64,000 bases of DNA. It comes from Patescibacteria group bacterium. Its GTDB lineage: Bacteria; Patescibacteriota; Patescibacteriia; UBA1558; UBA10009. This document shows, piece after piece, positions 1 through 64,000 of this stretch (position 1 is its first letter; the number at the start of each line of letters is the position of its first letter). The stretch lies in the NCBI GenBank assembly GCA_041662565.1, contig JBAZSE010000001.1, positions 257,084 through 321,083 on the forward strand, in the 5' to 3' direction. Under the pieces are notes generated by a model. The model saw only the letters and a program-made list of their open reading frames with translations. It did no database searches and was not told the DNA's origin. Both the position numbers and the translations under genes were made by a program.

Positions 1-378
1 CGTAGCGGCGGTAAAGCCGGCCTTAATTTAATGGGCATAAAAAGTTATTTGCAAAGAATTCCTAAAAATAAGGGTTTTAACAGCTTGGCTATTAGAAAAG
101 AAACCGTTAATTTGGGCGAATTGGATTTGGCTTTTAAAACAGGCGAATTGGTGGATATCAAGGCCTTGGCTCACAAAGGTTTAATCAGAAGTACTAAATC
201 CGGCCTTAAAGTTTTAGCCGGCGGCAAGCTTACCAAACCATTAATTATTCAGGCCAACGCCTTTTCAGAATCAGCTAAAGAAGCTATTATTAAAGCAGGC
301 GGCAAGGCCGAAGAAATTAAAAAGGAAAAGGTTAAGAATCAAAAGTACGCCCTTAGCCGAGTTAAAAAGTCCAAATAA
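1..378 (+). CDS. rplO: 50S ribosomal protein L15, C-terminal part (5-prime end outside window)
   Basis: The ORF frame is open to position 1. It is Lys/Gly rich and lies immediately upstream of secY, as in the spc operon. Confidence 0.75.
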   Translation, partial: RSGGKAGLNLMGIKSYLQRIPKNKGFNSLAIRKETVNLGELDLAFKTGELVDIKALAHKGLIRSTKSGLKVLAGGKLTKPLIIQANAFSESAKEAIIKAGGKAEEIKKEKVKNQKYALSRVKKSK

Positions 379-423
379 ACTTTAAACTCTTTTCTTTAAC
401 CGTTCTCTCGAGCATCATCTAAT

Positions 424-1695
424 ATGTTGGAAAAATTATTACAAATTTGGAAAGCGAAAGATTTGCGTAATAATATTCTTTTTGTTTTGTTGTTGTTGGT
501 TGTTTTTAGAATCGCCGCCCATGTGCCGATTCCCGGCATCGGCGTCAGCAGCTTAAGGGATTTTTTCAACCAAAACCAAATTTTGGGCTTATTGAATATT
601 TTTTCAGGCGGTGGCTTGGAAAATTTTTCCATTGTTATGCTTGGCGTTGGTCCTTACATTACCGCTTCCATTATCATCCAATTGTTGACTATGATTGTGC
701 CTTCATTGGAAGCTATGTCCAAAGAAACAGCCGGTCAGCATAAAATCAACCAATATACTCGTTTGTTAACCGTGCCTTTGGCCGCTTTACAGGGTTACAG
801 CTTTATTACCTTGCTGACCCGCCAGGGCGGCGGTATTATTAGTCCTTTAAACGGCGCTCAATGGTTTTCGGCAATTATTACCATTATTGCCGGCACGCTC
901 TTTTTAATGTGGATAGGTGAACTTATTTCGGAAAAGAAAATCGGCAACGGTATTTCTTTGTTGATTTTTGCCGGTATCGTGGCTGGTTTGCCTAGTGCCG
1001 TTCAACGGACTTTGGCGGTATTTGATTCTTCGCAATTGCTTAATATGATTATCTTTATTGCCATTGCCATTGTGACCATTGCCGTGATTGTAATTATCAC
1101 CGAGGGCCAGCGCAATGTGCCGGTTAATTACGCCAAAAGAATCAGGGGCAATCGTATGTACGGCGGAGTTTCTACCCACTTGCCTTTGCGGGTTAATATG
1201 GCCGGCGTTATTCCGATCATCTTTGCCATTTCCATTATTTTATTCCCTGCAATGATCGGACAGTTTTTTGTTAATGCCGCTACTCCTTGGATTGCTTCAA
1301 GCGCCAAATTCGTCATTAATCTGTTCCAGAATCAAATTTTTTACGGCGCCTCATATTTTATTTTGGTTTTTGCCTTTACTTATTTTTATACCTATATTAT
1401 TTTCCACCCCAATCAAATTGCCGAAAATTTGCAAAAGCAAGGCGGGTTTATTCCGGGCATCAGGCCGGGTGCTCATACCATCAGCTATTTGCAGGCCACG
1501 GTTAATAAAATTTTGCTGGCCGGCGCTTTGTTTTTAGCCGTTATTGCCATTTTGCCTATTTTAATCCAACCCTTAACCGGCGGCACTAGTTTGGTTATCG
1601 GTGGCACCAGTTTGCTGATTGTTGTTTCGGTAGTAATCGAAACCGCCAAACAGGTGGATTCGCAGTTAACTATGAGGGATTACGAAGGTTTGTAA
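424..1695 (+). CDS. secY: preprotein translocase subunit SecY
   Basis: 423-aa polytopic membrane protein with the typical SecY length and TM pattern, positioned between L15 and adk. Confidence 0.93.
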   Translation: MLEKLLQIWKAKDLRNNILFVLLLLVVFRIAAHVPIPGIGVSSLRDFFNQNQILGLLNIFSGGGLENFSIVMLGVGPYITASIIIQLLTMIVPSLEAMSKETAGQHKINQYTRLLTVPLAALQGYSFITLLTRQGGGIISPLNGAQWFSAIITIIAGTLFLMWIGELISEKKIGNGISLLIFAGIVAGLPSAVQRTLAVFDSSQLLNMIIFIAIAIVTIAVIVIITEGQRNVPVNYAKRIRGNRMYGGVSTHLPLRVNMAGVIPIIFAISIILFPAMIGQFFVNAATPWIASSAKFVINLFQNQIFYGASYFILVFAFTYFYTYIIFHPNQIAENLQKQGGFIPGIRPGAHTISYLQATVNKILLAGALFLAVIAILPILIQPLTGGTSLVIGGTSLLIVVSVVIETAKQVDSQLTMRDYEGL

Positions 1696-1849
1696 TAGTT
1701 TTTTAAATTGATACATTTAACCGCTCGTCTAAATTAGACGGGCGGTTTTTGGTTAAATTTATTATTTTGATTTGAAATAAAAAAGGCCAGCCTAGCTAAA
1801 AGATCAAATATGATTGATCTGGTAGCTAAGCTGGCAGGGTCATCTCTGG

Positions 1850-2458
1850 TTACATGCACATGATGGAGTGTATGCTTGTCAGAGGCACGCCTAATTGTTG
1901 CGCGCGCGGATCATCTTTGTCCAACCGGACTCGGCGACATGATTCATCAATGAAGTTGAAATCAACAACATCGAATTCGCCTGGTCCTTTGCGGATTTTG
2001 GAATGAACCAAGCCGATGGCAGTCAGGCCAGCTGTTTCTTGTGCATGGAAAGCGTGGATTACTTGGGCGCTCACCAGCAAGCTTTGGCCGGCAACTGCTG
2101 GATGATCGATCAGCTCGAATTCTTCTTGGCCATGCTGGAAGTTGGTCATCAAGGTGCCGCCGTTGGGGTTTTTGAACCCGTGTTCTTCTCCCAAGAAGAG
2201 AAAAGTCGTGGCGCCTTTCATATGCAAGTGACAGTCGGTCATAGTGTCCGCTTGCATCAGAATCAGTTCGCACTGGTCGGGTTTGTAGCCCGCGGCAATG
2301 AGCAGAGGATCTGCATCTTTGAACCAGCCGATGCGGAATCCCAGAAGCTCTTGCTGATCGGTCAGCACGGAAAAGGGTTTGTCCGCAGCTTTGCGAACCA
2401 GCTCGGCCGCTGCTTGTAAAACACGCAGCCGTCTTTTTTTCTCGGTCGTTATATCCAT
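1850..2458 (-). CDS. cupin-fold protein (possible metal-dependent dioxygenase-like), compositionally foreign
   Basis: 202 aa with an H-x-H...E cupin-like motif (CHLHMKGATTFLFLGEEHGF). Local GC is about 55% against about 37% in the flanks. Confidence 0.4.
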   Translation of the reverse strand: MDITTEKKRRLRVLQAAAELVRKAADKPFSVLTDQQELLGFRIGWFKDADPLLIAAGYKPDQCELILMQADTMTDCHLHMKGATTFLFLGEEHGFKNPNGGTLMTNFQHGQEEFELIDHPAVAGQSLLVSAQVIHAFHAQETAGLTAIGLVHSKIRKGPGEFDVVDFNFIDESCRRVRLDKDDPRAQQLGVPLTSIHSIMCM

Positions 2459-2495
2459 TGTTTCGTTCCTTGTGGTGGTTTGGTTGTTGGTTTGG

Positions 2496-2822
2496 CTAGT
2501 CAGTTATAAAACTCCAGCCGGTTGGTATTGGTGTATGTTCAGTAGAAGTTTGAGTCAGTGATGGAATCAGTTGAGCTTCAGAAGCATTGGCTGGTTGAAC
2601 GTTTGAATCAGTTGTTGAAGTTAGTTTTTGGTTTTGCCAGCCAGCGCCATCTTCGGTTATTGGGTTGATGATTGACATCGATGTCCTGCGGTTTAAATTG
2701 TAGGGTACAAAAAACTTCCTCAAATGGAAGTCTTCTTGAGAGATATTATTGTTTGGTAAGTTTATTTCATAACATACCCAAAGAAGGCTTTCATCTGAAA
2801 TGAGACAAAATGTTGGCGCCAA
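2496..2822 (-). CDS. hypothetical protein (Thr/Ser/Gln-rich C-terminus)
   Basis: 108-aa ORF between the TrpR-like and cupin genes on the same strand. No recognisable domain. Confidence 0.25.
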   Translation of the reverse strand: MAPTFCLISDESLLWVCYEINLPNNNISQEDFHLRKFFVPYNLNRRTSMSIINPITEDGAGWQNQKLTSTTDSNVQPANASEAQLIPSLTQTSTEHTPIPTGWSFITD

Positions 2823-2844
2823 TTTTGGTTAAGGTAAATTTGTT

Positions 2845-3123
2845 TCATGGTTTAAGTTTTAAAATTTGATTAAATCCGCCTTGGGGATTTTTTAACATGC
2901 GTGCGCCTCGGGTAATGGTGGCAATGGCTATTTTTAGTTTTTTTGCCACAACTCGCTGTGGCAAACCCTGATGCAATAATTTAACTATACTCAGCCGTCT
3001 TTTAATTTCCGCTAGTTCAGCCGGAGTCAATAAATCCTTTAAAAATATGGCCATAAACTTAGGATCTTTGATTTTGGCCAAAACTTTATTTATTTCCCAA
3101 TCCGTTAAAGTATCTTTTTTCAT
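2845..3123 (-). CDS. TrpR/YerC-YecD family DNA-binding protein
   Basis: 92 aa with the LLTPAELAEIKRRLSIVKLL...IATITRGARML pattern typical of the TrpR-like YerC/YecD family. Confidence 0.7.
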   Translation of the reverse strand: MKKDTLTDWEINKVLAKIKDPKFMAIFLKDLLTPAELAEIKRRLSIVKLLHQGLPQRVVAKKLKIAIATITRGARMLKNPQGGFNQILKLKP

Positions 3124-3131
3124 AATATATA

Positions 3132-3145
3132 TTGTACTAGTACAA
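3132..3145. promoter_or_regulatory. perfect palindrome TTGTACTAGTACAA (trp-operator-like GTACT/AGTAC half sites) at the 5-prime end of the TrpR-like gene
   Basis: 14-bp perfect inverted repeat 9 bp upstream of the minus-strand start codon. A further GTAC half-site lies at 3147-3153. Confidence 0.45.
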
Positions 3146-3297
3146 TAGTACAGTATTGCATAAGTAATGTCAAATAGGGGGCTGTGGATAAGTGTTGAGC
3201 TAAAACAGTGGCAACTTTTAGGAAACGGTAATTGTAGTTAAGATTCTATTATTGAATTTTTAGATATTTTTTGGCTAATATTAGCTAAATTATCTGG

Positions 3298-3326
3298 TTG
3301 AAATATTTAACGACAAATGTTATAAT
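3298..3326 (+). promoter_or_regulatory. sigma70-like promoter (TTGAAA-17-TATAAT) upstream of adk
   Basis: Near-consensus hexamers with 17-bp spacing, 28 bp before the adk start. Confidence 0.5.
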
Positions 3327-3353
3327 GTTGATATTGAATAATCAAGTTTATTT

Positions 3354-3986
3354 ATGAATATTATTATTTTTGGGCCCCAAGGGTCTGGTAAGGGTACGCA
3401 AGCCAACGCCTTATCAACCAAGTTAAACATTCCCCAAATTACTATGGGTGATTTATTGCGCGCCGAAGTTGCCAGTAATTCGGCTTTAGGCGAGCAATTA
3501 AAAGCCATTATGAATCAGGGCAGTTTAGTGCCCAATGAAGTTACGGCCACTTTGTTGGAACACCGGTTAAAAAAAGATGATTGCCAAAATGGTTTTATTT
3601 TGGACGGCTATCCTCGCAATCTTGTTCAGGCCCAAACTTTGGATGCTTTAGTTCACCTGGATACGGCAATGGAAATTTGGATTAGTGATGAGGAAGCTTT
3701 AAGTAGGATCGGCGGGCGCAGAAGCTGCCCCAAGTGCGGTACAATTTTTCATTTAATTACCAATCCGTCAAAAACGGATAATGTTTGCGATAAGTGCGGC
3801 ACCGCCTTGATTATCAGGGAAGATGATAAAGAAGAAGTTATTAAAAAGCGTTTAGCGGTTTATCATGAACAAACCGAACCCTTGGTTGCTTATTATCAAA
3901 CCAAAGGAATTTATTTAAAAATCGATGGCCGGCCTTCTATTGCCGAAGTTAATAAAGAAGTTTTTGCCAAATTAAACATTGCTTAA
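3354..3986 (+). CDS. adk: adenylate kinase (with Cys4 zinc lid)
   Basis: P-loop GPQGSGKGTQ, plus lid CPKCG...CDKCG. Confidence 0.95.
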   Translation: MNIIIFGPQGSGKGTQANALSTKLNIPQITMGDLLRAEVASNSALGEQLKAIMNQGSLVPNEVTATLLEHRLKKDDCQNGFILDGYPRNLVQAQTLDALVHLDTAMEIWISDEEALSRIGGRRSCPKCGTIFHLITNPSKTDNVCDKCGTALIIREDDKEEVIKKRLAVYHEQTEPLVAYYQTKGIYLKIDGRPSIAEVNKEVFAKLNIA

Positions 3987-3991
3987 TTTTT

Positions 3992-4747
3992 ATGACTAAC
4001 TATACCATCAAAACTCCCGAGGAGATTAAAAAATTGCAAGCCGGAGGAAAAATCTTGGCAAAAATAGTTAAGGCCTTGGGTAAGGCAGCCAAGCCAGGTA
4101 TGACTACTTTAGAGTTGGATACTTTGGCTAGAAAATTAATGGCTGATTATAAAGTTCAGCCGTCATTTTTGGAATTCGGTGATCCGCCGTATCCGGCCGT
4201 GTTATGCACATCAATTAACGAAGGTATTGTCCATTGTATTCCCAACGAAACCGTTTTAAAAGAAGGTGATATTATTGGGATTGATTGCGGGATTTGGCAT
4301 GAAAATTTATGCACCGATATGGCTATAACCGTGGGTATTGGTAAAGTTAGCGCTGAAGCCAAAAAATTAATGGAAGTAACGGAAAAATCCTTGAATTTGG
4401 CGATTAAGCAGATCAAGCCGGGCAACACTTTGGGCGATATTGGTTATGCTGTGCAAAGCTATGCCGAAAGTTTTGGCTACGGCGTAGTTAGGCAATTGGT
4501 TGGTCATGGTGTTGGCTACGAAGTCCATGAAGAGCCCAGAATTCCTAATTACGGTATTAAGGGTAAGGGTTTGGTGTTAGAGCCCGGCATGGTTATTGCC
4601 GTTGAGCCGATGATTACGGCGGGCAGTTATGATATTGAAGTCAGCTTTAACGGCTGGGATATTGTTACCAAAGATAAATCATTAGCCGCTCATTTTGAAC
4701 ATACCATTGTAGTTACTAAAAAAGGTTGTGAAGTTTTAACCAAGTAA
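3992..4747 (+). CDS. map: methionine aminopeptidase type I
   Basis: 251 aa with the conserved metal ligands D, D, H, E, E in the pita-bread fold pattern (GHGVGYEVHEEP). Confidence 0.95.
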   Translation: MTNYTIKTPEEIKKLQAGGKILAKIVKALGKAAKPGMTTLELDTLARKLMADYKVQPSFLEFGDPPYPAVLCTSINEGIVHCIPNETVLKEGDIIGIDCGIWHENLCTDMAITVGIGKVSAEAKKLMEVTEKSLNLAIKQIKPGNTLGDIGYAVQSYAESFGYGVVRQLVGHGVGYEVHEEPRIPNYGIKGKGLVLEPGMVIAVEPMITAGSYDIEVSFNGWDIVTKDKSLAAHFEHTIVVTKKGCEVLTK

Positions 4748-4757
4748 TTTATTTATC

Positions 4758-5141
4758 ATGAAATTAGTCGGAATTGATTACGGCTCCAGCAAGGTTGGTT
4801 TGGCTTTAGGAGAAAGCGATATTAAAATGGCTTTGCCTCATAAAGTTGTTGCTCCACAAGAACTGTTTCTGGAAATAGAGCGCTTGGTGGAGCGCGAGGG
4901 GTTGGATTTGGCGGTGATGGGTTTGCCAATGGGCATGAACGGCTTAGAAACCGAACAGACCCAAACGGTTAAAAAATTTGCCGCCGAGTTGGCGGAAAAA
5001 ATTACCATACCTTTGGTTTTTGAAGACGAACGTTTATCCACCGCGCAAGCAAAACGAGACGGCCATGATGATGCCGTGGCCGCCATGTATATTTTACAAT
5101 CTTATTTAGACCGGACTTATGGCTCTAACAGTGCTAAATAA
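4758..5141 (+). CDS. ruvX: Holliday junction resolvase-like protein YqgF/RuvX
   Basis: 127 aa starting MKLVGIDYGSSKVGLALG, the RNase H-like YqgF signature. Confidence 0.85.
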   Translation: MKLVGIDYGSSKVGLALGESDIKMALPHKVVAPQELFLEIERLVEREGLDLAVMGLPMGMNGLETEQTQTVKKFAAELAEKITIPLVFEDERLSTAQAKRDGHDDAVAAMYILQSYLDRTYGSNSAK

Positions 5142-6171
5142 TTATCTTTTGCCTTTTGCTTCGGCTTTTATTATTTCGGTTATCTTAACTTATTTAATCA
5201 AAGGGCTGGCTTTAAAGTTGGATATAGTTGATCGGCCGAGCGAACCCCGGAAAATTCATCACGTGCCTATCCCTAAATTGGGCGGGTTGGCAATTTATTT
5301 AACGGTTTTACTTTTAACCGTTATTTTTTATCAATCGGGCATGTTGCTTGACGGCAAAATCCAAGTTGCTTATTTGGTCGGTTTTTTAATCGGTGGGGCG
5401 ATTTTGATGTTAGGTGGCTGGTTGGATGATAAATACGATCTAAAGCCCGGCCAACAGTTTGTTTTTCCGGTGTTGGCCGCGCTTGTTGTTTTATTAAGCG
5501 GAATTTCGGTTAGCTATGTTACCAGCCCCTTGGGGGGCATTATTAATTTAACAAATACCTGGTGGCCGCCGATTTTGGTTTTTGTTTGGCTGGTGGGTAT
5601 GATGTATACTACTAAGTTTTTGGATGGTTTGGATGGTTTGGTTGGTGGAATTTCGGGCATCGGCTATATTATTCTTTTTTTGGTGAGTTTGTTTTGGGAT
5701 GTGCCCTTAAGCGGAACCTCGATACTTTGTTTGATTTTAGCAGGCTCGGCTTTGGGATTTTTGGTTTGGAATTTTTATCCGGCTAAGATTTTTTTGGGCG
5801 AAGGCGGTAGTTTGTTTTTAGGTTTTTCATTGGCCGTGCTGGCCATTATCAGCGGGGCCAAAATCGCCACAGCTTTGTTAATTATGGGTATTCCAATTTT
5901 GGATGTGGCTTGGGTAATTGCCAGACGCATTTTTAAAGAAAAAAAATCCGCCTTTTTGGGCGATAGCAAGCATTTGCATTTTAGATTGTTGGATGCCGGT
6001 TTAACCCAATCCCAAGCGGTTTTATTTTTATATCTGTTAACCTTGCTGTTTGGCTTAAGTTCTTTGTTCCAACAAACAATCGGCAAAATAATAACTTTGA
6101 TAATTTTGGGAGTGGTTATGCTGTTGTTGGCTTGGTGGCTGGTAAGCAGATATAAAAAAAGAATCGGTTAA
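5119..6171 (+). CDS. glycosyltransferase family 4, MraY/WecA-like polyprenyl-phosphate sugar-1-phosphate transferase
   Basis: 10-11 TM segments with DDxxDL and GxGGSLxLG motifs (DDKYDLKPG; FLGEGGSLFLGF). Confidence 0.7.
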   Translation: MALTVLNNYLLPFASAFIISVILTYLIKGLALKLDIVDRPSEPRKIHHVPIPKLGGLAIYLTVLLLTVIFYQSGMLLDGKIQVAYLVGFLIGGAILMLGGWLDDKYDLKPGQQFVFPVLAALVVLLSGISVSYVTSPLGGIINLTNTWWPPILVFVWLVGMMYTTKFLDGLDGLVGGISGIGYIILFLVSLFWDVPLSGTSILCLILAGSALGFLVWNFYPAKIFLGEGGSLFLGFSLAVLAIISGAKIATALLIMGIPILDVAWVIARRIFKEKKSAFLGDSKHLHFRLLDAGLTQSQAVLFLYLLTLLFGLSSLFQQTIGKIITLIILGVVMLLLAWWLVSRYKKRIG

Positions 6172-6173
6172 AT

Positions 6174-6602
6174 ATGCGCAAGCTGTTAATTATTTTGGTT
6201 TTATTTTTTTTGCTTAGCGGTTGCCAATTTAAGGCCATTGAAGATCGGGTAATTAGCGTTAATGGCCAAGAGTTGAATGTGGAAGTTGTTAAGTCATCGG
6301 CAAAAATGTCCAAAGGCTTATCGGGCCGAACCGGCTTATGCCAAAATTGTGGAATGCTTTTTGAATATCAGGGTGATCAAATCAGAAATTTTTGGATGAA
6401 AGATATGGAGTTTCCGCTGGATATTTTATGGATCAAAGACGATCTTGTGGTTGGCTTGCAAGAAAATATCCCAATTTTTGATTTAGCTGGGCAAATTAGC
6501 CAGATGCAATCACCTCAACCGGTTAATCGGATTTTAGAGGTAAATAGCGGCTGGATTAGTAAAAATAAGCCCAAAATAGGGGATAAAGTGCTGGGTTTAT
6601 AG
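6174..6602 (+). CDS. DUF192-family lipoprotein
   Basis: Lipobox LLSGC, followed by the DUF192-like core (GLSGR...FWMKDMEFPLDILWI). Confidence 0.55.
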   Translation: MRKLLIILVLFFLLSGCQFKAIEDRVISVNGQELNVEVVKSSAKMSKGLSGRTGLCQNCGMLFEYQGDQIRNFWMKDMEFPLDILWIKDDLVVGLQENIPIFDLAGQISQMQSPQPVNRILEVNSGWISKNKPKIGDKVLGL

Positions 6603-6674
6603 AGTTCGGCTTGACTATTTTGGCTGTTCTGTTATAATACGCTCAATTAATATTCAGAAATTAAATGTAACCAT

Positions 6675-6983
6675 ATGAAATTAGCAGTGATAAAAACCGG
6701 CGGCAAGCAATACAAGGTTGCTGAAGGCGATAAATTAAAGATTGAAAAATTGGTTTTAGAAACAGGTGCCAATGTTAATTTTGAAGAAGTTTTATTGGTG
6801 GCTGATGGCGAAAAGGTTTCGGTCGGCACTCCAAATTTAGGTGTCAAAGTTTCTGGCAAAGTTTTAGCTCAAGGCAAGGGTGCCAAAATAATGGTAGAAA
6901 AATATAAGCCAAAAGTCCGTTACCATAAAGTTTACGGACATCGCCAGCCCTTTACCGAAGTTTTGATTGAAAAGATTGGATAA
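6675..6983 (+). CDS. rplU: 50S ribosomal protein L21
   Basis: MKLAVIKTGGKQYKV start, the typical L21 N-terminus. Confidence 0.9.
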   Translation: MKLAVIKTGGKQYKVAEGDKLKIEKLVLETGANVNFEEVLLVADGEKVSVGTPNLGVKVSGKVLAQGKGAKIMVEKYKPKVRYHKVYGHRQPFTEVLIEKIG

Positions 6984-7004
6984 CACGGATTACACAGATT
7001 TTTA

Positions 7005-7049
7005 AAAAAGATTACACGGATAATTATTCAGTGTAATCTTTTTAAATTA
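7005..7049 (+). terminator. rho-independent terminator after rplU, built from GATTACAC/GTGTAATC repeats
   Basis: 11-bp perfect stem aaagattacac/gtgtaatcttt with a 13-nt loop, followed by TTTTT. Two further copies of the 8-mer lie at 6988-6998 and 7050-7060. Confidence 0.5.
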
Positions 7050-7140
7050 GTGTAATCTTTGTTGGGTTGACTTATTTTATTAATTGATGTAGGGTTTAAA
7101 TAATCTGAACTTAACATCACATTTTTTTGAGGAAGGAAAC

Positions 7141-7506
7141 ATGGCTTCTTTAAATCCTAAGTACTGGACAGACATTCCAATGGTCTATACTTTCACTAAA
7201 CCTTTAAGGGGTGCAAGTAAAGACAAAAAATTGTCAACACGCGCACTTTCAATATCCGTGCCAGAAAGCGTAGAGGTTGGGAAGATTCAACTCATCGGAC
7301 CTGATGTCCCATCTGGATTTCATCCGGTACCTTTCCCGAAACAGGCTAAGGCCATGGTGGCCAGAGTTCTATCACCTGATGGCAAGGAAACCAGGGGTTA
7401 TATCACTATGATCGATGATCGTCGTGGTAGTTTTACTCCGGCAACTATGACCGATAGGCAAATCTTCAAATGGAGCAAGGAAGTTATCAGTTGCGGCTGT
7501 TGCTAA
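7141..7506 (+). CDS. hypothetical protein ending in SCGCC, atypical codon usage
   Basis: Strong SD (GAGGAAGGAAAC-ATG) and a downstream terminator. Codon usage differs from neighbouring genes. The C-terminus is ...EVISCGCC. Confidence 0.4.
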   Translation: MASLNPKYWTDIPMVYTFTKPLRGASKDKKLSTRALSISVPESVEVGKIQLIGPDVPSGFHPVPFPKQAKAMVARVLSPDGKETRGYITMIDDRRGSFTPATMTDRQIFKWSKEVISCGCC

Positions 7507-7513
7507 ACGCAAC

Positions 7514-7551
7514 AATCCCGTCGAACCCTGACAGGTTAAACGGGATTTTTT
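7514..7551. terminator. bidirectional hairpin terminator (aatcccgt...acgggatt plus T-run)
   Basis: Inverted repeat with T tract, lying between the convergent ORF 7141-7506 and recR. Confidence 0.5.
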
Positions 7552-7563
7552 TATGGAAGAGTT

Positions 7564-8157
7564 TTAGACTTCCCGACGGTTTTTTAACGCGCTACCCAGT
7601 GTAATTTCATCGGCGTATTCAATATCCGAGCCCGAGGGCAGGCCTTTAGCTAGTCGGGTAATTTTTAAGTTTAAGCTTTGTAAAAGCTTTTGTAGATATA
7701 GAGAAGTGGATTCACCTTCCAAATCGGGGTTTAGGCCCAAAATAATTTCTTTAATTTTGCCACTTTGGGTTCTTGATAAAAGCTGTCTGATATTTAAACT
7801 CTCCGGCCCTATGCCTTCCAATGGGTTTAAAATCCCGCCCAACACATGGTAAACGCCTTGGTATTCACCGGTTCGTTCAATGGCTTGCAAATCATGGCTT
7901 TCGGCTACCACGCAAACAATGTCTTGGTCGCGCTCCGGATTGGAGCATAAGCGGCAGGGATTGGTTTGAGCCAGATCCAGGCAAATAGAACAGGTGATAA
8001 TATCGGCTTTGGCGTGAGTAATGCTGTTGGCAAAAGTTTCCAAATCCGCTTGGGGTTTTTTTAATAAAAAGAAAGCCAGCCGGGAAGCGGTTTTTGGCCC
8101 AATGCCCGGCAGTTTGCCAAGTTGATCAATCAATTTTTGAATAGAAGTAGGTAACAT
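7564..8157 (-). CDS. recR: recombination protein RecR
   Basis: HhH N-terminus GIGPKTASRLAFFLL, C4 zinc finger CSICLD...CRLC, and a Toprim-like region. Confidence 0.9.
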   Translation of the reverse strand: MLPTSIQKLIDQLGKLPGIGPKTASRLAFFLLKKPQADLETFANSITHAKADIITCSICLDLAQTNPCRLCSNPERDQDIVCVVAESHDLQAIERTGEYQGVYHVLGGILNPLEGIGPESLNIRQLLSRTQSGKIKEIILGLNPDLEGESTSLYLQKLLQSLNLKITRLAKGLPSGSDIEYADEITLGSALKNRREV

Positions 8158-8164
8158 GCTGTTT

Positions 8165-8255
8165 TGTCATTTCGACTGTAGCGGAGCGGAACGGAGAAAT
8201 CCCTCTTAATCAAAGGCAGAGATTTCTCCACTCACTTCGTTCGGTCGAAATGACA
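8165..8255. repeat. ~90-bp imperfect inverted repeat in the ybaB-recR intergenic region
   Basis: tgtcatttcgac...ggagaaatc pairs with gatttctcc...gtcgaaatgaca (12 + 9 bp arms around an internal loop). Confidence 0.4.
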
Positions 8256-8266
8256 GGATAGTGTAT

Positions 8267-8590
8267 TTAATTTAGTCCCGGAATTTTAAAACTGCCATCG
8301 GCACGCATTTTTTCCACCATGATTTTTTGGATTTTTTGGATGGCTTCGTTATGCAAATCTTTCAATGTTTCTTCCAGCCGGGTTTTTTTGTCCGGCGAAA
8401 GCAGTTCGGGATTAATGTTAACTTTAATCAATTTTTGGTTGCCGTCCATGGTTAAAAACACTCCATGCTTATCAACGGTAACGGATTCTTCGGCCAGCTG
8501 ATTTTGTAATTTTTTGCCTTGTTGCCTTAAATCCTTAATTTGATTGAGTTTGGAAAATAATGACATATGTTTTTGGTTATTTAATTTCAA
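8267..8590 (-). CDS. ybaB: nucleoid-associated protein YbaB/EbfC
   Basis: 107 aa with the YbaB pattern, in conserved synteny with recR. Confidence 0.85.
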   Translation of the reverse strand: MKLNNQKHMSLFSKLNQIKDLRQQGKKLQNQLAEESVTVDKHGVFLTMDGNQKLIKVNINPELLSPDKKTRLEETLKDLHNEAIQKIQKIMVEKMRADGSFKIPGLN

Positions 8591-8595
8591 ATGTT

Positions 8596-9969
8596 CTAAT
8601 AATATCCTTCTCGTTTTTCTAAGTTTTTAAATGAGGCCTGCTCCTCTTGGAAAAAAAGCTTTATTTCGCCGGTTGGGCCGTTACGGTGTTTGGCAATATG
8701 GATTTCGGCCAAGCCCCGTTCTTCCAAGCTAATATCATCTATGCGGTATTTGCGGTCGGCGCTTTTTCTATAAATAAACATTACCACATCGGCATCCTGT
8801 TCAATGGAGCCGGATTCCCTTAAGTGAGCCAAGCGGGGTATGGCTGGGCCTGTCTGTTGTTCTACGGCACGGGAAAGCTGGGAAAGGGCAATAACCGGAA
8901 TTTCTAATTCCCTGGCAATGGCTTTTAAGGCCCTGGTAATTTCTGAAACCTCTTGCACGCGGTTATCGGTTAAGGTGCGACCTTCCATTAACTGCAAGTA
9001 GTCAATAACCAACAAGCCCAAACCATGTTCCAGTTTAAGCCGGCGGGCTTTGGTTCTGATTTCCATAATATTGGCGGTAGCACTATCATCAATAAAGATA
9101 GGAGCTTCGGCCAATGAACCCATAGCAAAATTGATTTTTTGGAAATCATCGTTTTCACCGCTATCCGAAAGGTGCCCTGTTCTCATGTTCCATAAGTTAA
9201 CTCCGGCTTCAGCGCAGAGTAAGCGATCAATTAGCTGTTCTTTGCTCATTTCCAAGCTAAAAATACCTACCGGGATTTTTTCTTTGGTGGCCGCTTGCCT
9301 GGCAATATCCAAGGCGAGTGAGGTTTTACCAACAGAAGGACGGGCGGCAATAATAATCAAATCGCTTTTTTGCAAACCGGCCAGTTTGTTATCCAAATCC
9401 ACAAAGCCCGTAGTAATGCCCCGCAGTTTGCCACCTTGGCGGTGCAGCTCATCAATTCTTTCAAAAGCGCTGGCTAAAATGTTTTTAATGGGAACAAAAT
9501 TCTGCTTAAGGTATTTTTGGGAAATGGAAAAAAGTTTTTGTTCGGCTTGGTCCAAAATATGGTCTACTTCATCATCTTCTTTAAAGCCCAATTCGGTAAT
9601 TTCGCTGGCGGATTTAATCAACCGGCGCAAGGTGGCCTTTTTTTGGATAATCTGGGCGTAGCTTAAAACATGGCTGGCTGTAGGCACCATGTTGGTTAGG
9701 TTGGCTAAGTATGATTGCCCGCCGATTGTATCCAGCTGGTTTTTTTCCCGCAAACGGTTGGCCAAAGATAACAAATCAATCGGCTCGCGTTTTTCATATA
9801 AATCGTACATGGATTCCAAAATCAAGCCGTTGGTTTCTCGGTAAAAATCCTCGGGGCGCAAAATATCAGCTACCTTGGTAATGGCTTCTTTATCAATCAA
9901 AAGACAGCCCAACACGGATTGTTCGGCTTCCAAGTTTTGAGGCGGAATTTTAATTGACCCTTCTGCCAT
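8596..9969 (-). CDS. dnaB: replicative DNA helicase DnaB
   Basis: N-terminal NLEAEQSVLG motif, Walker A ARPSVGKTS, and RecA-like C-domain motifs. Confidence 0.95.
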   Translation of the reverse strand: MAEGSIKIPPQNLEAEQSVLGCLLIDKEAITKVADILRPEDFYRETNGLILESMYDLYEKREPIDLLSLANRLREKNQLDTIGGQSYLANLTNMVPTASHVLSYAQIIQKKATLRRLIKSASEITELGFKEDDEVDHILDQAEQKLFSISQKYLKQNFVPIKNILASAFERIDELHRQGGKLRGITTGFVDLDNKLAGLQKSDLIIIAARPSVGKTSLALDIARQAATKEKIPVGIFSLEMSKEQLIDRLLCAEAGVNLWNMRTGHLSDSGENDDFQKINFAMGSLAEAPIFIDDSATANIMEIRTKARRLKLEHGLGLLVIDYLQLMEGRTLTDNRVQEVSEITRALKAIARELEIPVIALSQLSRAVEQQTGPAIPRLAHLRESGSIEQDADVVMFIYRKSADRKYRIDDISLEERGLAEIHIAKHRNGPTGEIKLFFQEEQASFKNLEKREGYY

Positions 9970-10222
9970 AGAATTAATAAAATCATCTTATCAGAAATCA
10001 ATTTAACAAACAACTGCATTTTTAACACCTTTTGCACTTTAAACTGTGGCTAACAAAAAAGCCGCTTAATTCAGGAACAATTTCTCAAAATACAACTACA
10101 ACCTCAATGTATTGGGGATTTTTCTAATGGAGTCCTGGTCGAGCTAAGCTCGATGGTCCGCATATTCACAATCTTTTTTCGATAGGGCTTTACTTTTAGG
10201 TATCTGGTGTTATTATAAAAGC

Positions 10223-10573
10223 ATGGTTGAAAATATGAGCAAAAACCGAAAAATAATTCTGGATAAACACGACGAAGCATTAACGGATTTTATTCGCACG
10301 GCGATTGACAAAGTTATTGCAAAAGCACATATGCCATCAGGGGTTGCCAAAAGAATTGTTAGTCGTGCTGTGTATCATCGGAATATGGGGCGCAAAGCCG
10401 CCATCGCTAATTACCCATTTAGCGGTATCTGTGAGGTAAGCGGGCTTCCTATAGATGACTCAATCAAGTCGCTTGATGAAATAGAGGGTGCCAAGGGCTA
10501 TGTTAGTGGGAATTTACGTTGGGTATGTCAAAAAGCAAATAATAATGGTACTGGAACTTGCGGTAAATGCTGA
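10223..10573 (+). CDS. small Endonuclease VII/HNH-fold-like protein with substituted catalytic histidines
   Basis: C-terminal pattern C-x...LDEIEG...GNLRWVCQKANNNG...CGKC resembles the Endo VII HLDHDH...RGLLCNLCN block, but has DEIE in place of DHDH. Confidence 0.3.
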   Translation: MVENMSKNRKIILDKHDEALTDFIRTAIDKVIAKAHMPSGVAKRIVSRAVYHRNMGRKAAIANYPFSGICEVSGLPIDDSIKSLDEIEGAKGYVSGNLRWVCQKANNNGTGTCGKC

Positions 10574-10640
10574 ATAAATCATTTCACATAGTATTACTTA
10601 TTTGCGAATTAAATAAAACAATTTATTTAAATATTTTTTT

Positions 10641-10832
10641 ATGAAAAAACAATTTTATACCTTTGTTATTTTAATTATTTTGTTTGTTGTTAGTACTTTC
10701 TATTGGTTTAATATTAGGCCGAGTGATATAAGAAAAACTTGTATAAATTACTCCATGGCTGATGCTGCAAATCAAGAAATTTTTTGGAATAATTATAAAT
10801 TTTGTCTTGCCAGTAAAGGTTTAAAAGAATAA
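10641..10832 (+). CDS. small membrane protein (1 TM)
   Basis: 63-aa ORF with one hydrophobic helix, in an AT-rich island. Confidence 0.3.
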   Translation: MKKQFYTFVILIILFVVSTFYWFNIRPSDIRKTCINYSMADAANQEIFWNNYKFCLASKGLKE

Positions 10833-10845
10833 TTTTATAAAGACA

Positions 10846-11481
10846 ATGAAAAAAATATTAGTAGTATTATTTTTAATTCCAATATTATCAGGGTGTTCTT
10901 TTATTAAAAATAATGTCGTAAAAAATAACAATATAGCCAAAACTGATAACTCAGCGCAGGACAACAATCTTAATTTAGCAACGACAACTGGCAATACACA
11001 AATAAGCAATTTAAATAATGATATATGTAAAACAGCTACTTTTACTCCGCCATTAGAACAAGAGATTGCCTATAATAACGAAATAAAACAAGATGAATAT
11101 GTAAAATATTTAAGGCGTTCGTTAGATGATTATTTATCTTCTAATTTTTCGACTCAATCTCGAGGTTTCGGACTAATTGATGGTATACACTATGCTGACT
11201 CCGCATATGGTAATTTTAATATGATCGACCCTGCTTATCTAAAAAGTAAATTTATAGTTTTATCAACTGATTTTAATCCATTTGGAGGCAAGGGAATAAC
11301 TTTAATATTTAAAAATAAGCCAGATAGAATATTCTATGCGTGGGTTTATAGATATATAGGAGTTGGTTATGATTTGCGTGATCTTAGTGATTACGAAAAA
11401 TTACAAGATGGCTCAAATGGTGTAAAAGAGGTTCAAGCGGGAGCTATTAATCAACTTTGTAATGACGAATTTGGTTTATAA
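10846..11481 (+). CDS. lipoprotein of unknown function
   Basis: Signal peptide with lipobox ILSGCSF, 211 aa. Local GC is very low (<30%). Confidence 0.5.
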   Translation: MKKILVVLFLIPILSGCSFIKNNVVKNNNIAKTDNSAQDNNLNLATTTGNTQISNLNNDICKTATFTPPLEQEIAYNNEIKQDEYVKYLRRSLDDYLSSNFSTQSRGFGLIDGIHYADSAYGNFNMIDPAYLKSKFIVLSTDFNPFGGKGITLIFKNKPDRIFYAWVYRYIGVGYDLRDLSDYEKLQDGSNGVKEVQAGAINQLCNDEFGL

Positions 11482-11673
11482 TTGATAATCAAATTGACTC
11501 GCTCAAGCGATATTGTTATAGTACTGGCAAAGTTAAAATCAATTGTTTTTTTGTGCTGGAATGTGGCAAGGCAAAAATTCTAATTGGGAATTTATAAGTT
11601 TTTATCATTTTGACTTTTCCAATGTTTTTGCTATAATGCCAGTGCTTAAAAAGTATAATATTAATTTACAATT

Positions 11674-12021
11674 ATGCTAAGATTAGCTAATTTATTTCGA
11701 CCAAAATTGCAAGATGAAGCCATGGATGCTTATTTTCATAGATTGCCCAATGGAATACAGGTAGAATGGTTTCGCGATGGGAATTTTATTATCGGTAATA
11801 TTTTTGCAGAGGGGAATAAGTATATGACTCAAGCCGTATCAGCCAATGAATTTATTGAGATGGTTAATGATACTTTATTGGCTGTTTATGATATTCCCAA
11901 AAACTATCAAAACGAACTATTAAAGTATAAAAAATTTAAGCCGTCAATTCAGGAATTTAATGATCTTAATAACGCCGCTATTAAAAAATCTTCGTTAAAA
12001 TTTGAAAAGCAATTAGCGTAA
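11674..12021 (+). CDS. HicB-like antitoxin N-domain protein (UPF0150-like)
   Basis: Pattern VEWFRDGNFIIGNIFAEGNKYMTQAVSANEFIEMVNDTLLAV fits the HicB N-domain consensus (vpdlpg..tqG.t.eEa..n..eai). It is adjacent to a HicA-like ORF. Confidence 0.4.
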   Translation: MLRLANLFRPKLQDEAMDAYFHRLPNGIQVEWFRDGNFIIGNIFAEGNKYMTQAVSANEFIEMVNDTLLAVYDIPKNYQNELLKYKKFKPSIQEFNDLNNAAIKKSSLKFEKQLA

Positions 12022-12027
12022 GAGATT

Positions 12028-12276
12028 ATGACAGAATACGCGGATATTAAATTAAAGAGACTTCGTAATTTTATTAAACATTTAAGCCATAGAACTAACA
12101 TAAAATTAGAAAGAGGCGGTGGCCATGTTGATAAAATTACCTATCCTCATTGGGCAAGGCCATTTCCATTACCCTCAAGGCACGGTACAGTCAATAAGCA
12201 TATTGTTAAGGATTTGTTGGAAAAGTTAATTAACGATGAAATTACCAATCAAGAGGAAATAGATAAAAAATTATAA
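12028..12276 (+). CDS. HicA-like mRNA interferase toxin
   Basis: 82 aa with G-H...YPHWARPFPLPSRHG...HIVKDLLEKL, matching the HicA/YcfA core (GSH...P.H...l....i...l). Confidence 0.5.
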   Translation: MTEYADIKLKRLRNFIKHLSHRTNIKLERGGGHVDKITYPHWARPFPLPSRHGTVNKHIVKDLLEKLINDEITNQEEIDKKL

Positions 12277-12282
12277 ACAAAA

Positions 12283-12310
12283 AACAACGGTTTTAAGCCG
12301 TTGTTTTTGA
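12283..12310 (+). terminator. rho-independent terminator (aacggttttaagccgtt plus T-run)
   Basis: Hairpin followed by TTTTT, immediately after the HicA-like stop. Confidence 0.55.
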
Positions 12311-12346
12311 TACTGGTCCGCCTTATGGGACGAAGTGGGAAGAAAT

Positions 12347-12375
12347 TTGACAGAATTATTGAAATAATCTATAAT
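12347..12375 (+). promoter_or_regulatory. consensus sigma70 promoter TTGACA-17-TATAAT
   Basis: Perfect hexamers with exact 17-bp spacing, about 200 nt upstream of the precursor-like ORF. Confidence 0.55.
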
Positions 12376-12576
12376 ATTATTGTAATAAAATACAGGGTCA
12401 AAATGCCTCAATAAACAGGCCGTTTTGACTTCTTTTATTATAAGGCAATTTTGCTTAAATTAAGCACATTGACAGTAAATTCAGATCTTTATCCGTTAAT
12501 TTCTTATAGTGCAATCAAGTTAAATTGGCGCTGAAAATCAGTAGCCAGCTAAGAGAAAGACGGTTGAGATAAATAC

Positions 12577-12759
12577 ATGGGAGTAAATTTGATGCTTTTT
12601 CCGAACATCAATCGTTGGCGAGATGAAGGATCTAGAATCCCATCATCAGCGCCAAGCAACGTTTCATCGGTCTTAAATGGCACGCAAGATAACAATCTTG
12701 CCGTGTCTCAAGACTGCGAAGCAGACCCGTGCGATTGCACTGGGGATGACGGGGATTAA
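12577..12759 (+). CDS. candidate RiPP precursor peptide (Cys/Asp-rich C-terminal core DCEADPCDCTGDDGD)
   Basis: 60-aa ORF directly upstream of the rSAM/SPASM gene and separated from it by a stem-loop. It has 3 Cys and 7 Asp in the last 16 residues. Confidence 0.4.
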   Translation: MGVNLMLFPNINRWRDEGSRIPSSAPSNVSSVLNGTQDNNLAVSQDCEADPCDCTGDDGD

Positions 12760-12829
12760 TGATTGAAACACCCGGGGTGGTAGAGGTTTTAACAAAATCT
12801 CCGCCACCCCAACATTTCAGGAGAGCAAC

Positions 12830-13858
12830 ATGACTCAACCGGTATTTTCTATCCAGTGGCATATTACTACACGTTGCCAGCAACGTTGCCGTCATTGCTA
12901 TCTTTTTACTTCTCCGGAAGCACAAAAGGAAATATCTGGAGAGAAAAGTGTCACTTTCGACAAGTTAAAACTGATCGCTGACAACTTAGTTTTTTCTTGT
13001 CAAAAGCTAGGCGCTAAACCAAAAACATCAATCACCGGAGGTGATCCAATCCTCCACCCATATTTTTGGGAGCTGCTAGCTTACCTCGAAAAGTTGGGTA
13101 TTAAAGTCAGCATTCTTGGTAATCCATTCAAAATTACCAATAAGGTCGCTGAAAAATTAACTCACCTGGGAGTTAGTAAATACCAAATGTCTTTAGATGG
13201 GCTTCCTGAAACTCATGATCGACTGAGGAAGCCGGGATCATTCGATCGGACAATTCGTGCCAGTAAGATTCTAAAGAAACATGGGATAAAAGTCGGCATC
13301 ATGACTACAGTTTCAAAGTTGAACGCCTCAGAGATACCCTCTTTGATTGAATTAGTAGCTAAAGAAGGAATAAATAGCTACTCATTCGCGCGCTATTGTC
13401 CGACTCACAACGATCTTGGTTATATGTTCAGCCCGCAAGAATACCGCAGTTTTTTAGCTTCGGTTTGGGAAACTTATACTAAGAATGTTGACAGAGGAAC
13501 TAAATTCACATTGAAAGATCATCTTTGGCTTTTATTCCTCAAGGAGGAAGGCCTATTCAGGCCAGAGCCTACTAATGGGATTATTATCAGCGGTTGCGGT
13601 CTTGGCATATCACACTTATCGGTTTTGGCTGATGGTACGGTTTATGCCTGCCGCAGATTTCATAGTCCCGTTGGCCAAGTTCCTGAGCAAAGTTTTTACG
13701 AGATTTTCACCGGAGTTCAAATGAATGAATTTCGGGATTATTCTCGCTTGGAAAAATGCAAGGATTGCGAATTGCTTTGTTACTGCCGTGGCTGTATGGC
13801 AGTCGCCTATGGCTTTACCAATCACTGGACTGCGCCAGATCCACAATGCTGGAAATAA
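12830..13858 (+). CDS. radical SAM enzyme with C-terminal SPASM domain (peptide-modifying maturase-like)
   Basis: N-terminal CQQRCRHC (CxxxCxxC), plus a C-terminal Cys cluster CRRF...CKDCELLCYCRGC typical of SPASM/twitch auxiliary Fe-S domains. Confidence 0.85.
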   Translation: MTQPVFSIQWHITTRCQQRCRHCYLFTSPEAQKEISGEKSVTFDKLKLIADNLVFSCQKLGAKPKTSITGGDPILHPYFWELLAYLEKLGIKVSILGNPFKITNKVAEKLTHLGVSKYQMSLDGLPETHDRLRKPGSFDRTIRASKILKKHGIKVGIMTTVSKLNASEIPSLIELVAKEGINSYSFARYCPTHNDLGYMFSPQEYRSFLASVWETYTKNVDRGTKFTLKDHLWLLFLKEEGLFRPEPTNGIIISGCGLGISHLSVLADGTVYACRRFHSPVGQVPEQSFYEIFTGVQMNEFRDYSRLEKCKDCELLCYCRGCMAVAYGFTNHWTAPDPQCWK

Positions 13859-13927
13859 CCGAATGGGATGGTTTACATTTTAGACCACCCCATTTTTTTT
13901 AAAGCTTATTTGTGATAAAATTGATAT

Positions 13928-14455
13928 ATGCAACAATTCATCAAAGAGGTTTTAAAATATGCCAATAAAGGTAAAATTTTAGACTTGGGAGCCGGGGTAG
14001 GAAAACAGGCCGAGAAATTTTTAGCAACCGGCGCTTCCGTTACTGCGGTTGATAAAAAAAAACCAAAAAAACAAAATCAAAAAATTATCTGGAAAAAATC
14101 CAGAATGGAAGAATTTATTTTTTCTTCGGATTTTACTGATGTTTATGATGTTATTTTCATGCAGAATATAATTCAATTTTTAGATAAAAAATGGACATTA
14201 GCAACTTTAATGCCTGTTTTACAAAGGCACTTATCTAAAAATGGAATAATAGCTATTAGAACTTTTTATAAAAATCCAATTCCTCCCTTTAATAGAGCCC
14301 CTCTCTCACTTTATAAAATCAACACTTTATTATTCTTATTCAAGGGATGGAAAGTTTTATTTGCCAGACAGTTTAAATATGACGGGCCAGGACTTGATGG
14401 AATTAAAAGGCGTTTTTATTTAAGCGATTTAATTGTAAAAAATCAGAAGAAATAA
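13928..14455 (+). CDS. class I SAM-dependent methyltransferase
   Basis: Motif I ILDLGAGVGKQA with a downstream acidic residue. 175 aa. Confidence 0.6.
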   Translation: MQQFIKEVLKYANKGKILDLGAGVGKQAEKFLATGASVTAVDKKKPKKQNQKIIWKKSRMEEFIFSSDFTDVYDVIFMQNIIQFLDKKWTLATLMPVLQRHLSKNGIIAIRTFYKNPIPPFNRAPLSLYKINTLLFLFKGWKVLFARQFKYDGPGLDGIKRRFYLSDLIVKNQKK

Positions 14456-14463
14456 AACAAAAG

Positions 14464-14488
14464 CAACGGCTAAAACCGTTGTTTTTAA
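14464..14488 (+). terminator. rho-independent terminator (aacggctaaaaccgtt plus T-run)
   Basis: Hairpin then TTTTT after the methyltransferase stop. The same hairpin family appears at 12283. Confidence 0.5.
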
Positions 14489-14489
14489 T

Positions 14490-14566
14490 TGGTCCGCACA
14501 GCAGGATTCGAACCTGCGACCGTTTGCTTAAAAGGCAACTGCTCTACCAGGCTGAGCTATGTGCGG
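14490..14566 (-). tRNA. tRNA-Lys (anticodon UUU)
   Basis: Hand-folded cloverleaf: acceptor CCGCACA/TGTGCGG, D-arm GCTC..GAGC, anticodon loop CTTTTAA, T-arm GCAGG-TTCGAAT-CCTGC, encoded CCA. Confidence 0.85.
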
Positions 14567-14760
14567 GCGTGTGGTAGACTATAATTTCATAACTTTCGCT
14601 AGAATAACACAATCTTTGCCGTTTGGCAAGCCCGTAGGCATTTTTGATAAGAAATGAATGGAATTTTTGAGAATTGGCAAAAATTATTTTTTATGGTAAG
14701 ATAGTAGTAGTAATGATGATTTCACGATCATCCATTTTTTATCATTAACCATACAAAAAT

Positions 14761-15555
14761 ATGGAAAATCAAGATCAAGCTTGTTCCGGCAATGGCTGTT
14801 GCCGATCAATGTTTTCAGCAAAGCATCTCATTGCCTTAGTGCTAATTTTAGGCGCTATTACTTTGGGTATTGTGTCTTTAGTGAGGGATAGAATTGTTAA
14901 TCCTGATCGCAATCAGGTTTCGTTTACGGCCGATGCCAAGGTTTTTGCCAAACCGGATATTGCTCAAATCCAACTGGCTGTTAAAACCGAACGCTCCAAA
15001 GATGCCGTTACAGCGGTTAAAAATAACACTGCTAAAATGAATGCGGTAACCGATAAGTTAAAAGAGCTGGGTATTGAAGATAAAGATGTTAAAACAACCA
15101 ATTATAATTTAAGCCCGGAATACGATTACACCATTAATGTGGGCCGAAGCACTTTAGCCGGCTACAGTGTTTATCAGGAAGTAACCGTTAAAATCAGAGA
15201 TTTGGATAAGGTTGGCACGATTATTGAAGCCGCAACATCAGCCGGATCCAATCAAGTTGGCGGTATTTCTTTTACCATTGATGATTTAACTGAAATTAAA
15301 AAGCAAGCCAGAGCCGAGGCCATTGCCAAAGCCAAAGAGCAAGCCAAGAGCATGGCCGAACTAACCGGCATCAAATTAGGCAAACTGGTTAATGTTTACG
15401 AAAATACCGGCAGCCCAATGCCATACTATGATAACGGCATTTACTCGGCTAAAACCATGGGTATGGGCGGCGCGGAACTATCTGTTGCTCCAACCATTCA
15501 AACCGGTGAAAATGAAGTTAGGGTCGAAATTACTTTGAGTTACGAAGTTAAATAA
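14761..15555 (+). CDS. SIMPL (DUF541) family protein with N-terminal CSGNGCC motif and TM anchor
   Basis: The central and C-terminal region matches the SIMPL/26-kDa periplasmic immunogenic protein pattern. The N-terminus is MENQDQACSGNGCC followed by one TM helix. Confidence 0.65.
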   Translation: MENQDQACSGNGCCRSMFSAKHLIALVLILGAITLGIVSLVRDRIVNPDRNQVSFTADAKVFAKPDIAQIQLAVKTERSKDAVTAVKNNTAKMNAVTDKLKELGIEDKDVKTTNYNLSPEYDYTINVGRSTLAGYSVYQEVTVKIRDLDKVGTIIEAATSAGSNQVGGISFTIDDLTEIKKQARAEAIAKAKEQAKSMAELTGIKLGKLVNVYENTGSPMPYYDNGIYSAKTMGMGGAELSVAPTIQTGENEVRVEITLSYEVK

Positions 15556-15661
15556 ATATCAAAAAGCTCCGGCATTACTTACGGTAAAAGTCGGAGCTTT
15601 TTTAATTACCAAAATTTTCAAATTCCTGTATAATAGAGGTATTATTTTTAATATTTGTTAT

Positions 15662-18037
15662 ATGAAAAACATTCTTTGGTTTAATGAACTAAATATTTCC
15701 GATATTCCCAAGGTGGGTGGAAAAAACGCTTCTTTGGGCGAAATGTATCAAAAATTAACGAAAAAAGGGATTAAAGTGCCTAATGGTTTTGCCATCAGTT
15801 CCGGCGCTTATTATACCTTTCTTAAATTAACGGGAATTGATAAGGAAATTAAAAAAATTCTCACAGGTTTGGATACCGGCAATATGAAGGATTTAGCCAA
15901 AAGAGGCGCGCTTGTTAGGGAGGTGATTTTAAATGCCGAATTTCCTAACGAACTTAAAACCGATATTGATTCTGCTTACAAAAAATTATGCACGTTTGCT
16001 AAAAGGCAAAATGTTGATGTGGCTGTCCGCTCCAGCGCTACGGCCGAGGATTTGCCCGATGCTTCTTTTGCCGGCCAACAGGAATCTTATTTAAATATCA
16101 AGGGCGAGCATTCGTTATTGGAAGCGGTTAAGCAATGCATGGCCTCGTTATTTACCGATCGAGCCATTAGCTATCGAGTGGATAAAAAATACGATCATTT
16201 TAAAATTGGCCTTTCGGTCGGGGTGCAAATTATGGTGCGATCGGATTTAGCTTGTTCGGGCGTAATGTTTTCCATTCATACGGAAACAGGTTTTAAAAAC
16301 GCCGTCATTATCAATGCCTCTTACGGTTTGGGCGAATATATTGTTAAAGGCACAGTTACGCCGGATGAATATTTGGTTTTTAAGCCAACTTTAAAGCAGG
16401 GCTTTAAATCCATTATCGGAAAAGAATTGGGCAGTAAAAAACATAAACTAATTTACGCTTCCGGCGGAACAAAACCAACTCAAGATGTGGAAGTTTCGGC
16501 AAGCGATCAAAATAAATACGCGCTTAATGATGCCGAAATTTTGCAGTTGGCCAAATGGGGTTGTTTAATTGAAGATCATTACAAAAAACCCATGGATATG
16601 GAATGGGCCAAAGATGGCCATAGCAAACAATTATTTATCGTCCAGGCCAGGCCCGAAACGGTTGAATCGCGCGTTAATCCCAATGTGATTGAAGAATATA
16701 TTTTGGAAGAAAAAGGCAAAATAATCGTGGAAGGCGCTGCTGTTGGTAAAAAAATCGGGCAGGGCAAGGTGCGGGTAATTCCGGATGTTTCGCAGCTGCA
16801 TGTTTTTAAAGAAGGGGAGATTTTGGTTGCCGAAATGACTGATCCGGATTGGGAGCCGATAATGAAAAAGGCCAAAGGCATTATTACCGATTCCGGTGGC
16901 CGAACTTGCCACGCAGCCATAGTTTCCCGCGAGCTTGGTATTCCTTGCGTGGTGGGCACAGGTAAAGCCACCGAGCTCTTGCGCACCGGCCAAGAAGTTA
17001 CTTTAAGCGGAGTGGAGGGCGAAGTTGGCCGGGTTTATAACGGGCTGTTAAAATATAAAATAAAAAAAACCAATATTAAAAATCTTAAGCGTCCTAAACG
17101 CGTTAAGGTGATGATGAATGTGGGCAATCCCGAAGCGGCATTTGCCGAAAGTTTTATTCCCAATGACGGCGTTGGCTTGGCCCGTGAAGAATTTATTATT
17201 TCCAATTTTATTAAAATTCATCCCTTGGCTTTAATTAATTACAAAAAGATCAAGGATTTGGCTGTTAAAAATCAGATTGATGAGCTAACGGCAGCTTATG
17301 ATAACAAAGTCCAATTTTACATTGATAAGCTGGCTTACGGCATTGGCAGGATTGCCGGCGCGTTTTGGCCCAAGGATGTTATTGTTCGCTTATCCGATTT
17401 TAAAACCAATGAATACGCCGGTTTAATCGGCGGTAAAATGTACGAACCTTTGGAAGATAATCCGATGATCGGCTGGCGCGGGGCTTCTAGATATTACGAT
17501 CCCAAATACATTGAAGGTTTTAAGTTGGAATGCCTGGCGTTTAAAAAAGCCCGTGAAGAAATGGGTTTAACTAATATTAAAATCATGGTGCCGTTTTGCC
17601 GAACTATTGAAGAGGGTGAAAAGGTCTTAAAAATTATGGCGCAACATGGCTTAAAGCGGGGGGTTAAAGGTTTGGAAGTTTACGTGATGTGCGAAATTCC
17701 TTCCAATGTTATTTTAGGCAAAGAATTTTGTAAAATCTTTGACGGTTTTTCGATTGGCTCCAATGATTTAACTCAGCTCACGCTGGGCGTGGATAGGGAT
17801 TCGCAGTTGGTGGCTCATGTGTATAACGAAAAAAACGAGGCCGTTAAAATATTAATCAGGCAGATTATCAAAACAGCTCATCAGTATAAGCGCAAGGTGG
17901 GTATTTGCGGACAGGCACCATCGGATTTTCCAGATTTTGCCCAATTTTTGGTTAGAGAAGGTATAGATTCCATTTCCTTAATTCCGGATACGGTAATTTC
18001 CACTACGGTAAAAATCGCCCAAGCAGAGAAGAAATAG
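15662..18037 (+). CDS. ppsA: phosphoenolpyruvate synthase (pyruvate, water dikinase)
   Basis: 791 aa with an ATP-grasp N-domain, the phosphohistidine region GGRTCHAAIVSRELGIPCVVG, and a PEP-utilising C-domain. Confidence 0.92.
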   Translation: MKNILWFNELNISDIPKVGGKNASLGEMYQKLTKKGIKVPNGFAISSGAYYTFLKLTGIDKEIKKILTGLDTGNMKDLAKRGALVREVILNAEFPNELKTDIDSAYKKLCTFAKRQNVDVAVRSSATAEDLPDASFAGQQESYLNIKGEHSLLEAVKQCMASLFTDRAISYRVDKKYDHFKIGLSVGVQIMVRSDLACSGVMFSIHTETGFKNAVIINASYGLGEYIVKGTVTPDEYLVFKPTLKQGFKSIIGKELGSKKHKLIYASGGTKPTQDVEVSASDQNKYALNDAEILQLAKWGCLIEDHYKKPMDMEWAKDGHSKQLFIVQARPETVESRVNPNVIEEYILEEKGKIIVEGAAVGKKIGQGKVRVIPDVSQLHVFKEGEILVAEMTDPDWEPIMKKAKGIITDSGGRTCHAAIVSRELGIPCVVGTGKATELLRTGQEVTLSGVEGEVGRVYNGLLKYKIKKTNIKNLKRPKRVKVMMNVGNPEAAFAESFIPNDGVGLAREEFIISNFIKIHPLALINYKKIKDLAVKNQIDELTAAYDNKVQFYIDKLAYGIGRIAGAFWPKDVIVRLSDFKTNEYAGLIGGKMYEPLEDNPMIGWRGASRYYDPKYIEGFKLECLAFKKAREEMGLTNIKIMVPFCRTIEEGEKVLKIMAQHGLKRGVKGLEVYVMCEIPSNVILGKEFCKIFDGFSIGSNDLTQLTLGVDRDSQLVAHVYNEKNEAVKILIRQIIKTAHQYKRKVGICGQAPSDFPDFAQFLVREGIDSISLIPDTVISTTVKIAQAEKK

Positions 18038-18046
18038 ATCAGGGGC

Positions 18047-18114
18047 GGTTATCAACTTGACCATTTTTGAAACTTAAGATAAGTTAATAAACAGCGTCAT
18101 GGTGACGCTGTTTT
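18047..18114 (+). repeat. copy 1 of a ~67-bp direct repeat module (TTGACC...TAAGTT promoter-like region plus 21-bp palindrome ACAGCGTCATGGTGACGCTGT plus T-run)
   Basis: Nearly identical to 18496-18562. Each copy precedes a small ORF with a conserved aatggagat RBS context. Confidence 0.6.
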
Positions 18115-18158
18115 TGTTCCTCACCGGTTCATCAACCCGGTAAACAAATGGAGATCTC

Positions 18159-18431
18159 ATGAAAATGAGAGCAGAGCGACAGCGGAAAAAGAAAGACGAA
18201 GAAGATCTTCTTTCTTTGCTACCCCCTGGTATGAAGGGGTTGGGTTCGTCGGGCACGTTGGTCCAAAAAACAGTCAAGGCCTATTTTGTGGGCATTGGCA
18301 CTCGTGACGTGCCTGATATATTCGTTATTGACAAAGAAACGGTGAGATTACCCGGAGGGGTGATTACGGGTAATCGTAATGATAAGAAGATGATTGATGG
18401 CTGTATTATGAACTCATCGCCAAGTGGTTAG
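18159..18431 (+). CDS. hypothetical small protein (GC-rich, Lys/Glu-rich N-terminus)
   Basis: 90-aa ORF downstream of repeat copy 1. GC about 47%. Confidence 0.3.
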   Translation: MKMRAERQRKKKDEEDLLSLLPPGMKGLGSSGTLVQKTVKAYFVGIGTRDVPDIFVIDKETVRLPGGVITGNRNDKKMIDGCIMNSSPSG

Positions 18432-18495
18432 CGGCTGTTACTCTCATTGATTTTTTGGCCCGTTGGAGCATCTGCTCACGGGTCTTTTTTTTGAC

Positions 18496-18562
18496 GGTTA
18501 TCAACTTGACCATTTTTAAAACTTAAGATAAGTTAATAAACAGCGTTAAGGTAACGCTGTTT
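18496..18562 (+). repeat. copy 2 of the ~67-bp direct repeat module (palindrome variant ACAGCGTTAAGGTAACGCTGT)
   Basis: The palindromic symmetry is kept despite substitutions relative to copy 1, which suggests a conserved structure or site. Confidence 0.6.
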
Positions 18563-18605
18563 ATTTGAACACATTCACACACAGGTCTAACAATGGAGAT
18601 GCATC

Positions 18606-18800
18606 ATGCATCATCAGGGAAAGGTCGAGCAGAATGGAACATTAAAAGTTAATGTTCCTGGACATGGGGACGTTGAAGTTTCCAAGGATTATTTGACCGA
18701 AGGTGGTCGTACAGTTCAGGTGCCCGAAAGACTTTTGTCAGAAGGAGGAAAGGGCTATAGAAATGTACCTTATGTGGCGCCACCGAGGCATAAGCGATAA
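18606..18800 (+). CDS. hypothetical small protein (Gly-rich)
   Basis: 64-aa ORF downstream of repeat copy 2. Confidence 0.3.
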   Translation: MHHQGKVEQNGTLKVNVPGHGDVEVSKDYLTEGGRTVQVPERLLSEGGKGYRNVPYVAPPRHKR

Positions 18801-18935
18801 ATTGCTCGCACCGCTTCTCTGATTTTATCAGCCCGTCTCTCTATTAATTCATTGCCATAAAGCTTTGATTAAGAGTTGCGCGGGCTCTTTTTTTTAAACA
18901 AAAAAGAGACAGTTAATCTCTTTTTAAAATCAATG

Positions 18936-18975
18936 GCGTGACGCTTAGCGTCACAATCGTCACGCTAAGTGTGGC
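18936..18975. promoter_or_regulatory. cluster of overlapping palindromes sharing the TGACGCT/AGCGTCA half-site (gtgacgcttagcgtcac...gtcacgctaag)
   Basis: Same half-site as in the 67-bp repeat palindromes. Confidence 0.35.
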
Positions 18976-19140
18976 GGTGTATCATGGTTTGGTACATCGA
19001 AAGTAAGGACATTATAAGGGTTTTTTAGCTTTCTATTCAGGTGGCCTTAGAGGCACTTGGGTCAGGGGAACTAATTAGTGAAATGAAAAAACATTAAGAA
19101 TAGTTCTTTGTAAAAAATAATAAATAATTATACAATAAAA

Positions 19141-19193
19141 AATGCTCTACACTAGGTTATAGTTCCTAAGAACTAACCTGTGTAGAGCATTGG
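19141..19193 (-). terminator. long hairpin terminator (about 22-bp stem) for the minus-strand T9SS-CTD gene
   Basis: aatgctctacac...gtgtagagcatt inverted repeat, followed on the minus strand by TTTTTT. Confidence 0.6.
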
Positions 19194-19199
19194 TTGTGT

Positions 19200-20621
19200 T
19201 CACTTAATCAGCGTCACCTTTTGCATGATTGTTGTAGATGACGACGATTGAAGCTGCAAGAAGTAAAATCCAGAGGGCAAATTTTGCCCGTTAATAGTGA
19301 TGTGAAAGTCCCCAGTGGCCGGACCGTTAAACAGTTTGTTCACTTCTCGTCCATAAGGATCAACGAGTAATAAACTCACTTGCTCAAAACCAGGCGGCAC
19401 TGCGTAATGAATGATTGCCGAAGAGTTGAATGGGTTAGGAAATACCTGTAATAGCGTTCCAACTGGAATCAACGGCATAACCTGGGTTGAAAGCTGATCA
19501 ATACCTGTTTTAACAAGCCACATGTTAGCCGAATATAGATCTGTTGGTCCTTTTGAACCGGCTAAGGTATAACTGCCATCAGGATTTTCTATCAAACTGC
19601 GGCACTCTTCATATTCTTCGGTACCATATGTTTTAGACCAAAGAATATTGCCTCTTGAACCAGTTCGTATTAGCCAGAAGTCTTTATTATTAGCACCAAA
19701 AGATGTCGTGTTTCCGGCTAAAACAAATCCGCCGTCAGGCATTTCAATAATGGAATTGCAGTCATTGTTGCCATTATTTTCATAAAGGCATGATAATAAA
19801 CTGTCGCCGTTTTCATTAATCAGCAACAGCCAAGCATCCCAATTATCCGGATTATGAGAATAGGCAGACCCAACTAAAGCAATTCTGCCATCAGTTGTAA
19901 GAATAGCAGATTCGCAAAAATTATGGCCGCCAATTTCGTAAGTACGGGACCAGATTGAATCGCCATCGGCGTTGATTTTGATCGCCCAGCAATCGCTTCC
20001 ATAGTTCCCGGCTAAAACGAATCCGCCGTCAGGCATTTCAATAATGGAATTACACTTGTCAGACCATAATCCGCCATACGTACGGGACCAGATTGAATCG
20101 CCATCGGCGTTGATTTTGATTATCCACCAATCTATGTCGCCAGCGCCAAAAGACATTGTACTGCCGATTAACATAAAACCGTCATCAGCAGTTTGAATAA
20201 TCGATCGGCAATACTCATGGCTTGCCCCGCCATAAAAGCGGGAATAGATGACGTCACCATCGGAATTGATTTTAGTAAATTTAAAATCTAAACCGAAGAC
20301 GTCAGGCTTCATTGCATCGCCAGCAAAGGCGAATCCGCCATGACATTGGATAAGAGAATTACAGTCTGCAATGAATCCTTCATAAGCGCGTGACCAAACA
20401 GAATCACCACGCTCATTTGTGCGAATTAGCCAAGGACATTCTCCTTGCCCAAAAGATGCAGTAACGCCTCCTAACAAGTATCCCTCGTCAGATCGCAGAG
20501 CAGTCCGACATTGTTCAGTGTGATTTCCGTATTGGTGGCTCCAAACGGTATCAGGTTGCGCCAAACAAGTACTGACAAAAATAGCCAATACAAGCGCGTA
20601 AAGTGAGATCTTTCTAAACAT
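19200..20621 (-). CDS. secreted repeat (beta-propeller-like, GDSIWSRTYGG repeats) protein with T9SS/Por-type C-terminal sorting domain
   Basis: Signal peptide, then at least 6 repeats of about 45 aa with the G-D-S-I/V-W-S-R/K-T/A-Y-G-G core. The C-terminal ~80 aa (VFPNPFNSSAIIHY...GFYFLQLQ...) matches the Por secretion tail pattern. GC about 44%. Confidence 0.6.
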   Translation of the reverse strand: MFRKISLYALVLAIFVSTCLAQPDTVWSHQYGNHTEQCRTALRSDEGYLLGGVTASFGQGECPWLIRTNERGDSVWSRAYEGFIADCNSLIQCHGGFAFAGDAMKPDVFGLDFKFTKINSDGDVIYSRFYGGASHEYCRSIIQTADDGFMLIGSTMSFGAGDIDWWIIKINADGDSIWSRTYGGLWSDKCNSIIEMPDGGFVLAGNYGSDCWAIKINADGDSIWSRTYEIGGHNFCESAILTTDGRIALVGSAYSHNPDNWDAWLLLINENGDSLLSCLYENNGNNDCNSIIEMPDGGFVLAGNTTSFGANNKDFWLIRTGSRGNILWSKTYGTEEYEECRSLIENPDGSYTLAGSKGPTDLYSANMWLVKTGIDQLSTQVMPLIPVGTLLQVFPNPFNSSAIIHYAVPPGFEQVSLLLVDPYGREVNKLFNGPATGDFHITINGQNLPSGFYFLQLQSSSSTTIMQKVTLIK

Positions 20622-20773
20622 CTCAAACCCTTCTTTCTTGAATTTTAAGGTACCTTTTAGGTAAAATTACAATAAATTAACTAAAATGTAAAGCTAAAAT
20701 ATTATATTGGTTATGTTTTAATAAGCAAAAACTGCCTTTCAAAGCAGTTGGATTCATCGATACTTTATTGTAC

Positions 20774-20863
20774 TGGCGGAGAGGCAGGGATTTGAACCCT
20801 GGAAGGCTTTTACACCTTACTTGCTTTCCAAGCAAGCGCACTAGACCACTATGCGACCTCTCC
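20774..20863 (-). tRNA. tRNA-Ser (anticodon GGA), long variable arm
   Basis: Hand-folded: acceptor GGAGAGG/CCTCTCC, anticodon loop TTGGAAA, long variable arm, T-loop TTCAAAT, encoded CCA. Confidence 0.85.
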
Positions 20864-21010
20864 ACGTGTTTCGCCCTAGCCAGCCGAGAAGGGCTGGCGA
20901 AGGCGGATAATTTAGAGTAATATACTATATTTTCCAATTTAAATCAAGCAATGACTACCCATGCAAAATATGGTATAATATGAATAATTATTAATTTAAG
21001 CTTAAAATAT

Positions 21011-22138
21011 ATGAAGAATTTGTTTAAGTTAGCAGTCTTTAGTTTAATTTTAGCTATGCCTATAATATCTTTGGCAGCGGAATTTAGGGCTGGTGATACA
21101 CCTTCAATAGGCAGAGACGAAGCTATTACCAACGATGTTTATATGGGCGGTGGTAATGTTACCAGCGCCGGGAGCATCAGCGGCGATCTTATTACCGGAG
21201 GCGGTAACATTGTTATTAGCGGTGATGTTGGTGCTGATATTATTGTTGCAGGTAATAATATAAGTATATTGTCAAATATCGGTGATGATGTGCGGGCTGT
21301 TGGTAACACCGTTATTATTACAGGTCATGTAGAGGGAGATTTGTTGGCTGGTGGCGGGCAAATAGTTGTGAGCGGAGTCGGTGTGGGTGGGGATGTGGTT
21401 ATCGGCGGGGGCAATATTCGGCTGGATGCGCCGGTATCAGGAAATCTTTTGATTGGCGGTGGAACTGTTTATATTAATTCTGCGATAGGCGGTAATGTAA
21501 AAATAGACGCGGAAAAAATCACTTTTGGGAAAAATGCCGTTATTTCCGGTAATGTAACTTACAAGTCCATTAAGGAGATGGTTAAAGAAGATGGGGTAAC
21601 AATTAAGGGTTCTGTTGATTTTAAATTAAGAGAAAAGAAAACTGTTTCTCATCAAGCGCTGTTGGGGATTTTTTCCGCTTTTATGTTATGGAAATTTTTA
21701 GCGCTGTTGGCCTGTTCATTGGTTATTGGGCTATCATTTAAGCGTTATAGTAAGGAAATTGTTGCTTTAGCTGTTAAGAAGCCGTGGCTAGAGCTTGGTA
21801 GGGGCCTGATTGTTATGATAGTTACGCCAATTATCTCCATCATGCTTTTATTTACCTTAGTGGGAATTCCATTCGGCATACTTGGTTTGTTGGCTTATGT
21901 TATTATGATGATGTTTGCTTGGATGATAGCGCCGATAATTTTGGGGAGCGTTGTTTACGGTTACTTTGCCAAAAAAGAATTTATTGTTTCTTGGAAAACC
22001 ATTCTTTTGGGAACATTAATTTTTGTGCTTTTGGGGTTGGTGCCGTTTATCGGCTGTTTTGCTCAAGCATTACTGATGTTTATTACTCTTGGTGCCATCA
22101 TTGCTCTTAAATTACACGTTATCAAAGATTGGAGATAA
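21011..22138 (+). CDS. membrane protein with secreted bactofilin-like beta-helical repeat domain and C-terminal 4-TM domain
   Basis: Signal peptide, then about 150 aa of G-x-V-x-G-D-V repeats similar to bactofilin/polymer-forming DUF583, followed by four hydrophobic helices. Confidence 0.4.
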   Translation: MKNLFKLAVFSLILAMPIISLAAEFRAGDTPSIGRDEAITNDVYMGGGNVTSAGSISGDLITGGGNIVISGDVGADIIVAGNNISILSNIGDDVRAVGNTVIITGHVEGDLLAGGGQIVVSGVGVGGDVVIGGGNIRLDAPVSGNLLIGGGTVYINSAIGGNVKIDAEKITFGKNAVISGNVTYKSIKEMVKEDGVTIKGSVDFKLREKKTVSHQALLGIFSAFMLWKFLALLACSLVIGLSFKRYSKEIVALAVKKPWLELGRGLIVMIVTPIISIMLLFTLVGIPFGILGLLAYVIMMMFAWMIAPIILGSVVYGYFAKKEFIVSWKTILLGTLIFVLLGLVPFIGCFAQALLMFITLGAIIALKLHVIKDWR

Positions 22139-22201
22139 AAAATTGTTATAAAAAGAGCCCCGACGTTTGCTACGCAAAGTCGGGGCTCTTTTAAATTTAA
22201 T

Positions 22202-22873
22202 TTAAACTTTTAAACTAAACGGATTAAAGTTAGTTTCCTTGTCGTAGTAATCTTCCTGTTCCGATTTTTTAAGGTAGCCAACAACTTTGTAAGTCAGGGG
22301 AGTTAATAAAACTTCCACACCGCATTTAAAGATGTAGTTGGAAAAAATAATAGTAATCAATAGTTCGGTGGGTAAAATTCCCCAAAAAGCAATCAGGCAA
22401 AATAAAATCGTGTCTAATCCTTCACCAATCAAGGTGGAGCCAATGGTTCTAAGCCACAACCATTTGCCGGCAGTGGCAATTTTTAATTTTGCCAAAGTAA
22501 AAGAGTTGGCAAATTCGCCGGCAAAGTAAGCAATTAAACTGGCTAAAACCAATCTAGGAGTTAAGCCCAAAATGGCTTGATAAGCGCTTTGGTTTTCCCA
22601 ACCCTCGGCCGCCGGTAGCCAACCCACAATCATTAACACAGCCGACATTAACAGGGCGCTAAAAAACCCGAGCCAAATAACTCTACGTGATTTTTTGTAG
22701 CCGTAAACTTCGGTTAAAATATCGCCAAAAATGTAGGCCAGCGGGAAAAGCAAAGTTCCGCCATCAAAGCTAAACAATCCAAGATTTAAAATCTTAGTAG
22801 AAGCAATGTTGGAAATTAACAACACGGCCACAAACAGTCCTAAAATAATATCAAAATGTTTATAATTTTTCAT
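22202..22873 (-). CDS. yhhQ: queuosine precursor transporter, YhhQ/DUF165 family
   Basis: Hallmark FPLAYIFGDILTEVYGY motif and 6 TM segments. ATG start at 22873; the ORF track extends to an upstream GTG inside the leader. Confidence 0.8.
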   Translation of the reverse strand: MKNYKHFDIILGLFVAVLLISNIASTKILNLGLFSFDGGTLLFPLAYIFGDILTEVYGYKKSRRVIWLGFFSALLMSAVLMIVGWLPAAEGWENQSAYQAILGLTPRLVLASLIAYFAGEFANSFTLAKLKIATAGKWLWLRTIGSTLIGEGLDTILFCLIAFWGILPTELLITIIFSNYIFKCGVEVLLTPLTYKVVGYLKKSEQEDYYDKETNFNPFSLKV

Positions 22874-22892
22874 AATGACAATGTTATTGTTC

Positions 22893-23016
22893 GGGCAAGA
22901 CACAAAAATTTTTTTGTCTGCGGAACTCGTGCCCTCGCTGCTGCCCGGCTTTGCCGGTCATAGCTCGGTCACTCAAACAAGTCCTCGTCTGCAAAAATTC
23001 TTATGTCTTGCCCTCA
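22893..23016 (-). promoter_or_regulatory. GC-rich structured 5-prime leader of yhhQ (candidate riboswitch, possibly preQ1-responsive)
   Basis: ~124-nt leader closed by a long-range helix, GGGCAAGACA...UGUCUUGCCC, enclosing GC-rich hairpins (ccggcaaagccgg). It sits next to a queuosine-precursor transporter gene. Confidence 0.3.
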
Positions 23017-23110
23017 TTAAATAATAATAAGTATTCATTAATATACAACATAGGGTTAATTTTCGCAATATTTGCTAAAACCCTTGATTTTGCTATGATA
23101 CCAAAGCCAT

Positions 23111-24871
23111 ATGCCCAGTGATGTAGAAGATATAAAAAATCGTTTGGATTTGGGGGATTTAATTGGCGAATACGTTAAGTTAACTCCGGCCGGTGTTAAC
23201 TTTAAGGCCAATTGCCCTTTCCATAACGAAAAAACCGCCTCTTTTATTGTTAGCCCAGATAAGCAAATCTGGCATTGTTTTGGTTGCGGCAAAGGCGGGG
23301 ATCATTTTAGTTTTATTCAACAATTAGAGGGCTTGGAATTTCCCGAGGCCTTGCGAGTTTTGGCGGCACGGGCCGGTGTTAAGTTGGAATATCGTAATCC
23401 CGAACAGCATAACCACAAAACCCGTTTGTTGGATTTAAATAAAGCCATTATGGAGCATTGGCAGAATTTACTGGCCAAAGATCCTTCTGCCCAGTTAGCC
23501 AGAGATTATTTACAGCAAAGGCAATTAAAAGAAGAAACCATCAAGCAATTTTGTTTGGGTTATGGTTTGGAGGCCTGGGATAGCGCTGTTAAGTTTTTGC
23601 AAAGCAAGGGTTTTACTTTAAAAGAAATGGCTGATGCCGGTATTACCGTAGTAGGAGAAAAAGGCCGGCCCTATGATAGGTTCAGGGGGCGCTTGATTTT
23701 TCCCATCAGAGACGTGCACGGCAATGTAGTTGGTTTTACCGCCCGCAAACTTAAAGAAGAAGATCACGGCGGCAAATACGTAAATTCTCCGCAAACCGAA
23801 ATTTACAACAAAAGCCAGATTTTATATAACTTGGATTTAGCCAAAACCGAAATCAAGCGATTAAATTACGCCATTTTGGTAGAAGGCAATATGGATGCCA
23901 TTGCTTGTTATCAAGCAGGCACCAAAAACGCCGTGGCAATTTCGGGCACGGCATTAACGCCCGAACAGATAAAATTATTAAAACGCTACACCCAAAATGT
24001 GATGATTGCTTTTGATGCCGACCCGGCCGGAGTTCAAGCCAATTTACGGGGCATTGATTTGGCTTGGCAAGCAGGTCTTAATGTTAAAGTTATCAGCATG
24101 ATTTCCGGCAAAGATCCCGATGAATTGATTAGGGAAAATCCTGATAAATGGCGCGAATCGGTAAAAGGCGCTTACAATTTTATGGATTACGCTTTTGTGG
24201 CGATTTTGCAGGGTTTGGATCTTGCCCGAGTGGACCATAAAAAAACAGCGGCCAAAAAAATCCTACCTTTAATTAGAAATTTGGGCGATGAAGTGGAAAA
24301 ATCCCATTATTTAAGGAAACTAGCCGATATTTTAGGGGTTAATGAAGAATCTTTGGCTAATACCTTATCAGCCATTAAAGTGGCGCCAAGTTTACAGCCA
24401 ATTAAAGAAAAAACCCGCCAAAGCGAAGAAATCGACCATAATCGCACTTTAGCCGAGCATTTACTGGCATTATTGGTTAAATTTCCCCATCAGCTTAAAG
24501 AAGTTGCTCAACATCTGGAGCCGGCCATGCTCAATTATCAGCCGGCCGCGCGCCTTTACACGGAACTGATAATACATTATAATAAGAATCATCATTTGCC
24601 CGAAACGGAGTTATTAAAAGATTTTGACTCCGAACAGCCGGGTTATCTGGATCAGCTGTTTTTATTGGTTGGTGAAGAATTTATCAATCCAACGCCTGAT
24701 TTGCTTAATCATGAAATTTTAAGCGCTGTTAAACGCTTAAAAGATAATCATATTCGCGCTCGACTTCAACACATTGCTTGGGCGTTAAAACAAGCCGAAC
24801 AAGCCGGCCAAACAGATGAGGTCAGCAGATTAATCCAAGAATCAACCAATTTGTCTCGCCAGCTAAAATAA
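23111..24871 (+). CDS. dnaG: DNA primase DnaG
   Basis: Zinc-ribbon CPFHNEKTASF...CFGCGKGGD, Toprim EGNMDA...D-x-D, and a C-terminal helicase-interaction region. Confidence 0.92.
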   Translation: MPSDVEDIKNRLDLGDLIGEYVKLTPAGVNFKANCPFHNEKTASFIVSPDKQIWHCFGCGKGGDHFSFIQQLEGLEFPEALRVLAARAGVKLEYRNPEQHNHKTRLLDLNKAIMEHWQNLLAKDPSAQLARDYLQQRQLKEETIKQFCLGYGLEAWDSAVKFLQSKGFTLKEMADAGITVVGEKGRPYDRFRGRLIFPIRDVHGNVVGFTARKLKEEDHGGKYVNSPQTEIYNKSQILYNLDLAKTEIKRLNYAILVEGNMDAIACYQAGTKNAVAISGTALTPEQIKLLKRYTQNVMIAFDADPAGVQANLRGIDLAWQAGLNVKVISMISGKDPDELIRENPDKWRESVKGAYNFMDYAFVAILQGLDLARVDHKKTAAKKILPLIRNLGDEVEKSHYLRKLADILGVNEESLANTLSAIKVAPSLQPIKEKTRQSEEIDHNRTLAEHLLALLVKFPHQLKEVAQHLEPAMLNYQPAARLYTELIIHYNKNHHLPETELLKDFDSEQPGYLDQLFLLVGEEFINPTPDLLNHEILSAVKRLKDNHIRARLQHIAWALKQAEQAGQTDEVSRLIQESTNLSRQLK

Positions 24872-24903
24872 ATATTTTTTTAAATTATTTTCTTTAATTT
24901 TCC

Positions 24904-26289
24904 ATGGCTACTAAAAAAAATACTTCTTCCTCAAAGCTTAAAGAGCAAAAGGGGAAAAGCAAAAAAAACGCCGGTAAAAAAGTTTTTAAAAAAAAGGCCA
25001 AAACAATAAAGGCCAAAGCCAAGCCGGCTAAAAAGGCGGATAAAAAAAAGCCCGCGATTTTTAAATCCAAAAAAGCCAAACAACGCATCATTAAAGCCAA
25101 GCCATTTAAAAAACATTACCGCCTGCCGGAAGTTAAGCATAAAAATGTTCAACCCCAGCAGGATGAAACCACAGTTAAGGGCTTGGATTTGGCAGTTGTT
25201 AGGGCCTTGGAAGAAAAAGGCCGTTTTAGAAGTTTTATTACCGAAGAAGAAGTGCTGTATGTTTTTACCGAAGCTGAAGAATATCTGGATCAGTTAGAAG
25301 AATTTTTAGATCGTTTAAACGAAGCCGGCATTCAAATGGTTTCGCGCGAAGGCGGATTTTTGGGTGAAACGGAAAATATTCCCGTAACTCCGGCCAGCAA
25401 AAAAAAGACCCACGAACTTTCGGCTAAGGAATTGTTGGAACTGCAAAAATTGGATCTAACCGATATTTCTTCCGATTCCATTCAGATGTACCTGCGGGAA
25501 ATCGGCAAGGTTCATTTGCTAACTACCGAAGAAGAAGTGCAATTGGCCAAGCGCAAAGAAAAAGGGGATATGGAAGCCAAGAAAAGGTTGGTTGAAGCCA
25601 ACTTGCGTTTGGTGGTATCCATTGCCAAAAAGTTTACTGGCCGCAGTTTAAGTTTGTTGGATTTAATCCAAGAGGGCAATATTGGCTTATTTAGGGCAGT
25701 AGAAAAATTTGATTATCGCAAAGGTTATAAGTTTTCCACTTACGCTACTTGGTGGATCAGGCAAGCTATTACTCGCGCGCTGGCCGATCAATCTAGAACA
25801 ATCCGCATTCCGGTGCACATGGTAGAAACCATTAATCGTTTCCAACAGGCCGAAAGAAGGTTGATTCAGGATTTAGGCAGAGAGCCAATGCCCGAAGAAA
25901 TTGCCGCGGAAATGGGCGAGGAGCTTGACAAAGTCCGCCAAATCATTAAAATATCACAAGAAACCGTTTCGCTGGAAACATCGGTAGGCGAAGATGACGA
26001 AGATTCCACTTTAGGTGATTTTATAGAGGATGAAAAAACCATTTCACCGGATAAGGTTGCGGCTTTGCAATTGTTAAAAGATCATGTTCAGCAGATTATT
26101 TCTGACCTTACCCCCAGAGAGCAAAAGATTTTGGAAATGCGTTTTGGTCTTTTAGACGGTGTAGCCCATACTTTGGAAGAAGTGGGTCAGGAATTTGGCG
26201 TAACCCGCGAGCGCATTAGGCAAATTGAAGCCAAAGCCCTGGAAAGAATTCAGCATAACACAGGCATGCGTAAATTAAGAGATTATTAA
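24904..26289 (+). CDS. rpoD: RNA polymerase sigma factor RpoD with Lys/Ala-rich N-terminal extension
   Basis: Regions 1.2 through 4.2 are recognisable ([10 protein letters not shown], the [16 protein letters not shown] block, and [22 protein letters not shown]). The first ~60 aa are a KKAK-repeat tail. Confidence 0.92.
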
Positions 26290-26462
26290 TTTTATAAAAT
26301 TGTTCATTAAATTGTTGATTTAAAAATCGCCGAGCTCGAAAGGGCGAGGCGAAGAGGAAGAAGTTGATTGAAGCCGGAGTGGCTTCGCGATAAGCGGAGG
26401 CACGGAGGCTGAAAGCAACTTTTGACGATCGGGAGTAGCTCAGTGGTAGAGCAGTTGGCTGT

Positions 26463-27010
26463 GAACACGGTCTTTGCTATAATCAGTTTATGGCTAAAGA
26501 CAAAAGAACCTATCGTGATCGCGCTGAATATCTTAAAAAAGCTGTTGATAAAAGGCGTAAGAGTTTACGTTTAATGGCTGTAAGATATAAAGGCGGCAAG
26601 TGTCAACTTTGCGGATACAAAAAGTGCATTCAAGCATTAGATTTTCATCATTTAGATCCTAAAAAGAAAGATTTTGGAATTTCAGAATCCGGAACAACAA
26701 GATCTTGGATGAAAATTAAAACGGAATTGGATAAATGTCTAATGATTTGTGCTAATTGTCATCGTGAAGTTCATCATGGTAAAACGCAGCTTTTTGCCGT
26801 AAGGCAGATTGAAAAATGAGGTGAACTCGGGGAAGCCTGAAATGGTAATCCCGAGCCAAGCCCTGATCTTGCTTAAGCAAGCGTCGGGGAAGGTGTAGAG
26901 ACTATCCTTAACAGGAGTACCTTGTAATGATTACAAGGGAAGCGCCTCATCTCCTAAAAGTTTTAGGAGAATGATATAGTCCACCCTTTAGAGAAATCTA
27001 GAGACAAGTG
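26463..27010 (+). mobile_element. group I self-splicing intron (~548 nt) carrying an HNH homing-endonuclease ORF
   Basis: The 5-prime exon ends in U and the intron ends in G, as group I splicing requires. R-like (GUAGAGACUAUCC) and S-like (GAUAUAGUCC) elements sit at 26895-26906 and 26973-26982. There is also a CGGGGAAGG P-like element. Confidence 0.55.
26490..26819 (+). CDS. HNH homing endonuclease (intron-encoded)
   Basis: CQLCG...LDFHHLDPKKKD...CANCHREVHHG: the classic HNH His-Asn-His/zinc-finger arrangement. Confidence 0.8.
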   Translation: MAKDKRTYRDRAEYLKKAVDKRRKSLRLMAVRYKGGKCQLCGYKKCIQALDFHHLDPKKKDFGISESGTTRSWMKIKTELDKCLMICANCHREVHHGKTQLFAVRQIEK

Positions 27011-27045
27011 TAACCAATTGGTCGTGGGTTCGAATCCCTCCTCCC

Positions 27046-27115
27046 GAGCCATTAAAAAACCACCAAAGAAATTTGATGGTTTTTTATTATTCCAAGATTA
27101 ACGATATTGAGGGAT
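27046..27115 (+). repeat. 70-bp direct repeat R, copy A (contains a terminator-like hairpin aaccaccaaa/tttgatggtt plus T-run)
   Basis: About 94% identical to 30092-30161. It begins at the GAGCCA 3-prime end of the tRNA. Confidence 0.6.
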
Positions 27116-27272
27116 TCGAACGGGCAGAAGCGAGGCAAGCCCTCAGGGCGCAGATGAGCGTCGACAAAAGCGACCAATCGGAAGCTTTTGGCGCTGCCCA
27201 GGACAACGAGACCCGCAAAGCGGGGCGAGGCGGAAATCTTTACCCGCCTTTGGCTGGCCTCCTCCCGAGCCA
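27111..27272 (+). ncRNA. GC-rich structured element ending in a second copy of the tRNA 3-prime end (GGCCTCCTCCCGAGCCA). Candidate small RNA or att-site remnant. It contains a tmRNA-like GGAUUCGAACGGG motif.
   Basis: About 60% GC in a 37% GC genome. It starts with GAGGGATTCGAACGGG, which resembles the conserved tmRNA 5-prime motif, and ends with a 17-nt match to the tRNA acceptor/CCA end followed by a terminator hairpin. Confidence 0.2.
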
Positions 27273-27360
27273 GTAAAAGTGCATCAACGATTGTTGGTGC
27301 TTTTTTAATAAATAAGCTTTTAAAAACCACAAAAATATGATAACATGTATTTAATAAAAA

Positions 27361-28620
27361 ATGCTTGAACAGGCAAATTGTATGAGAAATGTTTTTATAA
27401 AATTTATCCCTTTTTGGATTTTTCTAATTATCTATAAGCTAGGAGGCAGTTTGCACTATTCCTTAATCTCACCTCTTGGGGAAAGGCTTTTACCTTTATG
27501 GATTGTCGGGCTTTTAATGGGCGGCAGCTCAATTATCCAAATGTTGCTTGATGTTCCGGCAGGTCATTTTTTGGATCGCTTTGGTTATCTTAAACTGTTA
27601 AAACTAACGACTTTTATTTTTCTCTTTGCCGGCATTGCCTTTATTTTTAATTTTACCATTGCCACTTATATTATTAGCCTGATAGCCGCCACTTTCGGTT
27701 GGGTGTTGTTTGGTCCCGGAGTTAACGCCTATATTCTTTCTCAGGCACCTAAAAAAAATTCCGGCACTTTCATCTCCTTTAGGGATATTTTCGGCTCAGC
27801 TGGTGTTTTTCTGGCCAGCGCCGTTTTAGGCCTAGTACTTGCCTTAACTCCGACCACCATAGGAACAATAATATTCGCCATAATGCTGGCGGCACTGGCA
27901 GCGCTTTACTTTAGCCCTCCAGATACCATTTCTGTTCATCATGAACAAAAACTCCCCACACAACATCATTATATAAGAAGAAATTATCCTCATAAACTTT
28001 TGCCTATTTTAAAAAAGCTTAATCCGGCTAGTTCCATGCTTTTGCTAACAGGACTTACTTCTTCTATTTTTTACGGCGTCATCTGGTTTGTAGTGCCTAT
28101 AGTAATTGCCAATAGCGCTAACTCGGGCTTGCTCAGTATCGGTCTAGGTATTTTTGATTTTGCCATAGTAGCGCTTGGATTTCTATTAGGTAAGATGGCG
28201 GACAAAGGCAATAAAAGAACGCTGGTCTTTTTTGGATTGTTATTGTTTGCCGTATCGGGAATTCTGATCGGTTTTAATTTTAACTGGCTGTTCCTGGTTT
28301 TGGGATTTTTAGCTACCACTGGCGACGAAATGGCAAGCATTTCCTTATGGTCATGGTTGCATAGTTTAGATAAAGAACACGCTAATGATGGCCTGCTTTC
28401 CGGCGCCATTAACCTTTTTCAAGATTTGGGCTGGGCCATCGGACCGATTATTTCTGGATTTCTTTTTACCTTGATCGGGCCTTCATGGACTATTATGTTT
28501 TCAGCTGTCTTGTTATTCGCCACTTGGATTGTTTACCAATTTTTAATCAAACAGCACCGCCTGTCTTCAACCGGAATTGATATTCCTAAAAAGCCGCATC
28601 GAGCCAGGCATCATGTGTAA
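27361..28620 (+). CDS. MFS transporter
   Basis: 419 aa, 12 predicted TM helices, and an MFS-like loop motif (GHFLDRFGY). Confidence 0.75.
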   Translation: MLEQANCMRNVFIKFIPFWIFLIIYKLGGSLHYSLISPLGERLLPLWIVGLLMGGSSIIQMLLDVPAGHFLDRFGYLKLLKLTTFIFLFAGIAFIFNFTIATYIISLIAATFGWVLFGPGVNAYILSQAPKKNSGTFISFRDIFGSAGVFLASAVLGLVLALTPTTIGTIIFAIMLAALAALYFSPPDTISVHHEQKLPTQHHYIRRNYPHKLLPILKKLNPASSMLLLTGLTSSIFYGVIWFVVPIVIANSANSGLLSIGLGIFDFAIVALGFLLGKMADKGNKRTLVFFGLLLFAVSGILIGFNFNWLFLVLGFLATTGDEMASISLWSWLHSLDKEHANDGLLSGAINLFQDLGWAIGPIISGFLFTLIGPSWTIMFSAVLLFATWIVYQFLIKQHRLSSTGIDIPKKPHRARHHV

Positions 28621-28785
28621 GAAAAAGATATTTCACAATTTGTATAATAAGTTATAACCTCGTCTACTATGGTGAGCCACTAAAAAGGCCTTATTTTATA
28701 GGGCTTTTTTGATTGACCGCAAAAGGGATTAGAACTTTTCATAATTATCAAAATATGATAATCTATCTTTATAAGTATATCCAAT

Positions 28786-29640
28786 ATGAAAAATATTATT
28801 ATAGAAAAACCAATAAATGATTCCCTGCCAGCTCAATTATTATCTTTATATAATGCATTTAAAAATATTAAGGATGGCGAAGATTTAAATTTTGATTTGA
28901 ATAAACTGGTTTGGGTTAGTCCATTGTTGGTTTTACCTATCAGTGCTTACATCGGTTCAACTAACAGTAGTTATAATTTAGATAACTGTTCGGTTAAAGA
29001 ATATCTAAGTATAATTAATTTTCCAAAAGGAATTGATTCGGTATCGTCTTTAGACGAGGCTATGCAAATAAATAAAAGTTATATTCCGATTGGTAAATTA
29101 ATAAAAAATCTAGGCATAGAACGGGAGCGCCTGGAGTCTATGTTTAGTAAAATGATCTATAAAGTAGTTGATACTTCTGCGCAAGGAGCCAGAAGTGCGA
29201 TTTACTATCCTATTGAGGAATTGGTTGGTAATATTTTTGAGCATAGTAAAAAAGAGGAGGGTTTTATCTTTGGGCAGTATTACCCAAAAAAAGAATACCT
29301 GGATATTTGTATCGTTGATAGAGGCCGAGGATTAAAAGGTTCTTATAAAGAAGAGCAAAATATAATAATTACCGATGCAGAAGCTATTAACAGAGTGATG
29401 AGCGGTCATTCCGTTAAATCGGATATAGAGAGAGGTTATGGTGTTAGAACTTCTAAACGTGTAGTGTGCGAAGGTTTGGGAGGAAGTTTTATATTATTAT
29501 CAGGATCAGTCGCTTTAATTTCTTCCCAAAATCAAGACAAAATAGTTGAATTGCCAAATTTTTATTGGCAAGGTGTAATTGTTGCGTATCGAATTCCAAA
29601 ACCAATCAAATCATTTGATATTTCTAAGTATGTGGAATAG
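28786..29640 (+). CDS. GHKL/histidine-kinase-like ATPase domain protein (no HisKA domain)
   Basis: N-box-like ELVGNIFEHS, the G1 motif DRGRGL, and the G2 motif GYGVRTS in the C-terminal half. Confidence 0.5.
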   Translation: MKNIIIEKPINDSLPAQLLSLYNAFKNIKDGEDLNFDLNKLVWVSPLLVLPISAYIGSTNSSYNLDNCSVKEYLSIINFPKGIDSVSSLDEAMQINKSYIPIGKLIKNLGIERERLESMFSKMIYKVVDTSAQGARSAIYYPIEELVGNIFEHSKKEEGFIFGQYYPKKEYLDICIVDRGRGLKGSYKEEQNIIITDAEAINRVMSGHSVKSDIERGYGVRTSKRVVCEGLGGSFILLSGSVALISSQNQDKIVELPNFYWQGVIVAYRIPKPIKSFDISKYVE

Positions 29641-29678
29641 TATTACAAGTTATGTTATACTAAAAAAAGAGGAGAAAT

Positions 29679-30026
29679 ATGGAAAAAATTACTAAAAACA
29701 CTATAAAAATAGCCGATTTAGTCGCCCCTGTAATTAGCTCCAGGGATATAGCTCTTATTCTTAAGAGTAGTATTTTAAAGTCTAATTTCTCTATAGTTGA
29801 GTTGGATTTTTCTAATGTTGAATTTATTTCCAGGTCCGCCGCTCACAGCTTGATTTTAATGAAAGAAGATTTAAAAAGAAGATTTTTTAAAAAGAGAGAT
29901 GTAATTCTTGTTAATACCAATGAAGAGGTTAGTAAAATGTTGCGTATAATTGCGGCTAATAGAGTTTCCCCTAAATCCAAGCCCAATTTTAAAGCTGAAA
30001 AAATAGATATAACAACCTTGGCTTAA
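29679..30026 (+). CDS. STAS-like (DUF4325-like) small protein, partner of the upstream GHKL ATPase
   Basis: 115 aa with ELDFSNVEFISRSAAHSL, resembling anti-sigma-antagonist/STAS-like folds. It is probably translationally coupled to the GHKL ATPase gene, with a 38-bp gap. Confidence 0.4.
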   Translation: MEKITKNTIKIADLVAPVISSRDIALILKSSILKSNFSIVELDFSNVEFISRSAAHSLILMKEDLKRRFFKKRDVILVNTNEEVSKMLRIIAANRVSPKSKPNFKAEKIDITTLA

Positions 30027-30091
30027 ATTTCGGGTATAAAAATATAACCCTTTTTCTCCTTAAATACCGTTATAATATCGTTGACTAAGCG

Positions 30092-30161
30092 GAGCCATTA
30101 AAAAACCACCAAAGAAATTTGATGGTTTTTTATTATTCCGAGATTAATGATATTAAGGGAT
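30092..30161 (+). repeat. 70-bp direct repeat R, copy B, followed (30186-30205) by a third 20-nt tRNA-3-prime-end mimic GAATCCCTCCTCCCGAGCCA
   Basis: Sequence identity with 27046-27115. The 20-mer is identical to tRNA positions 27032-27051. Confidence 0.6.
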
Positions 30162-30251
30162 GAGAAGTTTACACCTCGGAGGGGTGAATCCCTCCTCCCG
30201 AGCCATCAAAAAACATTAGTGAAAACTAGTGTTTTTTGTTATAATGTTTCT

Positions 30252-30428
30252 ATGAATAAAAACAGATTACTATATTTAATTCTCGGCATATTAGCCATAT
30301 TATTCGGAGCATTTCTGTTTGTTTATGGTGAATTTGACGATAGTCCTGGAGGACAAGTGATTGGCCTCGTATTGGCTATTACCGGCATTGTAGTTATTAT
30401 TAAGAGCAGGAAGCAAAATTTTAGCTAA
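30252..30428 (+). CDS. small 2-TM membrane protein
   Basis: MNKNRLLYLILGILAILFGAFLF... The ORF track extends further upstream into the repeat, but the internal ATG start is more plausible. Confidence 0.3.
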   Translation: MNKNRLLYLILGILAILFGAFLFVYGEFDDSPGGQVIGLVLAITGIVVIIKSRKQNFS

Positions 30429-30521
30429 GCTAAATCAGATCTAATTTTGTTTTAGGGGGCAAATCATAAGCCCAGGTTATTTAAAAGTACATTAAAGAAT
30501 TTTAGCGTACTTTTTTGTTTG

Positions 30522-30550
30522 TTTGACACTATATTATAAGGGTAGTATAA
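30522..30550 (+). promoter_or_regulatory. consensus sigma70 promoter TTGACA-17-TATAAT
   Basis: Perfect hexamers preceded by a hairpin terminator (30482-30516), upstream of ORF 30658-30984. Confidence 0.5.
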
Positions 30551-30657
30551 TAAGGATAGTATAACTTTAGGATTATTAAATCTTCTTTTCCATTGGTATG
30601 TGGACAAGCTAATGGATTGGCTGATAAATTATTTTATTATTAATAACAAATATCTAT

Positions 30658-30984
30658 ATGGAAAATAAATTCAAAAAAGGCCTTATCTTGGGCGGATTGC
30701 TCGCTGTTGGCGCGGCCATTGGCTTTGCTTTAACCAAAGAAGGCCAAGAATTAACCGAAGAATTGCAAAAAGACGTTAAAACTTTGGCTAAGCATTTAAA
30801 AAAGAATCTTGGCGATTTGGAAGATGTTACCAAAGAAAACTTTAATGAATTGGTGGATAACTTGGTTGAAGAGTATGCCGCCAAGCATGAACTGGCTGCT
30901 GAAGCCAAAATTTCCTTAATTAAGGCCTTACAAGCCAAATGGCATGAAATGGAAGAAGAATATTTGTCCGAGCAAGATAAATAA
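30658..30984 (+). CDS. YtxH-like/DUF948-like small protein (N-terminal TM, coiled-coil)
   Basis: N-terminal GLILGGLLAVGAAIGFAL followed by a charged helical region. Confidence 0.35.
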   Translation: MENKFKKGLILGGLLAVGAAIGFALTKEGQELTEELQKDVKTLAKHLKKNLGDLEDVTKENFNELVDNLVEEYAAKHELAAEAKISLIKALQAKWHEMEEEYLSEQDK

Positions 30985-31077
30985 AAGACGTAAGATTAAA
31001 AATAGGCAATTATAAAACCCGGATCTTTTAAGATCTGGGTTTTTTAAAGTTACAGAAAAGTGATAGGGATAACAAAT

Positions 31078-31287
31078 TTATTTTAACAACTCGTCTATGG
31101 TGCAACGTAAGGCGTCAGAAATCCTTTTAACGGTTTCTACTCGGGGATCCAGGGTAGCGCCGGATTCAATTTTAGTTATGGTATAAAGAGTTACGCCCGC
31201 TAACTTAGAGAGTTTATCTTGAGACAAACCGGCCTTTAAGCGGTATTTTTTGATATTTCTGGCAATAGAAATAGTGATTTCCGGCAT
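31078..31287 (-). CDS. XRE-family HTH transcriptional regulator
   Basis: 69 aa with IKKYRLKAGLSQDKLSKLAGVTLYTITKIESG, the Cro/C1 HTH pattern. Confidence 0.8.
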   Translation of the reverse strand: MPEITISIARNIKKYRLKAGLSQDKLSKLAGVTLYTITKIESGATLDPRVETVKRISDALRCTIDELLK

Positions 31288-31498
31288 ATGTTTGACAGTT
31301 TATTAATTTAATGGTAAAATTATACTATACTTATTTTATATATATTATTGTACTACCAAAATTATAATAGTAGTAAATCACCCTTTTTACCGATTTTTAA
31401 TTTAAGAAATACTAAACTAATATTAGTTTACATTAATTAAACTAAAAAAACAAGACCTAACTCCCTTATAAGTAAAAAATTAAAATTAGCTCAAGGAG

Positions 31499-32080
31499 GT
31501 GAAAAATATGGTAAATAATAAAGTAGATGAAAATATCAAAGAGTCAAAAGAAGTCGCCTTGCATTACATGAAAACATTAGTCGAGGTTGCCAGGGAATCT
31601 TTTTTAATTCTTGATTCCGAGCTTAGGGTTGTTTCGGCCAACCCGACTTTTTATCAGAGTTTTAAGGTTTCAGAAAAAGAAACCGAAAATATGCTTCTTT
31701 ATAATTTAGGCAATGGGCAATGGGATATTGTTGAACTTAAAAAATTATTGGAAGAAATTCTTCCGGAAAATAATGTAATTAAGGATTATGAAGTTACGCA
31801 TGTTTTTGAAAATATCGGACAAAAAACAATTGTGCTTAATGCCAGGCAAATTGATTCGGTGCAATTGATTATTTTGGCTATGGAAGATGTAACTGCTAAA
31901 AATCAGTTGGAACATAAATTATCCGAGTATACTAAAAATCTGGAAATTAAAATCGCTGAGCGGACCAAGCAGCTTACCATCAAAGTTAAGGAACTGGAAG
32001 ATCTTAATAAAAGCATGGTTGGCAGAGAAATAAAAATGGTTGAACTGCAGAAAACAATTGAAGAGTTGAAGAAAGATTAA
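31499..32080 (+). CDS. PAS-domain protein with C-terminal coiled coil
   Basis: PAS-like fold pattern in residues about 20-130, followed by a heptad-rich tail. Confidence 0.45.
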   Translation: MKNMVNNKVDENIKESKEVALHYMKTLVEVARESFLILDSELRVVSANPTFYQSFKVSEKETENMLLYNLGNGQWDIVELKKLLEEILPENNVIKDYEVTHVFENIGQKTIVLNARQIDSVQLIILAMEDVTAKNQLEHKLSEYTKNLEIKIAERTKQLTIKVKELEDLNKSMVGREIKMVELQKTIEELKKD

Positions 32081-32198
32081 TAACATTCAAAAAAACAGCT
32101 CGGGTTTTACTTTAACAAAAATTGAAGCTGTTTTGTTTATAATTTTTTGGTTTAAATTGAGGTTTTTTGAAATCTAAAAAAGTGGTATAATATGAAAT

Positions 32199-33722
32199 AT
32201 GAATACCATTTCAACAAAAAGAGTTTATTTCGTTGCAGTTGTTTCTTTAGTATTGGGAATCTTATTTGATTATCTGTTTTACGATAAACAAATAGGCATT
32301 TCATTTTTGATTTATGAAGTTTTACTCTTGGCCGGCTTATTTTGCTTTTTGTTTGCTTTTAAAATCCGGCCGGATAAGGCCGTTTTTTTGTTTTTGCCGG
32401 CAATTTTATTTTTTGCCTTAATGGTCGGGATTAGAGATAATATTTTTTTGCTATTTTGGAATGTTGTGATGACGATTGGTTTAATGCTGTTAATGGCGCA
32501 TCAAATAATCGGCCGAAAAATAAATCAGATCCTGTTTTTAGATTATCTTAAAACCGCCGTTATTGTGCCTTTTAGCATGTTAGGTAAATCTATTGGAGCT
32601 TTAGGTAGAATAATTGCCGTGGGTAAAGGCAATAAAGAGAACCAAAAAACTTCGCAAATTGCCAAAGGTATTTTAATTACCTTGCCCATTGCCTTGGCTT
32701 TTTTATTTTTATTAACTTCGGCGGATTTGGTTTTTAAAAAATTGCTTACTAATTTATTCAGTTTTAATTTTAGCATTAATCCCGATGTGGTGGCGCAAAT
32801 TTGGTGGGCCGCGTTTTTTGCTTTTTTGTGGCTGGGTGTTTATATTTACATTTTAGAAAATGCCGGCCAGCCGAAAAATTCCGAGCCGGATTTATTAAAC
32901 CGGATTTATAAGTTTGGCAATATTGAAGCCGGCATTTTATTTACTACCCTAAATGTTTTATTTTTGTCTTTTGTAATTATCCAAATAAAATATTTATTTG
33001 CCGGCCATGGCGCCATAACCCAATTCGGTTACACTTACGCCGAATACGCTCACAAGGGTTTTGGAGAGCTGATCGCGGTTGCTGTAGTAACTTTTGCCCT
33101 TGTTTTTTTGGCCGAAAAGCATATTGAGCGAAGTGAAAATAAACCCAACAGGTTATTTAAAATTTTAACATGTATTTTAATGCTGCTGGTAATAGTGATC
33201 ATGGCTTCGGCTTTTACCAGATTAGGCATTTATGAACAGGCCTATGGTTTTACCTTGTTGCGCCTTTTGGTTCAGGCCTTTATTATCTGGCTAGCCGTTG
33301 TATTTTTGTGGTTAACTTATAAAATTATCAGGAACACAAAAGATCGGCCGTTTATCTTTGGCATATTTTTGTCGGTTGTAACGTTTTTTGTCGTTTTTAA
33401 TCTGTTTAATCCCGATGCTTTTGTGGCTAAAAAAAACATCAATCAATTTGTTAAAACAGGCGCTTTGGATACCAAATATTTGTCAACTTTATCAGCGGAT
33501 GTGGTGCCTGATTTGATGCCATTGTTAGCCATGCCTCAAATCCAGGATAAATACGGTAATCAGCTGGCTATAGAGATTGCGTTCATCTTAAAGAATTTTT
33601 ATGATTTATCAGCCAAACAACCTTGGCAATCTTACAATCTTTCTCGCATAAGGGCTATTGAGCTGATAAATAGCCAGTGGGGTCTGATTTCAACCTTAGC
33701 CCAGAAGAAGTTAATTAATTAA
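32199..33722 (+). CDS. polytopic membrane protein of unknown function
   Basis: 507 aa with at least 10 hydrophobic helices. Confidence 0.4.
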   Translation: MNTISTKRVYFVAVVSLVLGILFDYLFYDKQIGISFLIYEVLLLAGLFCFLFAFKIRPDKAVFLFLPAILFFALMVGIRDNIFLLFWNVVMTIGLMLLMAHQIIGRKINQILFLDYLKTAVIVPFSMLGKSIGALGRIIAVGKGNKENQKTSQIAKGILITLPIALAFLFLLTSADLVFKKLLTNLFSFNFSINPDVVAQIWWAAFFAFLWLGVYIYILENAGQPKNSEPDLLNRIYKFGNIEAGILFTTLNVLFLSFVIIQIKYLFAGHGAITQFGYTYAEYAHKGFGELIAVAVVTFALVFLAEKHIERSENKPNRLFKILTCILMLLVIVIMASAFTRLGIYEQAYGFTLLRLLVQAFIIWLAVVFLWLTYKIIRNTKDRPFIFGIFLSVVTFFVVFNLFNPDAFVAKKNINQFVKTGALDTKYLSTLSADVVPDLMPLLAMPQIQDKYGNQLAIEIAFILKNFYDLSAKQPWQSYNLSRIRAIELINSQWGLISTLAQKKLIN

Positions 33723-33788
33723 TATAAAGTTTTTGTTTCACTTAAATTGTGGTATAATATTAATCTAAACAGTAATCAATAATACTAT

Positions 33789-33854
33789 ATGGCCAAAGGC
33801 AATAATTCGCGCAGAAAAGAAACCAAGAAACCAAAAAAAGGCGCTAAAAAATAA
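33789..33854 (+). CDS. 21-aa Lys-rich peptide MAKGNNSRRKETKKPKKGAKK (not in ORF track)
   Basis: Extended -10 promoter TGTGGTATAAT at 33749-33759, then the ORF, then a hairpin terminator at 33866-33898 (aaccccg...cggggtt plus T-run). Confidence 0.3.
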   Translation: MAKGNNSRRKETKKPKKGAKK

Positions 33855-33953
33855 ATTCTGCTCTAAAACCCCGTTCTTTGCAAAGGGCGGGGTTTTTATT
33901 TTAGACAAATGCACAGATTATGATTTTAGGTCATTTTTTGCTATTATAAGTAA

Positions 33954-34451
33954 ATGCAAACACCTTTTAGAAAACCCGGTGAATTTACTAACATCGTGCC
34001 TGATCCTCATTTAACTCAAGCCAAGTTTAATCAACTTCAGGATAAATTAGCTAAGCTTAAATCGGCCTTGCCAGGAGCAATTAAAGAACTTCAGCGCTTG
34101 GCGGAAATGGGCGATTTTTCCGAAAACGCCGCTTACCAAATGGCCAAAGGCAGGGTTAGATCCTTAAACGATAAGATTTTTGGGATTGAAGAGCATTTAA
34201 AATCCGCTATTATTATCCAGCCAGTTGATCAATCAGGCAGTGTGCAATTGGGCAGTACGGTAACCATTAATTTGGCCGGCCAAGAAAAAACCTATTTGAT
34301 CCTGGGTTCGGCGGAAATTGATTTGTCTCAAAATATTATTTCCCATAATTCACCCTTGGGCTTTGCCTTAATGGGTAAAAAACCCGGAGATGACTTTACT
34401 ATTAAACAAGGTGATAAAGAAACAATTGGCCAAGTAATTAAAGTTGAATAA
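33954..34451 (+). CDS. greA: transcription elongation factor GreA
   Basis: GDFSENAAYQMAKGR motif and a C-terminal FKBP-like domain. Confidence 0.85.
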   Translation: MQTPFRKPGEFTNIVPDPHLTQAKFNQLQDKLAKLKSALPGAIKELQRLAEMGDFSENAAYQMAKGRVRSLNDKIFGIEEHLKSAIIIQPVDQSGSVQLGSTVTINLAGQEKTYLILGSAEIDLSQNIISHNSPLGFALMGKKPGDDFTIKQGDKETIGQVIKVE

Positions 34452-34456
34452 TTTTC

Positions 34457-34708
34457 ATGTATTACCTTTATTTGGTTAAATGCTCGGATGCCACTTTGTA
34501 CGCCGGCATAACCATTGATTTAAAAAGGCGGATTAATGAACATAATGGTTCGCCTCTGGGAGCAAAATATACCAGAGGCCGCAGGCCGGTTAAGCTTGTT
34601 TTTTTTAAAAAGTATAAGAATAAATCTTTAGCTACCAAAGCCGAGTCCAAAATTAAAAAACTATCCAGAACGGAAAAATTAAAATTATGTATAAAAAAAT
34701 CATTATAG
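34457..34708 (+). CDS. GIY-YIG nuclease family protein (YhbQ/UPF0213-like)
   Basis: MYYLYLVKCSDATLYAGIT...RRINEHN, the GIY-YIG core. Confidence 0.8.
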   Translation: MYYLYLVKCSDATLYAGITIDLKRRINEHNGSPLGAKYTRGRRPVKLVFFKKYKNKSLATKAESKIKKLSRTEKLKLCIKKSL

Positions 34709-35664
34709 TAGTTTCTTTAATTTTAGTAATTTTACTTGGCTTGTTTGTTTGGCAAAAGTTTTTTAAAGCTCCTAATTGGCAGGCAGGGTGCACTATGGAA
34801 GCTAAATTATGCCCAGATGGCTCGGCTGTGGGCCGAAGCGGACCTAATTGCGAGTTTAGCGCTTGTCCGGAAGTTGTTAAAGATAACCCTGATAACGGCT
34901 GGAAAACTTTAACTGATTCATTACAGGGCATAAGTTTTAAATATCCCGAAAAATTATCGGCAAATTTTACCAGCACTGTGGCCTGGCCGCCGGTAGTTAA
35001 AGTTGAAATTGGAAAATTTATCTGTAATGCTCAAGATGGCACAGCCAGTTTGCCTTCAAGAATTATTAAAAGATTGGTTGATGATAGGGTTTATTGCGTT
35101 GAAGCTATGAGTGAAGGCGCGGCCGGCAGTACATATACTTCTTACGCTTATACCACCGCGCAGTTTGGTAAATTAATAACGTTGTCTTTTACTTTGCGTT
35201 ATCCGCAATGTTTAAATTATGATGATCCGCAAAAAACATCTTGCCAAAATGAAAGAGAGAGTTTTGATTTGGACGGCGTAGTTGATAGGATGTTTCAGAG
35301 CATTGTTTTTATTGGCAATGTTGCTGCTAAAGCCGATTTAGTTAAAGTTGATTTTCCATTAGTTAATCAAGTTGTTAGCAGTCCGTTAACAGTTAGCGGT
35401 CAAGCCAGGGGAGTATGGTTTTTTGAAGCCAGTTTTCCGGTTCAGCTAATAGATGTTGACGGACAAATTATAGCTTCGGGAATTGCCCAGGCCAAAGGCG
35501 ATTGGATGACTCAGGAATTTGTGCCATTTGAAGCCAAATTATCTTTTACTCCACCTCCTCAAAGCACCAAAGGCCTGTTAATTCTTAAAAAAGATAATCC
35601 CTCGGGTTTGCCGGAGCATGATGATTTTTTGGAAATGCCGGTTGTTTTTAACAATAGTAATTAA
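34687..35664 (+). CDS. secreted protein with C-terminal Gmad2 Ig-like domain
   Basis: N-terminal TM/signal. The C-terminal ~110 aa (SGQARGVWFFEASFPVQLIDVDGQII...GLLILKKDNPSGLPE) matches the Gmad2/GerM-associated pattern. Confidence 0.55.
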   Translation: MYKKIIIVVSLILVILLGLFVWQKFFKAPNWQAGCTMEAKLCPDGSAVGRSGPNCEFSACPEVVKDNPDNGWKTLTDSLQGISFKYPEKLSANFTSTVAWPPVVKVEIGKFICNAQDGTASLPSRIIKRLVDDRVYCVEAMSEGAAGSTYTSYAYTTAQFGKLITLSFTLRYPQCLNYDDPQKTSCQNERESFDLDGVVDRMFQSIVFIGNVAAKADLVKVDFPLVNQVVSSPLTVSGQARGVWFFEASFPVQLIDVDGQIIASGIAQAKGDWMTQEFVPFEAKLSFTPPPQSTKGLLILKKDNPSGLPEHDDFLEMPVVFNNSN

Positions 35665-35670
35665 TATTTT

Positions 35671-36336
35671 ATGATTTTGTGGAATTTTTTTAAATCAATT
35701 TATTTTCAGCACAAGGATTTTTGGACCAAAGAAAGATGCGCTTTATTGATCGGCGGAATTTTATTTTTTGTTGCGGCTTTGGTGTTGCAGGGTGTTGCCG
35801 GTCGTTACTTGGCATCCGTGGTGGGTACGCCGGTTAATGATTTAATTTTAAAATATTTGCCTCTTTTGGATATTGATTTGTTGATTGTCCAAGGCGCCTT
35901 GGTATTAACTTTTATTTTAATTTGGCTGTTTTTAACCAAGCCCAAATATTTGTTGTTTGCCCTTAAAGCCCTGGCCTTGTTTGTGATGATCCGCTCATTT
36001 TTTATTACTTTAACCCATTTGGGCATTAGCCCACATCAACTGGTTTTTGACGCTAACAGTTTTGGTTTTGGTTTGTATAATTTTTTGTATAACAGTAAAA
36101 GCGATTTTTTCTTTTCCGGGCACACCGGCGTGCCATTTTTAATGGGGTTGATTTTTTGGCCGGAAAAATGGTGGCGGATTTTTTTCTTTACGGTTTCTTT
36201 TTTATTCGGTTGCGGCGTTTTAATCGCTCGGGTTCATTATTCCATAGATGTTTTTGCCGCGCCTTTTATTACTTACGCCATTTTTGCCATGGCTAAAAAA
36301 CTGTTTCCCAAAGATTATTTTTTGCTGCGATCATAG
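35671..36336 (+). CDS. PAP2-superfamily-like membrane protein
   Basis: SGHTG and RVHYSID motifs (PSGH / SR-x5-H-x3-D-like) within a 5-6 TM protein. Confidence 0.4.
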   Translation: MILWNFFKSIYFQHKDFWTKERCALLIGGILFFVAALVLQGVAGRYLASVVGTPVNDLILKYLPLLDIDLLIVQGALVLTFILIWLFLTKPKYLLFALKALALFVMIRSFFITLTHLGISPHQLVFDANSFGFGLYNFLYNSKSDFFFSGHTGVPFLMGLIFWPEKWWRIFFFTVSFLFGCGVLIARVHYSIDVFAAPFITYAIFAMAKKLFPKDYFLLRS

Positions 36337-36407
36337 GATTAATTTTAATTTAAACGGGGCTGGGATACGCCCTGTTTTAAGTTGTGATTTTCTGTTAAAA
36401 TTACTTT

Positions 36408-37817
36408 ATGTTTTGGAAAAATAATTTATCAATACCAATAGGGGTTTTACTGGTAATATTATTAATGCCGTTATTTGGTGTTTTTTCACAAGAAGCCGCT
36501 TCAAACCAACTAACAGCGGAGCAAACCAAAGAATTGCAAACAGAATTGGATAAGATTGAATTTGAAATAGCTCAATACGAAAGCCAGCTTTCTTCGGTTA
36601 AATCGGAAAAAAACACTTTAAATAAAAAAATCAGCCAGCTTAAGTTGCAACAAAGCAAGCTTAAAGCCCAAATTAAGCAATCAACTTTAGCCATAAAAAG
36701 TTTGGAAAATCAGTTAACGGAGGTGGAAAAAGATATTCAAGCCCGGGCCGAAAAAGTTTCTTTGTTAAACAATTCGGTAGCAGAATTAATTAGGCAAATC
36801 AACCAAAAAGACCGTCATTCGATTTTGGCAATTTTAACCAATCAAAACGGTTTGGGTGCTTTTTTTGAATCTTTAAGCGAATACAAAAAAATCAGTGCCA
36901 GTTTAACAACAGCGGTAGAGGAATTAAAAGCTGAACAAGCGGCTTTGGCTGTTGACGGTGAAAAGCTTAATAACCAGCGAGATGACCAGCAGAATTTATT
37001 ATCTATCGTTAGTTTGCAAAATAAAGAACTTGCTTCCACTTTGGCCGAACGAAGCGATTTGTTGGCCAAAACCAAGGACCAGGAAAAAAATTATCAGGCC
37101 GTTTTGGCTGACCGTAAAAAACGTGCCGCTCAAATCAAAAGCCGGATTTACGAACTTTTGGGCATTAGCACCCAAGTTACTTTTGGTCAGGCCTTAGTTA
37201 TTGCTCAGTGGGCCGAAAGTCAAACAGGGGTTAGGGCGGCTTTTTTGTTGGCTATATTAACTCAAGAATCCAATTTGGGCAAAAACGTGGGTACCTGCAA
37301 TCGCGTTGGCGATCCACCAGAAAAAAGTTGGCAGGTAATTATGCCTGGTCCGATCCATTACGCTAACTATGTTAAAAACGGCAAATCCTGCGAAGGGGCC
37401 GATACCCCTTGCTCTTATCGTAATGACCAAGATGCTTTTGTTTCTATAACTTCCGAGCTAGGCATGGATCCTGATATCACTCCTGTTTCCTGCCCCATGA
37501 AAGATAGTAAGGGTAATCGGCTGGGTTGGGGAGGTGCCATGGGGCCGGCACAGTTTATTCCAACCACTTGGCTGGGGTATAAAGCCAAGGTTGCCGCTTT
37601 AACCGGCAAGGCCGCTAATCCTTGGGATATTAGGGATGCTTTTGCCGCGGCCGCCATTAAATTAAAGGCCGACGGTGCCGGCAGTAAATCCGGTGAATGG
37701 GCGGCGGCTATGAAATATTTTTCAGGTTCAACCAATACCAGGTATCGTTTTTACGGGGATAATGTGGCAGCTACAGCTGAAAAATACCAGCAGGATATTG
37801 ATGATTTAGCTAATTAA
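36408..37817 (+). CDS. coiled-coil protein with C-terminal lytic murein transglycosylase (MltB/SLT_2-like) domain
   Basis: Signal peptide, a long heptad-repeat region, then LTQESNLG...GWGGAMGPAQFIPTTW, characteristic of MltB-family transglycosylases. Confidence 0.7.
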   Translation: MFWKNNLSIPIGVLLVILLMPLFGVFSQEAASNQLTAEQTKELQTELDKIEFEIAQYESQLSSVKSEKNTLNKKISQLKLQQSKLKAQIKQSTLAIKSLENQLTEVEKDIQARAEKVSLLNNSVAELIRQINQKDRHSILAILTNQNGLGAFFESLSEYKKISASLTTAVEELKAEQAALAVDGEKLNNQRDDQQNLLSIVSLQNKELASTLAERSDLLAKTKDQEKNYQAVLADRKKRAAQIKSRIYELLGISTQVTFGQALVIAQWAESQTGVRAAFLLAILTQESNLGKNVGTCNRVGDPPEKSWQVIMPGPIHYANYVKNGKSCEGADTPCSYRNDQDAFVSITSELGMDPDITPVSCPMKDSKGNRLGWGGAMGPAQFIPTTWLGYKAKVAALTGKAANPWDIRDAFAAAAIKLKADGAGSKSGEWAAAMKYFSGSTNTRYRFYGDNVAATAEKYQQDIDDLAN

Positions 37818-38005
37818 AAATTAAGTATCAGGTATTAGTGATCAGATGACATTGTTTTAGTTTATAGTGTTTAACCCGAATGTTGTTGGGTAAAACACTT
37901 TTTTATTTTTTAGCTGATTTGACAAAATTCAATTATTGTAGTATAGTTAAATGTTTCGTTCGTAAACATCAAAAAAATGCCCAAAAACGGGTAAGAAAGG
38001 CCAAA

Positions 38006-39352
38006 ATGAAGAAAATCTGGTTGCTATCTCTTGCCATTGTTGCGATAATCGTCATTATTGCAATATTTGCAAATCGTCAGACCGTTAACATTGAACCAAC
38101 GGAAACGGTAATGATTGATTCAACGGAGCAGGCATCTGCTGCTGTTACAAGTCCTACTTCCTCGGAAGTGATTACCAGTAGTCCTTTACCTGAAATTCTT
38201 GATTCAACTGATGAATCAATTCGAATTAAGCTTGATCAGGTTCGGGTAGTTGCTCGTGAGGACACTTTGATTATTATGGCTAGGCAGGAATCTACTGATG
38301 AACAATCAGCGCGCCTTGCCGTCAAAGTTGAGCCGGTTGTGGAAGTTGAAGATGAAGTTGACTTGGTTCAAACCATCGCCACTCCAGCGAAGATGATTGT
38401 TCAAGAAGTAATTCTTGGTCAAGGCCAAGATACTCTTTGGTCCGATGAACGTCCTTCACCTTGGAAACGAGTTGCTGGTTCAAGCGGTGTGGCTAAAGGA
38501 GCGTTGGTTGATTATCAGTATAGTTACGGCGATCGACCTGTAAAAAAGGTGGAATATGTCGTAATTGGCAATCAACTTCAGATTTTGAGCGAGGAATTGA
38601 TTCAAGCCATGCTTGAGCAATACCGGCAGAATCTCGCTAATGTTTCTGCTACCGAAACAGAAGAATTTGATCTGATTGTAAATCTTGATTTGTCCGGCTC
38701 TTCAGCCAATTCAAATTCGAGCAACAATTATCGTTTTGCTCGAGTTGATGAGGTTGAGTGGTCAACTGATAAGATTAAGGTCATGGAGTTTACGCTTCGT
38801 GACCAAAATCCTGATTTAAGTGAGTTACTTGGTCAGATTAAATCTGAGTTGTCTTCTTCGGTTGTTGACCTTCCTTTTGTCCAGGTTGTAATTCATGTGA
38901 TTCGACTTGGACAGGCAACGCCAAATTTGGCTATTCAAACGGGGGAAAGCGTTCCTAACTGGCTTAAGCCGGATGGGATCTATGCTTTCTCAGCGAATTT
39001 CCAAGGCGATAATGATTATAATCCAAACTTACCGAAACCATTTACCGGAAAATTGTCTGAGTTTGGCGTTTATTGGCATTTGATAGAACTTTCAGAAATT
39101 TCTTTTGCAGTGCCATTGATTGCCCGATTGGCGATTAATAACCATGGACATTTGGTTGGAGTTATAGATGGAGTCACCTTCCAAATAATGATCTATGGGT
39201 TTCGGGTCCAGTTTCCTGTTATAGGTATAAGGTCAGAATTTGGCACAAATGGCATAACCAGCGTATCCGAATTGGGTATTTTTTCTTCAATACAGTCTGG
39301 TTCATACTATGGTCAATCCATTCATTTGCCCACTATCACTTACGAGTGGTAG
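38006..39352 (+). CDS. secreted/anchored hypothetical protein with atypical codon usage
   Basis: MKKIWLLSLAIVAIIVIIAIF signal anchor. GC and codon usage differ from neighbours. A hairpin terminator lies at 39365-39398. Confidence 0.35.
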   Translation: MKKIWLLSLAIVAIIVIIAIFANRQTVNIEPTETVMIDSTEQASAAVTSPTSSEVITSSPLPEILDSTDESIRIKLDQVRVVAREDTLIIMARQESTDEQSARLAVKVEPVVEVEDEVDLVQTIATPAKMIVQEVILGQGQDTLWSDERPSPWKRVAGSSGVAKGALVDYQYSYGDRPVKKVEYVVIGNQLQILSEELIQAMLEQYRQNLANVSATETEEFDLIVNLDLSGSSANSNSSNNYRFARVDEVEWSTDKIKVMEFTLRDQNPDLSELLGQIKSELSSSVVDLPFVQVVIHVIRLGQATPNLAIQTGESVPNWLKPDGIYAFSANFQGDNDYNPNLPKPFTGKLSEFGVYWHLIELSEISFAVPLIARLAINNHGHLVGVIDGVTFQIMIYGFRVQFPVIGIRSEFGTNGITSVSELGIFSSIQSGSYYGQSIHLPTITYEW

Positions 39353-39524
39353 TCATAAGAGGTAATACAGACGTTCAGTGTAAACTGGACGTCTTTTTTT
39401 TGATGTTTTTGATTTAAGGGCTTTAAAACTTGACAAAATTCAAAAAATAAATTACAATATTGTCTATTACCTTGAGAATTGCGGGTTTTCGTGATTCTTT
39501 TAATTTATAGGGGCAAAATTTACT

Positions 39525-41327
39525 ATGGAAATCAGAAATATAGCCATTATCGCTCATGTTGACCATGGCAAAACAACTTTAACCGATGCTTTAATGAAGC
39601 AAACCGGCATGACCGATGGCACAGTAACCATGGACAGCAATACTTTGGAAAAAGAACGGGGGATTACCATTTATTCCAAAAACACCTCGGTTTTTTACCC
39701 TTCGGCAAGCTCAGGGCGTGCCGTTACCAAAATCAACATCGTGGATACTCCGGGACATGCCGACTTTAGTTCGGAAGTGGAACGTATTTTAAGATCCATT
39801 GATTGCGTTTTATTATTGGTTGATGCGCAAGAAGGCCCCATGCCTCAAACCAAATTCGTCCTAAAAAAATCCTTACAACTCGGCTTAAAACCTATTGTGG
39901 TTATTAACAAGATTGATAAACCGGCTGCTAGGCCTTTGGAAGTTCAGGAAATGGTTTACGAATTGTTTTTGGATCTGGGCGCTAGTGATGAACAGTTGGG
40001 TTTTCCGGTAATTTTTGCCGCTTCCAAATTGGGCTTGGCTAAAATGAAATTGGAAGAAGAAGCCAAAGATTTAACTCCTCTGTTAGATTTGATTTTGGAA
40101 AAAGTGCCAAGTATTTCGCCGGAAGCCGTAGCCCAGCCATTTGCCGCTCAGCCGTTTAACCTGGCTTATGATAATTTTTTGGGTAGGTGCGCTATTTGCC
40201 GGGTTTATGCCGGCACAGTTAAAGATGGTCAAACAGTTTCCGTTATCAACGGTTCCGCTCGCACTGGAAAAATTACCAAACTTTTTACTTTTCAAGGATT
40301 AACCAGGCAGGAAGTGGCAGAATCCCAAGCCGGGGATATTGTGATGATTGCCGGCATTCCGGATATTGAAATAGGTGAAACCATTGCCGCCTCTTCTTCA
40401 CAAAAACCTTTACCCGCTATTTCTATTGATGAACCGACAATTTCTTTGAATTTTTTAGTCAACAATTCGCCGTTTGCCGGACGCGAAGGTAAATTTGTTA
40501 CCAATCGCCAGATTAAGGAAAGATTGGAAAAAGAATTGGAAGTTAACGTTGGCTTAAAAATCGATTTTTCCGATAATGCTTTTTACAATGTTTGCGGCCG
40601 CGGTGAACTTCATATTGCCATTTTACTGGAAAACTTAAGGCGCGAGGGCTATGAGTTGCAGGTTTCTCAACCCCAGGTAATTATTAAAGAAGTTAATGGT
40701 CAAAAATTAGAGCCGTTTGAAGAAGTAACGATTGATGTGCCCGAGGCCTCTCAGGGCACGGTGATTGAAAAAGTTTCCAAGCGAAAAGGCCTGCTAACTG
40801 ATTTAAAAACCCATAACGGCCAAACTCGATTGGTTTTTGAAATGCCTACCCGCGGTTTGCTTGGTTACCGCAATGAATTTGTAGTTGATACCAGAGGCGA
40901 AGGCATATTATGTACTCATGTTTTGGGCTTTAAACCTTATGCCGGTGAAATTGAAAGAACCGAACTGGGAAGCATGATTTCTATGGCAACCGGCAAGGCC
41001 TTGGCTTTTTCTTTGGCTAATTTGCAGGAAAGAGGCACTTTGTATATTACCGCCAATACCGAAGTTTACGAAGGCATGGTTATCGGCAACGCCGCTAAAG
41101 GCAACGATATGGCTGTTAATCCCATTAAGGGCAAACAGTTAACCAACATGCGCGCTTCCGGATCGGATGATGCTATTAAGCTGGTAACCCCCATGGAAAT
41201 AACACTGGAAACCGGCTTGGCGATTATGAATGAAGATGAATATTTGGAAGTAACTCCTAAAAGCGTGCGTTTGCGCAAACAGTATTTAACCGAAAATGAA
41301 CGGGTCAGATACAAGCGCAAAAATTAA
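39525..41327 (+). CDS. typA: translational GTPase TypA/BipA
   Basis: G1 [11 protein letters not shown]3 DTPGHADF, G4 NKID, and EF-G-like domains. 600 aa. Confidence 0.95.
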
Positions 41328-41480
41328 AACGTCGTTGTTGTAAAATTTATGGTAATTTCACCGTAGAGGCGGGGTAACCCCGCCTCTACTTTGTTTTCGA
41401 TAATAATGGTTTTATCATACCGTTTTAATTTTTGCGCTTTTTGTGTTATGATTAAGGTATAATTATTAACCTTTTAATAT

Positions 41481-41690
41481 ATGCAGGATAATAATATGTG
41501 TTCCGGCAAGGGCTGTTGCCCATGCCCTCATCATAAAATCATCTCGGTGTTAATCACCCTGTTTGGTTTGCTTTTTTTGCTGGGCGCTATGGAAATTTTT
41601 AGCGAAACAACGGTTGGTTTTGTTTGGCCGGTTTTGGTTATTATAGCCGGTTTGTTTAAAATGACTTCCAATAAGTGTAAGTGTTGTTAA
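41481..41690 (+). CDS. small Cys-rich membrane protein (N-terminal MCSGKGCCPCPHH, C-terminal KCKCC)
   Basis: 69 aa with 2 TM helices. It shares the CSG[NK]GCC N-terminal motif with the SIMPL protein at 14761. A terminator follows at 41708-41740. Confidence 0.4.
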   Translation: MQDNNMCSGKGCCPCPHHKIISVLITLFGLLFLLGAMEIFSETTVGFVWPVLVIIAGLFKMTSNKCKCC

Positions 41691-41746
41691 GAATTTAGCA
41701 TATTTAAAAACCCCGCCCTTTGTAAAGAGCGGGGTTTTTGTTTTAT

Positions 41747-42385
41747 TTAAGAGTTCGGCGCCAGTTGATTTATGGCTAGGGCGGCGTCTTTATTTTCTAC
41801 AATAATCGTTAATTCGGAAGATGAAGAAATCACCTCAATGATGTTTATTTTTTTAATGGCGATTTTTTTAATTAAACTGTAAATAATGTTGGGCTCTGAA
41901 AGGTAGCTAAGCGGAAATTTTAATGAAATGCCGGTAAGGTTTTTTTTGTGAAAAAGGTGGTTTGGGCCGAAATCGTTTTTTATTCTGGCCATGGATTTTT
42001 GATCGCCAACCATGGTAATTTCGGTGATGCTTTGGGTAATGGCCAAAAAGTTTTGTTCCTGATGAGCCAGTTGTTTGTAAGAGTGGGAAAGTTTTTGTAA
42101 AAAAACCGAGGTTTTTTCGTAAGACAATTCTTCCAAATCAGCGTAAACCGCCAGACGGGAAATTTTTAAGTTTTTCTCTTCTGCTTGTTCCGGCAAACTT
42201 TTGGCTATTCTGGAAAGGGTAACCACGATAGAGCTGGTTTTGATGTTTTTTTTCGTTAAAACTTCAACTTTACTTTTGATTTTTTTGGCATAGGCCGAAA
42301 GGTTAATTAAACCCTTTTTTAAAGGAGAGTGAAGTTCCATGTCTTGTTCCACCAGATTTTTTACCGCTTCAGATATTTTTAACAT
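41747..42385 (-). CDS. hypothetical protein (possible ACT-like C-terminal domain)
   Basis: 212 aa. The C-terminal region shows a beta-alpha-beta-beta-alpha-beta-like pattern. It is transcribed divergently from the lysW operon. Confidence 0.25.
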   Translation of the reverse strand: MLKISEAVKNLVEQDMELHSPLKKGLINLSAYAKKIKSKVEVLTKKNIKTSSIVVTLSRIAKSLPEQAEEKNLKISRLAVYADLEELSYEKTSVFLQKLSHSYKQLAHQEQNFLAITQSITEITMVGDQKSMARIKNDFGPNHLFHKKNLTGISLKFPLSYLSEPNIIYSLIKKIAIKKINIIEVISSSSELTIIVENKDAALAINQLAPNS

Positions 42386-42502
42386 ATTTGTTATAAATTA
42401 AACATTTAGTAAATATATTGTAACAAATTCATAAAAATTTTACAAGCTGGCATTAATCCGATAAATTATTGTTAGTATTATCATAATTTAATTGTTTAAT
42501 AT

Positions 42503-42736
42503 ATGTCTAACTTAACCGTTTCCTGTCCGTGGGATGATTGCCAAAATTTAGTTGCCATTGCCGATTCCGCTCAAGAAAGCGATGTTTTGGTTTGTCGCAC
42601 AAACGAGCAAACACCAGCCAATGCCCAAGGTTGTAACCGCAATGTGGAAGTAACCTCATTGGTTAAAGCAGAAAATAATTTGCCTGTTTCAGCCGTGCTG
42701 AGCCCTTTGGCAGTAAGCGAAGATTGGGGAGAATAA
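42503..42736 (+). CDS. lysW: amino-group carrier protein LysW
   Basis: Zinc-finger Cys pairs CPWDDC...CRTN...GC, acidic linker, and the diagnostic C-terminal EDWGE. Confidence 0.8.
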   Translation: MSNLTVSCPWDDCQNLVAIADSAQESDVLVCRTNEQTPANAQGCNRNVEVTSLVKAENNLPVSAVLSPLAVSEDWGE

Positions 42737-42741
42737 CAACT

Positions 42742-43596
42742 ATGCCAAATCTTATCGCTTTATTGCATACCGGCATCCGTGAGGAAGAGCGGATGATTTT
42801 GGAAAAAGCTAAAGAACTGGGAGTGGCCATGGAACCCTTGGACGCCCGAGGTGTTGTTTTTGGTTCTCAAAATAGAGATTCTTTTACCAAATACAGTTTG
42901 GTTTTACAGCGTTGTGTGGCGGCCAATAAAGCCGAGAATGTTTTGTGGTATTTTGAAGAAATGGGAATTCCGGTGGTTAACAGCTTAGCCATTTCTGAAT
43001 TGTGTAAAAATAAATTCGCCACTTCTTTAAGGTTATTTGAAAAAGGTGTGCCCACTCCACGCTTTGCTTTGGTTTTTAACGAAGCATCCGCTTTAAATGC
43101 GGTAAAAGATTTAGGCGGTTTTCCGGTGGTGATTAAGCCCATCAAGGGTACTTCTTGGGGCCGGTTAATGGGTAAGGTTAATGATGCCGATGGCCTAGAA
43201 ATGATTTTGGAACACAAAGAAGCCATGGGCGTTAATCATCAATCGTTTTATTTACAAGAATATATCAATAAGCCGGGAAGAGATATTAGAATTTATGTAG
43301 CTCAAGGTGAAGTGTACGCCGCAATATATCGTTTTGCCCCCCATTGGATAACTAATACGGCCAGGGGCGCCACGGTAGAAGTTTGCCCAATTACGCCCGA
43401 GATTCAAGAACTGGGCAAAAAAATCCAATCAGCTATGGGTAATGGATTATTGGCCGTTGATCTTTTTGAAAGTGAACAGGGTTTACTGGTTAATGAAGTT
43501 AACGATAATATGGAATTTAAAAACGTGGTAAAAATTACAGGCCAGGATGTGCCTAAGAAAATTATTGAATACTGTCTGTCAGTCATGAAGAGTTAG
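42742..43596 (+). CDS. lysX: ATP-grasp ligase LysX/ArgX (RimK family), LysW C-terminal Glu ligase
   Basis: RimK-like ATP-grasp pattern (GGFPVVIKP...GSWGR...FYLQEYI...RDIRIYV...VNEVN), immediately downstream of lysW. Confidence 0.8.
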   Translation: MPNLIALLHTGIREEERMILEKAKELGVAMEPLDARGVVFGSQNRDSFTKYSLVLQRCVAANKAENVLWYFEEMGIPVVNSLAISELCKNKFATSLRLFEKGVPTPRFALVFNEASALNAVKDLGGFPVVIKPIKGTSWGRLMGKVNDADGLEMILEHKEAMGVNHQSFYLQEYINKPGRDIRIYVAQGEVYAAIYRFAPHWITNTARGATVEVCPITPEIQELGKKIQSAMGNGLLAVDLFESEQGLLVNEVNDNMEFKNVVKITGQDVPKKIIEYCLSVMKS

Positions 43597-43775
43597 TTTT
43601 AAGTCGGCTGAGATTGGTAATTTTTTTCGTAACGGGACTGTGTGAGCCGAAATTACATCGCGCAACCAAAGTCGCTAAAAGGAGCATTAGATTAAATCAA
43701 AGCACAAATGGTAGGCGAGTTTCGCGAGCGGAAAAAATTAGCAATTTCAGCCGACATTTTAGTAGAGATATTTTT

Positions 43776-44819
43776 ATGAATCAAGAAAAAATAAAAATAG
43801 CCATAGTTGGCGCCAGCGGTTATGCCGGCGGGGAATTATTAAGGATTTTACTCAATCATCCTTTGGTTGAAGTTGTTCAAGCCACTTCACGCAAGTTTTT
43901 TGGCAAAAAAGTTGCTTTGTTGCATCCAAATTTGCGCGGGCTTACGGATTTAAAATTTTGCCAACCCGCTGAACTAGTTAAGTGCGATTTGCTTATTTTA
44001 GCCACGCCCCATGGCGAGGTCATGGGCAATTTGGATCATTATTTAAAATTAGCCGATAAAATTATTGATTTATCAGCTGATTTTAGATTAAAAAATCCGG
44101 CTGATTATCCTAAATGGTATAAGCTTAATCATCCTGCCCCCAATTATTTGCCTAAATTTATCGGCGGTTTAGCCGAGCTTTATCGTGAGCAAATTAAAAC
44201 TGCCAATTTGGTATCTTGTTACGGGTGTGAAGCCACTTGCGCCATTTTAGGGCTTTATCCTTTATTTAAAGAAGGGGTAGTGGAAAATCATCAGGTTTTT
44301 TTGGATGTTAAAATAGGTTCCAGTGCGGCCGGGGCCGAAAGTTCCAGTTCCAGTCATCATCCCGAAAGAGCCGGCGCTGTTCGCTCTTATAAACCAACCG
44401 GGCACAGGCATATGGCCGAAATTTCTCAAGAATTGGGTAGCAACAAAGTTTATCTTTCCGCCACAGCGATTGAAATGGTTAGAGGTATTTTAATCACTTC
44501 GCAAATTTTATTAAATAAGGATTTAACCGAAGAGGATATTTTAGGCATTTACCGCAAGTTTTATTTAAACGAACCGTTTATTAGAATCATTCGCGATAAA
44601 ATGGGCTTGTATCGTTTTCCGGAACCAAAGATATTAGCCGGCAGTAATTTTTGCGATATTGGTTTTGAAAAAGAACAGGGGACTAATCGTTTGGTAGTTG
44701 TTTCGGCCATCGATAATTTGGTTAAAGGTACGGCTGGTCAGGCCATTCAGGCATTAAATATTATGTACGGCTTTGAAGAAAGAATTGGTTTGGAATTTCC
44801 CGGGCTTCATCCAATATAA
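43776..44819 (+). CDS. lysY: N-acetyl-gamma-glutamyl-phosphate reductase family (LysY/ArgC)
   Basis: IAIVGASGYAGGELLRIL Rossmann N-terminus and the active-site Cys region (SCYGCEAT). Confidence 0.85.
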   Translation: MNQEKIKIAIVGASGYAGGELLRILLNHPLVEVVQATSRKFFGKKVALLHPNLRGLTDLKFCQPAELVKCDLLILATPHGEVMGNLDHYLKLADKIIDLSADFRLKNPADYPKWYKLNHPAPNYLPKFIGGLAELYREQIKTANLVSCYGCEATCAILGLYPLFKEGVVENHQVFLDVKIGSSAAGAESSSSSHHPERAGAVRSYKPTGHRHMAEISQELGSNKVYLSATAIEMVRGILITSQILLNKDLTEEDILGIYRKFYLNEPFIRIIRDKMGLYRFPEPKILAGSNFCDIGFEKEQGTNRLVVVSAIDNLVKGTAGQAIQALNIMYGFEERIGLEFPGLHPI

Positions 44820-44832
44820 TTTTTATTTTTAT

Positions 44833-45639
44833 ATGATTTTAGTAAAAATTGGCGGTGGACAGGCAATAAATTTTGATTATATCGTTTCTGATATTGCCGA
44901 GCTTATTAAAAAAGGCGAACAATTTATTTTAGTGCACGGAGCTAATTATGAAAGAAACGAACTGGCTCGCAAACTGGGCATTGAAGTTAAAAAAATTACC
45001 GCTCCTTCGGGTATTTCTTCGGTTTACACCACGCCCCAGGTAATGGAAACAATTTTAATGAGCTACGCCGGGCTGGTTAATAAAAAATTAGTGGCTAAAT
45101 TGCAAAGCTTGAATGTTCCAGCTATTGGTTTAACCGGTGCAGATGGGCGGTTAATTGAAGCTGAAAGAAAAGAATTAATATTATCCCAAGAAGGTGAACG
45201 AGTTAGAGCCATCAGGGATGATTTAAGCGGTAAAGTAGTTAAAATAAATACCAATCTGTTGGAACTTTTATTGGCTAATAAATATGTGCCTGTTTTAACC
45301 ATTCCGGCTATAACCGCTTCAGGGCAGTTGCTTAATGTTGATAACGACCAGTTTTGCGCTATGCTGGTTAAAAGTTTAAAAATCAGTAGAATGGTTTTTT
45401 TATTTGAAGAAAAAGGTTTATTAAAAGAATCCGATAATCCCGATTCTGTGGTAAAAAAAATAACTTTTGCCAATTTAAATCAAGCTATGGCTTGGTCTAA
45501 CGGCCGGATGAAACAAAAGATATTGGGTGTTATTGGTTCATTACAAACCGGAGTTAAAGAAATTTATTTTGCCGATGGCCGAATAGAGCAGCCAATTTCC
45601 AATGCTTTAGCCGGCGAAGGCACGATTATCACCAATTAA
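44833..45639 (+). CDS. lysZ: amino acid kinase family (LysZ/ArgB)
   Basis: MILVKIGGG N-terminus and the AAK fold pattern. Confidence 0.8.
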   Translation: MILVKIGGGQAINFDYIVSDIAELIKKGEQFILVHGANYERNELARKLGIEVKKITAPSGISSVYTTPQVMETILMSYAGLVNKKLVAKLQSLNVPAIGLTGADGRLIEAERKELILSQEGERVRAIRDDLSGKVVKINTNLLELLLANKYVPVLTIPAITASGQLLNVDNDQFCAMLVKSLKISRMVFLFEEKGLLKESDNPDSVVKKITFANLNQAMAWSNGRMKQKILGVIGSLQTGVKEIYFADGRIEQPISNALAGEGTIITN

Positions 45640-45674
45640 ATTAATCCATTCCTTATTAATTATTTACTTCCCCT

Positions 45675-46331
45675 ATGTGCCGTTTTCTTATTATTAATCA
45701 ACAAGAGCCAAAAAACATTCAAGAATATCTTGTTCCCTTTGCAACCAGTTGCCAGCAAAGCGAACGCTGGCAAGGCGACGGTTGGGGAATCTCTTGGTTG
45801 GATAAGGGAGTTTGGAAAACTTATTATTCTTTAAAACCGATCTGGGAAGATCAAAAAAATTTCAGTCAGATCCCCATTAGCCAATTATTTTTAATCCATG
45901 CTCGGGGTTCTTCTTTTCCTAAAGATAAAGGCAATTTGGAATATAACCAACCGTTTATCAAGGGCAATTTGGCCTTTGTGTTTAACGGATTTTTAAATGG
46001 CGTTAAATTATCCCAACCAATTGAAGGCAAGGTTGGTTCGCAAAAGATTTTTAATTTATTACTTTCCTCATCCGGTTCTTTGGCTGCTGAAAAATTACAG
46101 CAAGCCACAAATGCCTTGCTTGGTAATTCTTCCATTGTTGAGGCCTTAAATATCGGCTTAGCCACACCTCAAGAAATTATTTTATTTAATCATTTTATTA
46201 CCCAAGGGACTTATCACCAGCTTTATAATTATCACACCAATAATTTAAGATTGGTTTCTCTGGAACCTTTTGGTGATTTTGCTTGGCAGGCCTTGCCTCA
46301 TGATCAGGTTATTAATATTCCGGTTTTGTAA
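45675..46331 (+). CDS. class II glutamine amidotransferase-like Ntn hydrolase (Cys2 nucleophile)
   Basis: MC N-terminus plus HARGSS...NQPF...FVFNGFLNG, matching the GATase-II HxRxAT...NxHPF...HNGxIxN pattern. It is embedded between lysZ and lysJ. Confidence 0.65.
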   Translation: MCRFLIINQQEPKNIQEYLVPFATSCQQSERWQGDGWGISWLDKGVWKTYYSLKPIWEDQKNFSQIPISQLFLIHARGSSFPKDKGNLEYNQPFIKGNLAFVFNGFLNGVKLSQPIEGKVGSQKIFNLLLSSSGSLAAEKLQQATNALLGNSSIVEALNIGLATPQEIILFNHFITQGTYHQLYNYHTNNLRLVSLEPFGDFAWQALPHDQVINIPVL

Positions 46332-46332
46332 T

Positions 46333-47493
46333 ATGGATAATTTAGCCATCCAAAAACAATTCATGTTGTCGCTTTATCCCAACCGCCAATTGGTTTTAAC
46401 CAAGGGCGAGGGCGTTTATTTATTTGATGAAGAGAATAATAAATATCTTGATTTGTTAAGCAATTACGGCGTTAATATTTTGGGTTATAATAATTTAGCG
46501 ATCAATCAGGTTTTGTCTGAACAGCTAAATAAATTAATTAATCTGCACGGCAGTTTTGGCAATGACCAAAGATCTTTGGCTTTGCAAAGTTTAGCTGATT
46601 GTTTGCCCAGTGGTTTAAATAAAGTTTTTTTTAGCAATTCCGGCACCGAAAGTATAGAAGCGGCTTTAAAGTTTGCTTTATTTGCTAGCGGCAAAACTCA
46701 ACTGTTAGCCGCGCGCAACGGTTATCACGGTAAAACCCTGGGCGCTTTAGGAGCTACCACCAGCCACCAGGATCATTATCGTCAGCCGTTTTTAAAATTT
46801 GTTCCCAAGTTTGATTTTATAGAATTTAACAACATCGCCAGTTTATCGGCTATTACCAATCAAACTGCCGCGGTTATTATTGAACCCTTGCAAGGTGAAG
46901 GCGGGGTAGTGGTTGGTAATAAAGATTTTTTTACCAAGTTACGGCAAATTTGCGACCAAACCGGAACATTACTTATTATGGATGAGGTGCAAACGGGATT
47001 AGGCAGAACCGGCCGGCTGTTCGCTTATGAGCATTTTGGCATTATTCCGGATATTTTGTGCTTAGGCAAGGGTTTGGCGGGCGGATTGCCGGCCGGCCTA
47101 ACTATTATTTCAGATTCAGTGGCTGCTAAATTAACCAAGGGCTTGCACACCAATACTTTTGGCGGCGGCCCGTTGGTTTGTGCGGGAATTAGTACTACTT
47201 TAAAGTTTTTGCAAGATAACAAGTTGCCTGTTCAGACCTCATTTAACGGATTGTATTTTATGAGTGAATTACAAAAATTAAATTCCCCGTTGATTAAAGA
47301 AGTTAGGGGATTGGGTTTGATGATTGCCATTGAATTAACAGCCAAGGCCTTACCCTATTTAATGGCTTTGCAAAAAAACGGCATAATTGCCGGACCAAGT
47401 GAAGAAAACGTGATTCGCTTGTTACCGCCTTTAATAATTTCTCAATCCGAAATTGATGAGGCCATTAGAATATTTAAGAAAGTTTTAAGTTAA
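46333..47493 (+). CDS. lysJ: class III PLP aminotransferase (LysJ/ArgD, acetylornithine aminotransferase family)
   Basis: DEVQTGLGRTG and the GKGLAGGLP PLP-lysine region. Confidence 0.85.
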   Translation: MDNLAIQKQFMLSLYPNRQLVLTKGEGVYLFDEENNKYLDLLSNYGVNILGYNNLAINQVLSEQLNKLINLHGSFGNDQRSLALQSLADCLPSGLNKVFFSNSGTESIEAALKFALFASGKTQLLAARNGYHGKTLGALGATTSHQDHYRQPFLKFVPKFDFIEFNNIASLSAITNQTAAVIIEPLQGEGGVVVGNKDFFTKLRQICDQTGTLLIMDEVQTGLGRTGRLFAYEHFGIIPDILCLGKGLAGGLPAGLTIISDSVAAKLTKGLHTNTFGGGPLVCAGISTTLKFLQDNKLPVQTSFNGLYFMSELQKLNSPLIKEVRGLGLMIAIELTAKALPYLMALQKNGIIAGPSEENVIRLLPPLIISQSEIDEAIRIFKKVLS

Positions 47494-47581
47494 AATTTTT
47501 TTAAATAAAAAATATCGTAGCAGTAAATTGTCTCCAATTCAAGAACCGATAGCTGGAGGCATTTTTATTTTTATCTAAAAA

Positions 47582-48184
47582 GTGCTAACCTTACCTCGGA
47601 TAAATATCCAGTTTATGCCGGAAAATAAGGATGAACAGCTGGCGGCTGCCTATTTGCAGGGCGATGCCGTGGCTTTAGAAACTTTGATTAAACATTATTT
47701 AAAGCCGATTTATGGTTTTGTTTTTAGGTTTGTTGGTAATAGATCGGATGCCGAAGATATTACGCAGGAAGTTTTTTTGCGTGTTTGGCGTTCTATGAAA
47801 AAGTTTGACCTTAAACGGTCTTTTCGGCCGTGGCTTTATGCTATTGCCAAAAACGTGGTTATTGATTGGTTGCGGCGCAAGAAAATTTTATCAGCCGCCC
47901 AACTGAGTTTAACCGAAGAAGATGAAGATTTGCTTGATAATTTGCCAGATGTTGGCCCGTTACCCGATGAAGTTTTGGATCAGCAATTTTTAGCTCAAGA
48001 GCTTGATCGGTTATTAACGGAACTGCCGGTTAAATATAAAACAGTCTTAGTACTTTATTATCAATCTGATTTTAGTTTGCCCGAGATCGCTGGAATTTTA
48101 AAAAAACCTTTAAATACGGTTAAAAGCTGGCATCGCCGGGGATTGCTTAATTTACGTCAGTTGGTTGATAAAAATCGTTTTTGA
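47582..48184 (+). CDS. ECF-subfamily RNA polymerase sigma factor
   Basis: Sigma-70 region 2 (DAEDITQEVFLRVWRS...RPWLYAIAKN) and region 4 (SLPEIAGILKKPLNTVKSWHRRG). Confidence 0.85.
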   Translation: MLTLPRINIQFMPENKDEQLAAAYLQGDAVALETLIKHYLKPIYGFVFRFVGNRSDAEDITQEVFLRVWRSMKKFDLKRSFRPWLYAIAKNVVIDWLRRKKILSAAQLSLTEEDEDLLDNLPDVGPLPDEVLDQQFLAQELDRLLTELPVKYKTVLVLYYQSDFSLPEIAGILKKPLNTVKSWHRRGLLNLRQLVDKNRF

Positions 48185-48235
48185 TTTTTTGCACCCAATT
48201 GGCTGGCGATTACGTATTAACTAATAGACACATCT

Positions 48236-48661
48236 ATGCCGCAAAATTATCAACAATTATTCAAATCATTGCCTTTACCCGAGCCGGCGGACGGTTTAGC
48301 CGATAAAATCATATCCGCCATTAGTGAGCAGGCCTTGCTTAAGCTACGCTTTAGGCTATTTTTTGGCTTAACGGCCATATTGGCTTGCGGCGTTGGTTTT
48401 TGGTGGTCGGGCGGTTTGTTGCAAAATAGTTTGGTTCAATCGGGTTTTTGGGAATTTTTTAAGTTATTTTTTTCCGACGCCAGCTCGGTGGTTTATTATT
48501 GGCAAAGTTTTTTATTAGCGCTTTTAGAATCTCTACCTGTTTTGGGGCTGGCAGCTATATTAGCTGTGACCTTGGTTTTTATCATGTCGCTTAAATTTAT
48601 TAATATTAATTGGTTAAGCTATAAAGCTTTTAACCGGCCTAATAATTATGGAACAAACTAA
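48236..48661 (+). CDS. putative anti-sigma factor / membrane protein
   Basis: Position immediately after the ECF sigma gene, with 2-3 TM helices. Confidence 0.3.
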   Translation: MPQNYQQLFKSLPLPEPADGLADKIISAISEQALLKLRFRLFFGLTAILACGVGFWWSGGLLQNSLVQSGFWEFFKLFFSDASSVVYYWQSFLLALLESLPVLGLAAILAVTLVFIMSLKFININWLSYKAFNRPNNYGTN

Positions 48662-49163
48662 TTTTTTTCAATCTAAAATATTTAAAATCTGCTTGTTGGT
48701 TTTGGTCTGGCTAATTTCTTTATTACTGGTTTTTAAAGCCGGTTTATTGATTGGCCTCACTAAAGCCAGGTTTAATTTTAGCTGGGGTGAAAATTATCAG
48801 GATAATTTTTTGGGCCGCCGGCCTGGGCCGAGCAAAATGATGATTAGGGATCTTGATGATCGGCTGTTAATGCCGGCTCATGGCGTAGCTGGCCAGATTA
48901 TTAAACTGAATGGACTGGAATTAGTGATTAAAGGGGATGATGGAGCGGAAAAAATAGTTTTGGTTAATGATCAGACCGAAATCAGGGAATTTCAAGATAA
49001 AGCCGCTTTAGCTGATCTTAAAATTGATGATTTTATCGTGGTCATTGGCGAACCCAATGAGACAGGACAAATTGCAGCTAAGTTTATCCGTTTAATGCCA
49101 CCTCGTCCGTCTAGCGGATTATTTGAGCCGATAATGGGGTTACCTAGACATCTTAAGATTTAA
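48648..49163 (+). CDS. membrane-anchored hypothetical protein
   Basis: N-terminal TM anchor. 171 aa. Confidence 0.3.
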   Translation: MEQTNFFQSKIFKICLLVLVWLISLLLVFKAGLLIGLTKARFNFSWGENYQDNFLGRRPGPSKMMIRDLDDRLLMPAHGVAGQIIKLNGLELVIKGDDGAEKIVLVNDQTEIREFQDKAALADLKIDDFIVVIGEPNETGQIAAKFIRLMPPRPSSGLFEPIMGLPRHLKI

Positions 49164-49174
49164 TTGATTATTTT

Positions 49175-50965
49175 ATGGTTGCTAAATTTTTAAGTTTTAT
49201 TTTTGCCCATAAGGTCTTAATGTTTTTTCTGGTAATTATTTTAGCCGGTGGCGGTTATTGGTTTTATCAGGACGCTCATTCTCAGGGCGCGGTTAGTACT
49301 TATGTGCTAGCCAAGGTTACTAAAGATACGCTAATTTCTACGGTTTCCGGCAGTGGACAGATGGCCGCCTCTAATCAGGTGGATCTTAAAGCTAAGGCCT
49401 CGGGTAAAGCTTTGTATGTGGGTGTGATTCAAGGGCAGGAAGTTAAAAGTGGCGCTTTGTTGGTTCAATTAGATACCCGTGAGGCGCAAAAATCGGTAAG
49501 GGATGCTCAAGCTAATTTGGCTTCGGCCGAACTGGCCATGGAAAAATTACAGCAGCCGGCCGATCAGTTAAGTTTATTGCAGCAAGAAAATTCTTTAGCT
49601 CAGGCAGAAGAAAATAAACAGACAACCCTTGATGATTTGGAAAAAGATTACGATGACGGTTTTAATTCCGTGGCTAACGCCTTTTTGGATTTGCCTGATG
49701 TGATGAATGGCTTGACCGCAGTTTTATTTGGTACAGATTTAAGTACGCAAAAAAGTTGGAATATGAATTTTTTTACCGACAGCGTTAAGTCTTATGATCC
49801 GACCGTAGAAATTTATCGTCAGAGCGCCGAGAACTCTTATCTCCAGGCACAAGAAGCTTATGAAGAAAATTTTAATAACTACAAGGTGGAAGGGCGTTTT
49901 TCCGATACTGAGGCTATTGAAAATTTAATTGATCAGACCTACAATACCACTAAAAAAATCGCTGAAGCCATTAAAAATTCTAACAATTTGATTCAATTTT
50001 ATCTTAATAATTTAGCTAATCGTAATATAAAACCCAGCGCCACGGTGACCGCCTATCTGGCTGATTTGAATAGCTATACCAGCCAAACCAATAACCATCT
50101 TTCCAGTTTGTTATCTATTAAGCGCGCTATTCAAACCGGCAAAGAAGATATTATTAACGCCGATCGGACAATTGCCGAACGCACTCAATCTTTGGCCGAT
50201 CTTAAGGCCGGAACCGATCAATTGGATCTTAAATCCGAGCAGTTAAGTTTAAAGCAGCGTCAAAATGCGCTTTTGGATGCTCAAGAAAAATTAGCCGATT
50301 ATTATATCCGCGCTCCTTTTGCAGGGGTGGCGGCTCAGGTTGAGGTTAAAAAAGGCGATGATGTTTCTTCGGGTTTAGTGGCTATTACTTTAATTACCAA
50401 ACAGCAGTTGGCGGAGATTTCTTTAAATGAGGTTGATGCCGCTAAAGTTAAGGCCGGCCAAAAAGCGACTTTGACTTTTGATGCTGTACCGGATCTGACT
50501 TTAACCGGCAGTGTGGTTTATTTAGATGCCGTCGGTACTGTTTCTCAGGGTGTTAGTTCTTATGTGGCCAAAATTGCTTTTGATGCTCAAGATGATCGGG
50601 TAAAACCCGGTATGAGCGTTTCTGCCAGTATTATTACCGAAGTTAAATCCGATGCTTTGTTGGTTCCAAATACTGCGTTAAAGATTCAAGGAGAAAGTTA
50701 TTATGTGGAAATGCCCGATTCAGCCGATCCTGCCTTGATTTCGGGTAATCAGTCAGGTGTGGTTTTAACGCTCCCAACAACTCGCAAAACAGTTTTAATT
50801 GGTTCTGCTAATGACGAATTTACCGAAATTATTTCTGGTTTAGCAGAGGGCGAAAATATTATTTCCAATACCCTTAGTGCGGTTAAAACCACGGCCACTC
50901 AAACATCCGCCAAAAGCGGTGGGTTTAGTATTCCCGGTTTAACAGGCGGAGGGCCTGGTCGATAA
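49175..50965 (+). CDS. efflux transporter periplasmic adaptor (HlyD/MacA family)
   Basis: N-terminal TM, long coiled-coil hairpin region, and a beta-barrel/lipoyl-like C-terminal region. It precedes the ABC ATPase and FtsX-like permease. Confidence 0.75.
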   Translation: MVAKFLSFIFAHKVLMFFLVIILAGGGYWFYQDAHSQGAVSTYVLAKVTKDTLISTVSGSGQMAASNQVDLKAKASGKALYVGVIQGQEVKSGALLVQLDTREAQKSVRDAQANLASAELAMEKLQQPADQLSLLQQENSLAQAEENKQTTLDDLEKDYDDGFNSVANAFLDLPDVMNGLTAVLFGTDLSTQKSWNMNFFTDSVKSYDPTVEIYRQSAENSYLQAQEAYEENFNNYKVEGRFSDTEAIENLIDQTYNTTKKIAEAIKNSNNLIQFYLNNLANRNIKPSATVTAYLADLNSYTSQTNNHLSSLLSIKRAIQTGKEDIINADRTIAERTQSLADLKAGTDQLDLKSEQLSLKQRQNALLDAQEKLADYYIRAPFAGVAAQVEVKKGDDVSSGLVAITLITKQQLAEISLNEVDAAKVKAGQKATLTFDAVPDLTLTGSVVYLDAVGTVSQGVSSYVAKIAFDAQDDRVKPGMSVSASIITEVKSDALLVPNTALKIQGESYYVEMPDSADPALISGNQSGVVLTLPTTRKTVLIGSANDEFTEIISGLAEGENIISNTLSAVKTTATQTSAKSGGFSIPGLTGGGPGR

Positions 50966-50968
50966 TTT

Positions 50969-51673
50969 ATGCTGTCCGTTAAAAACATCAGTAAAATTTA
51001 TCAGATCGGCGATAATATTACCACAGCTTTGAATAATGTCAGTTTTGATATTAAAGACGGTGAGTTTGTGGCGATTATGGGGCCTTCTGGGAGCGGCAAA
51101 TCTACGCTGATGCATATTTTGGGTTGTTTGGATATACCAACTTCCGGATCTTATTTGTTAGATGAGCATGATGTTGCTCATATGTCCGATGATCAGTTGG
51201 CCGAAATTCGCAATCAAAAAATCGGTTTTGTTTTTCAGGGATTTAATTTGTTAGCCAGGGCTACTGTTTTGCGCAATGTTATTTTGCCCCTGGTTTACGC
51301 TGGTTTGGAAAAATCCAAGCGTCAGGCCGCAGTCAAGTTGGCTTTGGAGGCAGCAGCTTTTCCGGAAAAATTTTGGCAGCATCGGCCTAATGAACTTTCT
51401 GGCGGTATGATGCAACGAGTGGCGATTGCTAGAGCCCTGGTTAATAATCCGGCTTTAATTTTGGCCGATGAGCCGACCGGTAATTTGGATACCAAAACTG
51501 GCGAGGCCGTATTGGCGACTTTTCAGCATTTGCATCAAGTCCAGCATCGTACCATTATTTTAATTACCCACGAACTTTATGTAGCCGAGCACGCTCAAAG
51601 AATTATTCAGATTCGTGATGGCGCTTTAATTTCCGATACGCAGGTGGTTAATCGCCGTTTAGCAAAGTTATAA
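50969..51673 (+). CDS. ABC transporter ATP-binding protein (MacB/LolD-like)
   Basis: Walker [13 protein letters not shown] signature [15 protein letters not shown], Walker [12 protein letters not shown]. Confidence 0.9.
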
Positions 51674-51682
51674 GATATTTTT

Positions 51683-52894
51683 ATGAAAACCGAAGATATT
51701 TTTCAAGAAACCTTTTCCGCCTTATTGGCCAATAAAGTCCGCTCGGGCCTGACTATTTTAGGTATTGTGATTGGTATTGCTTCGGTAATTGCTATGGTAG
51801 CTATTGGCCAAGGCGCTAGCAGCAACATTCAATCCAGCATCGAGGGATTGGGTTCAAATTTACTAACAGTTTCGCCAGGGGCGGCGCAAGCAGGCAGTGG
51901 TTTTGTTTCTTCCGGCCGCGGTGGCGCGCAAACTTTAAAAAATGGCGACGCCGAAGCTTTGCGGGATTTGGATGGTGTCGCGGCGGTTTCGCCGGAATAT
52001 CAAAGCCGTTTTCAAATTGTCGCGCCTGGTTATAATACTAATTCCACTGTGATTGGCGCAACTGCCGGTTATGCCGAAGTCAGAAATGTGACCATTGATC
52101 GCGGCTCGTTTTTAACTTCCAGTCATGAATCTGCGATATCCAAAGTGGCGGTTGTCGGGCCTACAGCAGCCGTTGATTTATTTGGCGAAGGCGTTGATCC
52201 AGTAGGTAAAACTATTAGGATTAAGGGAGTAAATTTTAAAGTGATTGGTATATTAAAGGCCATTGGCGGTTCAGGGTTTTTTAATCCAGATGAAGCCGTG
52301 TTAGTGCCTTTAAGCACAATGCATAAGATTTTAGCCGGAGTGGAACATCTTTCCAATATTTCCATCAAAGTAATTACTAAAGAGCAAATGAGTTTGGTTC
52401 AGGAACGAGCAACTGCTTTATTACTGAGTCGCCATAAAGTTGTTGAGGCGGATTTTTCCGTTGTTTCTCAGGCCGATATTTTAGGTGCCTTAACTTCAGT
52501 CACCAATACTTTTACTTTTTTCTTAGCATCCATTGCTGGTATTTCTTTATTGGTTGGCGGTATAGGAATTATGAATATGATGTTAACGGCCGTAACCGAA
52601 AGAACCAGGGAAATCGGTTTAAGAAAAGCCATCGGCGCGCGCAAACGCGACATTTCCACTCAATTTTTAATTGAAGCGATTATGTTGACTTTTTTTGGTG
52701 GTGCTGTTGGCGTTATTTTAGGCAGTTTAACGGCTTCTTTGGTAACGCGTTTTTCGGGTATTGCTACCACAATTTCTCTTCAGTCGGTTTTATTGGCTTT
52801 TGGCGTGTCTGCTTTTATTGGCATTCTCTTTGGTTATTATCCGGCGGCCAGGGCGGCGGGTTTAAGGCCGATTGAAGCCTTGAGATATGAATAA
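51683..52894 (+). CDS. ABC transporter permease (MacB_PCD plus FtsX domain)
   Basis: N-terminal TM, large periplasmic domain, and a C-terminal FtsX 3-TM bundle. Confidence 0.85.
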   Translation: MKTEDIFQETFSALLANKVRSGLTILGIVIGIASVIAMVAIGQGASSNIQSSIEGLGSNLLTVSPGAAQAGSGFVSSGRGGAQTLKNGDAEALRDLDGVAAVSPEYQSRFQIVAPGYNTNSTVIGATAGYAEVRNVTIDRGSFLTSSHESAISKVAVVGPTAAVDLFGEGVDPVGKTIRIKGVNFKVIGILKAIGGSGFFNPDEAVLVPLSTMHKILAGVEHLSNISIKVITKEQMSLVQERATALLLSRHKVVEADFSVVSQADILGALTSVTNTFTFFLASIAGISLLVGGIGIMNMMLTAVTERTREIGLRKAIGARKRDISTQFLIEAIMLTFFGGAVGVILGSLTASLVTRFSGIATTISLQSVLLAFGVSAFIGILFGYYPAARAAGLRPIEALRYE

Positions 52895-53059
52895 AACTTT
52901 TCTGCAATTTTAGATTTTTGGCTGCGACTTCGTCAAACTGCGCAAAATGATTTTCGACGTAACTTTATTACGCCTCAAATCATTTTGCTGGTTTTCCTTG
53001 TCTCGCCTAGAAATCTAAAATTGTATGGTATAAGTAAATTAATAATTAATTTTAAAAAA

Positions 53060-53512
53060 ATGAAGAAAATATTATTGTATGTTGTTATCGCGGTAGTTGT
53101 GGCCGGTGCTGGCGGTTTTTATGGCGGAATAAAATATAACCAGGTCAAGTCAGACGCTGCCTTTGCCAAGGGCAATCTTCAAAATTTCCGAACCGGTTCA
53201 GGCGCTGGATTAATAGGTGGTCGTGGCAATGGCGCTATTAACGGTGGGTTTTTAAGCGGTGAAATTATAGCTAAAGATGATAAAAGCATGACTCTTAAAT
53301 TAAGAGACGGCGGTTCTAAAATAGTTTTTTATAGTTTAACCACCGAAGTAAGTAAATTTGATGCGGGTACGGCTGATGATTTAGTTATCGGCCAAACCGT
53401 ATCGGTGAATGGTAAGGTTAATACTGACGGCACCGTAGTGGCTCAATCTGTTCAGATTAGGCCAGCTATGCCAATCGTTAATCCGGTTAATAATGTGGTT
53501 CAGCCAAAATAA
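53060..53512 (+). CDS. membrane-anchored hypothetical protein (DUF5666-like)
   Basis: N-terminal TM anchor and a Gly-rich linker. Terminator at 53615-53655. Confidence 0.35.
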   Translation: MKKILLYVVIAVVVAGAGGFYGGIKYNQVKSDAAFAKGNLQNFRTGSGAGLIGGRGNGAINGGFLSGEIIAKDDKSMTLKLRDGGSKIVFYSLTTEVSKFDAGTADDLVIGQTVSVNGKVNTDGTVVAQSVQIRPAMPIVNPVNNVVQPK

Positions 53513-53663
53513 TTAAATTTTGGTATTTATTAAGATGGTGGTCAAAGTTTGTTTATGCAGAATTTAGGTAGTTTAAAAATCGGTGAATTATAAAAAGGGA
53601 TTTGAGTATTATAAAACCCCGCTTCGAGCATAGCTGAGAAGCGGGGTTTAATTTTAGCAGTTA

Positions 53664-54221
53664 TTATTCAACAATCAAATTGCCTTTCATGCCCATAGCG
53701 CGATGCTGTCCAACGGAACAGTAATATTCAAAAGTTCCTGTTTTATCGGCTGTAAAGGTAACTTCGGTTTGTTGATTGGCTTTAAGTTGAGCGCTTTTAA
53801 CGTTAAATTCATCAATCAAAATATCATGAAAACCTTCCTGATTATCCAAAATGATTTTTACGATATCACCATTGTTAACCCTAATTTCAGGCAAGGAAAA
53901 GGAAAAGTTTTTGGCTATTACGGTAAAAGTTTTTACCTCTTGGGTTGTTTTAGAAGGTTGTTCCGGGTTAACAATTGCTTCGTTAACGTTACCTGATTGA
54001 CCTTCTTCCAAAGCGGGCATTTGTTGATTAATCGGATTTTGTTCTTGGTTTTGATTTAAATCCTGAGTATTGGGTTGGGCTGATTTTTTTTCTTCAGATT
54101 GGTTGGACATTTTGCTAATGGCCAAAATAGACGAAACAACTACCACGATCACGATTGCCGCAATAACAATAGCGGTTGATTTGCTGGAGGGATCTACTGG
54201 CTGAGGAATATTTTCTTCCAT
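53664..54221 (-). CDS. cupredoxin (type 1 blue copper, plastocyanin/amicyanin-like), membrane anchored
   Basis: C-terminal ligand set H...C-x4-H-x4-M (FHDI...YYCSVGQHRAMGM), plus an N-terminal TM helix. Confidence 0.75.
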   Translation of the reverse strand: MEENIPQPVDPSSKSTAIVIAAIVIVVVVSSILAISKMSNQSEEKKSAQPNTQDLNQNQEQNPINQQMPALEEGQSGNVNEAIVNPEQPSKTTQEVKTFTVIAKNFSFSLPEIRVNNGDIVKIILDNQEGFHDILIDEFNVKSAQLKANQQTEVTFTADKTGTFEYYCSVGQHRAMGMKGNLIVE

Positions 54222-54392
54222 ATGTATAAAAAAATTAATTATTAATCAAGTTATCCCCAATTTTTTGAATTTTTATTTTGAGGTGAGGGTATGATATCAT
54301 TTTTTTGCTTTTTCATCAAGTGATTTTTTTGCTACATCGCCCTTTTTGTGGTTATATGCTAAAATTAATGGGTAATTTTTTAATTTTAAAAA

Positions 54393-54992
54393 ATGAAAAA
54401 AAACCATATTTATACGGCTATATTACTGGCAGTTCTACTAATTGTCGGTTTTAGCTGGTTTTGGAGAAATCAAGGCAACAGTACCCAACAAACAGCGGTT
54501 GATCAAGCTGATCAAGAAGCGCAATCTGTAGAAAGAACAATCACTAAAACTTCTTTTAATATTTTGGCCCCTACCGGTTGGGCCGAAATTGTTGCTCCGG
54601 CCAATACCAGTTTGTTGATTGTAAATACCGCCGAAAAATTTCCCAACCCTATTTTGGAAAAATTGAATTTTAAAACCTATTACGCTTTAACCGATAAATC
54701 CTTAAACGGTTCGGATTTGAGCGGTTTTATTGCCGAAACCAAAACCCAACTTGCCGGTCTGTATCCTTTAATGAAGCTTGAGCCCTTACCCAGCCGTTTG
54801 GTTAATGGGAAAGAGGTAAAAATTTTTGGCGGTGAAATGGTGGAGCAAGGCGCGCAGTTTAAAATGATGCTGGCATTTTTTGCGGGAAAAAATAATGATG
54901 CTTGGACGCTAAGCTTTAACACAGGTGCTGATAATTGGGAAGTGTACCAACCCGTTATTAATAGTGTTATTGATTCTTTCAAGCTAAACTAA
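54393..54992 (+). CDS. secreted hypothetical protein
   Basis: Signal anchor. 199 aa. Confidence 0.3.
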   Translation: MKKNHIYTAILLAVLLIVGFSWFWRNQGNSTQQTAVDQADQEAQSVERTITKTSFNILAPTGWAEIVAPANTSLLIVNTAEKFPNPILEKLNFKTYYALTDKSLNGSDLSGFIAETKTQLAGLYPLMKLEPLPSRLVNGKEVKIFGGEMVEQGAQFKMMLAFFAGKNNDAWTLSFNTGADNWEVYQPVINSVIDSFKLN

Positions 54993-55018
54993 CGGCTTAA
55001 TAATTATTTAATAAAAGT

Positions 55019-55249
55019 ATGTTAGCTAATTTAGGTTTAATTTTAATTATTTTGGGTTGGCTGTACCAGCTTAGTTGGATTTTAAAATCCCAAAAAGAAA
55101 TCCAGACCGGTTTTTTAACGCTTTACGGCCTGGGAGTTTTACTTCTGATAATTGATGGATTTTACAGCGAAGCCAAAGTATTAGCTTGGTTGAATTTGAT
55201 TATTTTGGGAATTATTTTTTTAATTCGGCAAAGGGTTTCGAAAAGGTAA
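55019..55249 (+). CDS. small 2-TM membrane protein
   Basis: 76-aa hydrophobic ORF. Confidence 0.25.
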   Translation: MLANLGLILIILGWLYQLSWILKSQKEIQTGFLTLYGLGVLLLIIDGFYSEAKVLAWLNLIILGIIFLIRQRVSKR

Positions 55250-56417
55250 ACCAAATTACGGCAATTATTGAAGTTAGGGCGCCAAATAAGAAAGGCGCGC
55301 TCGGGTTAAGGTATTTCCATAATAAGCCGGCTCCAAAAGAAGCAAAAAAGACGCAAAAACCTGTTAGCATTAAATAGGCACCCAATGCTGTGCCTATTTT
55401 TTCTTTTGGAACCATTTTGGCAATGTAGGCCTTGCTAATCCCATCGGTTAAAGCCATGTAAATTCCATAAATGGGGAATAAAAACCAAATCCAAAGATCA
55501 TTTTTTATCAAACCCAAACTAAGATAAACCAAAGCAAAGAGCCAATAGCCCAAGGTTAAGATTTTTTTGGCGCCGATTTTATCCGCAATAATGCCAGCCG
55601 GGTAAGAAAATAAAGAATAAGTTAAATTGAATAAAACGTAAGCGGAAACGGTTAAGGTAGCGGCCAGGCCCAAATCAATGGCTCTTAAAATTAAAAAAGC
55701 ATCGGAGCTGTTGCCAATGGCAAAAATTATTGAAATCAGCAGAAATTTTTTAAAAGCCGGGTCTAGTTCTTTCCAGGAAAATTTGTAATTGGCTATTAAG
55801 GGCTTATTTAATCCGCTGGGTGCTTTTTCTTTGATTTTTTCTTTAACAAACAACAAAAGCAAAATGACGCCGATGGTAGAAGGGATGCCGGCCAAAAAGA
55901 AAATCAATCTAAAATTATTTTGATATAAAAAAATAAGCAATAAAGCCAAGATGGGGCCGATAACAGCTCCTAAAGAATCCATGGAGCGATGCAAGCCAAA
56001 GGCCCGGCCTTGGTTTTGGGGTTCTACCGAATCTATTATCAGAGCGTCTCTGGCCGCCGTTCTAGTGCCTTTGCCAAAGCGATCTAAAAAGCGGGCAAAT
56101 AAAACAAACGGCCAAGCGTGCGCCAGGCCGATTAAAAATTTGGAAGCAGCGGATAATGAATAGCCCACGGCCACAAAGATTTTTCTTTTTTGTAAGCGGT
56201 CCGATAACCAACCAGAAATCATTTTTAGCAAGCTGGCGGTTGATTCGGCCGCGCCTTCAATTAAGCCCACGGCCGTGGCCGGGGCGCCCAAAACCGTAGT
56301 TAAAAAAATCGGAACAATCGGATAAATCATTTCCGAAGAAATATCGTTAAATAAGCTGACCAAACCCATGATTTTAACATTCCTGGGCATGGTTATTTTT
56401 TTTGGATTTTCCATCAT
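55212..56417 (-). CDS. MFS transporter
   Basis: 401 aa, 12 TM, with MFS loop motifs (GWLSDRLQKRK). Confidence 0.75.
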   Translation of the reverse strand: MMENPKKITMPRNVKIMGLVSLFNDISSEMIYPIVPIFLTTVLGAPATAVGLIEGAAESTASLLKMISGWLSDRLQKRKIFVAVGYSLSAASKFLIGLAHAWPFVLFARFLDRFGKGTRTAARDALIIDSVEPQNQGRAFGLHRSMDSLGAVIGPILALLLIFLYQNNFRLIFFLAGIPSTIGVILLLLFVKEKIKEKAPSGLNKPLIANYKFSWKELDPAFKKFLLISIIFAIGNSSDAFLILRAIDLGLAATLTVSAYVLFNLTYSLFSYPAGIIADKIGAKKILTLGYWLFALVYLSLGLIKNDLWIWFLFPIYGIYMALTDGISKAYIAKMVPKEKIGTALGAYLMLTGFCVFFASFGAGLLWKYLNPSAPFLFGALTSIIAVIWFTFSKPFAELKK

Positions 56418-56531
56418 AAAAGTTGGTTAGGTAATTGATTATATTTTAACCGTAATAAGCCAGGCGGTCAATGTTGTGATAGTTGTTAAGTTGATATATA
56501 ATAAAGAAAATAATCATTAATCATCAATTTT

Positions 56532-56930
56532 ATGCAGGGATATCACGGCAATGTTGAACAATTAACTTTAGCTAACGAAAATTTTAGGCAAGTATTATAT
56601 ACTGCCGAACATTCCCAATTGGTTTTAATGTCACTTAAGCCTAATGAGGAAATTGGCGAGGAAATTCACCAAGAAAATGATCAGTTTTTCCGTTTTGAAG
56701 CAGGGGAGGGCAAGGCAATAATTGACGGTAATGAATATGAATTGGTTGACGGTGATGTTATTATCGTACCGGCGGGCGCCAAACATAATATTATTAACAC
56801 CTCAGCTAGCCAATCTCTCAAACTATATACCTTATATTGCCCAGCTCACCACCGCGATGGCGTGATTCACGCCACCAAAGAGCAGGCCCAAGGAGACGAT
56901 GAAGAATTTGATGGCCAGACAACGGAATAA
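56532..56930 (+). CDS. cupin-2 domain protein
   Basis: EEIHQENDQFFRFEAGEG...GDVIIVPAGAKHNI cupin barrel motifs. Confidence 0.6.
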   Translation: MQGYHGNVEQLTLANENFRQVLYTAEHSQLVLMSLKPNEEIGEEIHQENDQFFRFEAGEGKAIIDGNEYELVDGDVIIVPAGAKHNIINTSASQSLKLYTLYCPAHHRDGVIHATKEQAQGDDEEFDGQTTE

Positions 56931-57535
56931 TGAATAAACTATTCAAAGTTAAACATCTAAACAATCAATATTATATTTTGCGCCATGGCCAAAGCAAGGC
57001 CAATGTTTTAGGTTTAATTGTTAGCCAGCCAAAAAATGCTTTAAATAAATTTGGTTTAACCCCCATTGGCCGTAAACAAGTTGTTAAATCAATAAGCCGA
57101 GTTAAACTTTTGTTAAATGATCCGATCATTTATAGTTCTGATTTTTTAAGAACCAAGCAAACCGCTCAAATTGCTCAAAAAATATTAAAAGTTAAAAAAA
57201 TAACTTTAACTCCTTTGCTTAGAGAAAGAAATTTTGGCCAACTGGAATTAACCAGCCATGTTAATTATCCCAAAGTTTGGGTTTATGATCGTCAAAGCCC
57301 GCGTTTGCACGGGCATGGCGCGGAAAGCGTGGCGGAAGTTATTAAACGATTAATAAAGTTAATCGGCCGATTGGAAAAAAAATATCAAGGCCGGAAAATT
57401 TTATTGGTCAGCCATGGCGATCCGTTAAAAATTTTACGAGGCGTTTTTAAAGGATTAAAAAATCCTTTTGTTAGGCGAATTAAAGAAATCGCCGTTGCTC
57501 AATTTATCCGTTTAAGCTTAAGCTCTAAAAATTAA
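56930..57535 (+). CDS. histidine phosphatase family protein (phosphoglycerate mutase-like)
   Basis: RHG motif YILRHGQSKAN and a later SHG region. Confidence 0.75.
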   Translation: MNKLFKVKHLNNQYYILRHGQSKANVLGLIVSQPKNALNKFGLTPIGRKQVVKSISRVKLLLNDPIIYSSDFLRTKQTAQIAQKILKVKKITLTPLLRERNFGQLELTSHVNYPKVWVYDRQSPRLHGHGAESVAEVIKRLIKLIGRLEKKYQGRKILLVSHGDPLKILRGVFKGLKNPFVRRIKEIAVAQFIRLSLSSKN

Positions 57536-57689
57536 TCTCTTTCTTAAAAACCTTACTCTGCCTTAGTAATAAAGCCCTAAAATGGGCTTTATTTTAATAT
57601 TTGTGCATAAGTATCTTGATTTTTTCCGGCTTTTCTGTATAATGATGGAATTTCAGAGGTAGAGTGATTTCTGATTATTAATATTATTT

Positions 57690-59213
57690 ATGGATTCAAC
57701 CGATAGTTTTTTAGCCCTTAAAGATAAGGTATTAAGCAAAAAGCCGATTTTAAGAGAAATTTTAGCCAAGCACGGCAGTAAGAGCTTATTTGATTATGTT
57801 AAGGGCTATATCAGCGTTAATTTAAATCCCCCGATAAAATCTCGGCAAAACGAGCTGATCGGAACAATTAAAGAAGAGGTGGGCAAGCTGTTAGGCAAGC
57901 AAGCCGGCCAAAGCGTGGCTAACCAACTAAAGCGGTATTATTACGTTTCCACCGCCGATCATCATGGGCCAATCTGCCATCCTTTCTTTTTATCATCCAA
58001 TTTAATATCTGCCGCGCCTTATTTTGAACAGGGCGATACCGTGTTAAATAACGTTATTGTTTTATCTTGCGGCAATGTTTCTTTAAATAACTCCTCTTTT
58101 CCGAGGGGTTTGATTTTTAATGCTTTAGGTAAAAACGGCTTGGCCTTGCACCAACTGCCTTTTTCTTCGGCTCAATACAGGCAATGTCCGGTTTTTAATT
58201 TTCCCAAATATACGGAAGAAAATATTACCAGCACCTTTAAATTGCTTTATGAAAAGGTGCAAAGCGGAGAGTTGACCCAAGCAGTTGCCGAAAAAGCCGT
58301 TGGCTTACTGGAAGAAATTTATTTAAAGCCGGATGTGCTGGAGGCTAATGATTATTCGGAACAGATAACCAAAACCAATTTTACTCTGTGGCAAAAATTT
58401 TTTAATGCCATGAAAATCAAGCACGCACCGAACTTGATTTATTTGGAGCAAGAAAGTTTGGTTAATCGGTTGCTGATCAACCATCATTTATTTGAAGATA
58501 CGGTTATTAGTCGGATGATTTTTGATCCTTCATTTGAAAAATTGATCTTAAAATATTTTGATAATATCCAAGGAGCTTTTTCCGTTGCCGAGGGCTGGGG
58601 TACTTATTTTTTCTGGGCTTTGCCTAAAGGCGCTAAATACCGTTTGCAACTGTTTAAGCAAGGCAATTATCTGGCTTCCGCTGATGGTTCTTATAAAGTC
58701 GCTTTAACTCCCGATGGTTTGTATCAGGCCTTGGTTAAAAAAGAACTGATCCCCAGCATGATGATGTGCTATGTCTTATTGACTTTTTATTACGGCCTTA
58801 AGTGTTTGGGCGGTTTTAGCCAGGTAAATTATTTAACTTTCATGAAAAAGGCCTATATTAAAATGCAGGCCGATAGAGGCAAGTTTAAAAGCATTGAACT
58901 GTGTGCCCGTGTTCAAACCAAAGAAATGGGCGGTGATTTTACTTTGGCATTTTTATCAGGCGGCCAGGCCGGCTTGGTGCCGGCTACGGGTTTGGATTTA
59001 TTGCTTTACGGGGATGAAAAAACTTGGCCCTGTTTGGTTAATGAATCCAAAAATATTACTTTGGAAGAAGCCATTAATCCGCTTTTGCCGGAATTTTATC
59101 GGATTATCTATCCCGAAAACATGCGCACTCCGGAATTAATGGAATTATCCTCTCAAGAAATTTCCCGTTTGACTTATTTGGAGAAAAAAATCAGCCCCTG
59201 CGTGACTTTATAA
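57690..59213 (+). CDS. hypothetical protein, 507 aa
   Basis: Long ORF with no recognisable motif by eye. Confidence 0.35.
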   Translation: MDSTDSFLALKDKVLSKKPILREILAKHGSKSLFDYVKGYISVNLNPPIKSRQNELIGTIKEEVGKLLGKQAGQSVANQLKRYYYVSTADHHGPICHPFFLSSNLISAAPYFEQGDTVLNNVIVLSCGNVSLNNSSFPRGLIFNALGKNGLALHQLPFSSAQYRQCPVFNFPKYTEENITSTFKLLYEKVQSGELTQAVAEKAVGLLEEIYLKPDVLEANDYSEQITKTNFTLWQKFFNAMKIKHAPNLIYLEQESLVNRLLINHHLFEDTVISRMIFDPSFEKLILKYFDNIQGAFSVAEGWGTYFFWALPKGAKYRLQLFKQGNYLASADGSYKVALTPDGLYQALVKKELIPSMMMCYVLLTFYYGLKCLGGFSQVNYLTFMKKAYIKMQADRGKFKSIELCARVQTKEMGGDFTLAFLSGGQAGLVPATGLDLLLYGDEKTWPCLVNESKNITLEEAINPLLPEFYRIIYPENMRTPELMELSSQEISRLTYLEKKISPCVTL

Positions 59214-59336
59214 TTGGCTGTTAAATGGCATATTTTTTGATTTAAGATTCGGTCAAGATTTGCCTTTTTTGTCAATCTCTGTTATTTTACAAGGTATTGT
59301 TTAAATTACTGCCAATTATTGGCTTGTTTTTCAAAT

Positions 59337-61625
59337 ATGCCTGATGATTTAATTATTGTAGAATCGCCAACCAAGGCCAAAACCATTGCCAAATTTTTAG
59401 GCAAAGGTTTTAAGGTTGAATCATCTTACGGCCATGTTAGAGATTTGCCCAAGAGTAAAATGGGCGTGGATATTGAGCATGATTTTACTCCGGCTTACAT
59501 CATTCCCACCAAGGCCAAAAAAAAGGTCAGTGAATTAAAAAAATTGGCCGCTAAAGCGAAAAATATCTATTACGCGACTGATGAGGACCGTGAAGGCGAA
59601 GCCATTTCTTGGCATTTGGATTATTTATTCGGTTCACCCAAAAACGCTTCCAGAATAGCTTTTCATGAAATTACCAAAACAGCGATCGAAAACGCTTTAG
59701 CCAACCCGCGGAGCATTAGGATTGATTTGGTTAACGCTCAGCAAGCTAGGCGCATTTTGGATCGGCTGGTGGGCTACGAGCTTTCTCCTTTATTATGGAA
59801 AAAGGTAGCCAGAGGCCTTTCGGCCGGCCGAGTGCAATCGGTTGCCGTTCGTTTGGTGGTAGAGCGCGAACGGGAAATTCTGGCTTTTAATAAAGAAGAG
59901 TATTGGACTATAGAAGCCGTTTTTTCCAAAAGTGGTTCGACTGCGCTCACCACAGGCGGACAGAATTTTTCGGCTATTTTGCACAGTTCTGAAGGTAAAA
60001 AATTGGAAAAGTTTGATTTAACAACTGCCGAACAAGCAAGTAAAATAGTTGAATCCATTAAGCGGGATAATTTTTCAGTAGAAAATATTGAACAAAAAGA
60101 GACCTTTAAAAATCCGCCAACGCCACTGACCACTTCCACCTTGCAACAACGCGCCAATCGTATGTTGGGTTTTTCGGCTAAGCAAACCATGGTCCTGGCT
60201 CAGCAATTATATGAAGGTTTGGATTTGGGTGATAAAGGTTCGGCTGGTTTGATAACTTACATGAGAACCGATTCGCTTAATTTATCGGAACAGTTTTTAA
60301 TTGATGCTCAAGAGGTGATTAAAAATAGGTTTGGTGCCGAATATGCCCAAGGCATAAAAAAATATACCGCTAAATCAAAACTGGCCCAAGAAGCCCATGA
60401 AGCCATTAGGCCGACCAATCCGGCATTTTTTCCTGAAGAAATAAAAGAATTTTTGGATCCCAGGCAATATAAATTGTACGATTTAATTTGGCGCCGAACC
60501 ATGGCTTCGCAAATGCCGCCGGCTAAAGTTTTTAATACTACCGTAGATTTAACCGACGGTGCTGATCATATTTTTAGAGCCAGCGGCTCGGTTATCACCT
60601 TTGAAGGTTTTTTGAAAGTTTTACCTCAAGCAGGAGATAAGGAGATTTTACCTTCTTTGGTTCAGGGCGATTTGGTTAAAACAGAAAGCTTGGAACCCTT
60701 ACAACATTTTACCGAACCGCCGGCTAGGTATAGTGAAGCCAGTTTAATTAAGGCCCTGGAAGAATACGGCATTGGTCGCCCTTCCACTTACGCTCCTACC
60801 ATTGCTACTATTCAAGATCGCAATTACGTTAATCTGGAAGAAAAAAAACTAAAGCCAACCGAAATCGGTTTGGTGGTTAATGATTTGCTGGTGGAAAATT
60901 TTCCTAACATCGTTGATTATTCTTTTACCGCCAGAGTGGAAGATGAGTTTGATAAAATCGCCGAAGGCGAAGAGGATTGGGTTAAAATGCTTAAAGAGTT
61001 TTACGGGCCGTTCCACGAAAATTTATTAGCAAAAGCAGAAACTGTCAGCAAAGAAAGCACCGTGGGCATGCGAGAACTGGGAGCGGATCCGGAGTCGGGC
61101 AAAATGATTTACGTGCGCATGGGCCGGTTTGGGCCGTTTGTGCAAAAGGGCGCCGGTGAAAACGATGAAAAACCCAAGTTTGCTCCTTTAAAAAAAGGAC
61201 AAAGCCAGGCGGACTTAACATTAGCCGATGCCGTGGAACTTTTTAAAATTCCCCGCGTTTTAGGCAAAACAGAAAACGGTGAAGAAGTTATAGTTAATCG
61301 CGGTCGTTTTGGCCCTTATGTTAAAATTGGTTTGCAGAATTTTTCTTTAAAAGATGAAGATCCTTATACGGTAACACTGGAAGAAGCGTTGAATGCCATT
61401 AAAGAACAGCAAGAAAAAAAAGCCAATCGCTTAATTAAAGATTGGCCCGAAGCAACGGTGCAAGTTTTAAACGGCCGGTTTGGCCCGTATATTACCGATG
61501 GCAAAAAAAATGCCAAGATTCCCAAAGAAACAGATCCCGCCAGCTTAACTTTGGAAATTTGCCAAGAACTTTTGGCTAAAGCCCCAATCAGAAGAGCTCG
61601 GTATGTGAGAAAAGGAAAAAAGTAG
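59337..61625 (+). CDS. topA: DNA topoisomerase I
   Basis: Toprim N-terminus (IIVESPTKAKTI...DEDREGE), active-site Tyr region, and C-terminal repeated GRFGPY/GRFGPF zinc-ribbon-like motifs. Confidence 0.95.
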   Translation: MPDDLIIVESPTKAKTIAKFLGKGFKVESSYGHVRDLPKSKMGVDIEHDFTPAYIIPTKAKKKVSELKKLAAKAKNIYYATDEDREGEAISWHLDYLFGSPKNASRIAFHEITKTAIENALANPRSIRIDLVNAQQARRILDRLVGYELSPLLWKKVARGLSAGRVQSVAVRLVVEREREILAFNKEEYWTIEAVFSKSGSTALTTGGQNFSAILHSSEGKKLEKFDLTTAEQASKIVESIKRDNFSVENIEQKETFKNPPTPLTTSTLQQRANRMLGFSAKQTMVLAQQLYEGLDLGDKGSAGLITYMRTDSLNLSEQFLIDAQEVIKNRFGAEYAQGIKKYTAKSKLAQEAHEAIRPTNPAFFPEEIKEFLDPRQYKLYDLIWRRTMASQMPPAKVFNTTVDLTDGADHIFRASGSVITFEGFLKVLPQAGDKEILPSLVQGDLVKTESLEPLQHFTEPPARYSEASLIKALEEYGIGRPSTYAPTIATIQDRNYVNLEEKKLKPTEIGLVVNDLLVENFPNIVDYSFTARVEDEFDKIAEGEEDWVKMLKEFYGPFHENLLAKAETVSKESTVGMRELGADPESGKMIYVRMGRFGPFVQKGAGENDEKPKFAPLKKGQSQADLTLADAVELFKIPRVLGKTENGEEVIVNRGRFGPYVKIGLQNFSLKDEDPYTVTLEEALNAIKEQQEKKANRLIKDWPEATVQVLNGRFGPYITDGKKNAKIPKETDPASLTLEICQELLAKAPIRRARYVRKGKK

Positions 61626-61697
61626 GGCAGTTGACTTACATTAGGTTTTAATATATACTACTTTTCAATACAGTATTCCATTAATCTATATAATACT

Positions 61698-61931
61698 ATG
61701 TCTAGAGTTTGCCAGATTACCGGTCAAAAAACTTCTTCCGGCTGCACTGTCAGCCACAGCAAGCGCCAAGTAAAGCGCCAGGTTTTTTCTAATTTGCAAA
61801 GCAAAAGATTGCTTAATCCCGCTACCGGCAGGATGATGCGATTAACCGTTTCTACCAGCGCGCTTAAAACTTTGGCCAAATGGCAAAGAGCCGGCAAGAA
61901 ATACGATTTAAGCAAATTGATTAAAAACTAG
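61698..61931 (+). CDS. rpmB: 50S ribosomal protein L28
   Basis: MSRVCQITGQK...SHS.RQVKR pattern of bL28. Confidence 0.8.
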   Translation: MSRVCQITGQKTSSGCTVSHSKRQVKRQVFSNLQSKRLLNPATGRMMRLTVSTSALKTLAKWQRAGKKYDLSKLIKN

Positions 61932-62094
61932 TTCTTTTGAAAAAAAATCATAAAATCCTCACCTTAACGGTGGGGGTTTTTGATAAAAACCCAGTAAATA
62001 CTTATCCACTTTTAAGATGCTTCATTTTTCCCTTATTTTTTGCTATAATTTATCCACAAGTCGATAAAACCTTAATAAATAACCAAAATTTACT

Positions 62095-62376
62095 ATGGCC
62101 AAAATGACCAAGTCACAAATGCTCCAAAGTTTGGCTGACAGCACCCAAATGTCCAAAAAGGACCTGTCAACAGTTTTGGAAGCATTAACCTCCTTAGTTT
62201 ATAAGGAAGTTAAAACAAATGGCGAATGCACCATTCCGGGCATTGGCAAGTTAGTCAAAAAGCATCGCAGTGCCAGACAGGGCCGCAATCCTGCCACCGG
62301 CGCAACTATTCAGATTCCTGCCAAAACCGTGGTTAAGTTCAGGGTTTCCAAGGCAGCCAAGGACGCCATTTTGTAA
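62095..62376 (+). CDS. hup: DNA-binding protein HU
   Basis: MTKSQMLQSLA...GIGKL...RQGRNPATG: the HU/IHF fold signature. Terminator at 62391-62424. Confidence 0.9.
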   Translation: MAKMTKSQMLQSLADSTQMSKKDLSTVLEALTSLVYKEVKTNGECTIPGIGKLVKKHRSARQGRNPATGATIQIPAKTVVKFRVSKAAKDAIL

Positions 62377-62457
62377 TTTCGTCCAACTTTTTAAAAAACG
62401 GCGCTTGCTAAGCGCCGTTTTTTTGTTATACTGATAGTTGTAATTATCCGAACCATT

Positions 62458-63735
62458 ATGAAAAAAACTTTATTATTATCAGCTTTATTATCACTGGCTA
62501 TTTGGAGTTTATTTTCTGTAACTCCAACTAAAGCCCAAGAAGCCGCAGATGATTCGGCTGTTAACCAAACGGCTAAGCTTTATTTTTTTTACGGCGATGG
62601 CTGCCCGCATTGCGCTAAAGAGGAAGAGTTTATTAAACAGTTGTTATCCCAGGAAAATAATTTTAGCGTTGTTGCTTTTGAAGTTTGGAAAAATTCTCAA
62701 AACCGCGAGTTAATGGTAAAAGTGGGCGAGGCCCTGGGAGTTAACCCAACAGGCGTACCTTTTAATATTGTTGGTAAACAGAGTTTTACTGGTTATTTAA
62801 ATGATGAAACCAACGGCGAGCAAATCAGACAAATGCTACAATCATGTTTAGTTGAGCAATGCGAAGATGTGGTTGGCCAAATTATCGCCCAAACCGGTTT
62901 AGGCAAAGAAGATAAGAAAATTTTTAAAGAAGTTCAAAACGATCAGCCAAAAAACAATCAACCGGTTGCGGCTGGGCAGGATTTGCCTGAAACTCTAACC
63001 GTGCCGATTTTTGGGACATTGGATTTAAAAACCATTTCCTTGCCCGCCTTTACCATCATTATCGGTTTGCTGGATGGCTTTAATCCCTGCGCTATGTGGG
63101 TTTTGCTATTTTTAATTTCTTTACTGCTGGGAATGAAAAACCGTAAGCGAATGTGGATTTTAGGCGTAACTTTTATTTTAGCTTCGGCCGGGGTTTATTT
63201 TTTGGTCATGGCCGCCTGGCTTAATGTTTTGTTATTGCTCGGGTTTATTATCTGGCTAAGATACGGCATCGGTTTGGTAGCTTTGTTTAGCGGTTTTTAC
63301 CATTTAAGGAGTTTTTCTAAAAATAAAGTCGGCGAATGCGAGGTTACCGATACTCAAAAGCGCCGCCGTTTTTTTGATAAACTTAAAGAAATCACTCAAT
63401 CCAGCCATTGGCTCTTGGCTTTGGGCGGGATTATTATTTTAGCTGCTTCGGTTAATTTGGTGGAGTTGCTGTGTTCGGCCGGTTTGCCTGCGGTTTATAC
63501 CCAGGTGTTAACCATGAATAATTTATCCATGCCCGCTTATTACGGTTACATCCTGTTTTATCTGTTCTTTTTTATGTTGGATGATTTAGCCGTTTTTTTC
63601 ATTGCCATGGTAACTTTGCGCGGCGTAGGTATGTCGGGCAAATACAATCGTTGGTCTTCTTTAATTGGCGGAATTTTAATGCTCTTAATCGGCGTTTTGT
63701 TAATTTTTAAGCCCGGTTGGCTAATGTTTGGGTAA
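62458..63735 (+). CDS. thiol:disulfide interchange protein: N-terminal thioredoxin-like (CPHC) domain fused to a CcdA/DsbD-type TM domain
   Basis: Signal peptide, then YFFYGDGCPHCAKEE (CxxC). The C-terminal 6-TM domain has the conserved Cys pattern NPCAMW. Confidence 0.7.
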   Translation: MKKTLLLSALLSLAIWSLFSVTPTKAQEAADDSAVNQTAKLYFFYGDGCPHCAKEEEFIKQLLSQENNFSVVAFEVWKNSQNRELMVKVGEALGVNPTGVPFNIVGKQSFTGYLNDETNGEQIRQMLQSCLVEQCEDVVGQIIAQTGLGKEDKKIFKEVQNDQPKNNQPVAAGQDLPETLTVPIFGTLDLKTISLPAFTIIIGLLDGFNPCAMWVLLFLISLLLGMKNRKRMWILGVTFILASAGVYFLVMAAWLNVLLLLGFIIWLRYGIGLVALFSGFYHLRSFSKNKVGECEVTDTQKRRRFFDKLKEITQSSHWLLALGGIIILAASVNLVELLCSAGLPAVYTQVLTMNNLSMPAYYGYILFYLFFFMLDDLAVFFIAMVTLRGVGMSGKYNRWSSLIGGILMLLIGVLLIFKPGWLMFG

Positions 63736-63768
63736 ACATTTCTTGGCTAAAAAATTTAACTACGGCGT

Positions 63769-64000
63769 TTATTTACTAATAATAACTTTTAATCTTTGAG
63801 GCAGAATTTCTGCCTCTATTTTATTAACACGAACTTCTTCTCCGTCCAGTTGGATTATTTTTCCAGCCAAACAGCTTGCTTCAATTTTAATTTGTTTGGC
63901 TTTATGCCAAAAAAGATAAGGGATGAATTTTTTATTCAGCCAGGAAAAAAAAGCGATCATAAAAAATGACCAAACCGAACTGTTTTTAGTTACCATAACT
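63769..64000 (-). CDS. hypothetical protein, C-terminal part (gene start outside window)
   Basis: Minus-strand ORF running to the window edge. Confidence 0.25.
   Translation of the reverse strand, partial: VMVTKNSSVWSFFMIAFFSWLNKKFIPYLFWHKAKQIKIEASCLAGKIIQLDGEEVRVNKIEAEILPQRLKVIISK

Follow-up and report, generated by a model that had tools for sequence, protein, structure and literature searches.

A window of 64,000 nt from the genome of a Patescibacteria group bacterium (the whole stretch of DNA analysed here) contains two adjacent genes, A and B, which encode a GHKL-type ATP-binding protein and a small STAS-like protein and lie between repeated copies of a tRNA gene end. The locus raises two questions: what kind of module do these proteins form, and does the DNA that carries them move between genomes? 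Both open reading frames of the preliminary description were found at the same coordinates, with products of 284 and 115 aa separated by a 38-nt gap. The G+C content of the pair is 0.33, compared with about 0.40-0.43 for its flanks. The dnaG-rpoD genes are located upstream of the pair (RpoD 2.5 kb upstream), and the downstream gene encodes a small, YtxH-like membrane protein. The following features were distinguished within the pair:

28786..29640, + strand: gene A, 284-aa kinase-type protein with a STAS-like N-terminal domain and a GHKL domain, VapK/CapK-like
28786..29175, + strand: N-terminal domain of A (aa 1-130), alternating beta/alpha fold, weakly STAS-like
29176..29637, + strand: GHKL (Bergerat-fold) ATP-binding domain of A, assigned from invariant columns, a sub-threshold HATPase_c score, Foldseek and a DrmA match; N box at 29218-29247, G1 at 29317-29331, G2-like motif at 29428-29457
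29679..30026, + strand: gene B, 115-aa STAS/DUF4325 partner
29739-29747, + strand: invariant S21-R22-D23 of B (conserved columns)
29829-29837, + strand: invariant S51-R52-S53 of B (conserved columns)

Domain composition of the two proteins

The preliminary description had assigned GHKL motifs to A and noted the lack of a HisKA domain, and both statements hold. In 20 homologues the N box (E145 and N149 in ELVxNIFEHS), the G1 box (D178-x-G-x-G182) and the G2-like motif (E215-RGYGVRTSK-224) are invariant; the residues characteristic of the GHKL superfamily (E145, N149, D178, G180, G182, G217 and G219), and with them the ATP-binding residues, are thus intact. The score against Pfam HATPase_c is 17.9 bits (residues 140-237), below the cut-off of 26.4, and the Pfam search detected no HisKA, no HATPase_c_2 and no other family in A. 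HTH families matched neither A nor B at E <= 1 (Pfam), none of the NCBIfam models covers either protein, and PADLOC contains no model for the pair, the only overlap being the GHKL region shared with one DrmA profile.

Protein A also contains a separate N-terminal domain of 130 residues, which the preliminary description had overlooked. The structure predicted for A (AF2) has a pLDDT of 88 and a pTM of 0.90. The best Foldseek neighbours of the N-terminal domain in the PDB are STAS proteins (4hyl, RsbV 6m36, MlaB, TM1442, RsbS and SpoIIAA), none of which is a significant match for the domain alone (best E 0.26, TM 0.36-0.49), and in an hhalign alignment of family profiles the domain aligns with the STAS domain of VapK. 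Its designation as weakly STAS-like is based on these insignificant Foldseek scores and on the hhalign register. Two positions of the domain, W43 and P46, are near-invariant; the aromatic W43, located in the VapK-aligned region, may be a lead for putative ssDNA binding by A.

VapKSC is a toxin-antitoxin/anti-phage system of Proteobacteria, composed of VapK (STAS + GHKL, ~296 aa), VapS (STAS with a short C-terminal region, ~116 aa) and, as the third gene product, the nuclease toxin VapC/PIN, encoded in that order (Chambers et al., EMBO J 2026; PMC13373217). CapK, which has an N-terminal HTH, and CapS, which has a C-terminal wHTH DNA-binding domain, are regulators of immune operons (CBASS, Bub, Thoeris and others) and are located directly upstream of them (PMC13373217). 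VapK and CapK are ssDNA-activated kinases, in which ssDNA binds between the STAS and GHKL domains, and CapK was shown experimentally to be a Ser kinase (PMC13373217). In both systems the kinase is the sensor and phosphorylates a Ser/Thr that is absolutely conserved where STAS helix 2 begins, while the STAS protein carries the output, i.e., a PIN toxin or a repressor domain (PMC13373217).

The profile of the A family aligns with VapK over 256 columns spanning both domains (hhalign 95.4%, E 1.9e-8), and hmmsearch with the A profile retrieved VapK (1.7e-8) and CapK (7e-8). Moreover, CapK gave tblastn matches in 43 loci, down to 9e-6. Profile comparison makes A a distant homologue of VapK over its entire length, and the GHKL core of A is shared with CapK. 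The term "orphan GHKL ATPase" of the preliminary description undersells the protein, because A combines a STAS-like and a GHKL domain and is homologous to the ssDNA-activated VapK and CapK.

Alternatively, A might not be a protein kinase but a GHKL ATPase like MORC, Hsp90 and the topoisomerases that works on nucleic acid or as a clamp, B being its adaptor or regulator; we assign a low probability to this reading. It would agree with the best Foldseek matches of full-length A in the PDB, which are Hsp90, GyrB and TopoVI-B and not SpoIIAB, with the match of the GHKL domain to the N-terminal part of the DISARM DrmA profile (positions 137-251, E 5.5e-8), and with the fusion of the A module to defence-type SF2 helicases (PADLOC "alt. 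Cas3", 541 bits; DpdF). However, the Foldseek matches, which also include a histidine-kinase domain, are weak (E about 2e-3, TM 0.2-0.3, the TM scores being low because a two-domain query depresses them), a sequence search of the PDB with the A profile gave nothing at E <= 1, and significant homology was obtained solely with the kinases VapK and CapK. A also lacks the transducer or dimerisation domain typical of GHKL ATPases, and an obligatory STAS partner with invariant serines suits a kinase substrate.

Protein B exceeds the Pfam STAS (PF01740) cut-off of 22.6 with 26.5 bits, and the STAS-like string by which it had originally been recognised, DFSNVEFISRSAAHSL, corresponds to its residues 43-58. 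The label "DUF4325-like" was justified as to homology but not as to formal membership. Against Pfam DUF4325 (PF14213) B scores 14.6 bits, under the gathering cut-off of 23, whereas the B profile matches ORFC of the Methanothermobacter prophage psiM100, a protein that passes this cut-off with 29.4 bits, and gp42 of Bacteroides phage BF1-TP2 with 97.3% probability each (hhalign). Since the score is sub-threshold and B is nonetheless homologous to psiM100 ORFC, we regard B as belonging to a sister clade of DUF4325; within this clade STAS is matched by 22 of 23 members and DUF4325, sub-threshold, by 10 of 23.

B carries an invariant F-x-S-R-S-A-A-H motif and a conserved tail at aa 87-98 (M87-LRIIAANR..P98). 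The PDB sequence search with the B profile returned solely TM1442 (E 0.087). In the HMM alignment to TM1442, as well as in a by-eye alignment to VapS, the canonical phospho-serine position falls on R52 and not on a serine, whereas alignment of the CapS motif D-S-S*-F with S-R-S-A of B places the acceptor position on S53. Because the TM1442 and VapS alignments point to R52, the putative phospho-acceptor of B depends on a one-residue register shift.

Repeat array and mobility of the cassette

The pair had been described as lying inside a repeat-bounded cassette. The surrounding DNA bears this out and contains the following elements:

26429..27051, + strand: tRNA gene anchoring the array, probably tRNA-Thr(UGU), exons read by eye
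27033..27120, + strand: repeat unit R1, comprising the genuine 3' end of the tRNA, a hairpin that serves as a bidirectional terminator and an inverted T-arm copy (GAGGGATTCGAAC)
27258..27306, + strand: repeat unit R2, a 15-nt copy of the tRNA 3' end and a terminator hairpin, upstream of the MFS cassette
27361..28620, + strand: MFS transporter cassette of the same array (Pfam MFS_1, E 8.5e-30)
28674..28735, + strand: repeat unit R3, left boundary of the A-B cassette, GAGCCA and a hairpin with a T-run, then GGGATTAGAAC
30092..30166, + strand: repeat unit R4, right boundary of the A-B cassette, 93% identical to 27046-27120
30187..30245, + strand: repeat unit R5, a 19-nt copy of the tRNA 3' end (AATCCCTCCTCCCGAGCCA) and a hairpin

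A 75-nt direct repeat is present (27046-27120 and 30092-30166, 93% identical), the former stretch of which follows the tRNA, and the tRNA 3' end CCTCCTCCCGAGCCA is present in three copies, compared with 0.01 expected by chance. A terminator-like site lies within R2 (27281-27300). Two further elements had been overlooked: (i) R3, directly upstream of A, which aligns with R1, R4 and the orthologous unit (5983-6068) of the closest relative, locus L001; and (ii) the tRNA gene at the left end of the array, in which a group I intron (Rfam RF00028, 71.6 bits, E 3e-16; 26723-27003) with an HNH ORF (26490-26819) separates the exons. This tRNA gene, which ARAGORN misses, has a perfect acceptor stem (TCGGGAG/CTCCCGA).

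Synteny between the window and L001 stops at 30103, inside R4. Positions 27239-28673 of the window, with the MFS cassette, are missing from the orthologous L001 site, both flanks of which align. A search of JGI metagenomes for the empty site (the tRNA end directly followed by what lies to the right of R4) gave 0 matches. A 1.8-kb contig matched via the YtxH-like downstream protein starts at about 30110 of the window, near the start of R4.

The bracketing of the pair is not peculiar to this genome. Direct repeats of 20-156 nt of local host sequence flank it in 23 of 71 non-redundant CPR loci, compared with 1 of 261 gene-unit controls (p = 3e-16); the figures were 12/39 against 4/1119 same-locus controls in the first locus set, and 11/33 against 2/293 controls in the replicate set. 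The duplicated host sequences include the 3' ends of tRNA genes (window and L040) or of rplL (L033, L084 and L108), tRNA halves, terminators and the 3' coding ends of upstream genes, and the repeat junction may be as close as 5 nt to the start codon. A tRNA gene is found within 500 nt upstream of the pair in 8 of 71 loci (about 1.4% expected). No conserved cassette-end motif (att core) was detected across 21 repeat-flanked loci.

It is most unlikely, in our judgement, that the repeats merely reflect a general repeat-rich intergenic style of CPR genomes, or assembly artefacts, around a vertically inherited pair. Many of them do hold terminator hairpins and a common promoter-like motif (TTTTTTGGTAnnAT), and neither the empty site nor a recombinase was recovered. 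However, the three control sets are nearly devoid of such repeats, and the repeats extend beyond hairpins to coding ends and tRNA halves. The insertion context varies in nearly every genome, while A remains ~55% identical; the window and L001 differ in the presence of the MFS cassette at shared repeat units; and the psiM100 pair is annotated in GenBank as part of an inserted fragment (IFa) without psiM2 counterparts. The mobility proposed in the preliminary description is supported by these data: with its patchy distribution, A-B is an accessory, horizontally moving unit of CPR bacteria, a cassette of ~1.3 kb with a presumed mechanism of insertion.

An integron gene cassette was also considered and was rejected, because the repeats are host gene ends and terminators and not attC-like sites; furthermore, no integrase family recurs. 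Of the features of tRNA-targeting islands, tRNA 3'-end repeats are seen in the window and in L040, while an integrase is absent from every cassette: no recurrent integrase was found within 1.7 kb of the A-B cassettes and no recombinase inside them.

Gene neighbourhood and relatives of the pair

B is located directly downstream of A in all 115 related loci (41/41, then 74/74), in agreement with the earlier view of a self-contained two-gene module of GHKL and STAS/DUF4325 proteins. The next commonest neighbour family occurs in 6 of 42 loci, so there is no recurrent third gene, and the genes downstream of the pair differ in nearly every locus. Among 142 flanking ORFs (families shared by at least 2) no sigma factor, PP2C/SpoIIE, PIN or integrase family recurs, which confirms the reported lack of a sigma factor or phosphatase partner; nor is there a sigma regulon beside the pair in its relatives. 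No PP2C phosphatase was found in the 23-35 kb region of the window, VapC gave no tblastn match (E <= 0.01) in the window or 129 related loci, and a conserved downstream immune operon is absent from the A-B loci.

Partner switching of the RsbW/RsbV or SpoIIAB/SpoIIAA kind, with A as the anti-sigma factor and B as its antagonist, was rejected as very unlikely, being largely refuted by the gene neighbourhoods. JGI labels some members "anti-sigma regulatory factor" or "anti-anti-sigma factor", B lies above the Pfam STAS cut-off, and dnaG-rpoD is upstream in the window and L001. However, rpoD adjoins the pair only in these two loci, as part of dnaG-rpoD, the one other case being an RpoD-like match in L003 (26% identical, opposite strand, about 4 kb away), and RsbU/X families, like sigma factors and PP2C, do not recur among the flanking ORFs. 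Nor does such a role suit the extra 130-aa domain of A, its lack of a HATPase_c_2 match, or a patchy, repeat-flanked, phage-borne distribution unlike that of a core regulator.

CPR genomes contain 301 A homologues of 280-286 aa, and the large family to which the module belongs counts 3195 clusters at 50% identity that reach E <= 1e-3. Homologous pairs, with the A-then-B order kept, occur in Bacteroidota, archaea and temperate phages. Examples are gp43/gp42 of Bacteroides phage BF1-TP2 (gp43 36% identical to A, E 1e-27) and ORFB/ORFC of psiM100 (MTH315/MTH316; ORFB 26% identical to A, E 5e-14); Fhv_0046/0047 of Francisella phage KIRK are probably another such pair, as judged from the published gene table. 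Viral GHKL proteins match A down to E 1e-7, and remote A homologues were detected in GenBank phages by tblastn, while a scan of IMG/VR with peptide patterns of the close family returned nothing. No flanking direct repeats were found around the phage-borne pairs. The A module also occurs fused to the defence-type helicases mentioned above, and one distant relative has defence-type neighbours (PDC-S02 and AbiD).

The arrays that contain the pair in CPR genomes often include toxin-antitoxin-like or nucleotide-acting cassettes; AbiEi/AbiEii, Fic+HTH and DUF3800 are among those arrayed with it. Some neighbouring cassettes are ordinary genes (MFS) and ribosomal genes serve as flanks, so the context is no clean defence island. 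These co-arrayed cassettes, together with the strict pairing, the small downstream gene, the dispensability of a third gene and the lack of a phosphatase, which would make any switch one-way, are compatible with A-B being itself a toxin-antitoxin pair. A would then be the toxin, either as a promiscuous protein kinase or by binding an essential factor in the manner of an anti-sigma protein, B would be the antitoxin or pseudo-substrate, and the cassette would be an addiction module stabilising the array. We consider this rather unlikely, as in the two characterised systems it is the kinase that senses and the STAS protein that carries the output (PMC13373217), and a toxin gene followed by an antitoxin gene after a 38-nt gap is not the commonest layout of such modules.

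Proposed switch and comparison with known systems

We lean towards the view that A-B is an intact two-gene operon encoding a sensor kinase of the CapK-CapS/VapK-VapS type and its STAS substrate or partner, i.e., a bare switch. By analogy with these systems, the switch is probably stress- or phage-responsive, and we infer from them the putative kinase activity, trigger and output of the pair; a role in defence is inferred from the genomic context and the relatives. The cue would be stress or infection, in CapK and VapK sensed as ssDNA. Once cued, A would phosphorylate one of the conserved serines of B where helix 2 starts, most likely S53 and possibly S51, and thereby switch B between a bound and a free state. 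As neither protein carries a toxin or DNA-binding domain, B may hold a widely conserved host target that is encoded in trans and provides the output, or the kinase, once freed, may itself be the output; this is a guess, because no effector such as the PIN toxin or wHTH of the characterised relatives was found. The invariant tail of B is a candidate interface to the target. The result would be a growth-arrest or defence switch, one-way because no phosphatase is present to reset it.

A more far-reaching proposal, which we regard as quite unlikely, is that A-B is a minimal, effector-less ssDNA-sensing switch of the CapK/VapK type and at the same time a passenger of an undescribed, recombinase-less cassette system of CPR bacteria. 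In such a case, the direct target of the STAS partner would be a host machine that is conserved universally, which would let the pair work after transfer between CPR classes, archaea and phages. Units of 1-2 genes would be inserted by duplication of 20-156 nt of conserved host sequence without a resident recombinase, and would accumulate into integron-like arrays of cassettes for defence, toxin-antitoxin functions and nucleotide metabolism.

CapK/CapS and VapKSC were described as recently as 2026, and in them a DNA-damage-sensing kinase controls an obvious output. The A-B family, spanning CPR, Bacteroidota, archaea and temperate phages, keeps the predicted kinase and a bare STAS partner alone. 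The target of such a stripped-down switch would show what the core of the system does by itself and could reveal a conserved host target. The immune repertoire of CPR/Patescibacteria is, moreover, poorly known, and few candidates for stress or defence modules are widespread among them; A-B is one of these. Its 1.3-kb repeat-flanked cassette, which carries no recombinase and inserts at the 3' ends of tRNA genes and rplL, provides a statistically solid handle on the movement of accessory genes in reduced, uncultivated genomes.

Among known mobile elements, CIME-type elements of the streptococcal ICE/IME families are integrase-less, att-flanked islands accreted at tRNA or rplL 3' ends. The CPR elements resemble them in having direct repeats that copy the 3' end of a tRNA gene or of rplL, in forming tandem arrays of several cassettes parted by one repeat, and in containing no recombinase. 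They differ in size (just 1.3-2 kb), in that the repeats have no core shared across genomes, and in that no cognate integrase was found in the data.

The analogy to RsbW/SpoIIAB drawn in the preliminary description holds for the module as such, a GHKL Ser-kinase fold with a single-domain STAS partner as in SpoIIAB/SpoIIAA and RsbW/RsbV, but these are not its closest analogues, A being homologous to VapK/CapK. Unlike them, A-B has no linked sigma factor or PP2C phosphatase (SpoIIE, RsbU, RsbX), A carries the additional N-terminal domain without a HATPase_c_2 match, and the canonical DSSG phospho-site of SpoIIAA/RsbV is replaced by S-R-S in B. The pairs of an "ATP-binding protein + DUF4325" include direct homologues of A and B, namely gp43/gp42 and ORFB/ORFC; the CPR B clade, however, scores better for STAS than for DUF4325, and the phage copies have no flanking direct repeats.

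With CapK-CapS the pair shares homologous GHKL cores and an architecture in which the gene for a GHKL kinase that includes its own STAS domain precedes that for a STAS-domain substrate, kinase and substrate being predicted ones in A-B; the acceptor motif of CapS (D-S-S*-F) lines up with S-R-S-A of B and S-R-S-F of non-CPR homologues. In contrast to CapK, A starts directly at the STAS-like domain, with no N-terminal HTH; B (115 aa) has neither the wHTH of CapS nor detectable homology to it past the LDFSNV strand; and there is no conserved immune operon downstream. Compared with VapKSC, the pair lacks the VapC/PIN gene in the window and in the 129 loci, B shows no detectable homology to VapS past the LDFSNV strand (hhalign 5%, hmmsearch 0.0044) and has its serine register shifted by one residue, and the host range comprises CPR bacteria and not Proteobacteria, the CPR pair forming a repeat-flanked mini-cassette. 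A and B agree with VapK and VapS in protein size, domain order and gene order, and the N box NSFEHSK of VapK is nearly identical to NIFEHSK in A.

Composition and conservation of the gene pair

The module consists of gene A, encoding a GHKL kinase-type protein, and gene B, encoding its STAS/DUF4325-like partner, and the ORF coordinates of both in the preliminary description proved exact:

28786-29640, + strand: gene A (ORF of 284 aa)
29679-30026, + strand: gene B (ORF of 115 aa, 38 nt 3' of A)

A Pfam scan of A gave HATPase_c at residues 140-237 (17.9 bits, below the cut-off of 26.4) and neither HisKA nor any further domain. The GHKL ATP-binding motifs are invariant among 20 aligned homologues (E145 and N149 in ELVxNIFEHS, D178-x-G-x-G182 and E215-RGYGVRTSK), which agrees with the earlier assignment of A as a GHKL ATPase lacking HisKA. 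AlphaFold2 modelled A with confidence (pLDDT 88, pTM 0.90) as a two-domain protein. The C-terminal half weakly resembles (E ~2e-3) the ATP-binding domains of Hsp90, GyrB, TopoVI-B and histidine kinases among PDB structures, and a 233-aa phage protein (E 1e-7) of a viral structure library, whose matches include several phage "histidine kinase-like ATPases". Residues 1-130, modelled alone (pLDDT 88), form an alternating beta/alpha fold, whose nearest PDB structures are nearly all STAS proteins (the anti-sigma antagonist 4hyl, RsbV, MlaB, TM1442, RsbS and SpoIIAA) at non-significant scores (best E 0.26, TM 0.36-0.49); judging from the model, this domain is probably STAS-like. B exceeds the Pfam cut-off for STAS (26.5 vs 22.6 bits) and stays below that for DUF4325 (14.6 vs 23). 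Its invariant residues are S21-R22-D23 and the motif F49-x-S51-R52-S53-A-A-H56, and its tail is conserved at M87, R89, A92-A93-N94 and P98. Neither protein is covered by an NCBIfam model.

A has 301 close homologues (280-286 aa, 54-62% identical), and the named ones all belong to Patescibacteria/CPR lineages. B lies 30-90 nt 3' of A in 41/41 CPR loci of the genome set (one genome per species) and follows A in all 74 loci with sufficient sequence of an independent metagenome set. When all flanking ORFs were clustered, every family besides A and B occurred in at most 6 of 42 loci; A-B is an obligate two-gene unit without fixed neighbours. The 142 ORFs within 1.7 kb of A-B comprise housekeeping genes (L10 and L12, three times each) mixed with AbiEii, DUF3800 and Fic families, and in a Pfam scan of them sigma factor, PP2C, PIN and integrase families were not recurrent. 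The pair has no linked effector, sigma factor or phosphatase. Classical sigma-factor partner switching could be suspected from rpoD, which lies 5' of A-B, within dnaG-rpoD, in the window and its closest relative (L001, Komeilibacteria) and in these two loci solely; without a recurrent sigma factor or PP2C in the 142 ORFs, this alternative is very improbable. Because relatives carry no sigma regulon beside the pair and the ATP-binding residues of A are intact, the view of A-B as an orphan module, open to challenge on both points, stands.

A-B of typical CPR type also occurs in L016, L017 and a number of loci with the title "uncultured Gammaproteobacteria" or "Saccharibacteria"; the bins of such loci are labelled Omnitrophota, Latescibacter or Gammaproteobacteria, suggesting that MAGs were mis-binned or mislabelled, or else that the pair was transferred beyond CPR.

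Repeat array and mobility of the cassette

In the window, the pair lies in an array; its features, and one gene further 3', are:

26429-27051, + strand: tRNA gene, left anchor of the array, with a group I intron inside (Rfam RF00028, 71.6 bits, E 3e-16)
26490-26819, + strand: HNH homing-endonuclease-like ORF in the tRNA intron
27239-28673: MFS transporter with its own "tRNA-end + hairpin" unit, an indel relative to L001
27258-27272 and 30187-30205: copies of the tRNA 3' end
28674-28735: repeat unit R3, immediately 5' of A
30092-30166: repeat of the 75 nt 3' of the tRNA
34457-34708, + strand: stand-alone small GIY-YIG nuclease gene (Pfam 64.5 bits)

The anchor tRNA was missed by the Rfam tRNA model and by ARAGORN, the latter because the intron splits the gene. 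Its exons, identified by eye, give a perfect 7-bp acceptor stem and the anticodon loop CT|TGTAA with the intron after U33, and the gene is probably tRNA-Thr(UGU). Five alignable "GAGCCA + hairpin" units (R1-R5) occur in the order tRNA/R1, short remnant, R2, MFS transporter, R3, A-B, R4, R5. The copies of the tRNA 3' end (0.01 matches expected by chance) and the 93% identity of the 75-nt repeat bear out the repeat-bounded cassette of the preliminary description. The T-arm of the tRNA has an inverted copy, GAGGGATTCGAAC (reverse complement of GTTCGAATCCCTC), ~60 nt 3' of the tRNA end. Such copies recur in the units separating cassettes (window 27108-27120 and 28723-28735, the latter in R3 with one mismatch; L001 5867-5879 and 6050-6062) and could be a recombination-site arm.

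L001, whose A is 89% identical to that of the window, shares the tRNA, with an intron of only ~200 nt and no HNH ORF in it; two repeat units follow, and then at once A-B. The MFS gene is absent from these units, and the MFS cassette is therefore a presence/absence polymorphism; it is a second cassette of the array, with an ordinary, non-defence function. Synteny with L001 stops at 30103, within R4, and the G+C content is 0.32-0.36 over 28-33 kb vs 0.39-0.43 on both sides. A five-gene block (30147-33722; G+C 0.32-0.34) stands in place of ~6.9 kb of L001 and encodes a small two-TM protein, a YtxH-like protein, a divergent XRE-family HTH protein, a 193-aa PAS + coiled-coil protein without output domain and a DUF4153 membrane protein; past it, similarity to L001 returns just as a 51-nt conserved stretch (33789-33839). 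A second stretch of low G+C content (10001-12000; 0.30-0.33) may be another acquired segment.

Exact direct repeats (≥20 nt, at most 700 nt away on either side) flank A-B in 12/39 loci of the genome set (same-locus pseudo-cassette controls, 4/1119) and in 11/33 of the non-redundant metagenome set (controls, 2/293). For both sets together, the count is 23/71 against 1/261 for real units of 1-2 genes (Fisher p = 3e-16). A-B is an accessory, mobile unit, and its behaviour as a 1.3-kb repeat-flanked cassette appears to be new. That the repeats are incidental, and no sign of mobility, is the least probable of the alternatives weighed here. After extension, the repeats span 20-156 nt with 89-100% identity and represent local host sequence, for example 3' halves of tRNA-Lys (L040), the rplL 3' end (L033, L084 and L108), or other gene ends together with their terminator and the promoter-like motif TTTTTTGGTAnnAT. 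This motif, a terminator T-run combined with an extended -10-like element, recurs 5-25 nt 5' of start codons in CPR loci (e.g. L011 7978-7993, L012 5208-5223, L095 4981-4995 and L040 ~7985). In several loci it lies within the duplicated sequence, and the inserted cassette thereby gets its promoter from the host.

From repeat to repeat, 9/21 cases measure 1287-1386 nt, the length of the two genes alone, and the left repeat ends as near as 5-19 nt to the A start codon; no cassette-end motif is common across the genomes of the 21 repeat-flanked loci compared. A same-strand tRNA gene ends ≤500 nt 5' of A in 8/71 loci (~1.4% expected); two further cases are the window itself and L001. In arrays of three or more repeat copies, other small cassettes occur, among them those of AbiEi/AbiEii, Fic+HTH, NUDIX, HD, pyrimidine 5'-nucleotidase, PD-(D/E)XK nuclease, DUF3800, GIY-YIG and MFS genes. 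In L040, a GIY-YIG ORF (7611-7907) lies just 5' of A-B between two tRNA-Lys copies and runs into the second; it therefore seems that these arrays include GIY-YIG genes among their cassettes.

Two candidate routes of insertion are a trans-acting integrase, presumably by CIME-like accretion at tRNA or rplL 3' ends, and Campbell-type homologous integration, by which a circular "repeat + cassette" would enter conserved sequence. A JGI metagenome search with the tRNA end joined to the sequence right of R4 recovered no empty site, and no recombinase was found, integrases not being recurrent in the 142 neighbouring ORFs.

Relatives in other bacteria, archaea and phages

Among 1.84 billion representative proteins, the A profile matched 3195 clusters at E ≤ 1e-3 (912 at ≤ 1e-10; 205 at ≤ 1e-30), many of them full-length relatives of 290-310 aa; named members of this wider family are Sphingobacterium "hypothetical proteins". 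Two proteins of Bacteroidota and metagenomes (P0314, 1376 aa; P0315, 1370 aa) carry the complete A module (STAS-like + GHKL) at the C-terminus, fused to an SF2 helicase that matches PADLOC "possible alternative Cas3" (541 bits) and DpdF. One DISARM DrmA profile holds the same GHKL type near its N-terminus. A distant Lachnospiraceae relative of A, lying between PADLOC PDC-S02 and AbiD genes, has no B gene.

In non-CPR relatives, the gene that follows A encodes a B homologue of 105-118 aa (hhalign 97.8% and 95.4%) with the motif F-M-S-R-S-F/Y-A-D, scoring slightly under the DUF4325 cut-off. Bacteroides phage BF1-TP2 (GenBank) carries the pair 3' of its lysis genes, annotated as "ATP-binding protein" (36% identical to A, E 1e-27) and "DUF4325 domain-containing protein". 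Methanothermobacter prophage psiM100 carries it as ORFB/ORFC (MTH315/MTH316; within 2954-5938 of L130) in the annotated "inserted fragment IFa", whose ORFs have no psiM2 counterparts according to the record. With 29.4 bits, ORFC is a genuine member of DUF4325, and it also aligns to the B profile (97.3%). The label "DUF4325-like" was thus correct in substance. A family can now be assigned to the IFa insertion of this archaeal prophage, unexplained for 25 years. IFa also carries a 492-aa ORFD, and three 125-bp tandem repeats adjoin it. By description only, Francisella prophage KIRK is similar, its gene table listing a 293-aa gene and then a 112-aa DUF4325 gene (PMC7924643).

Proposed mechanism and comparison with VapKSC and CapK-CapS

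The fold and logic of A-B are already known from GHKL-STAS kinase/substrate pairs, including CapKS and VapKSC, and the "ATP-binding + DUF4325" pairing in general is visible in existing annotations. What appears to be new is the link of this uncharacterized pair to VapK/CapK, the finding that a large two-gene form without an effector exists, and its prevalence in CPR bacteria.

By its sequence, A is an intact kinase-type protein, homologous to VapK and CapK, with an obligatory STAS partner carrying invariant serines. Our preferred reading, held with moderate confidence, is a bare mobile switch, in which A would sense a stress or infection cue (ssDNA in VapK/CapK-type relatives) and phosphorylate B, probably at S53, altering its binding preference. 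We are more certain of the architecture and mobility than of this reading as a whole, and less so of a role in defence. Since the cassette functions in widely differing hosts and brings no effector of its own, B would most likely hold a conserved host factor via its invariant tail; with no phosphatase present, the switch would run in one direction only. Alternatively, the freed kinase A could itself be the effector. The proposal that A is a kinase toxin and B its antitoxin is unlikely, albeit the foremost of the alternatives; obligate pairing speaks for it, and it requires no third gene.

CapK is an HTH-STAS-GHKL kinase activated by single-stranded DNA, and the gene directly 3' of it encodes CapS, a STAS-wHTH repressor phosphorylated by CapK at a conserved serine in helix 2 of its STAS domain (Chambers et al., EMBO J 2026, PMC13373217). 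In the related VapKSC system, VapK (STAS-GHKL) phosphorylates VapS (~116 aa; STAS + short C-terminal helix), which releases the PIN toxin VapC (PMC13373217). A VapC group "transcriptionally coupled to DUF4325", noted by Matelska et al. (PMC5499597), fits VapKSC. Using the sequences of Appendix Table S2 of PMC13373217, the A-family profile aligned to both domains of VapK (hhalign 95.4%, E 1.9e-8, 256 columns) and to the GHKL core of CapK (hhalign E 3e-5; hmmsearch 7e-8); by tblastn, CapK matched 43 related loci. The phospho-acceptor column of B is R52 by the TM1442 HMM alignment and by alignment to VapS by eye, and S53 when CapS D-S-S*-F is set against S-R-S-A of B (S-R-S-F in non-CPR homologues). 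This spacing itself varies by one residue between the two relatives defined by experiment, and the acceptor assignment is ambiguous. A non-kinase role for A, as a GHKL ATPase to which B would be the adaptor, is improbable, given the homology of A to two kinases.

The pair compares with the characterized systems as follows. A is like VapK over both domains, whereas the PIN toxin VapC has no counterpart in the window or in 129 related loci (tblastn, E ≤ 0.01). The GHKL core of A is homologous to that of CapK, and B is not significantly similar to CapS or VapS outside the LDFSNV strand (hhalign and hmmsearch).

Follow-up and report, generated by a model that had tools for sequence, protein, structure and literature searches.

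Organization of the LysW operon

In biosynthetic pathways that run on the amino-group carrier protein LysW, the finished product is freed by LysK, the [LysW]-lysine/ornithine hydrolase, which in Thermus, Deinococcus, Sulfolobus, and Thermococcus is an M20 metallopeptidase of the ArgE/DapE family. The locus at positions 42503 to 47493 of the window (the whole 64-kb stretch of DNA analysed, part of an 809-kb contig) combines lysW and its companion genes with a gene for an N-terminal-Cys Ntn hydrolase and raises the question of which enzyme performs this release. An earlier note on this DNA had described a contiguous six-gene operon here, and all six genes, lysW, lysX, lysY, lysZ, the Ntn hydrolase gene, and lysJ, are indeed present on the + strand at those positions. 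The operon encodes the LysW amino-group carrier protein pathway for lysine or ornithine.

The first gene, lysW (42503..42736), adjoins lysX on its upstream side and encodes a 77-aa protein with a pI of 4.05, a C-terminal EDWGE, and four Cys in an unusual spacing (CX4C...CX12C). It matched no Pfam or NCBIfam model, the Pfam LysW model included, and is a divergent amino-group carrier protein; its long form (76 to 77 aa) is common to the two closest relatives, L078 and L079, both of which end in EDWGQ. The identities of the next three genes are established by scores above curated cutoffs. LysX (42742..43596) reached 297 bits against TIGR02144 (cutoff, 275.6), matched the Pfam models LysX_preATP_grasp and RimK, and shares approximately 40% identity with the solved LysX of T. 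thermophilus and LysX/ArgX of T. kodakarensis; it is the predicted ATP-grasp ligase by which aminoadipate and/or glutamate is attached to the C-terminal Glu of LysW. LysY (43776..44819), at 380 bits against TIGR01850 argC (cutoff, 234) and 49 to 62% identity to its operon-encoded counterparts in relatives, is the predicted ArgC-type reductase for the LysW-bound acyl phosphate. LysZ (44833..45639), at 272 bits against the [LysW]-aminoadipate kinase model NF010659 (cutoff, 223), is likewise predicted to be an amino-acid kinase with a LysW-bound substrate. The overlap of lysZ with lysY noted previously is explained entirely by the upstream TTG with which the listed open reading frame begins; the likely start, the ATG at 44833, lies 13 nt past the lysY stop and leaves none. 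The Ntn hydrolase gene (45675..46331) follows, and lysJ (46333..47493) begins after a gap of 1 nt. LysJ matched Pfam Aminotran_3 (E = 9e-102), with argD/LysJ models as its top NCBIfam matches, every one under its strict cutoff, and is predicted to be the class III aminotransferase for the LysW-bound semialdehyde.

The lysX-lysY spacer (43597..43775; 179 nt) has 24-nt inverted ends (43603-43626 and 43732-43755; 22 of 24 positions matching) and folds into a long hairpin with a minimum free energy of -57.7 kcal/mol (z = -5.4 versus shuffles). An Rfam search returned no match in the spacer, and L078, the nearest relative, lacks it, its lysX and lysY overlapping; the spacer probably represents either an inserted element or an RNA that forms a stem-loop. 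Upstream, a gene on the - strand (41747..42385) encodes a 212-aa protein with tandem ACT domains. This protein had no Pfam match and resembled aspartate kinase weakly, in the C-terminal part of the latter; in its AF2 model (pLDDT 85) two ACT-like domains come after four N-terminal helices, and aspartokinase regulatory subunits are the top PDB matches (E = 2e-8). Homologs lie upstream of lysW on the opposite strand in about 30 genome loci and many metagenome loci across phyla, and the protein is a candidate amino-acid-sensing regulator of the operon. The AT-rich region between the two genes (42386..42502; 117 nt) is presumably a divergent promoter region, for which the promoter-like hexamers found on both strands by a consensus scan are suggestive only, their count being not above that of shuffles.

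Fold and active site of the Ntn hydrolase

The Ntn protein (218 aa; N-terminus MCRF) had no Pfam match at E values up to 0.01, and its sole NCBIfam match, to EgtC, was far below threshold (39 bits versus a cutoff of 218.65). The class II GATase/Ntn fold that had been assigned to it is confirmed by an AlphaFold (AF2) model with a pLDDT of 96.3, for which the best Foldseek match in the PDB was EgtC (4zfl; E = 9e-14, TM = 0.76), followed by class II GATase domains. Its family is a compact group of 136 representative clusters (E up to 1e-30) tied to lysW operons, across which C2, R77, N104-G105, and G121 are invariant. Judged by alignment, Cys1, the putative carboxylate-binding Arg, and the predicted Asn-Gly oxyanion hole are thus all kept. 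G121 lines up with the Asp that binds the alpha-amino group in class II GATases of the YafJ/3MDN type. This Asp belongs to an [ST]-D-[ST]-E motif and, in GlmS (D123) and PurF (D127), holds the free alpha-amino group of glutamine; approximately 100 family members invariably have Gly in its place, within G-[AS]-[QE]-K, an assignment based on sequence and profile alignments, of which those to GlmS and PurF had very low probability by themselves. Such a replacement would be expected if the glutamyl alpha-nitrogen sits in a peptide bond, and it fits a protein-bound C-terminal Glu as the substrate.

The fold and catalytic residues are also those of an ordinary glutaminase, which would use free glutamine to provide LysJ with its glutamate donor or a partner with ammonia and would not act on LysW at all, and relatives are named class II glutamine amidotransferase in some database sources. 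That the enzyme has this role is very unlikely. The Asp for the free alpha-amino group of glutamine has given way to the invariant Gly, a synthase or acceptor domain is neither fused to the protein nor found beside it with any consistency, and amidation is not among the steps of the LysW pathway; such a role would also leave both the lack of LysK and the Gln-ended LysW proteins described below without an explanation. More improbable still is cleavage of some other gamma-glutamyl compound in an EgtC-like small-molecule pathway, with the operon linkage unrelated to LysW: ergothioneine genes were seen in no locus, the linkage to lysJ and lysZ is near-universal across phyla, and the EgtC model, for all that EgtC is the closest solved structure and the sole NCBIfam match, scored as low as stated above. 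The homologs in Entotheonella that are located outside lysW operons are the other observation in favor of such a substrate.

Distribution of the Ntn gene and of M20 hydrolases

Co-occurrence of the Ntn gene with lysW in other genomes had been set as a test of its link to the pathway, and the gene proved to be conserved in lysW operons across CPR and other phyla. Among GTDB genome loci found via the Ntn protein, it lies directly after lysJ in 58 of the 65 that could be assessed, the usual order being lysX-lysY-(AAA genes)-lysZ-lysJ-Ntn. In a second sample, 80 metagenome loci anchored on LysW, every one of the 36 complete operons (those not cut by a contig end) carries the gene, and 31 of these encode a Glu-ended LysW. 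Ntn-containing lysW operons were identified in CPR phyla, in a MAG labelled Borrarchaeota (Asgard archaea), and in Dehalococcoidia, Acidobacteriota/Aminicenantes, and Fischerbacteria, with the gene found outside a lysW operon in six Entotheonella/Tectimicrobiota loci and in L072. A LysW pathway had been thought unexpected in a CPR genome, but it is in fact common in Microgenomates-type MAGs.

Three canonical operons, found in Deinococcus, in Blastocatellia, and in one metagenome, have the order W-X-Y-Z-J-M20, with a terminal M20 LysK and without an Ntn gene. The earlier observation that no M20 gene lies within about 6 kb of the operon holds and extends to the whole 64-kb window, in which searches with E. 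coli ArgE, a Deinococcus [LysW]-lysine hydrolase, and a three-sequence M20 profile found no M20 hydrolase. With ArgE, LysK, and the M20 profile as queries, the approximately 150 Ntn-type loci (up to 20 kb each) were also devoid of M20 genes, with the exception of L015, in which LysW is Gln-ended and an ArgE/DapE-like M20 gene lies upstream of lysW in addition to the Ntn gene. The [LysW]-lysine hydrolase model (cutoff, 363) gave the L015 M20 protein a score of 72 bits, and this protein resembles DapE more closely. No published account of an Ntn hydrolase in LysW operons was found in the literature.

Alternation of Glu and Gln at the LysW C terminus

A new observation here is that LysW tails alternate between Glu and Gln in Ntn-type operons. 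Across 79 nonredundant operons, 56 tails end in E and 23 (29%) in Q, as EDWGQ rather than EDWGE; at least 12 E/Q switches were counted on a LysX+LysY tree, and the tail differs even between operons that are 91% identical. In a Deinococcus-centred LysW sample 2 of 35 end in Q, although this sample is not an adequate control for Gln tails being limited to Ntn-type systems; of the two, only one has a usable context, and it is encoded by an orphan lysW of an actinomycete MAG, without nearby pathway genes. Because LysX needs a carboxylate, a Gln-ended LysW necessarily calls for a deamidase; the candidate is the Ntn protein, as no other enzyme of the glutaminase type is encoded in these operons. The Gln tails would thus imply a deamidase and, by analogy with Pup and Dop, a predicted dual role for the Ntn protein.

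If the enzyme served solely in maturation, converting Gln-ended pro-LysW to LysW-Glu, release would fall to an M20 LysK/ArgE encoded elsewhere. An unlinked lysK could lie outside the regions searched (the 64-kb window and up to 20 kb per related locus), much as lysJ and lysK are unlinked from the main lys cluster in T. thermophilus, and both the 29% of Gln tails and the gene combination in L015 agree with such a division of labor. We nevertheless regard it as unlikely. The other 71% of operons, that of the window among them, encode a Glu-ended LysW that needs no maturation, the Ntn gene is kept in 31 of 31 complete Glu-type operons of the LysW-anchored sample, it occupies the exact LysK slot of canonical operons, and the M20 protein of L015 falls well short of the hydrolase cutoff.

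The reading we propose, with a probability of roughly three in four, is that the Ntn hydrolase is an unrelated replacement for the M20 LysK that releases lysine or ornithine from LysW and, in relatives, also deamidates Gln-ended LysW. The nonorthologous replacement suggested in the earlier note is supported by operon context, the LysK slot, and the near-absence of M20 genes, with further independent support from the active-site changes and the Gln-ended LysW proteins. We infer the substrate as well as both activities, release and deamidation. Removal of the initiator Met would expose Cys1, the thiol of which would attack the gamma-carbonyl of the C-terminal glutamyl residue of LysW; the Asn104/Gly105 oxyanion hole would stabilize the intermediate while Arg77 grips the free alpha-carboxylate of that residue. 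The amine, lysine or ornithine, would then depart, and hydrolysis of the gamma-glutamyl thioester would regenerate LysW-Glu for the next round. In relatives with EDWGQ tails the same reaction, with ammonia leaving, would turn an inert pro-carrier into active LysW-Glu, which may be analogous to the action of Dop, an enzyme that deamidates Pup-GGQ and also removes Pup from its substrates.

Pathway flavors associated with the Ntn gene

The association with the Ntn gene spans lysine-type, arginine-type, and bifunctional-like pathway flavors. Most relatives are clearly lysine-type, with LysX signature F-I-T-NS and genes for homocitrate synthase and LysRS; class I LysRS lies directly downstream in about 20 loci, and lysine 2,3-aminomutase occurs in some. 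One Ntn operon is arginine-type (LysX F-M-T-GL, OTCase, CPSase, and ArgRS). The specificity signature of the window LysX, Y-I-T-NV, is closest to the Y-I-T-NA of bifunctional LysX/ArgX, and the earlier preference for ornithine as the likelier product is therefore dropped; the window operon would yield lysine, ornithine, or both.

Comparison with known systems

LysK shares with the Ntn enzyme the terminal operon place after lysJ in canonical operons and the proposed reaction, in which the gamma-glutamyl isopeptide holding lysine or ornithine on the LysW C terminus is hydrolyzed. The two have no sequence similarity, and the metal-dependent M20 fold of LysK contrasts with a metal-independent N-terminal-Cys hydrolase proposed to act through a thioester; to our knowledge, LysK plays no part in the activation of a carrier that ends in Gln. 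EgtC (PDB 4zfj, 4zfk, and 4zfl; solved chains of 227 to 235 aa) is also a stand-alone class II glutaminase fold with an N-terminal Cys, an Ntn amidohydrolase of the ergothioneine pathway that releases an amine from a gamma-glutamyl amide. However, its identity to the Ntn protein is only 17 to 19%, its gene context is different, and the glutamyl alpha-amine of its substrate is free, while in the Ntn family Gly stands in place of the binding Asp. Nearest in sequence is the YafJ/GATase_4 family (PF13230; E. coli YafJ, PDB 3mdn and 1te5), with an hhalign probability of 95.7% for YafJ, a profile E value of 1.4e-6 for 3mdn, and weak PF13230 matches in some Ntn homologs; the MC..., DGWG, H-x-R, and NG motifs are common to both families, which differ in having [ST]-D-S-E in YafJ/GATase_4 and G-[AS]-[QE]-K in the Ntn family.

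A functional analogy may be drawn with actinobacteria, in which Dop is the deamidase and depupylase of the prokaryotic ubiquitin-like protein Pup. Like LysW, Pup is a small protein attached via the side-chain carboxylate of a C-terminal Glu, with Glu or Gln at the C terminus depending on lineage, and Dop combines Gln deamidation and isopeptide cleavage in one enzyme, as proposed for the Ntn hydrolase. Dop, however, binds ATP and belongs to the carboxylate-amine ligase superfamily rather than to the Ntn hydrolases, and Pup marks proteins for degradation, whereas LysW carries biosynthetic intermediates.

An operon of six genes in the window

ORF listing and scans with curated models agreed on the composition that the earlier note had read from the sequence: six same-strand genes at 42503 to 47493 (+), comprising lysW, lysX, lysY, lysZ, a gene for a 218-aa Cys-Ntn hydrolase (45675 to 46331; here, the Ntn gene), and lysJ. 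The lysW gene is a 77-aa ORF directly upstream of lysX, and its product is a small acidic carrier (pI 4.05) with a C-terminal EDWGE, as is characteristic of an amino-group carrier protein (AmCP). The γ-carboxylate of the terminal Glu in this motif carries the substrate (PMC10433800). The LysW of the window has four Cys residues with the spacing CX4C...CX12C and gave no match to PF21344, the Pfam model of the zinc-ribbon LysW domain; the shorter LysW proteins of relatives do match PF21344, and the long variant is common to the window and its two nearest relatives (loci L078 and L079). When the divergent 77-aa protein was used as a tblastn query, no LysW was recovered in relatives, and their lysW genes were found by position and C-terminal motif.

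Adjoining lysW is a gene for a LysX-type ATP-grasp ligase (TIGR02144, 297 bits; cutoff, 275.6), which has a LysX_preATP_grasp domain and carries GTSWGR where the GSWGR motif is expected. LysY scored 380 bits against the argC model TIGR01850 (cutoff, 234) and LysZ 272 bits against NF010659, the [LysW]-aminoadipate kinase model (cutoff, 223), with the ATG at 44833 as the most likely lysZ start. LysJ is a clear class III aminotransferase that did not reach the strict LysJ/argD cutoffs, and its gene starts 1 nt past the Ntn stop codon. The gaps between the genes are short, as noted earlier, with one exception, a structured 179-nt spacer between lysX and lysY (43597 to 43775). Its 24-nt ends are inverted (22 of 24 positions matching), and its predicted fold is a long hairpin (-57.7 kcal/mol, z score of -5.4). 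The nearest relative, with overlapping lysX and lysY, lacks the spacer, which could be either an inserted element of small size or an RNA structure within the operon.

A gene encoding a 212-aa protein is divergent from lysW, an arrangement that is conserved in many loci from different phyla. The modeled protein has four helices and tandem ACT domains, resembling aspartokinase regulatory subunits; it may, at a guess, be a regulator that senses lysine or arginine. Elsewhere in the window, a group I intron was identified at 26723 to 27003 (+) (Rfam RF00028, 71.6 bits, full-length match), between a sigma-70 gene (24904 to 26289) and a membrane-transporter-like gene (27361 to 28620). Its 5' side is overlapped by a 109-aa ORF with HNH-like Cys/His motifs (26490 to 26819; whole region, 26490 to 27003). 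No tRNA, rRNA, or split protein gene was recognized as the host of the intron.

Fold and active site of the Ntn protein

The Ntn protein of the window matched no Pfam family at E values up to 0.01 and hence no curated GATase model; weak matches to PF13230 were found in some of its homologs. Its AlphaFold (AF2) model (pLDDT of 96.3) has the four-layer αββα Ntn fold, and the top Foldseek matches in the PDB were all class II GATase/Ntn proteins (EgtC, 3mdn, PurF, and GlmS), the best solved-structure match being EgtC, followed by other class II glutaminase (Ntn) domains. Identification of the protein as EgtC itself was rejected, as the equivalog model TIGR03442 gave 39 bits against a cutoff of 218.65 and the gene context also differs. 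The gene tables of the Ntn loci examined held no ergothioneine genes (egtA, egtB, egtD, or egtE), the neighbors being lysW, lysX, lysY, lysZ, and lysJ.

A Cys residue directly follows the initiator Met. The window protein starts with MCRF, as do 94 of 102 family members, with VCRF, MCRL, or MCRI in the remainder. Invariant across the family are Cys2, Gln33-x-Asp35-Gly36, His75-x-Arg77, Asn91-Gln92-Pro93, Phe103-Asn104-Gly105, Gly118, and Gly121. Alignment with YafJ, GlmS, and PurF matches H75-A-R77 to their HxR motif and F103-N104-G105 to their NG motif, and both segments were invariant in 36 sequences; the Arg that binds the α-carboxylate and the Asn-Gly oxyanion hole are kept. The Asp of the [ST]-D-[ST]-E motif is replaced, its position aligning with the invariant G121 within a G-[AS]-[QE]-K motif that is present, as GAQK, GSQK, or GAEK, in about 100 members. 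In GlmS and PurF this Asp (D123 and D127, respectively) binds the free α-amino group of glutamine. Profile alignments placed G-x-x-G121-[SA]-[QE]-K opposite G-x-T-D-S-E (PDB 3mdn, E value of 1.4e-6; Escherichia coli YafJ, 95.7% probability), and it is from these two alignments that the equivalence of Asp and G121 is drawn; hhalign comparisons of the family with single GlmS and PurF sequences also set G121 opposite Asp, at negligible probability (0.7% and 0.1%, respectively). As judged from these alignments, an active site that keeps the carboxylate-binding Arg but has Gly for the α-amino-binding Asp is what would be needed for a glutamyl substrate that is C-terminal and peptide bonded.

The Ntn gene is a member of LysW operons in many lineages

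A homolog search returned 291 relatives of the Ntn protein, most of them from CPR Microgenomates-type MAGs, and when 1.84 billion representative proteins were searched exhaustively with a profile, the family proved compact, with 136 clusters at E values up to 1e-30. The gene tables around three homologs each gave the order W-X-Y-(AAA genes)-Z-J-Ntn, where AAA denotes the α-aminoadipate pathway. Co-occurrence of the Ntn gene with lysW in relatives, which the earlier note had put forward as a check, was borne out by a GTDB scan of one genome per species, using a profile built from a 25-sequence alignment subset. Of the 69 loci obtained, 65 extend far enough upstream to be assessed, and in 58 of these the Ntn gene directly follows a lysJ on the same strand. 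As labeled, the taxa with lysJ-Ntn loci include many CPR groups, a Borrarchaeota (Asgard) MAG, Dehalococcoidia, Acidobacteriota/Aminicenantes, and Fischerbacteria. The exceptions among the 65 were one unclassified MAG and six Entotheonella/Tectimicrobiota loci. In the latter (L027, L038, L041, L044, L047, and L056; match at approximately 10001 to 10650 in each), an Ntn homolog of 36 to 38% identity lies outside a lysW operon, and its neighbors include luciferase-like oxidoreductase and ABC transporter genes.

To avoid the bias of a sample anchored on Ntn, metagenome contigs were also searched from LysW, which gave 80 loci, 44 of them cut by a contig end. The Ntn gene was present in all 36 complete operons and an M20 gene in none (0/36); the sample consists mostly of close relatives of the query LysW, and these figures describe consistency within that lineage, not across all LysW systems. 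Overall, the Ntn gene has lysW, lysX, lysY, lysZ, and lysJ as its neighbors in about 95 related operons as well as in the window.

The Ntn hydrolase occupies the position of LysK

The M20-family metallohydrolase LysK is the only final enzyme of the LysW pathway in present models, a 2025 analysis (PMC12998189) among them. An M20 gene had not been seen near the operon, and searches with E. coli ArgE, a Deinococcus [LysW]-lysine hydrolase, and a small M20 profile extended this absence to the whole 64 kb. Three canonical operons, on a Deinococcus plasmid (curated annotation), in a Blastocatellia MAG, and on a metagenome contig, read W-X-Y-Z-J-M20 without an Ntn gene; the M20 proteins of the latter two are 52% identical to Deinococcus LysK. 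As the operons are otherwise collinear, M20 LysK and the Ntn hydrolase fill the same terminal slot, and both operon types were found within Acidobacteriota (locus L014 versus L162). The only Ntn-type locus that also carries an M20 gene is L015 (L015:4466-5608, upstream of a Gln-ended lysW). The product of this gene is more similar to DapE/ArgE than to LysK, and its best NCBIfam matches are DapE-like, all under cutoff. We estimate the probability that the Ntn hydrolase is a nonorthologous replacement of LysK at roughly three in four.

Lysine, ornithine, or both

A published five-residue specificity signature of LysX (PMC12998189) was read from alignments with LysX proteins of solved structure. 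Most Ntn-type operons carry an F-I-T-NS LysX, the lysine type of Thermus thermophilus, often together with homocitrate synthase, homoaconitase, and homoisocitrate dehydrogenase. At L040:9699-12008 and in about 19 other loci, the gene directly downstream of Ntn on the same strand encodes a class I lysyl-tRNA synthetase of approximately 768 aa; TIGR00467 spans only its residues 1 to 519, leaving a C-terminal extension of about 250 aa. Lysine 2,3-aminomutase (TIGR03820, 548 bits, above cutoff) adjoins several Ntn-type operons (L034:5491-6831, with matches starting near 14696 in L096 and near 7940 in L080 and L081), an indication that part of the lysine produced is turned into β-lysine. The L006 lineage combines an F-M-T-GL LysX with OTCase, carbamoyl-phosphate synthase, and ArgRS (L006:9308-11032, about 650 nt downstream, past a short opposite-strand gene) and is on these grounds of the arginine type.

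In the window, as in L078 and L079, LysX has the signature Y-I-T-NV, one residue off the Y-I-T-NA of the bifunctional Thermococcus kodakarensis enzyme, the gene order is W-X-Y-Z-Ntn-J, and neither AAA nor arginine genes lie close by. Searches of the window for pathway partners (homocitrate synthase, homoaconitase, homoisocitrate dehydrogenase, OTCase, CPSase, ArgH, class I LysRS, lysine 2,3-aminomutase, and an Orn/DAP decarboxylase) gave no match, so that the product could be either lysine or ornithine. In the Komeilibacteria locus L079, which has the gene order of the window, an Orn/DAP/Arg decarboxylase-family gene without a homolog in the window lies just upstream of lysW (L079:766-2082), a hint that the product of this subclade may feed polyamine or lysine metabolism. 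Across the operons compared, the Ntn enzyme accompanies lysine, ornithine, and possibly dual systems.

Gln- and Glu-ended LysW

In many relatives LysW ends in EEDWGQ, not EEDWGE. The 79 nonredundant operons divide into 56 with a Glu tail and 23 with a Gln tail, at least 12 changes between the two are required on a neighbor-joining tree of LysX plus LysY, and the tail differs even between operons that are 91% identical. The LysW of the window ends in Glu and those of its two nearest relatives in Gln. Because the accepted mechanism uses the γ-carboxylate of the terminal Glu (PMC10433800), Gln-ended LysW would be inert until deamidated, and that deamidation is what would be expected of a glutaminase-fold enzyme able to act on a glutamyl residue in peptide linkage. 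Retention of the Ntn gene in all 31 complete Glu-type operons argues that deamidation is not its sole job.

Controls for restriction of the Gln tail to Ntn-type operons were weak. The LysW-anchored metagenome scan gave operons of that type only. A Deinococcus-centered sample of LysW contained 33 Glu and 2 Gln tails, the Gln cases being on very short contigs or, in an actinomycete MAG (L167:10001-13078), orphan, and not placeable in an operon. In this MAG the lysW ending in EDWGQ, of which a near-identical variant ends in EDWGK, has no lysX, lysY, lysZ, or lysJ nearby. A Thermomicrobium plasmid lysX was an orphan and uninformative. The lysW of the actinomycete MAG adjoins a DJ-1/PfpI gene, and a choloylglycine hydrolase-family (Cys-Ntn) gene whose product starts with MC is 2 kb away.

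Comparison with known systems

The LysW route is a textbook case of lysine and arginine biosynthesis evolving from a common ancestor, and we judge the operons described here to be a variant of this pathway, not a new kind of system. In open-access full text, nothing was found that links LysW to an Ntn or class II amidotransferase-type hydrolase or to CPR, and "EDWGQ" occurred in no paper. If the pathway has in the Ntn hydrolase a second releasing enzyme, unrelated to LysK, a step that seems to be missing in many uncultivated lineages would be filled; annotation pipelines would otherwise score lysine or arginine synthesis there as incomplete, which bears on the host dependence of CPR. LysK is promiscuous (PMC12998189), and the occurrence of the Ntn gene with more than one type of system is a likeness between the two.

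A further likeness is to pupylation. Pup is encoded with either GGQ or GGE at its C terminus, and Dop is both its deamidase and the depupylase; LysW, too, is encoded with Gln or Glu according to lineage. By this analogy, which appears close, the Ntn protein may well be a dual, Dop-like enzyme that deamidates a Gln-ended pro-LysW and also frees lysine or ornithine from the carrier, allowing LysW to be used again, a role that we favor by a little and hold somewhat less certain than the replacement of LysK. The carrier would then be made in some lineages as an inactive, Gln-ended precursor; to our knowledge, none has been described for amino-group carrier proteins. If the dual role is true, the Ntn-type operons would represent a second, metal-independent type of LysW pathway, found in CPR, in several further bacterial phyla, and in at least one MAG labeled as Asgard archaeal, and LysW would join Pup as only the second small protein of prokaryotes known to have a Gln/Glu switch at its C terminus.
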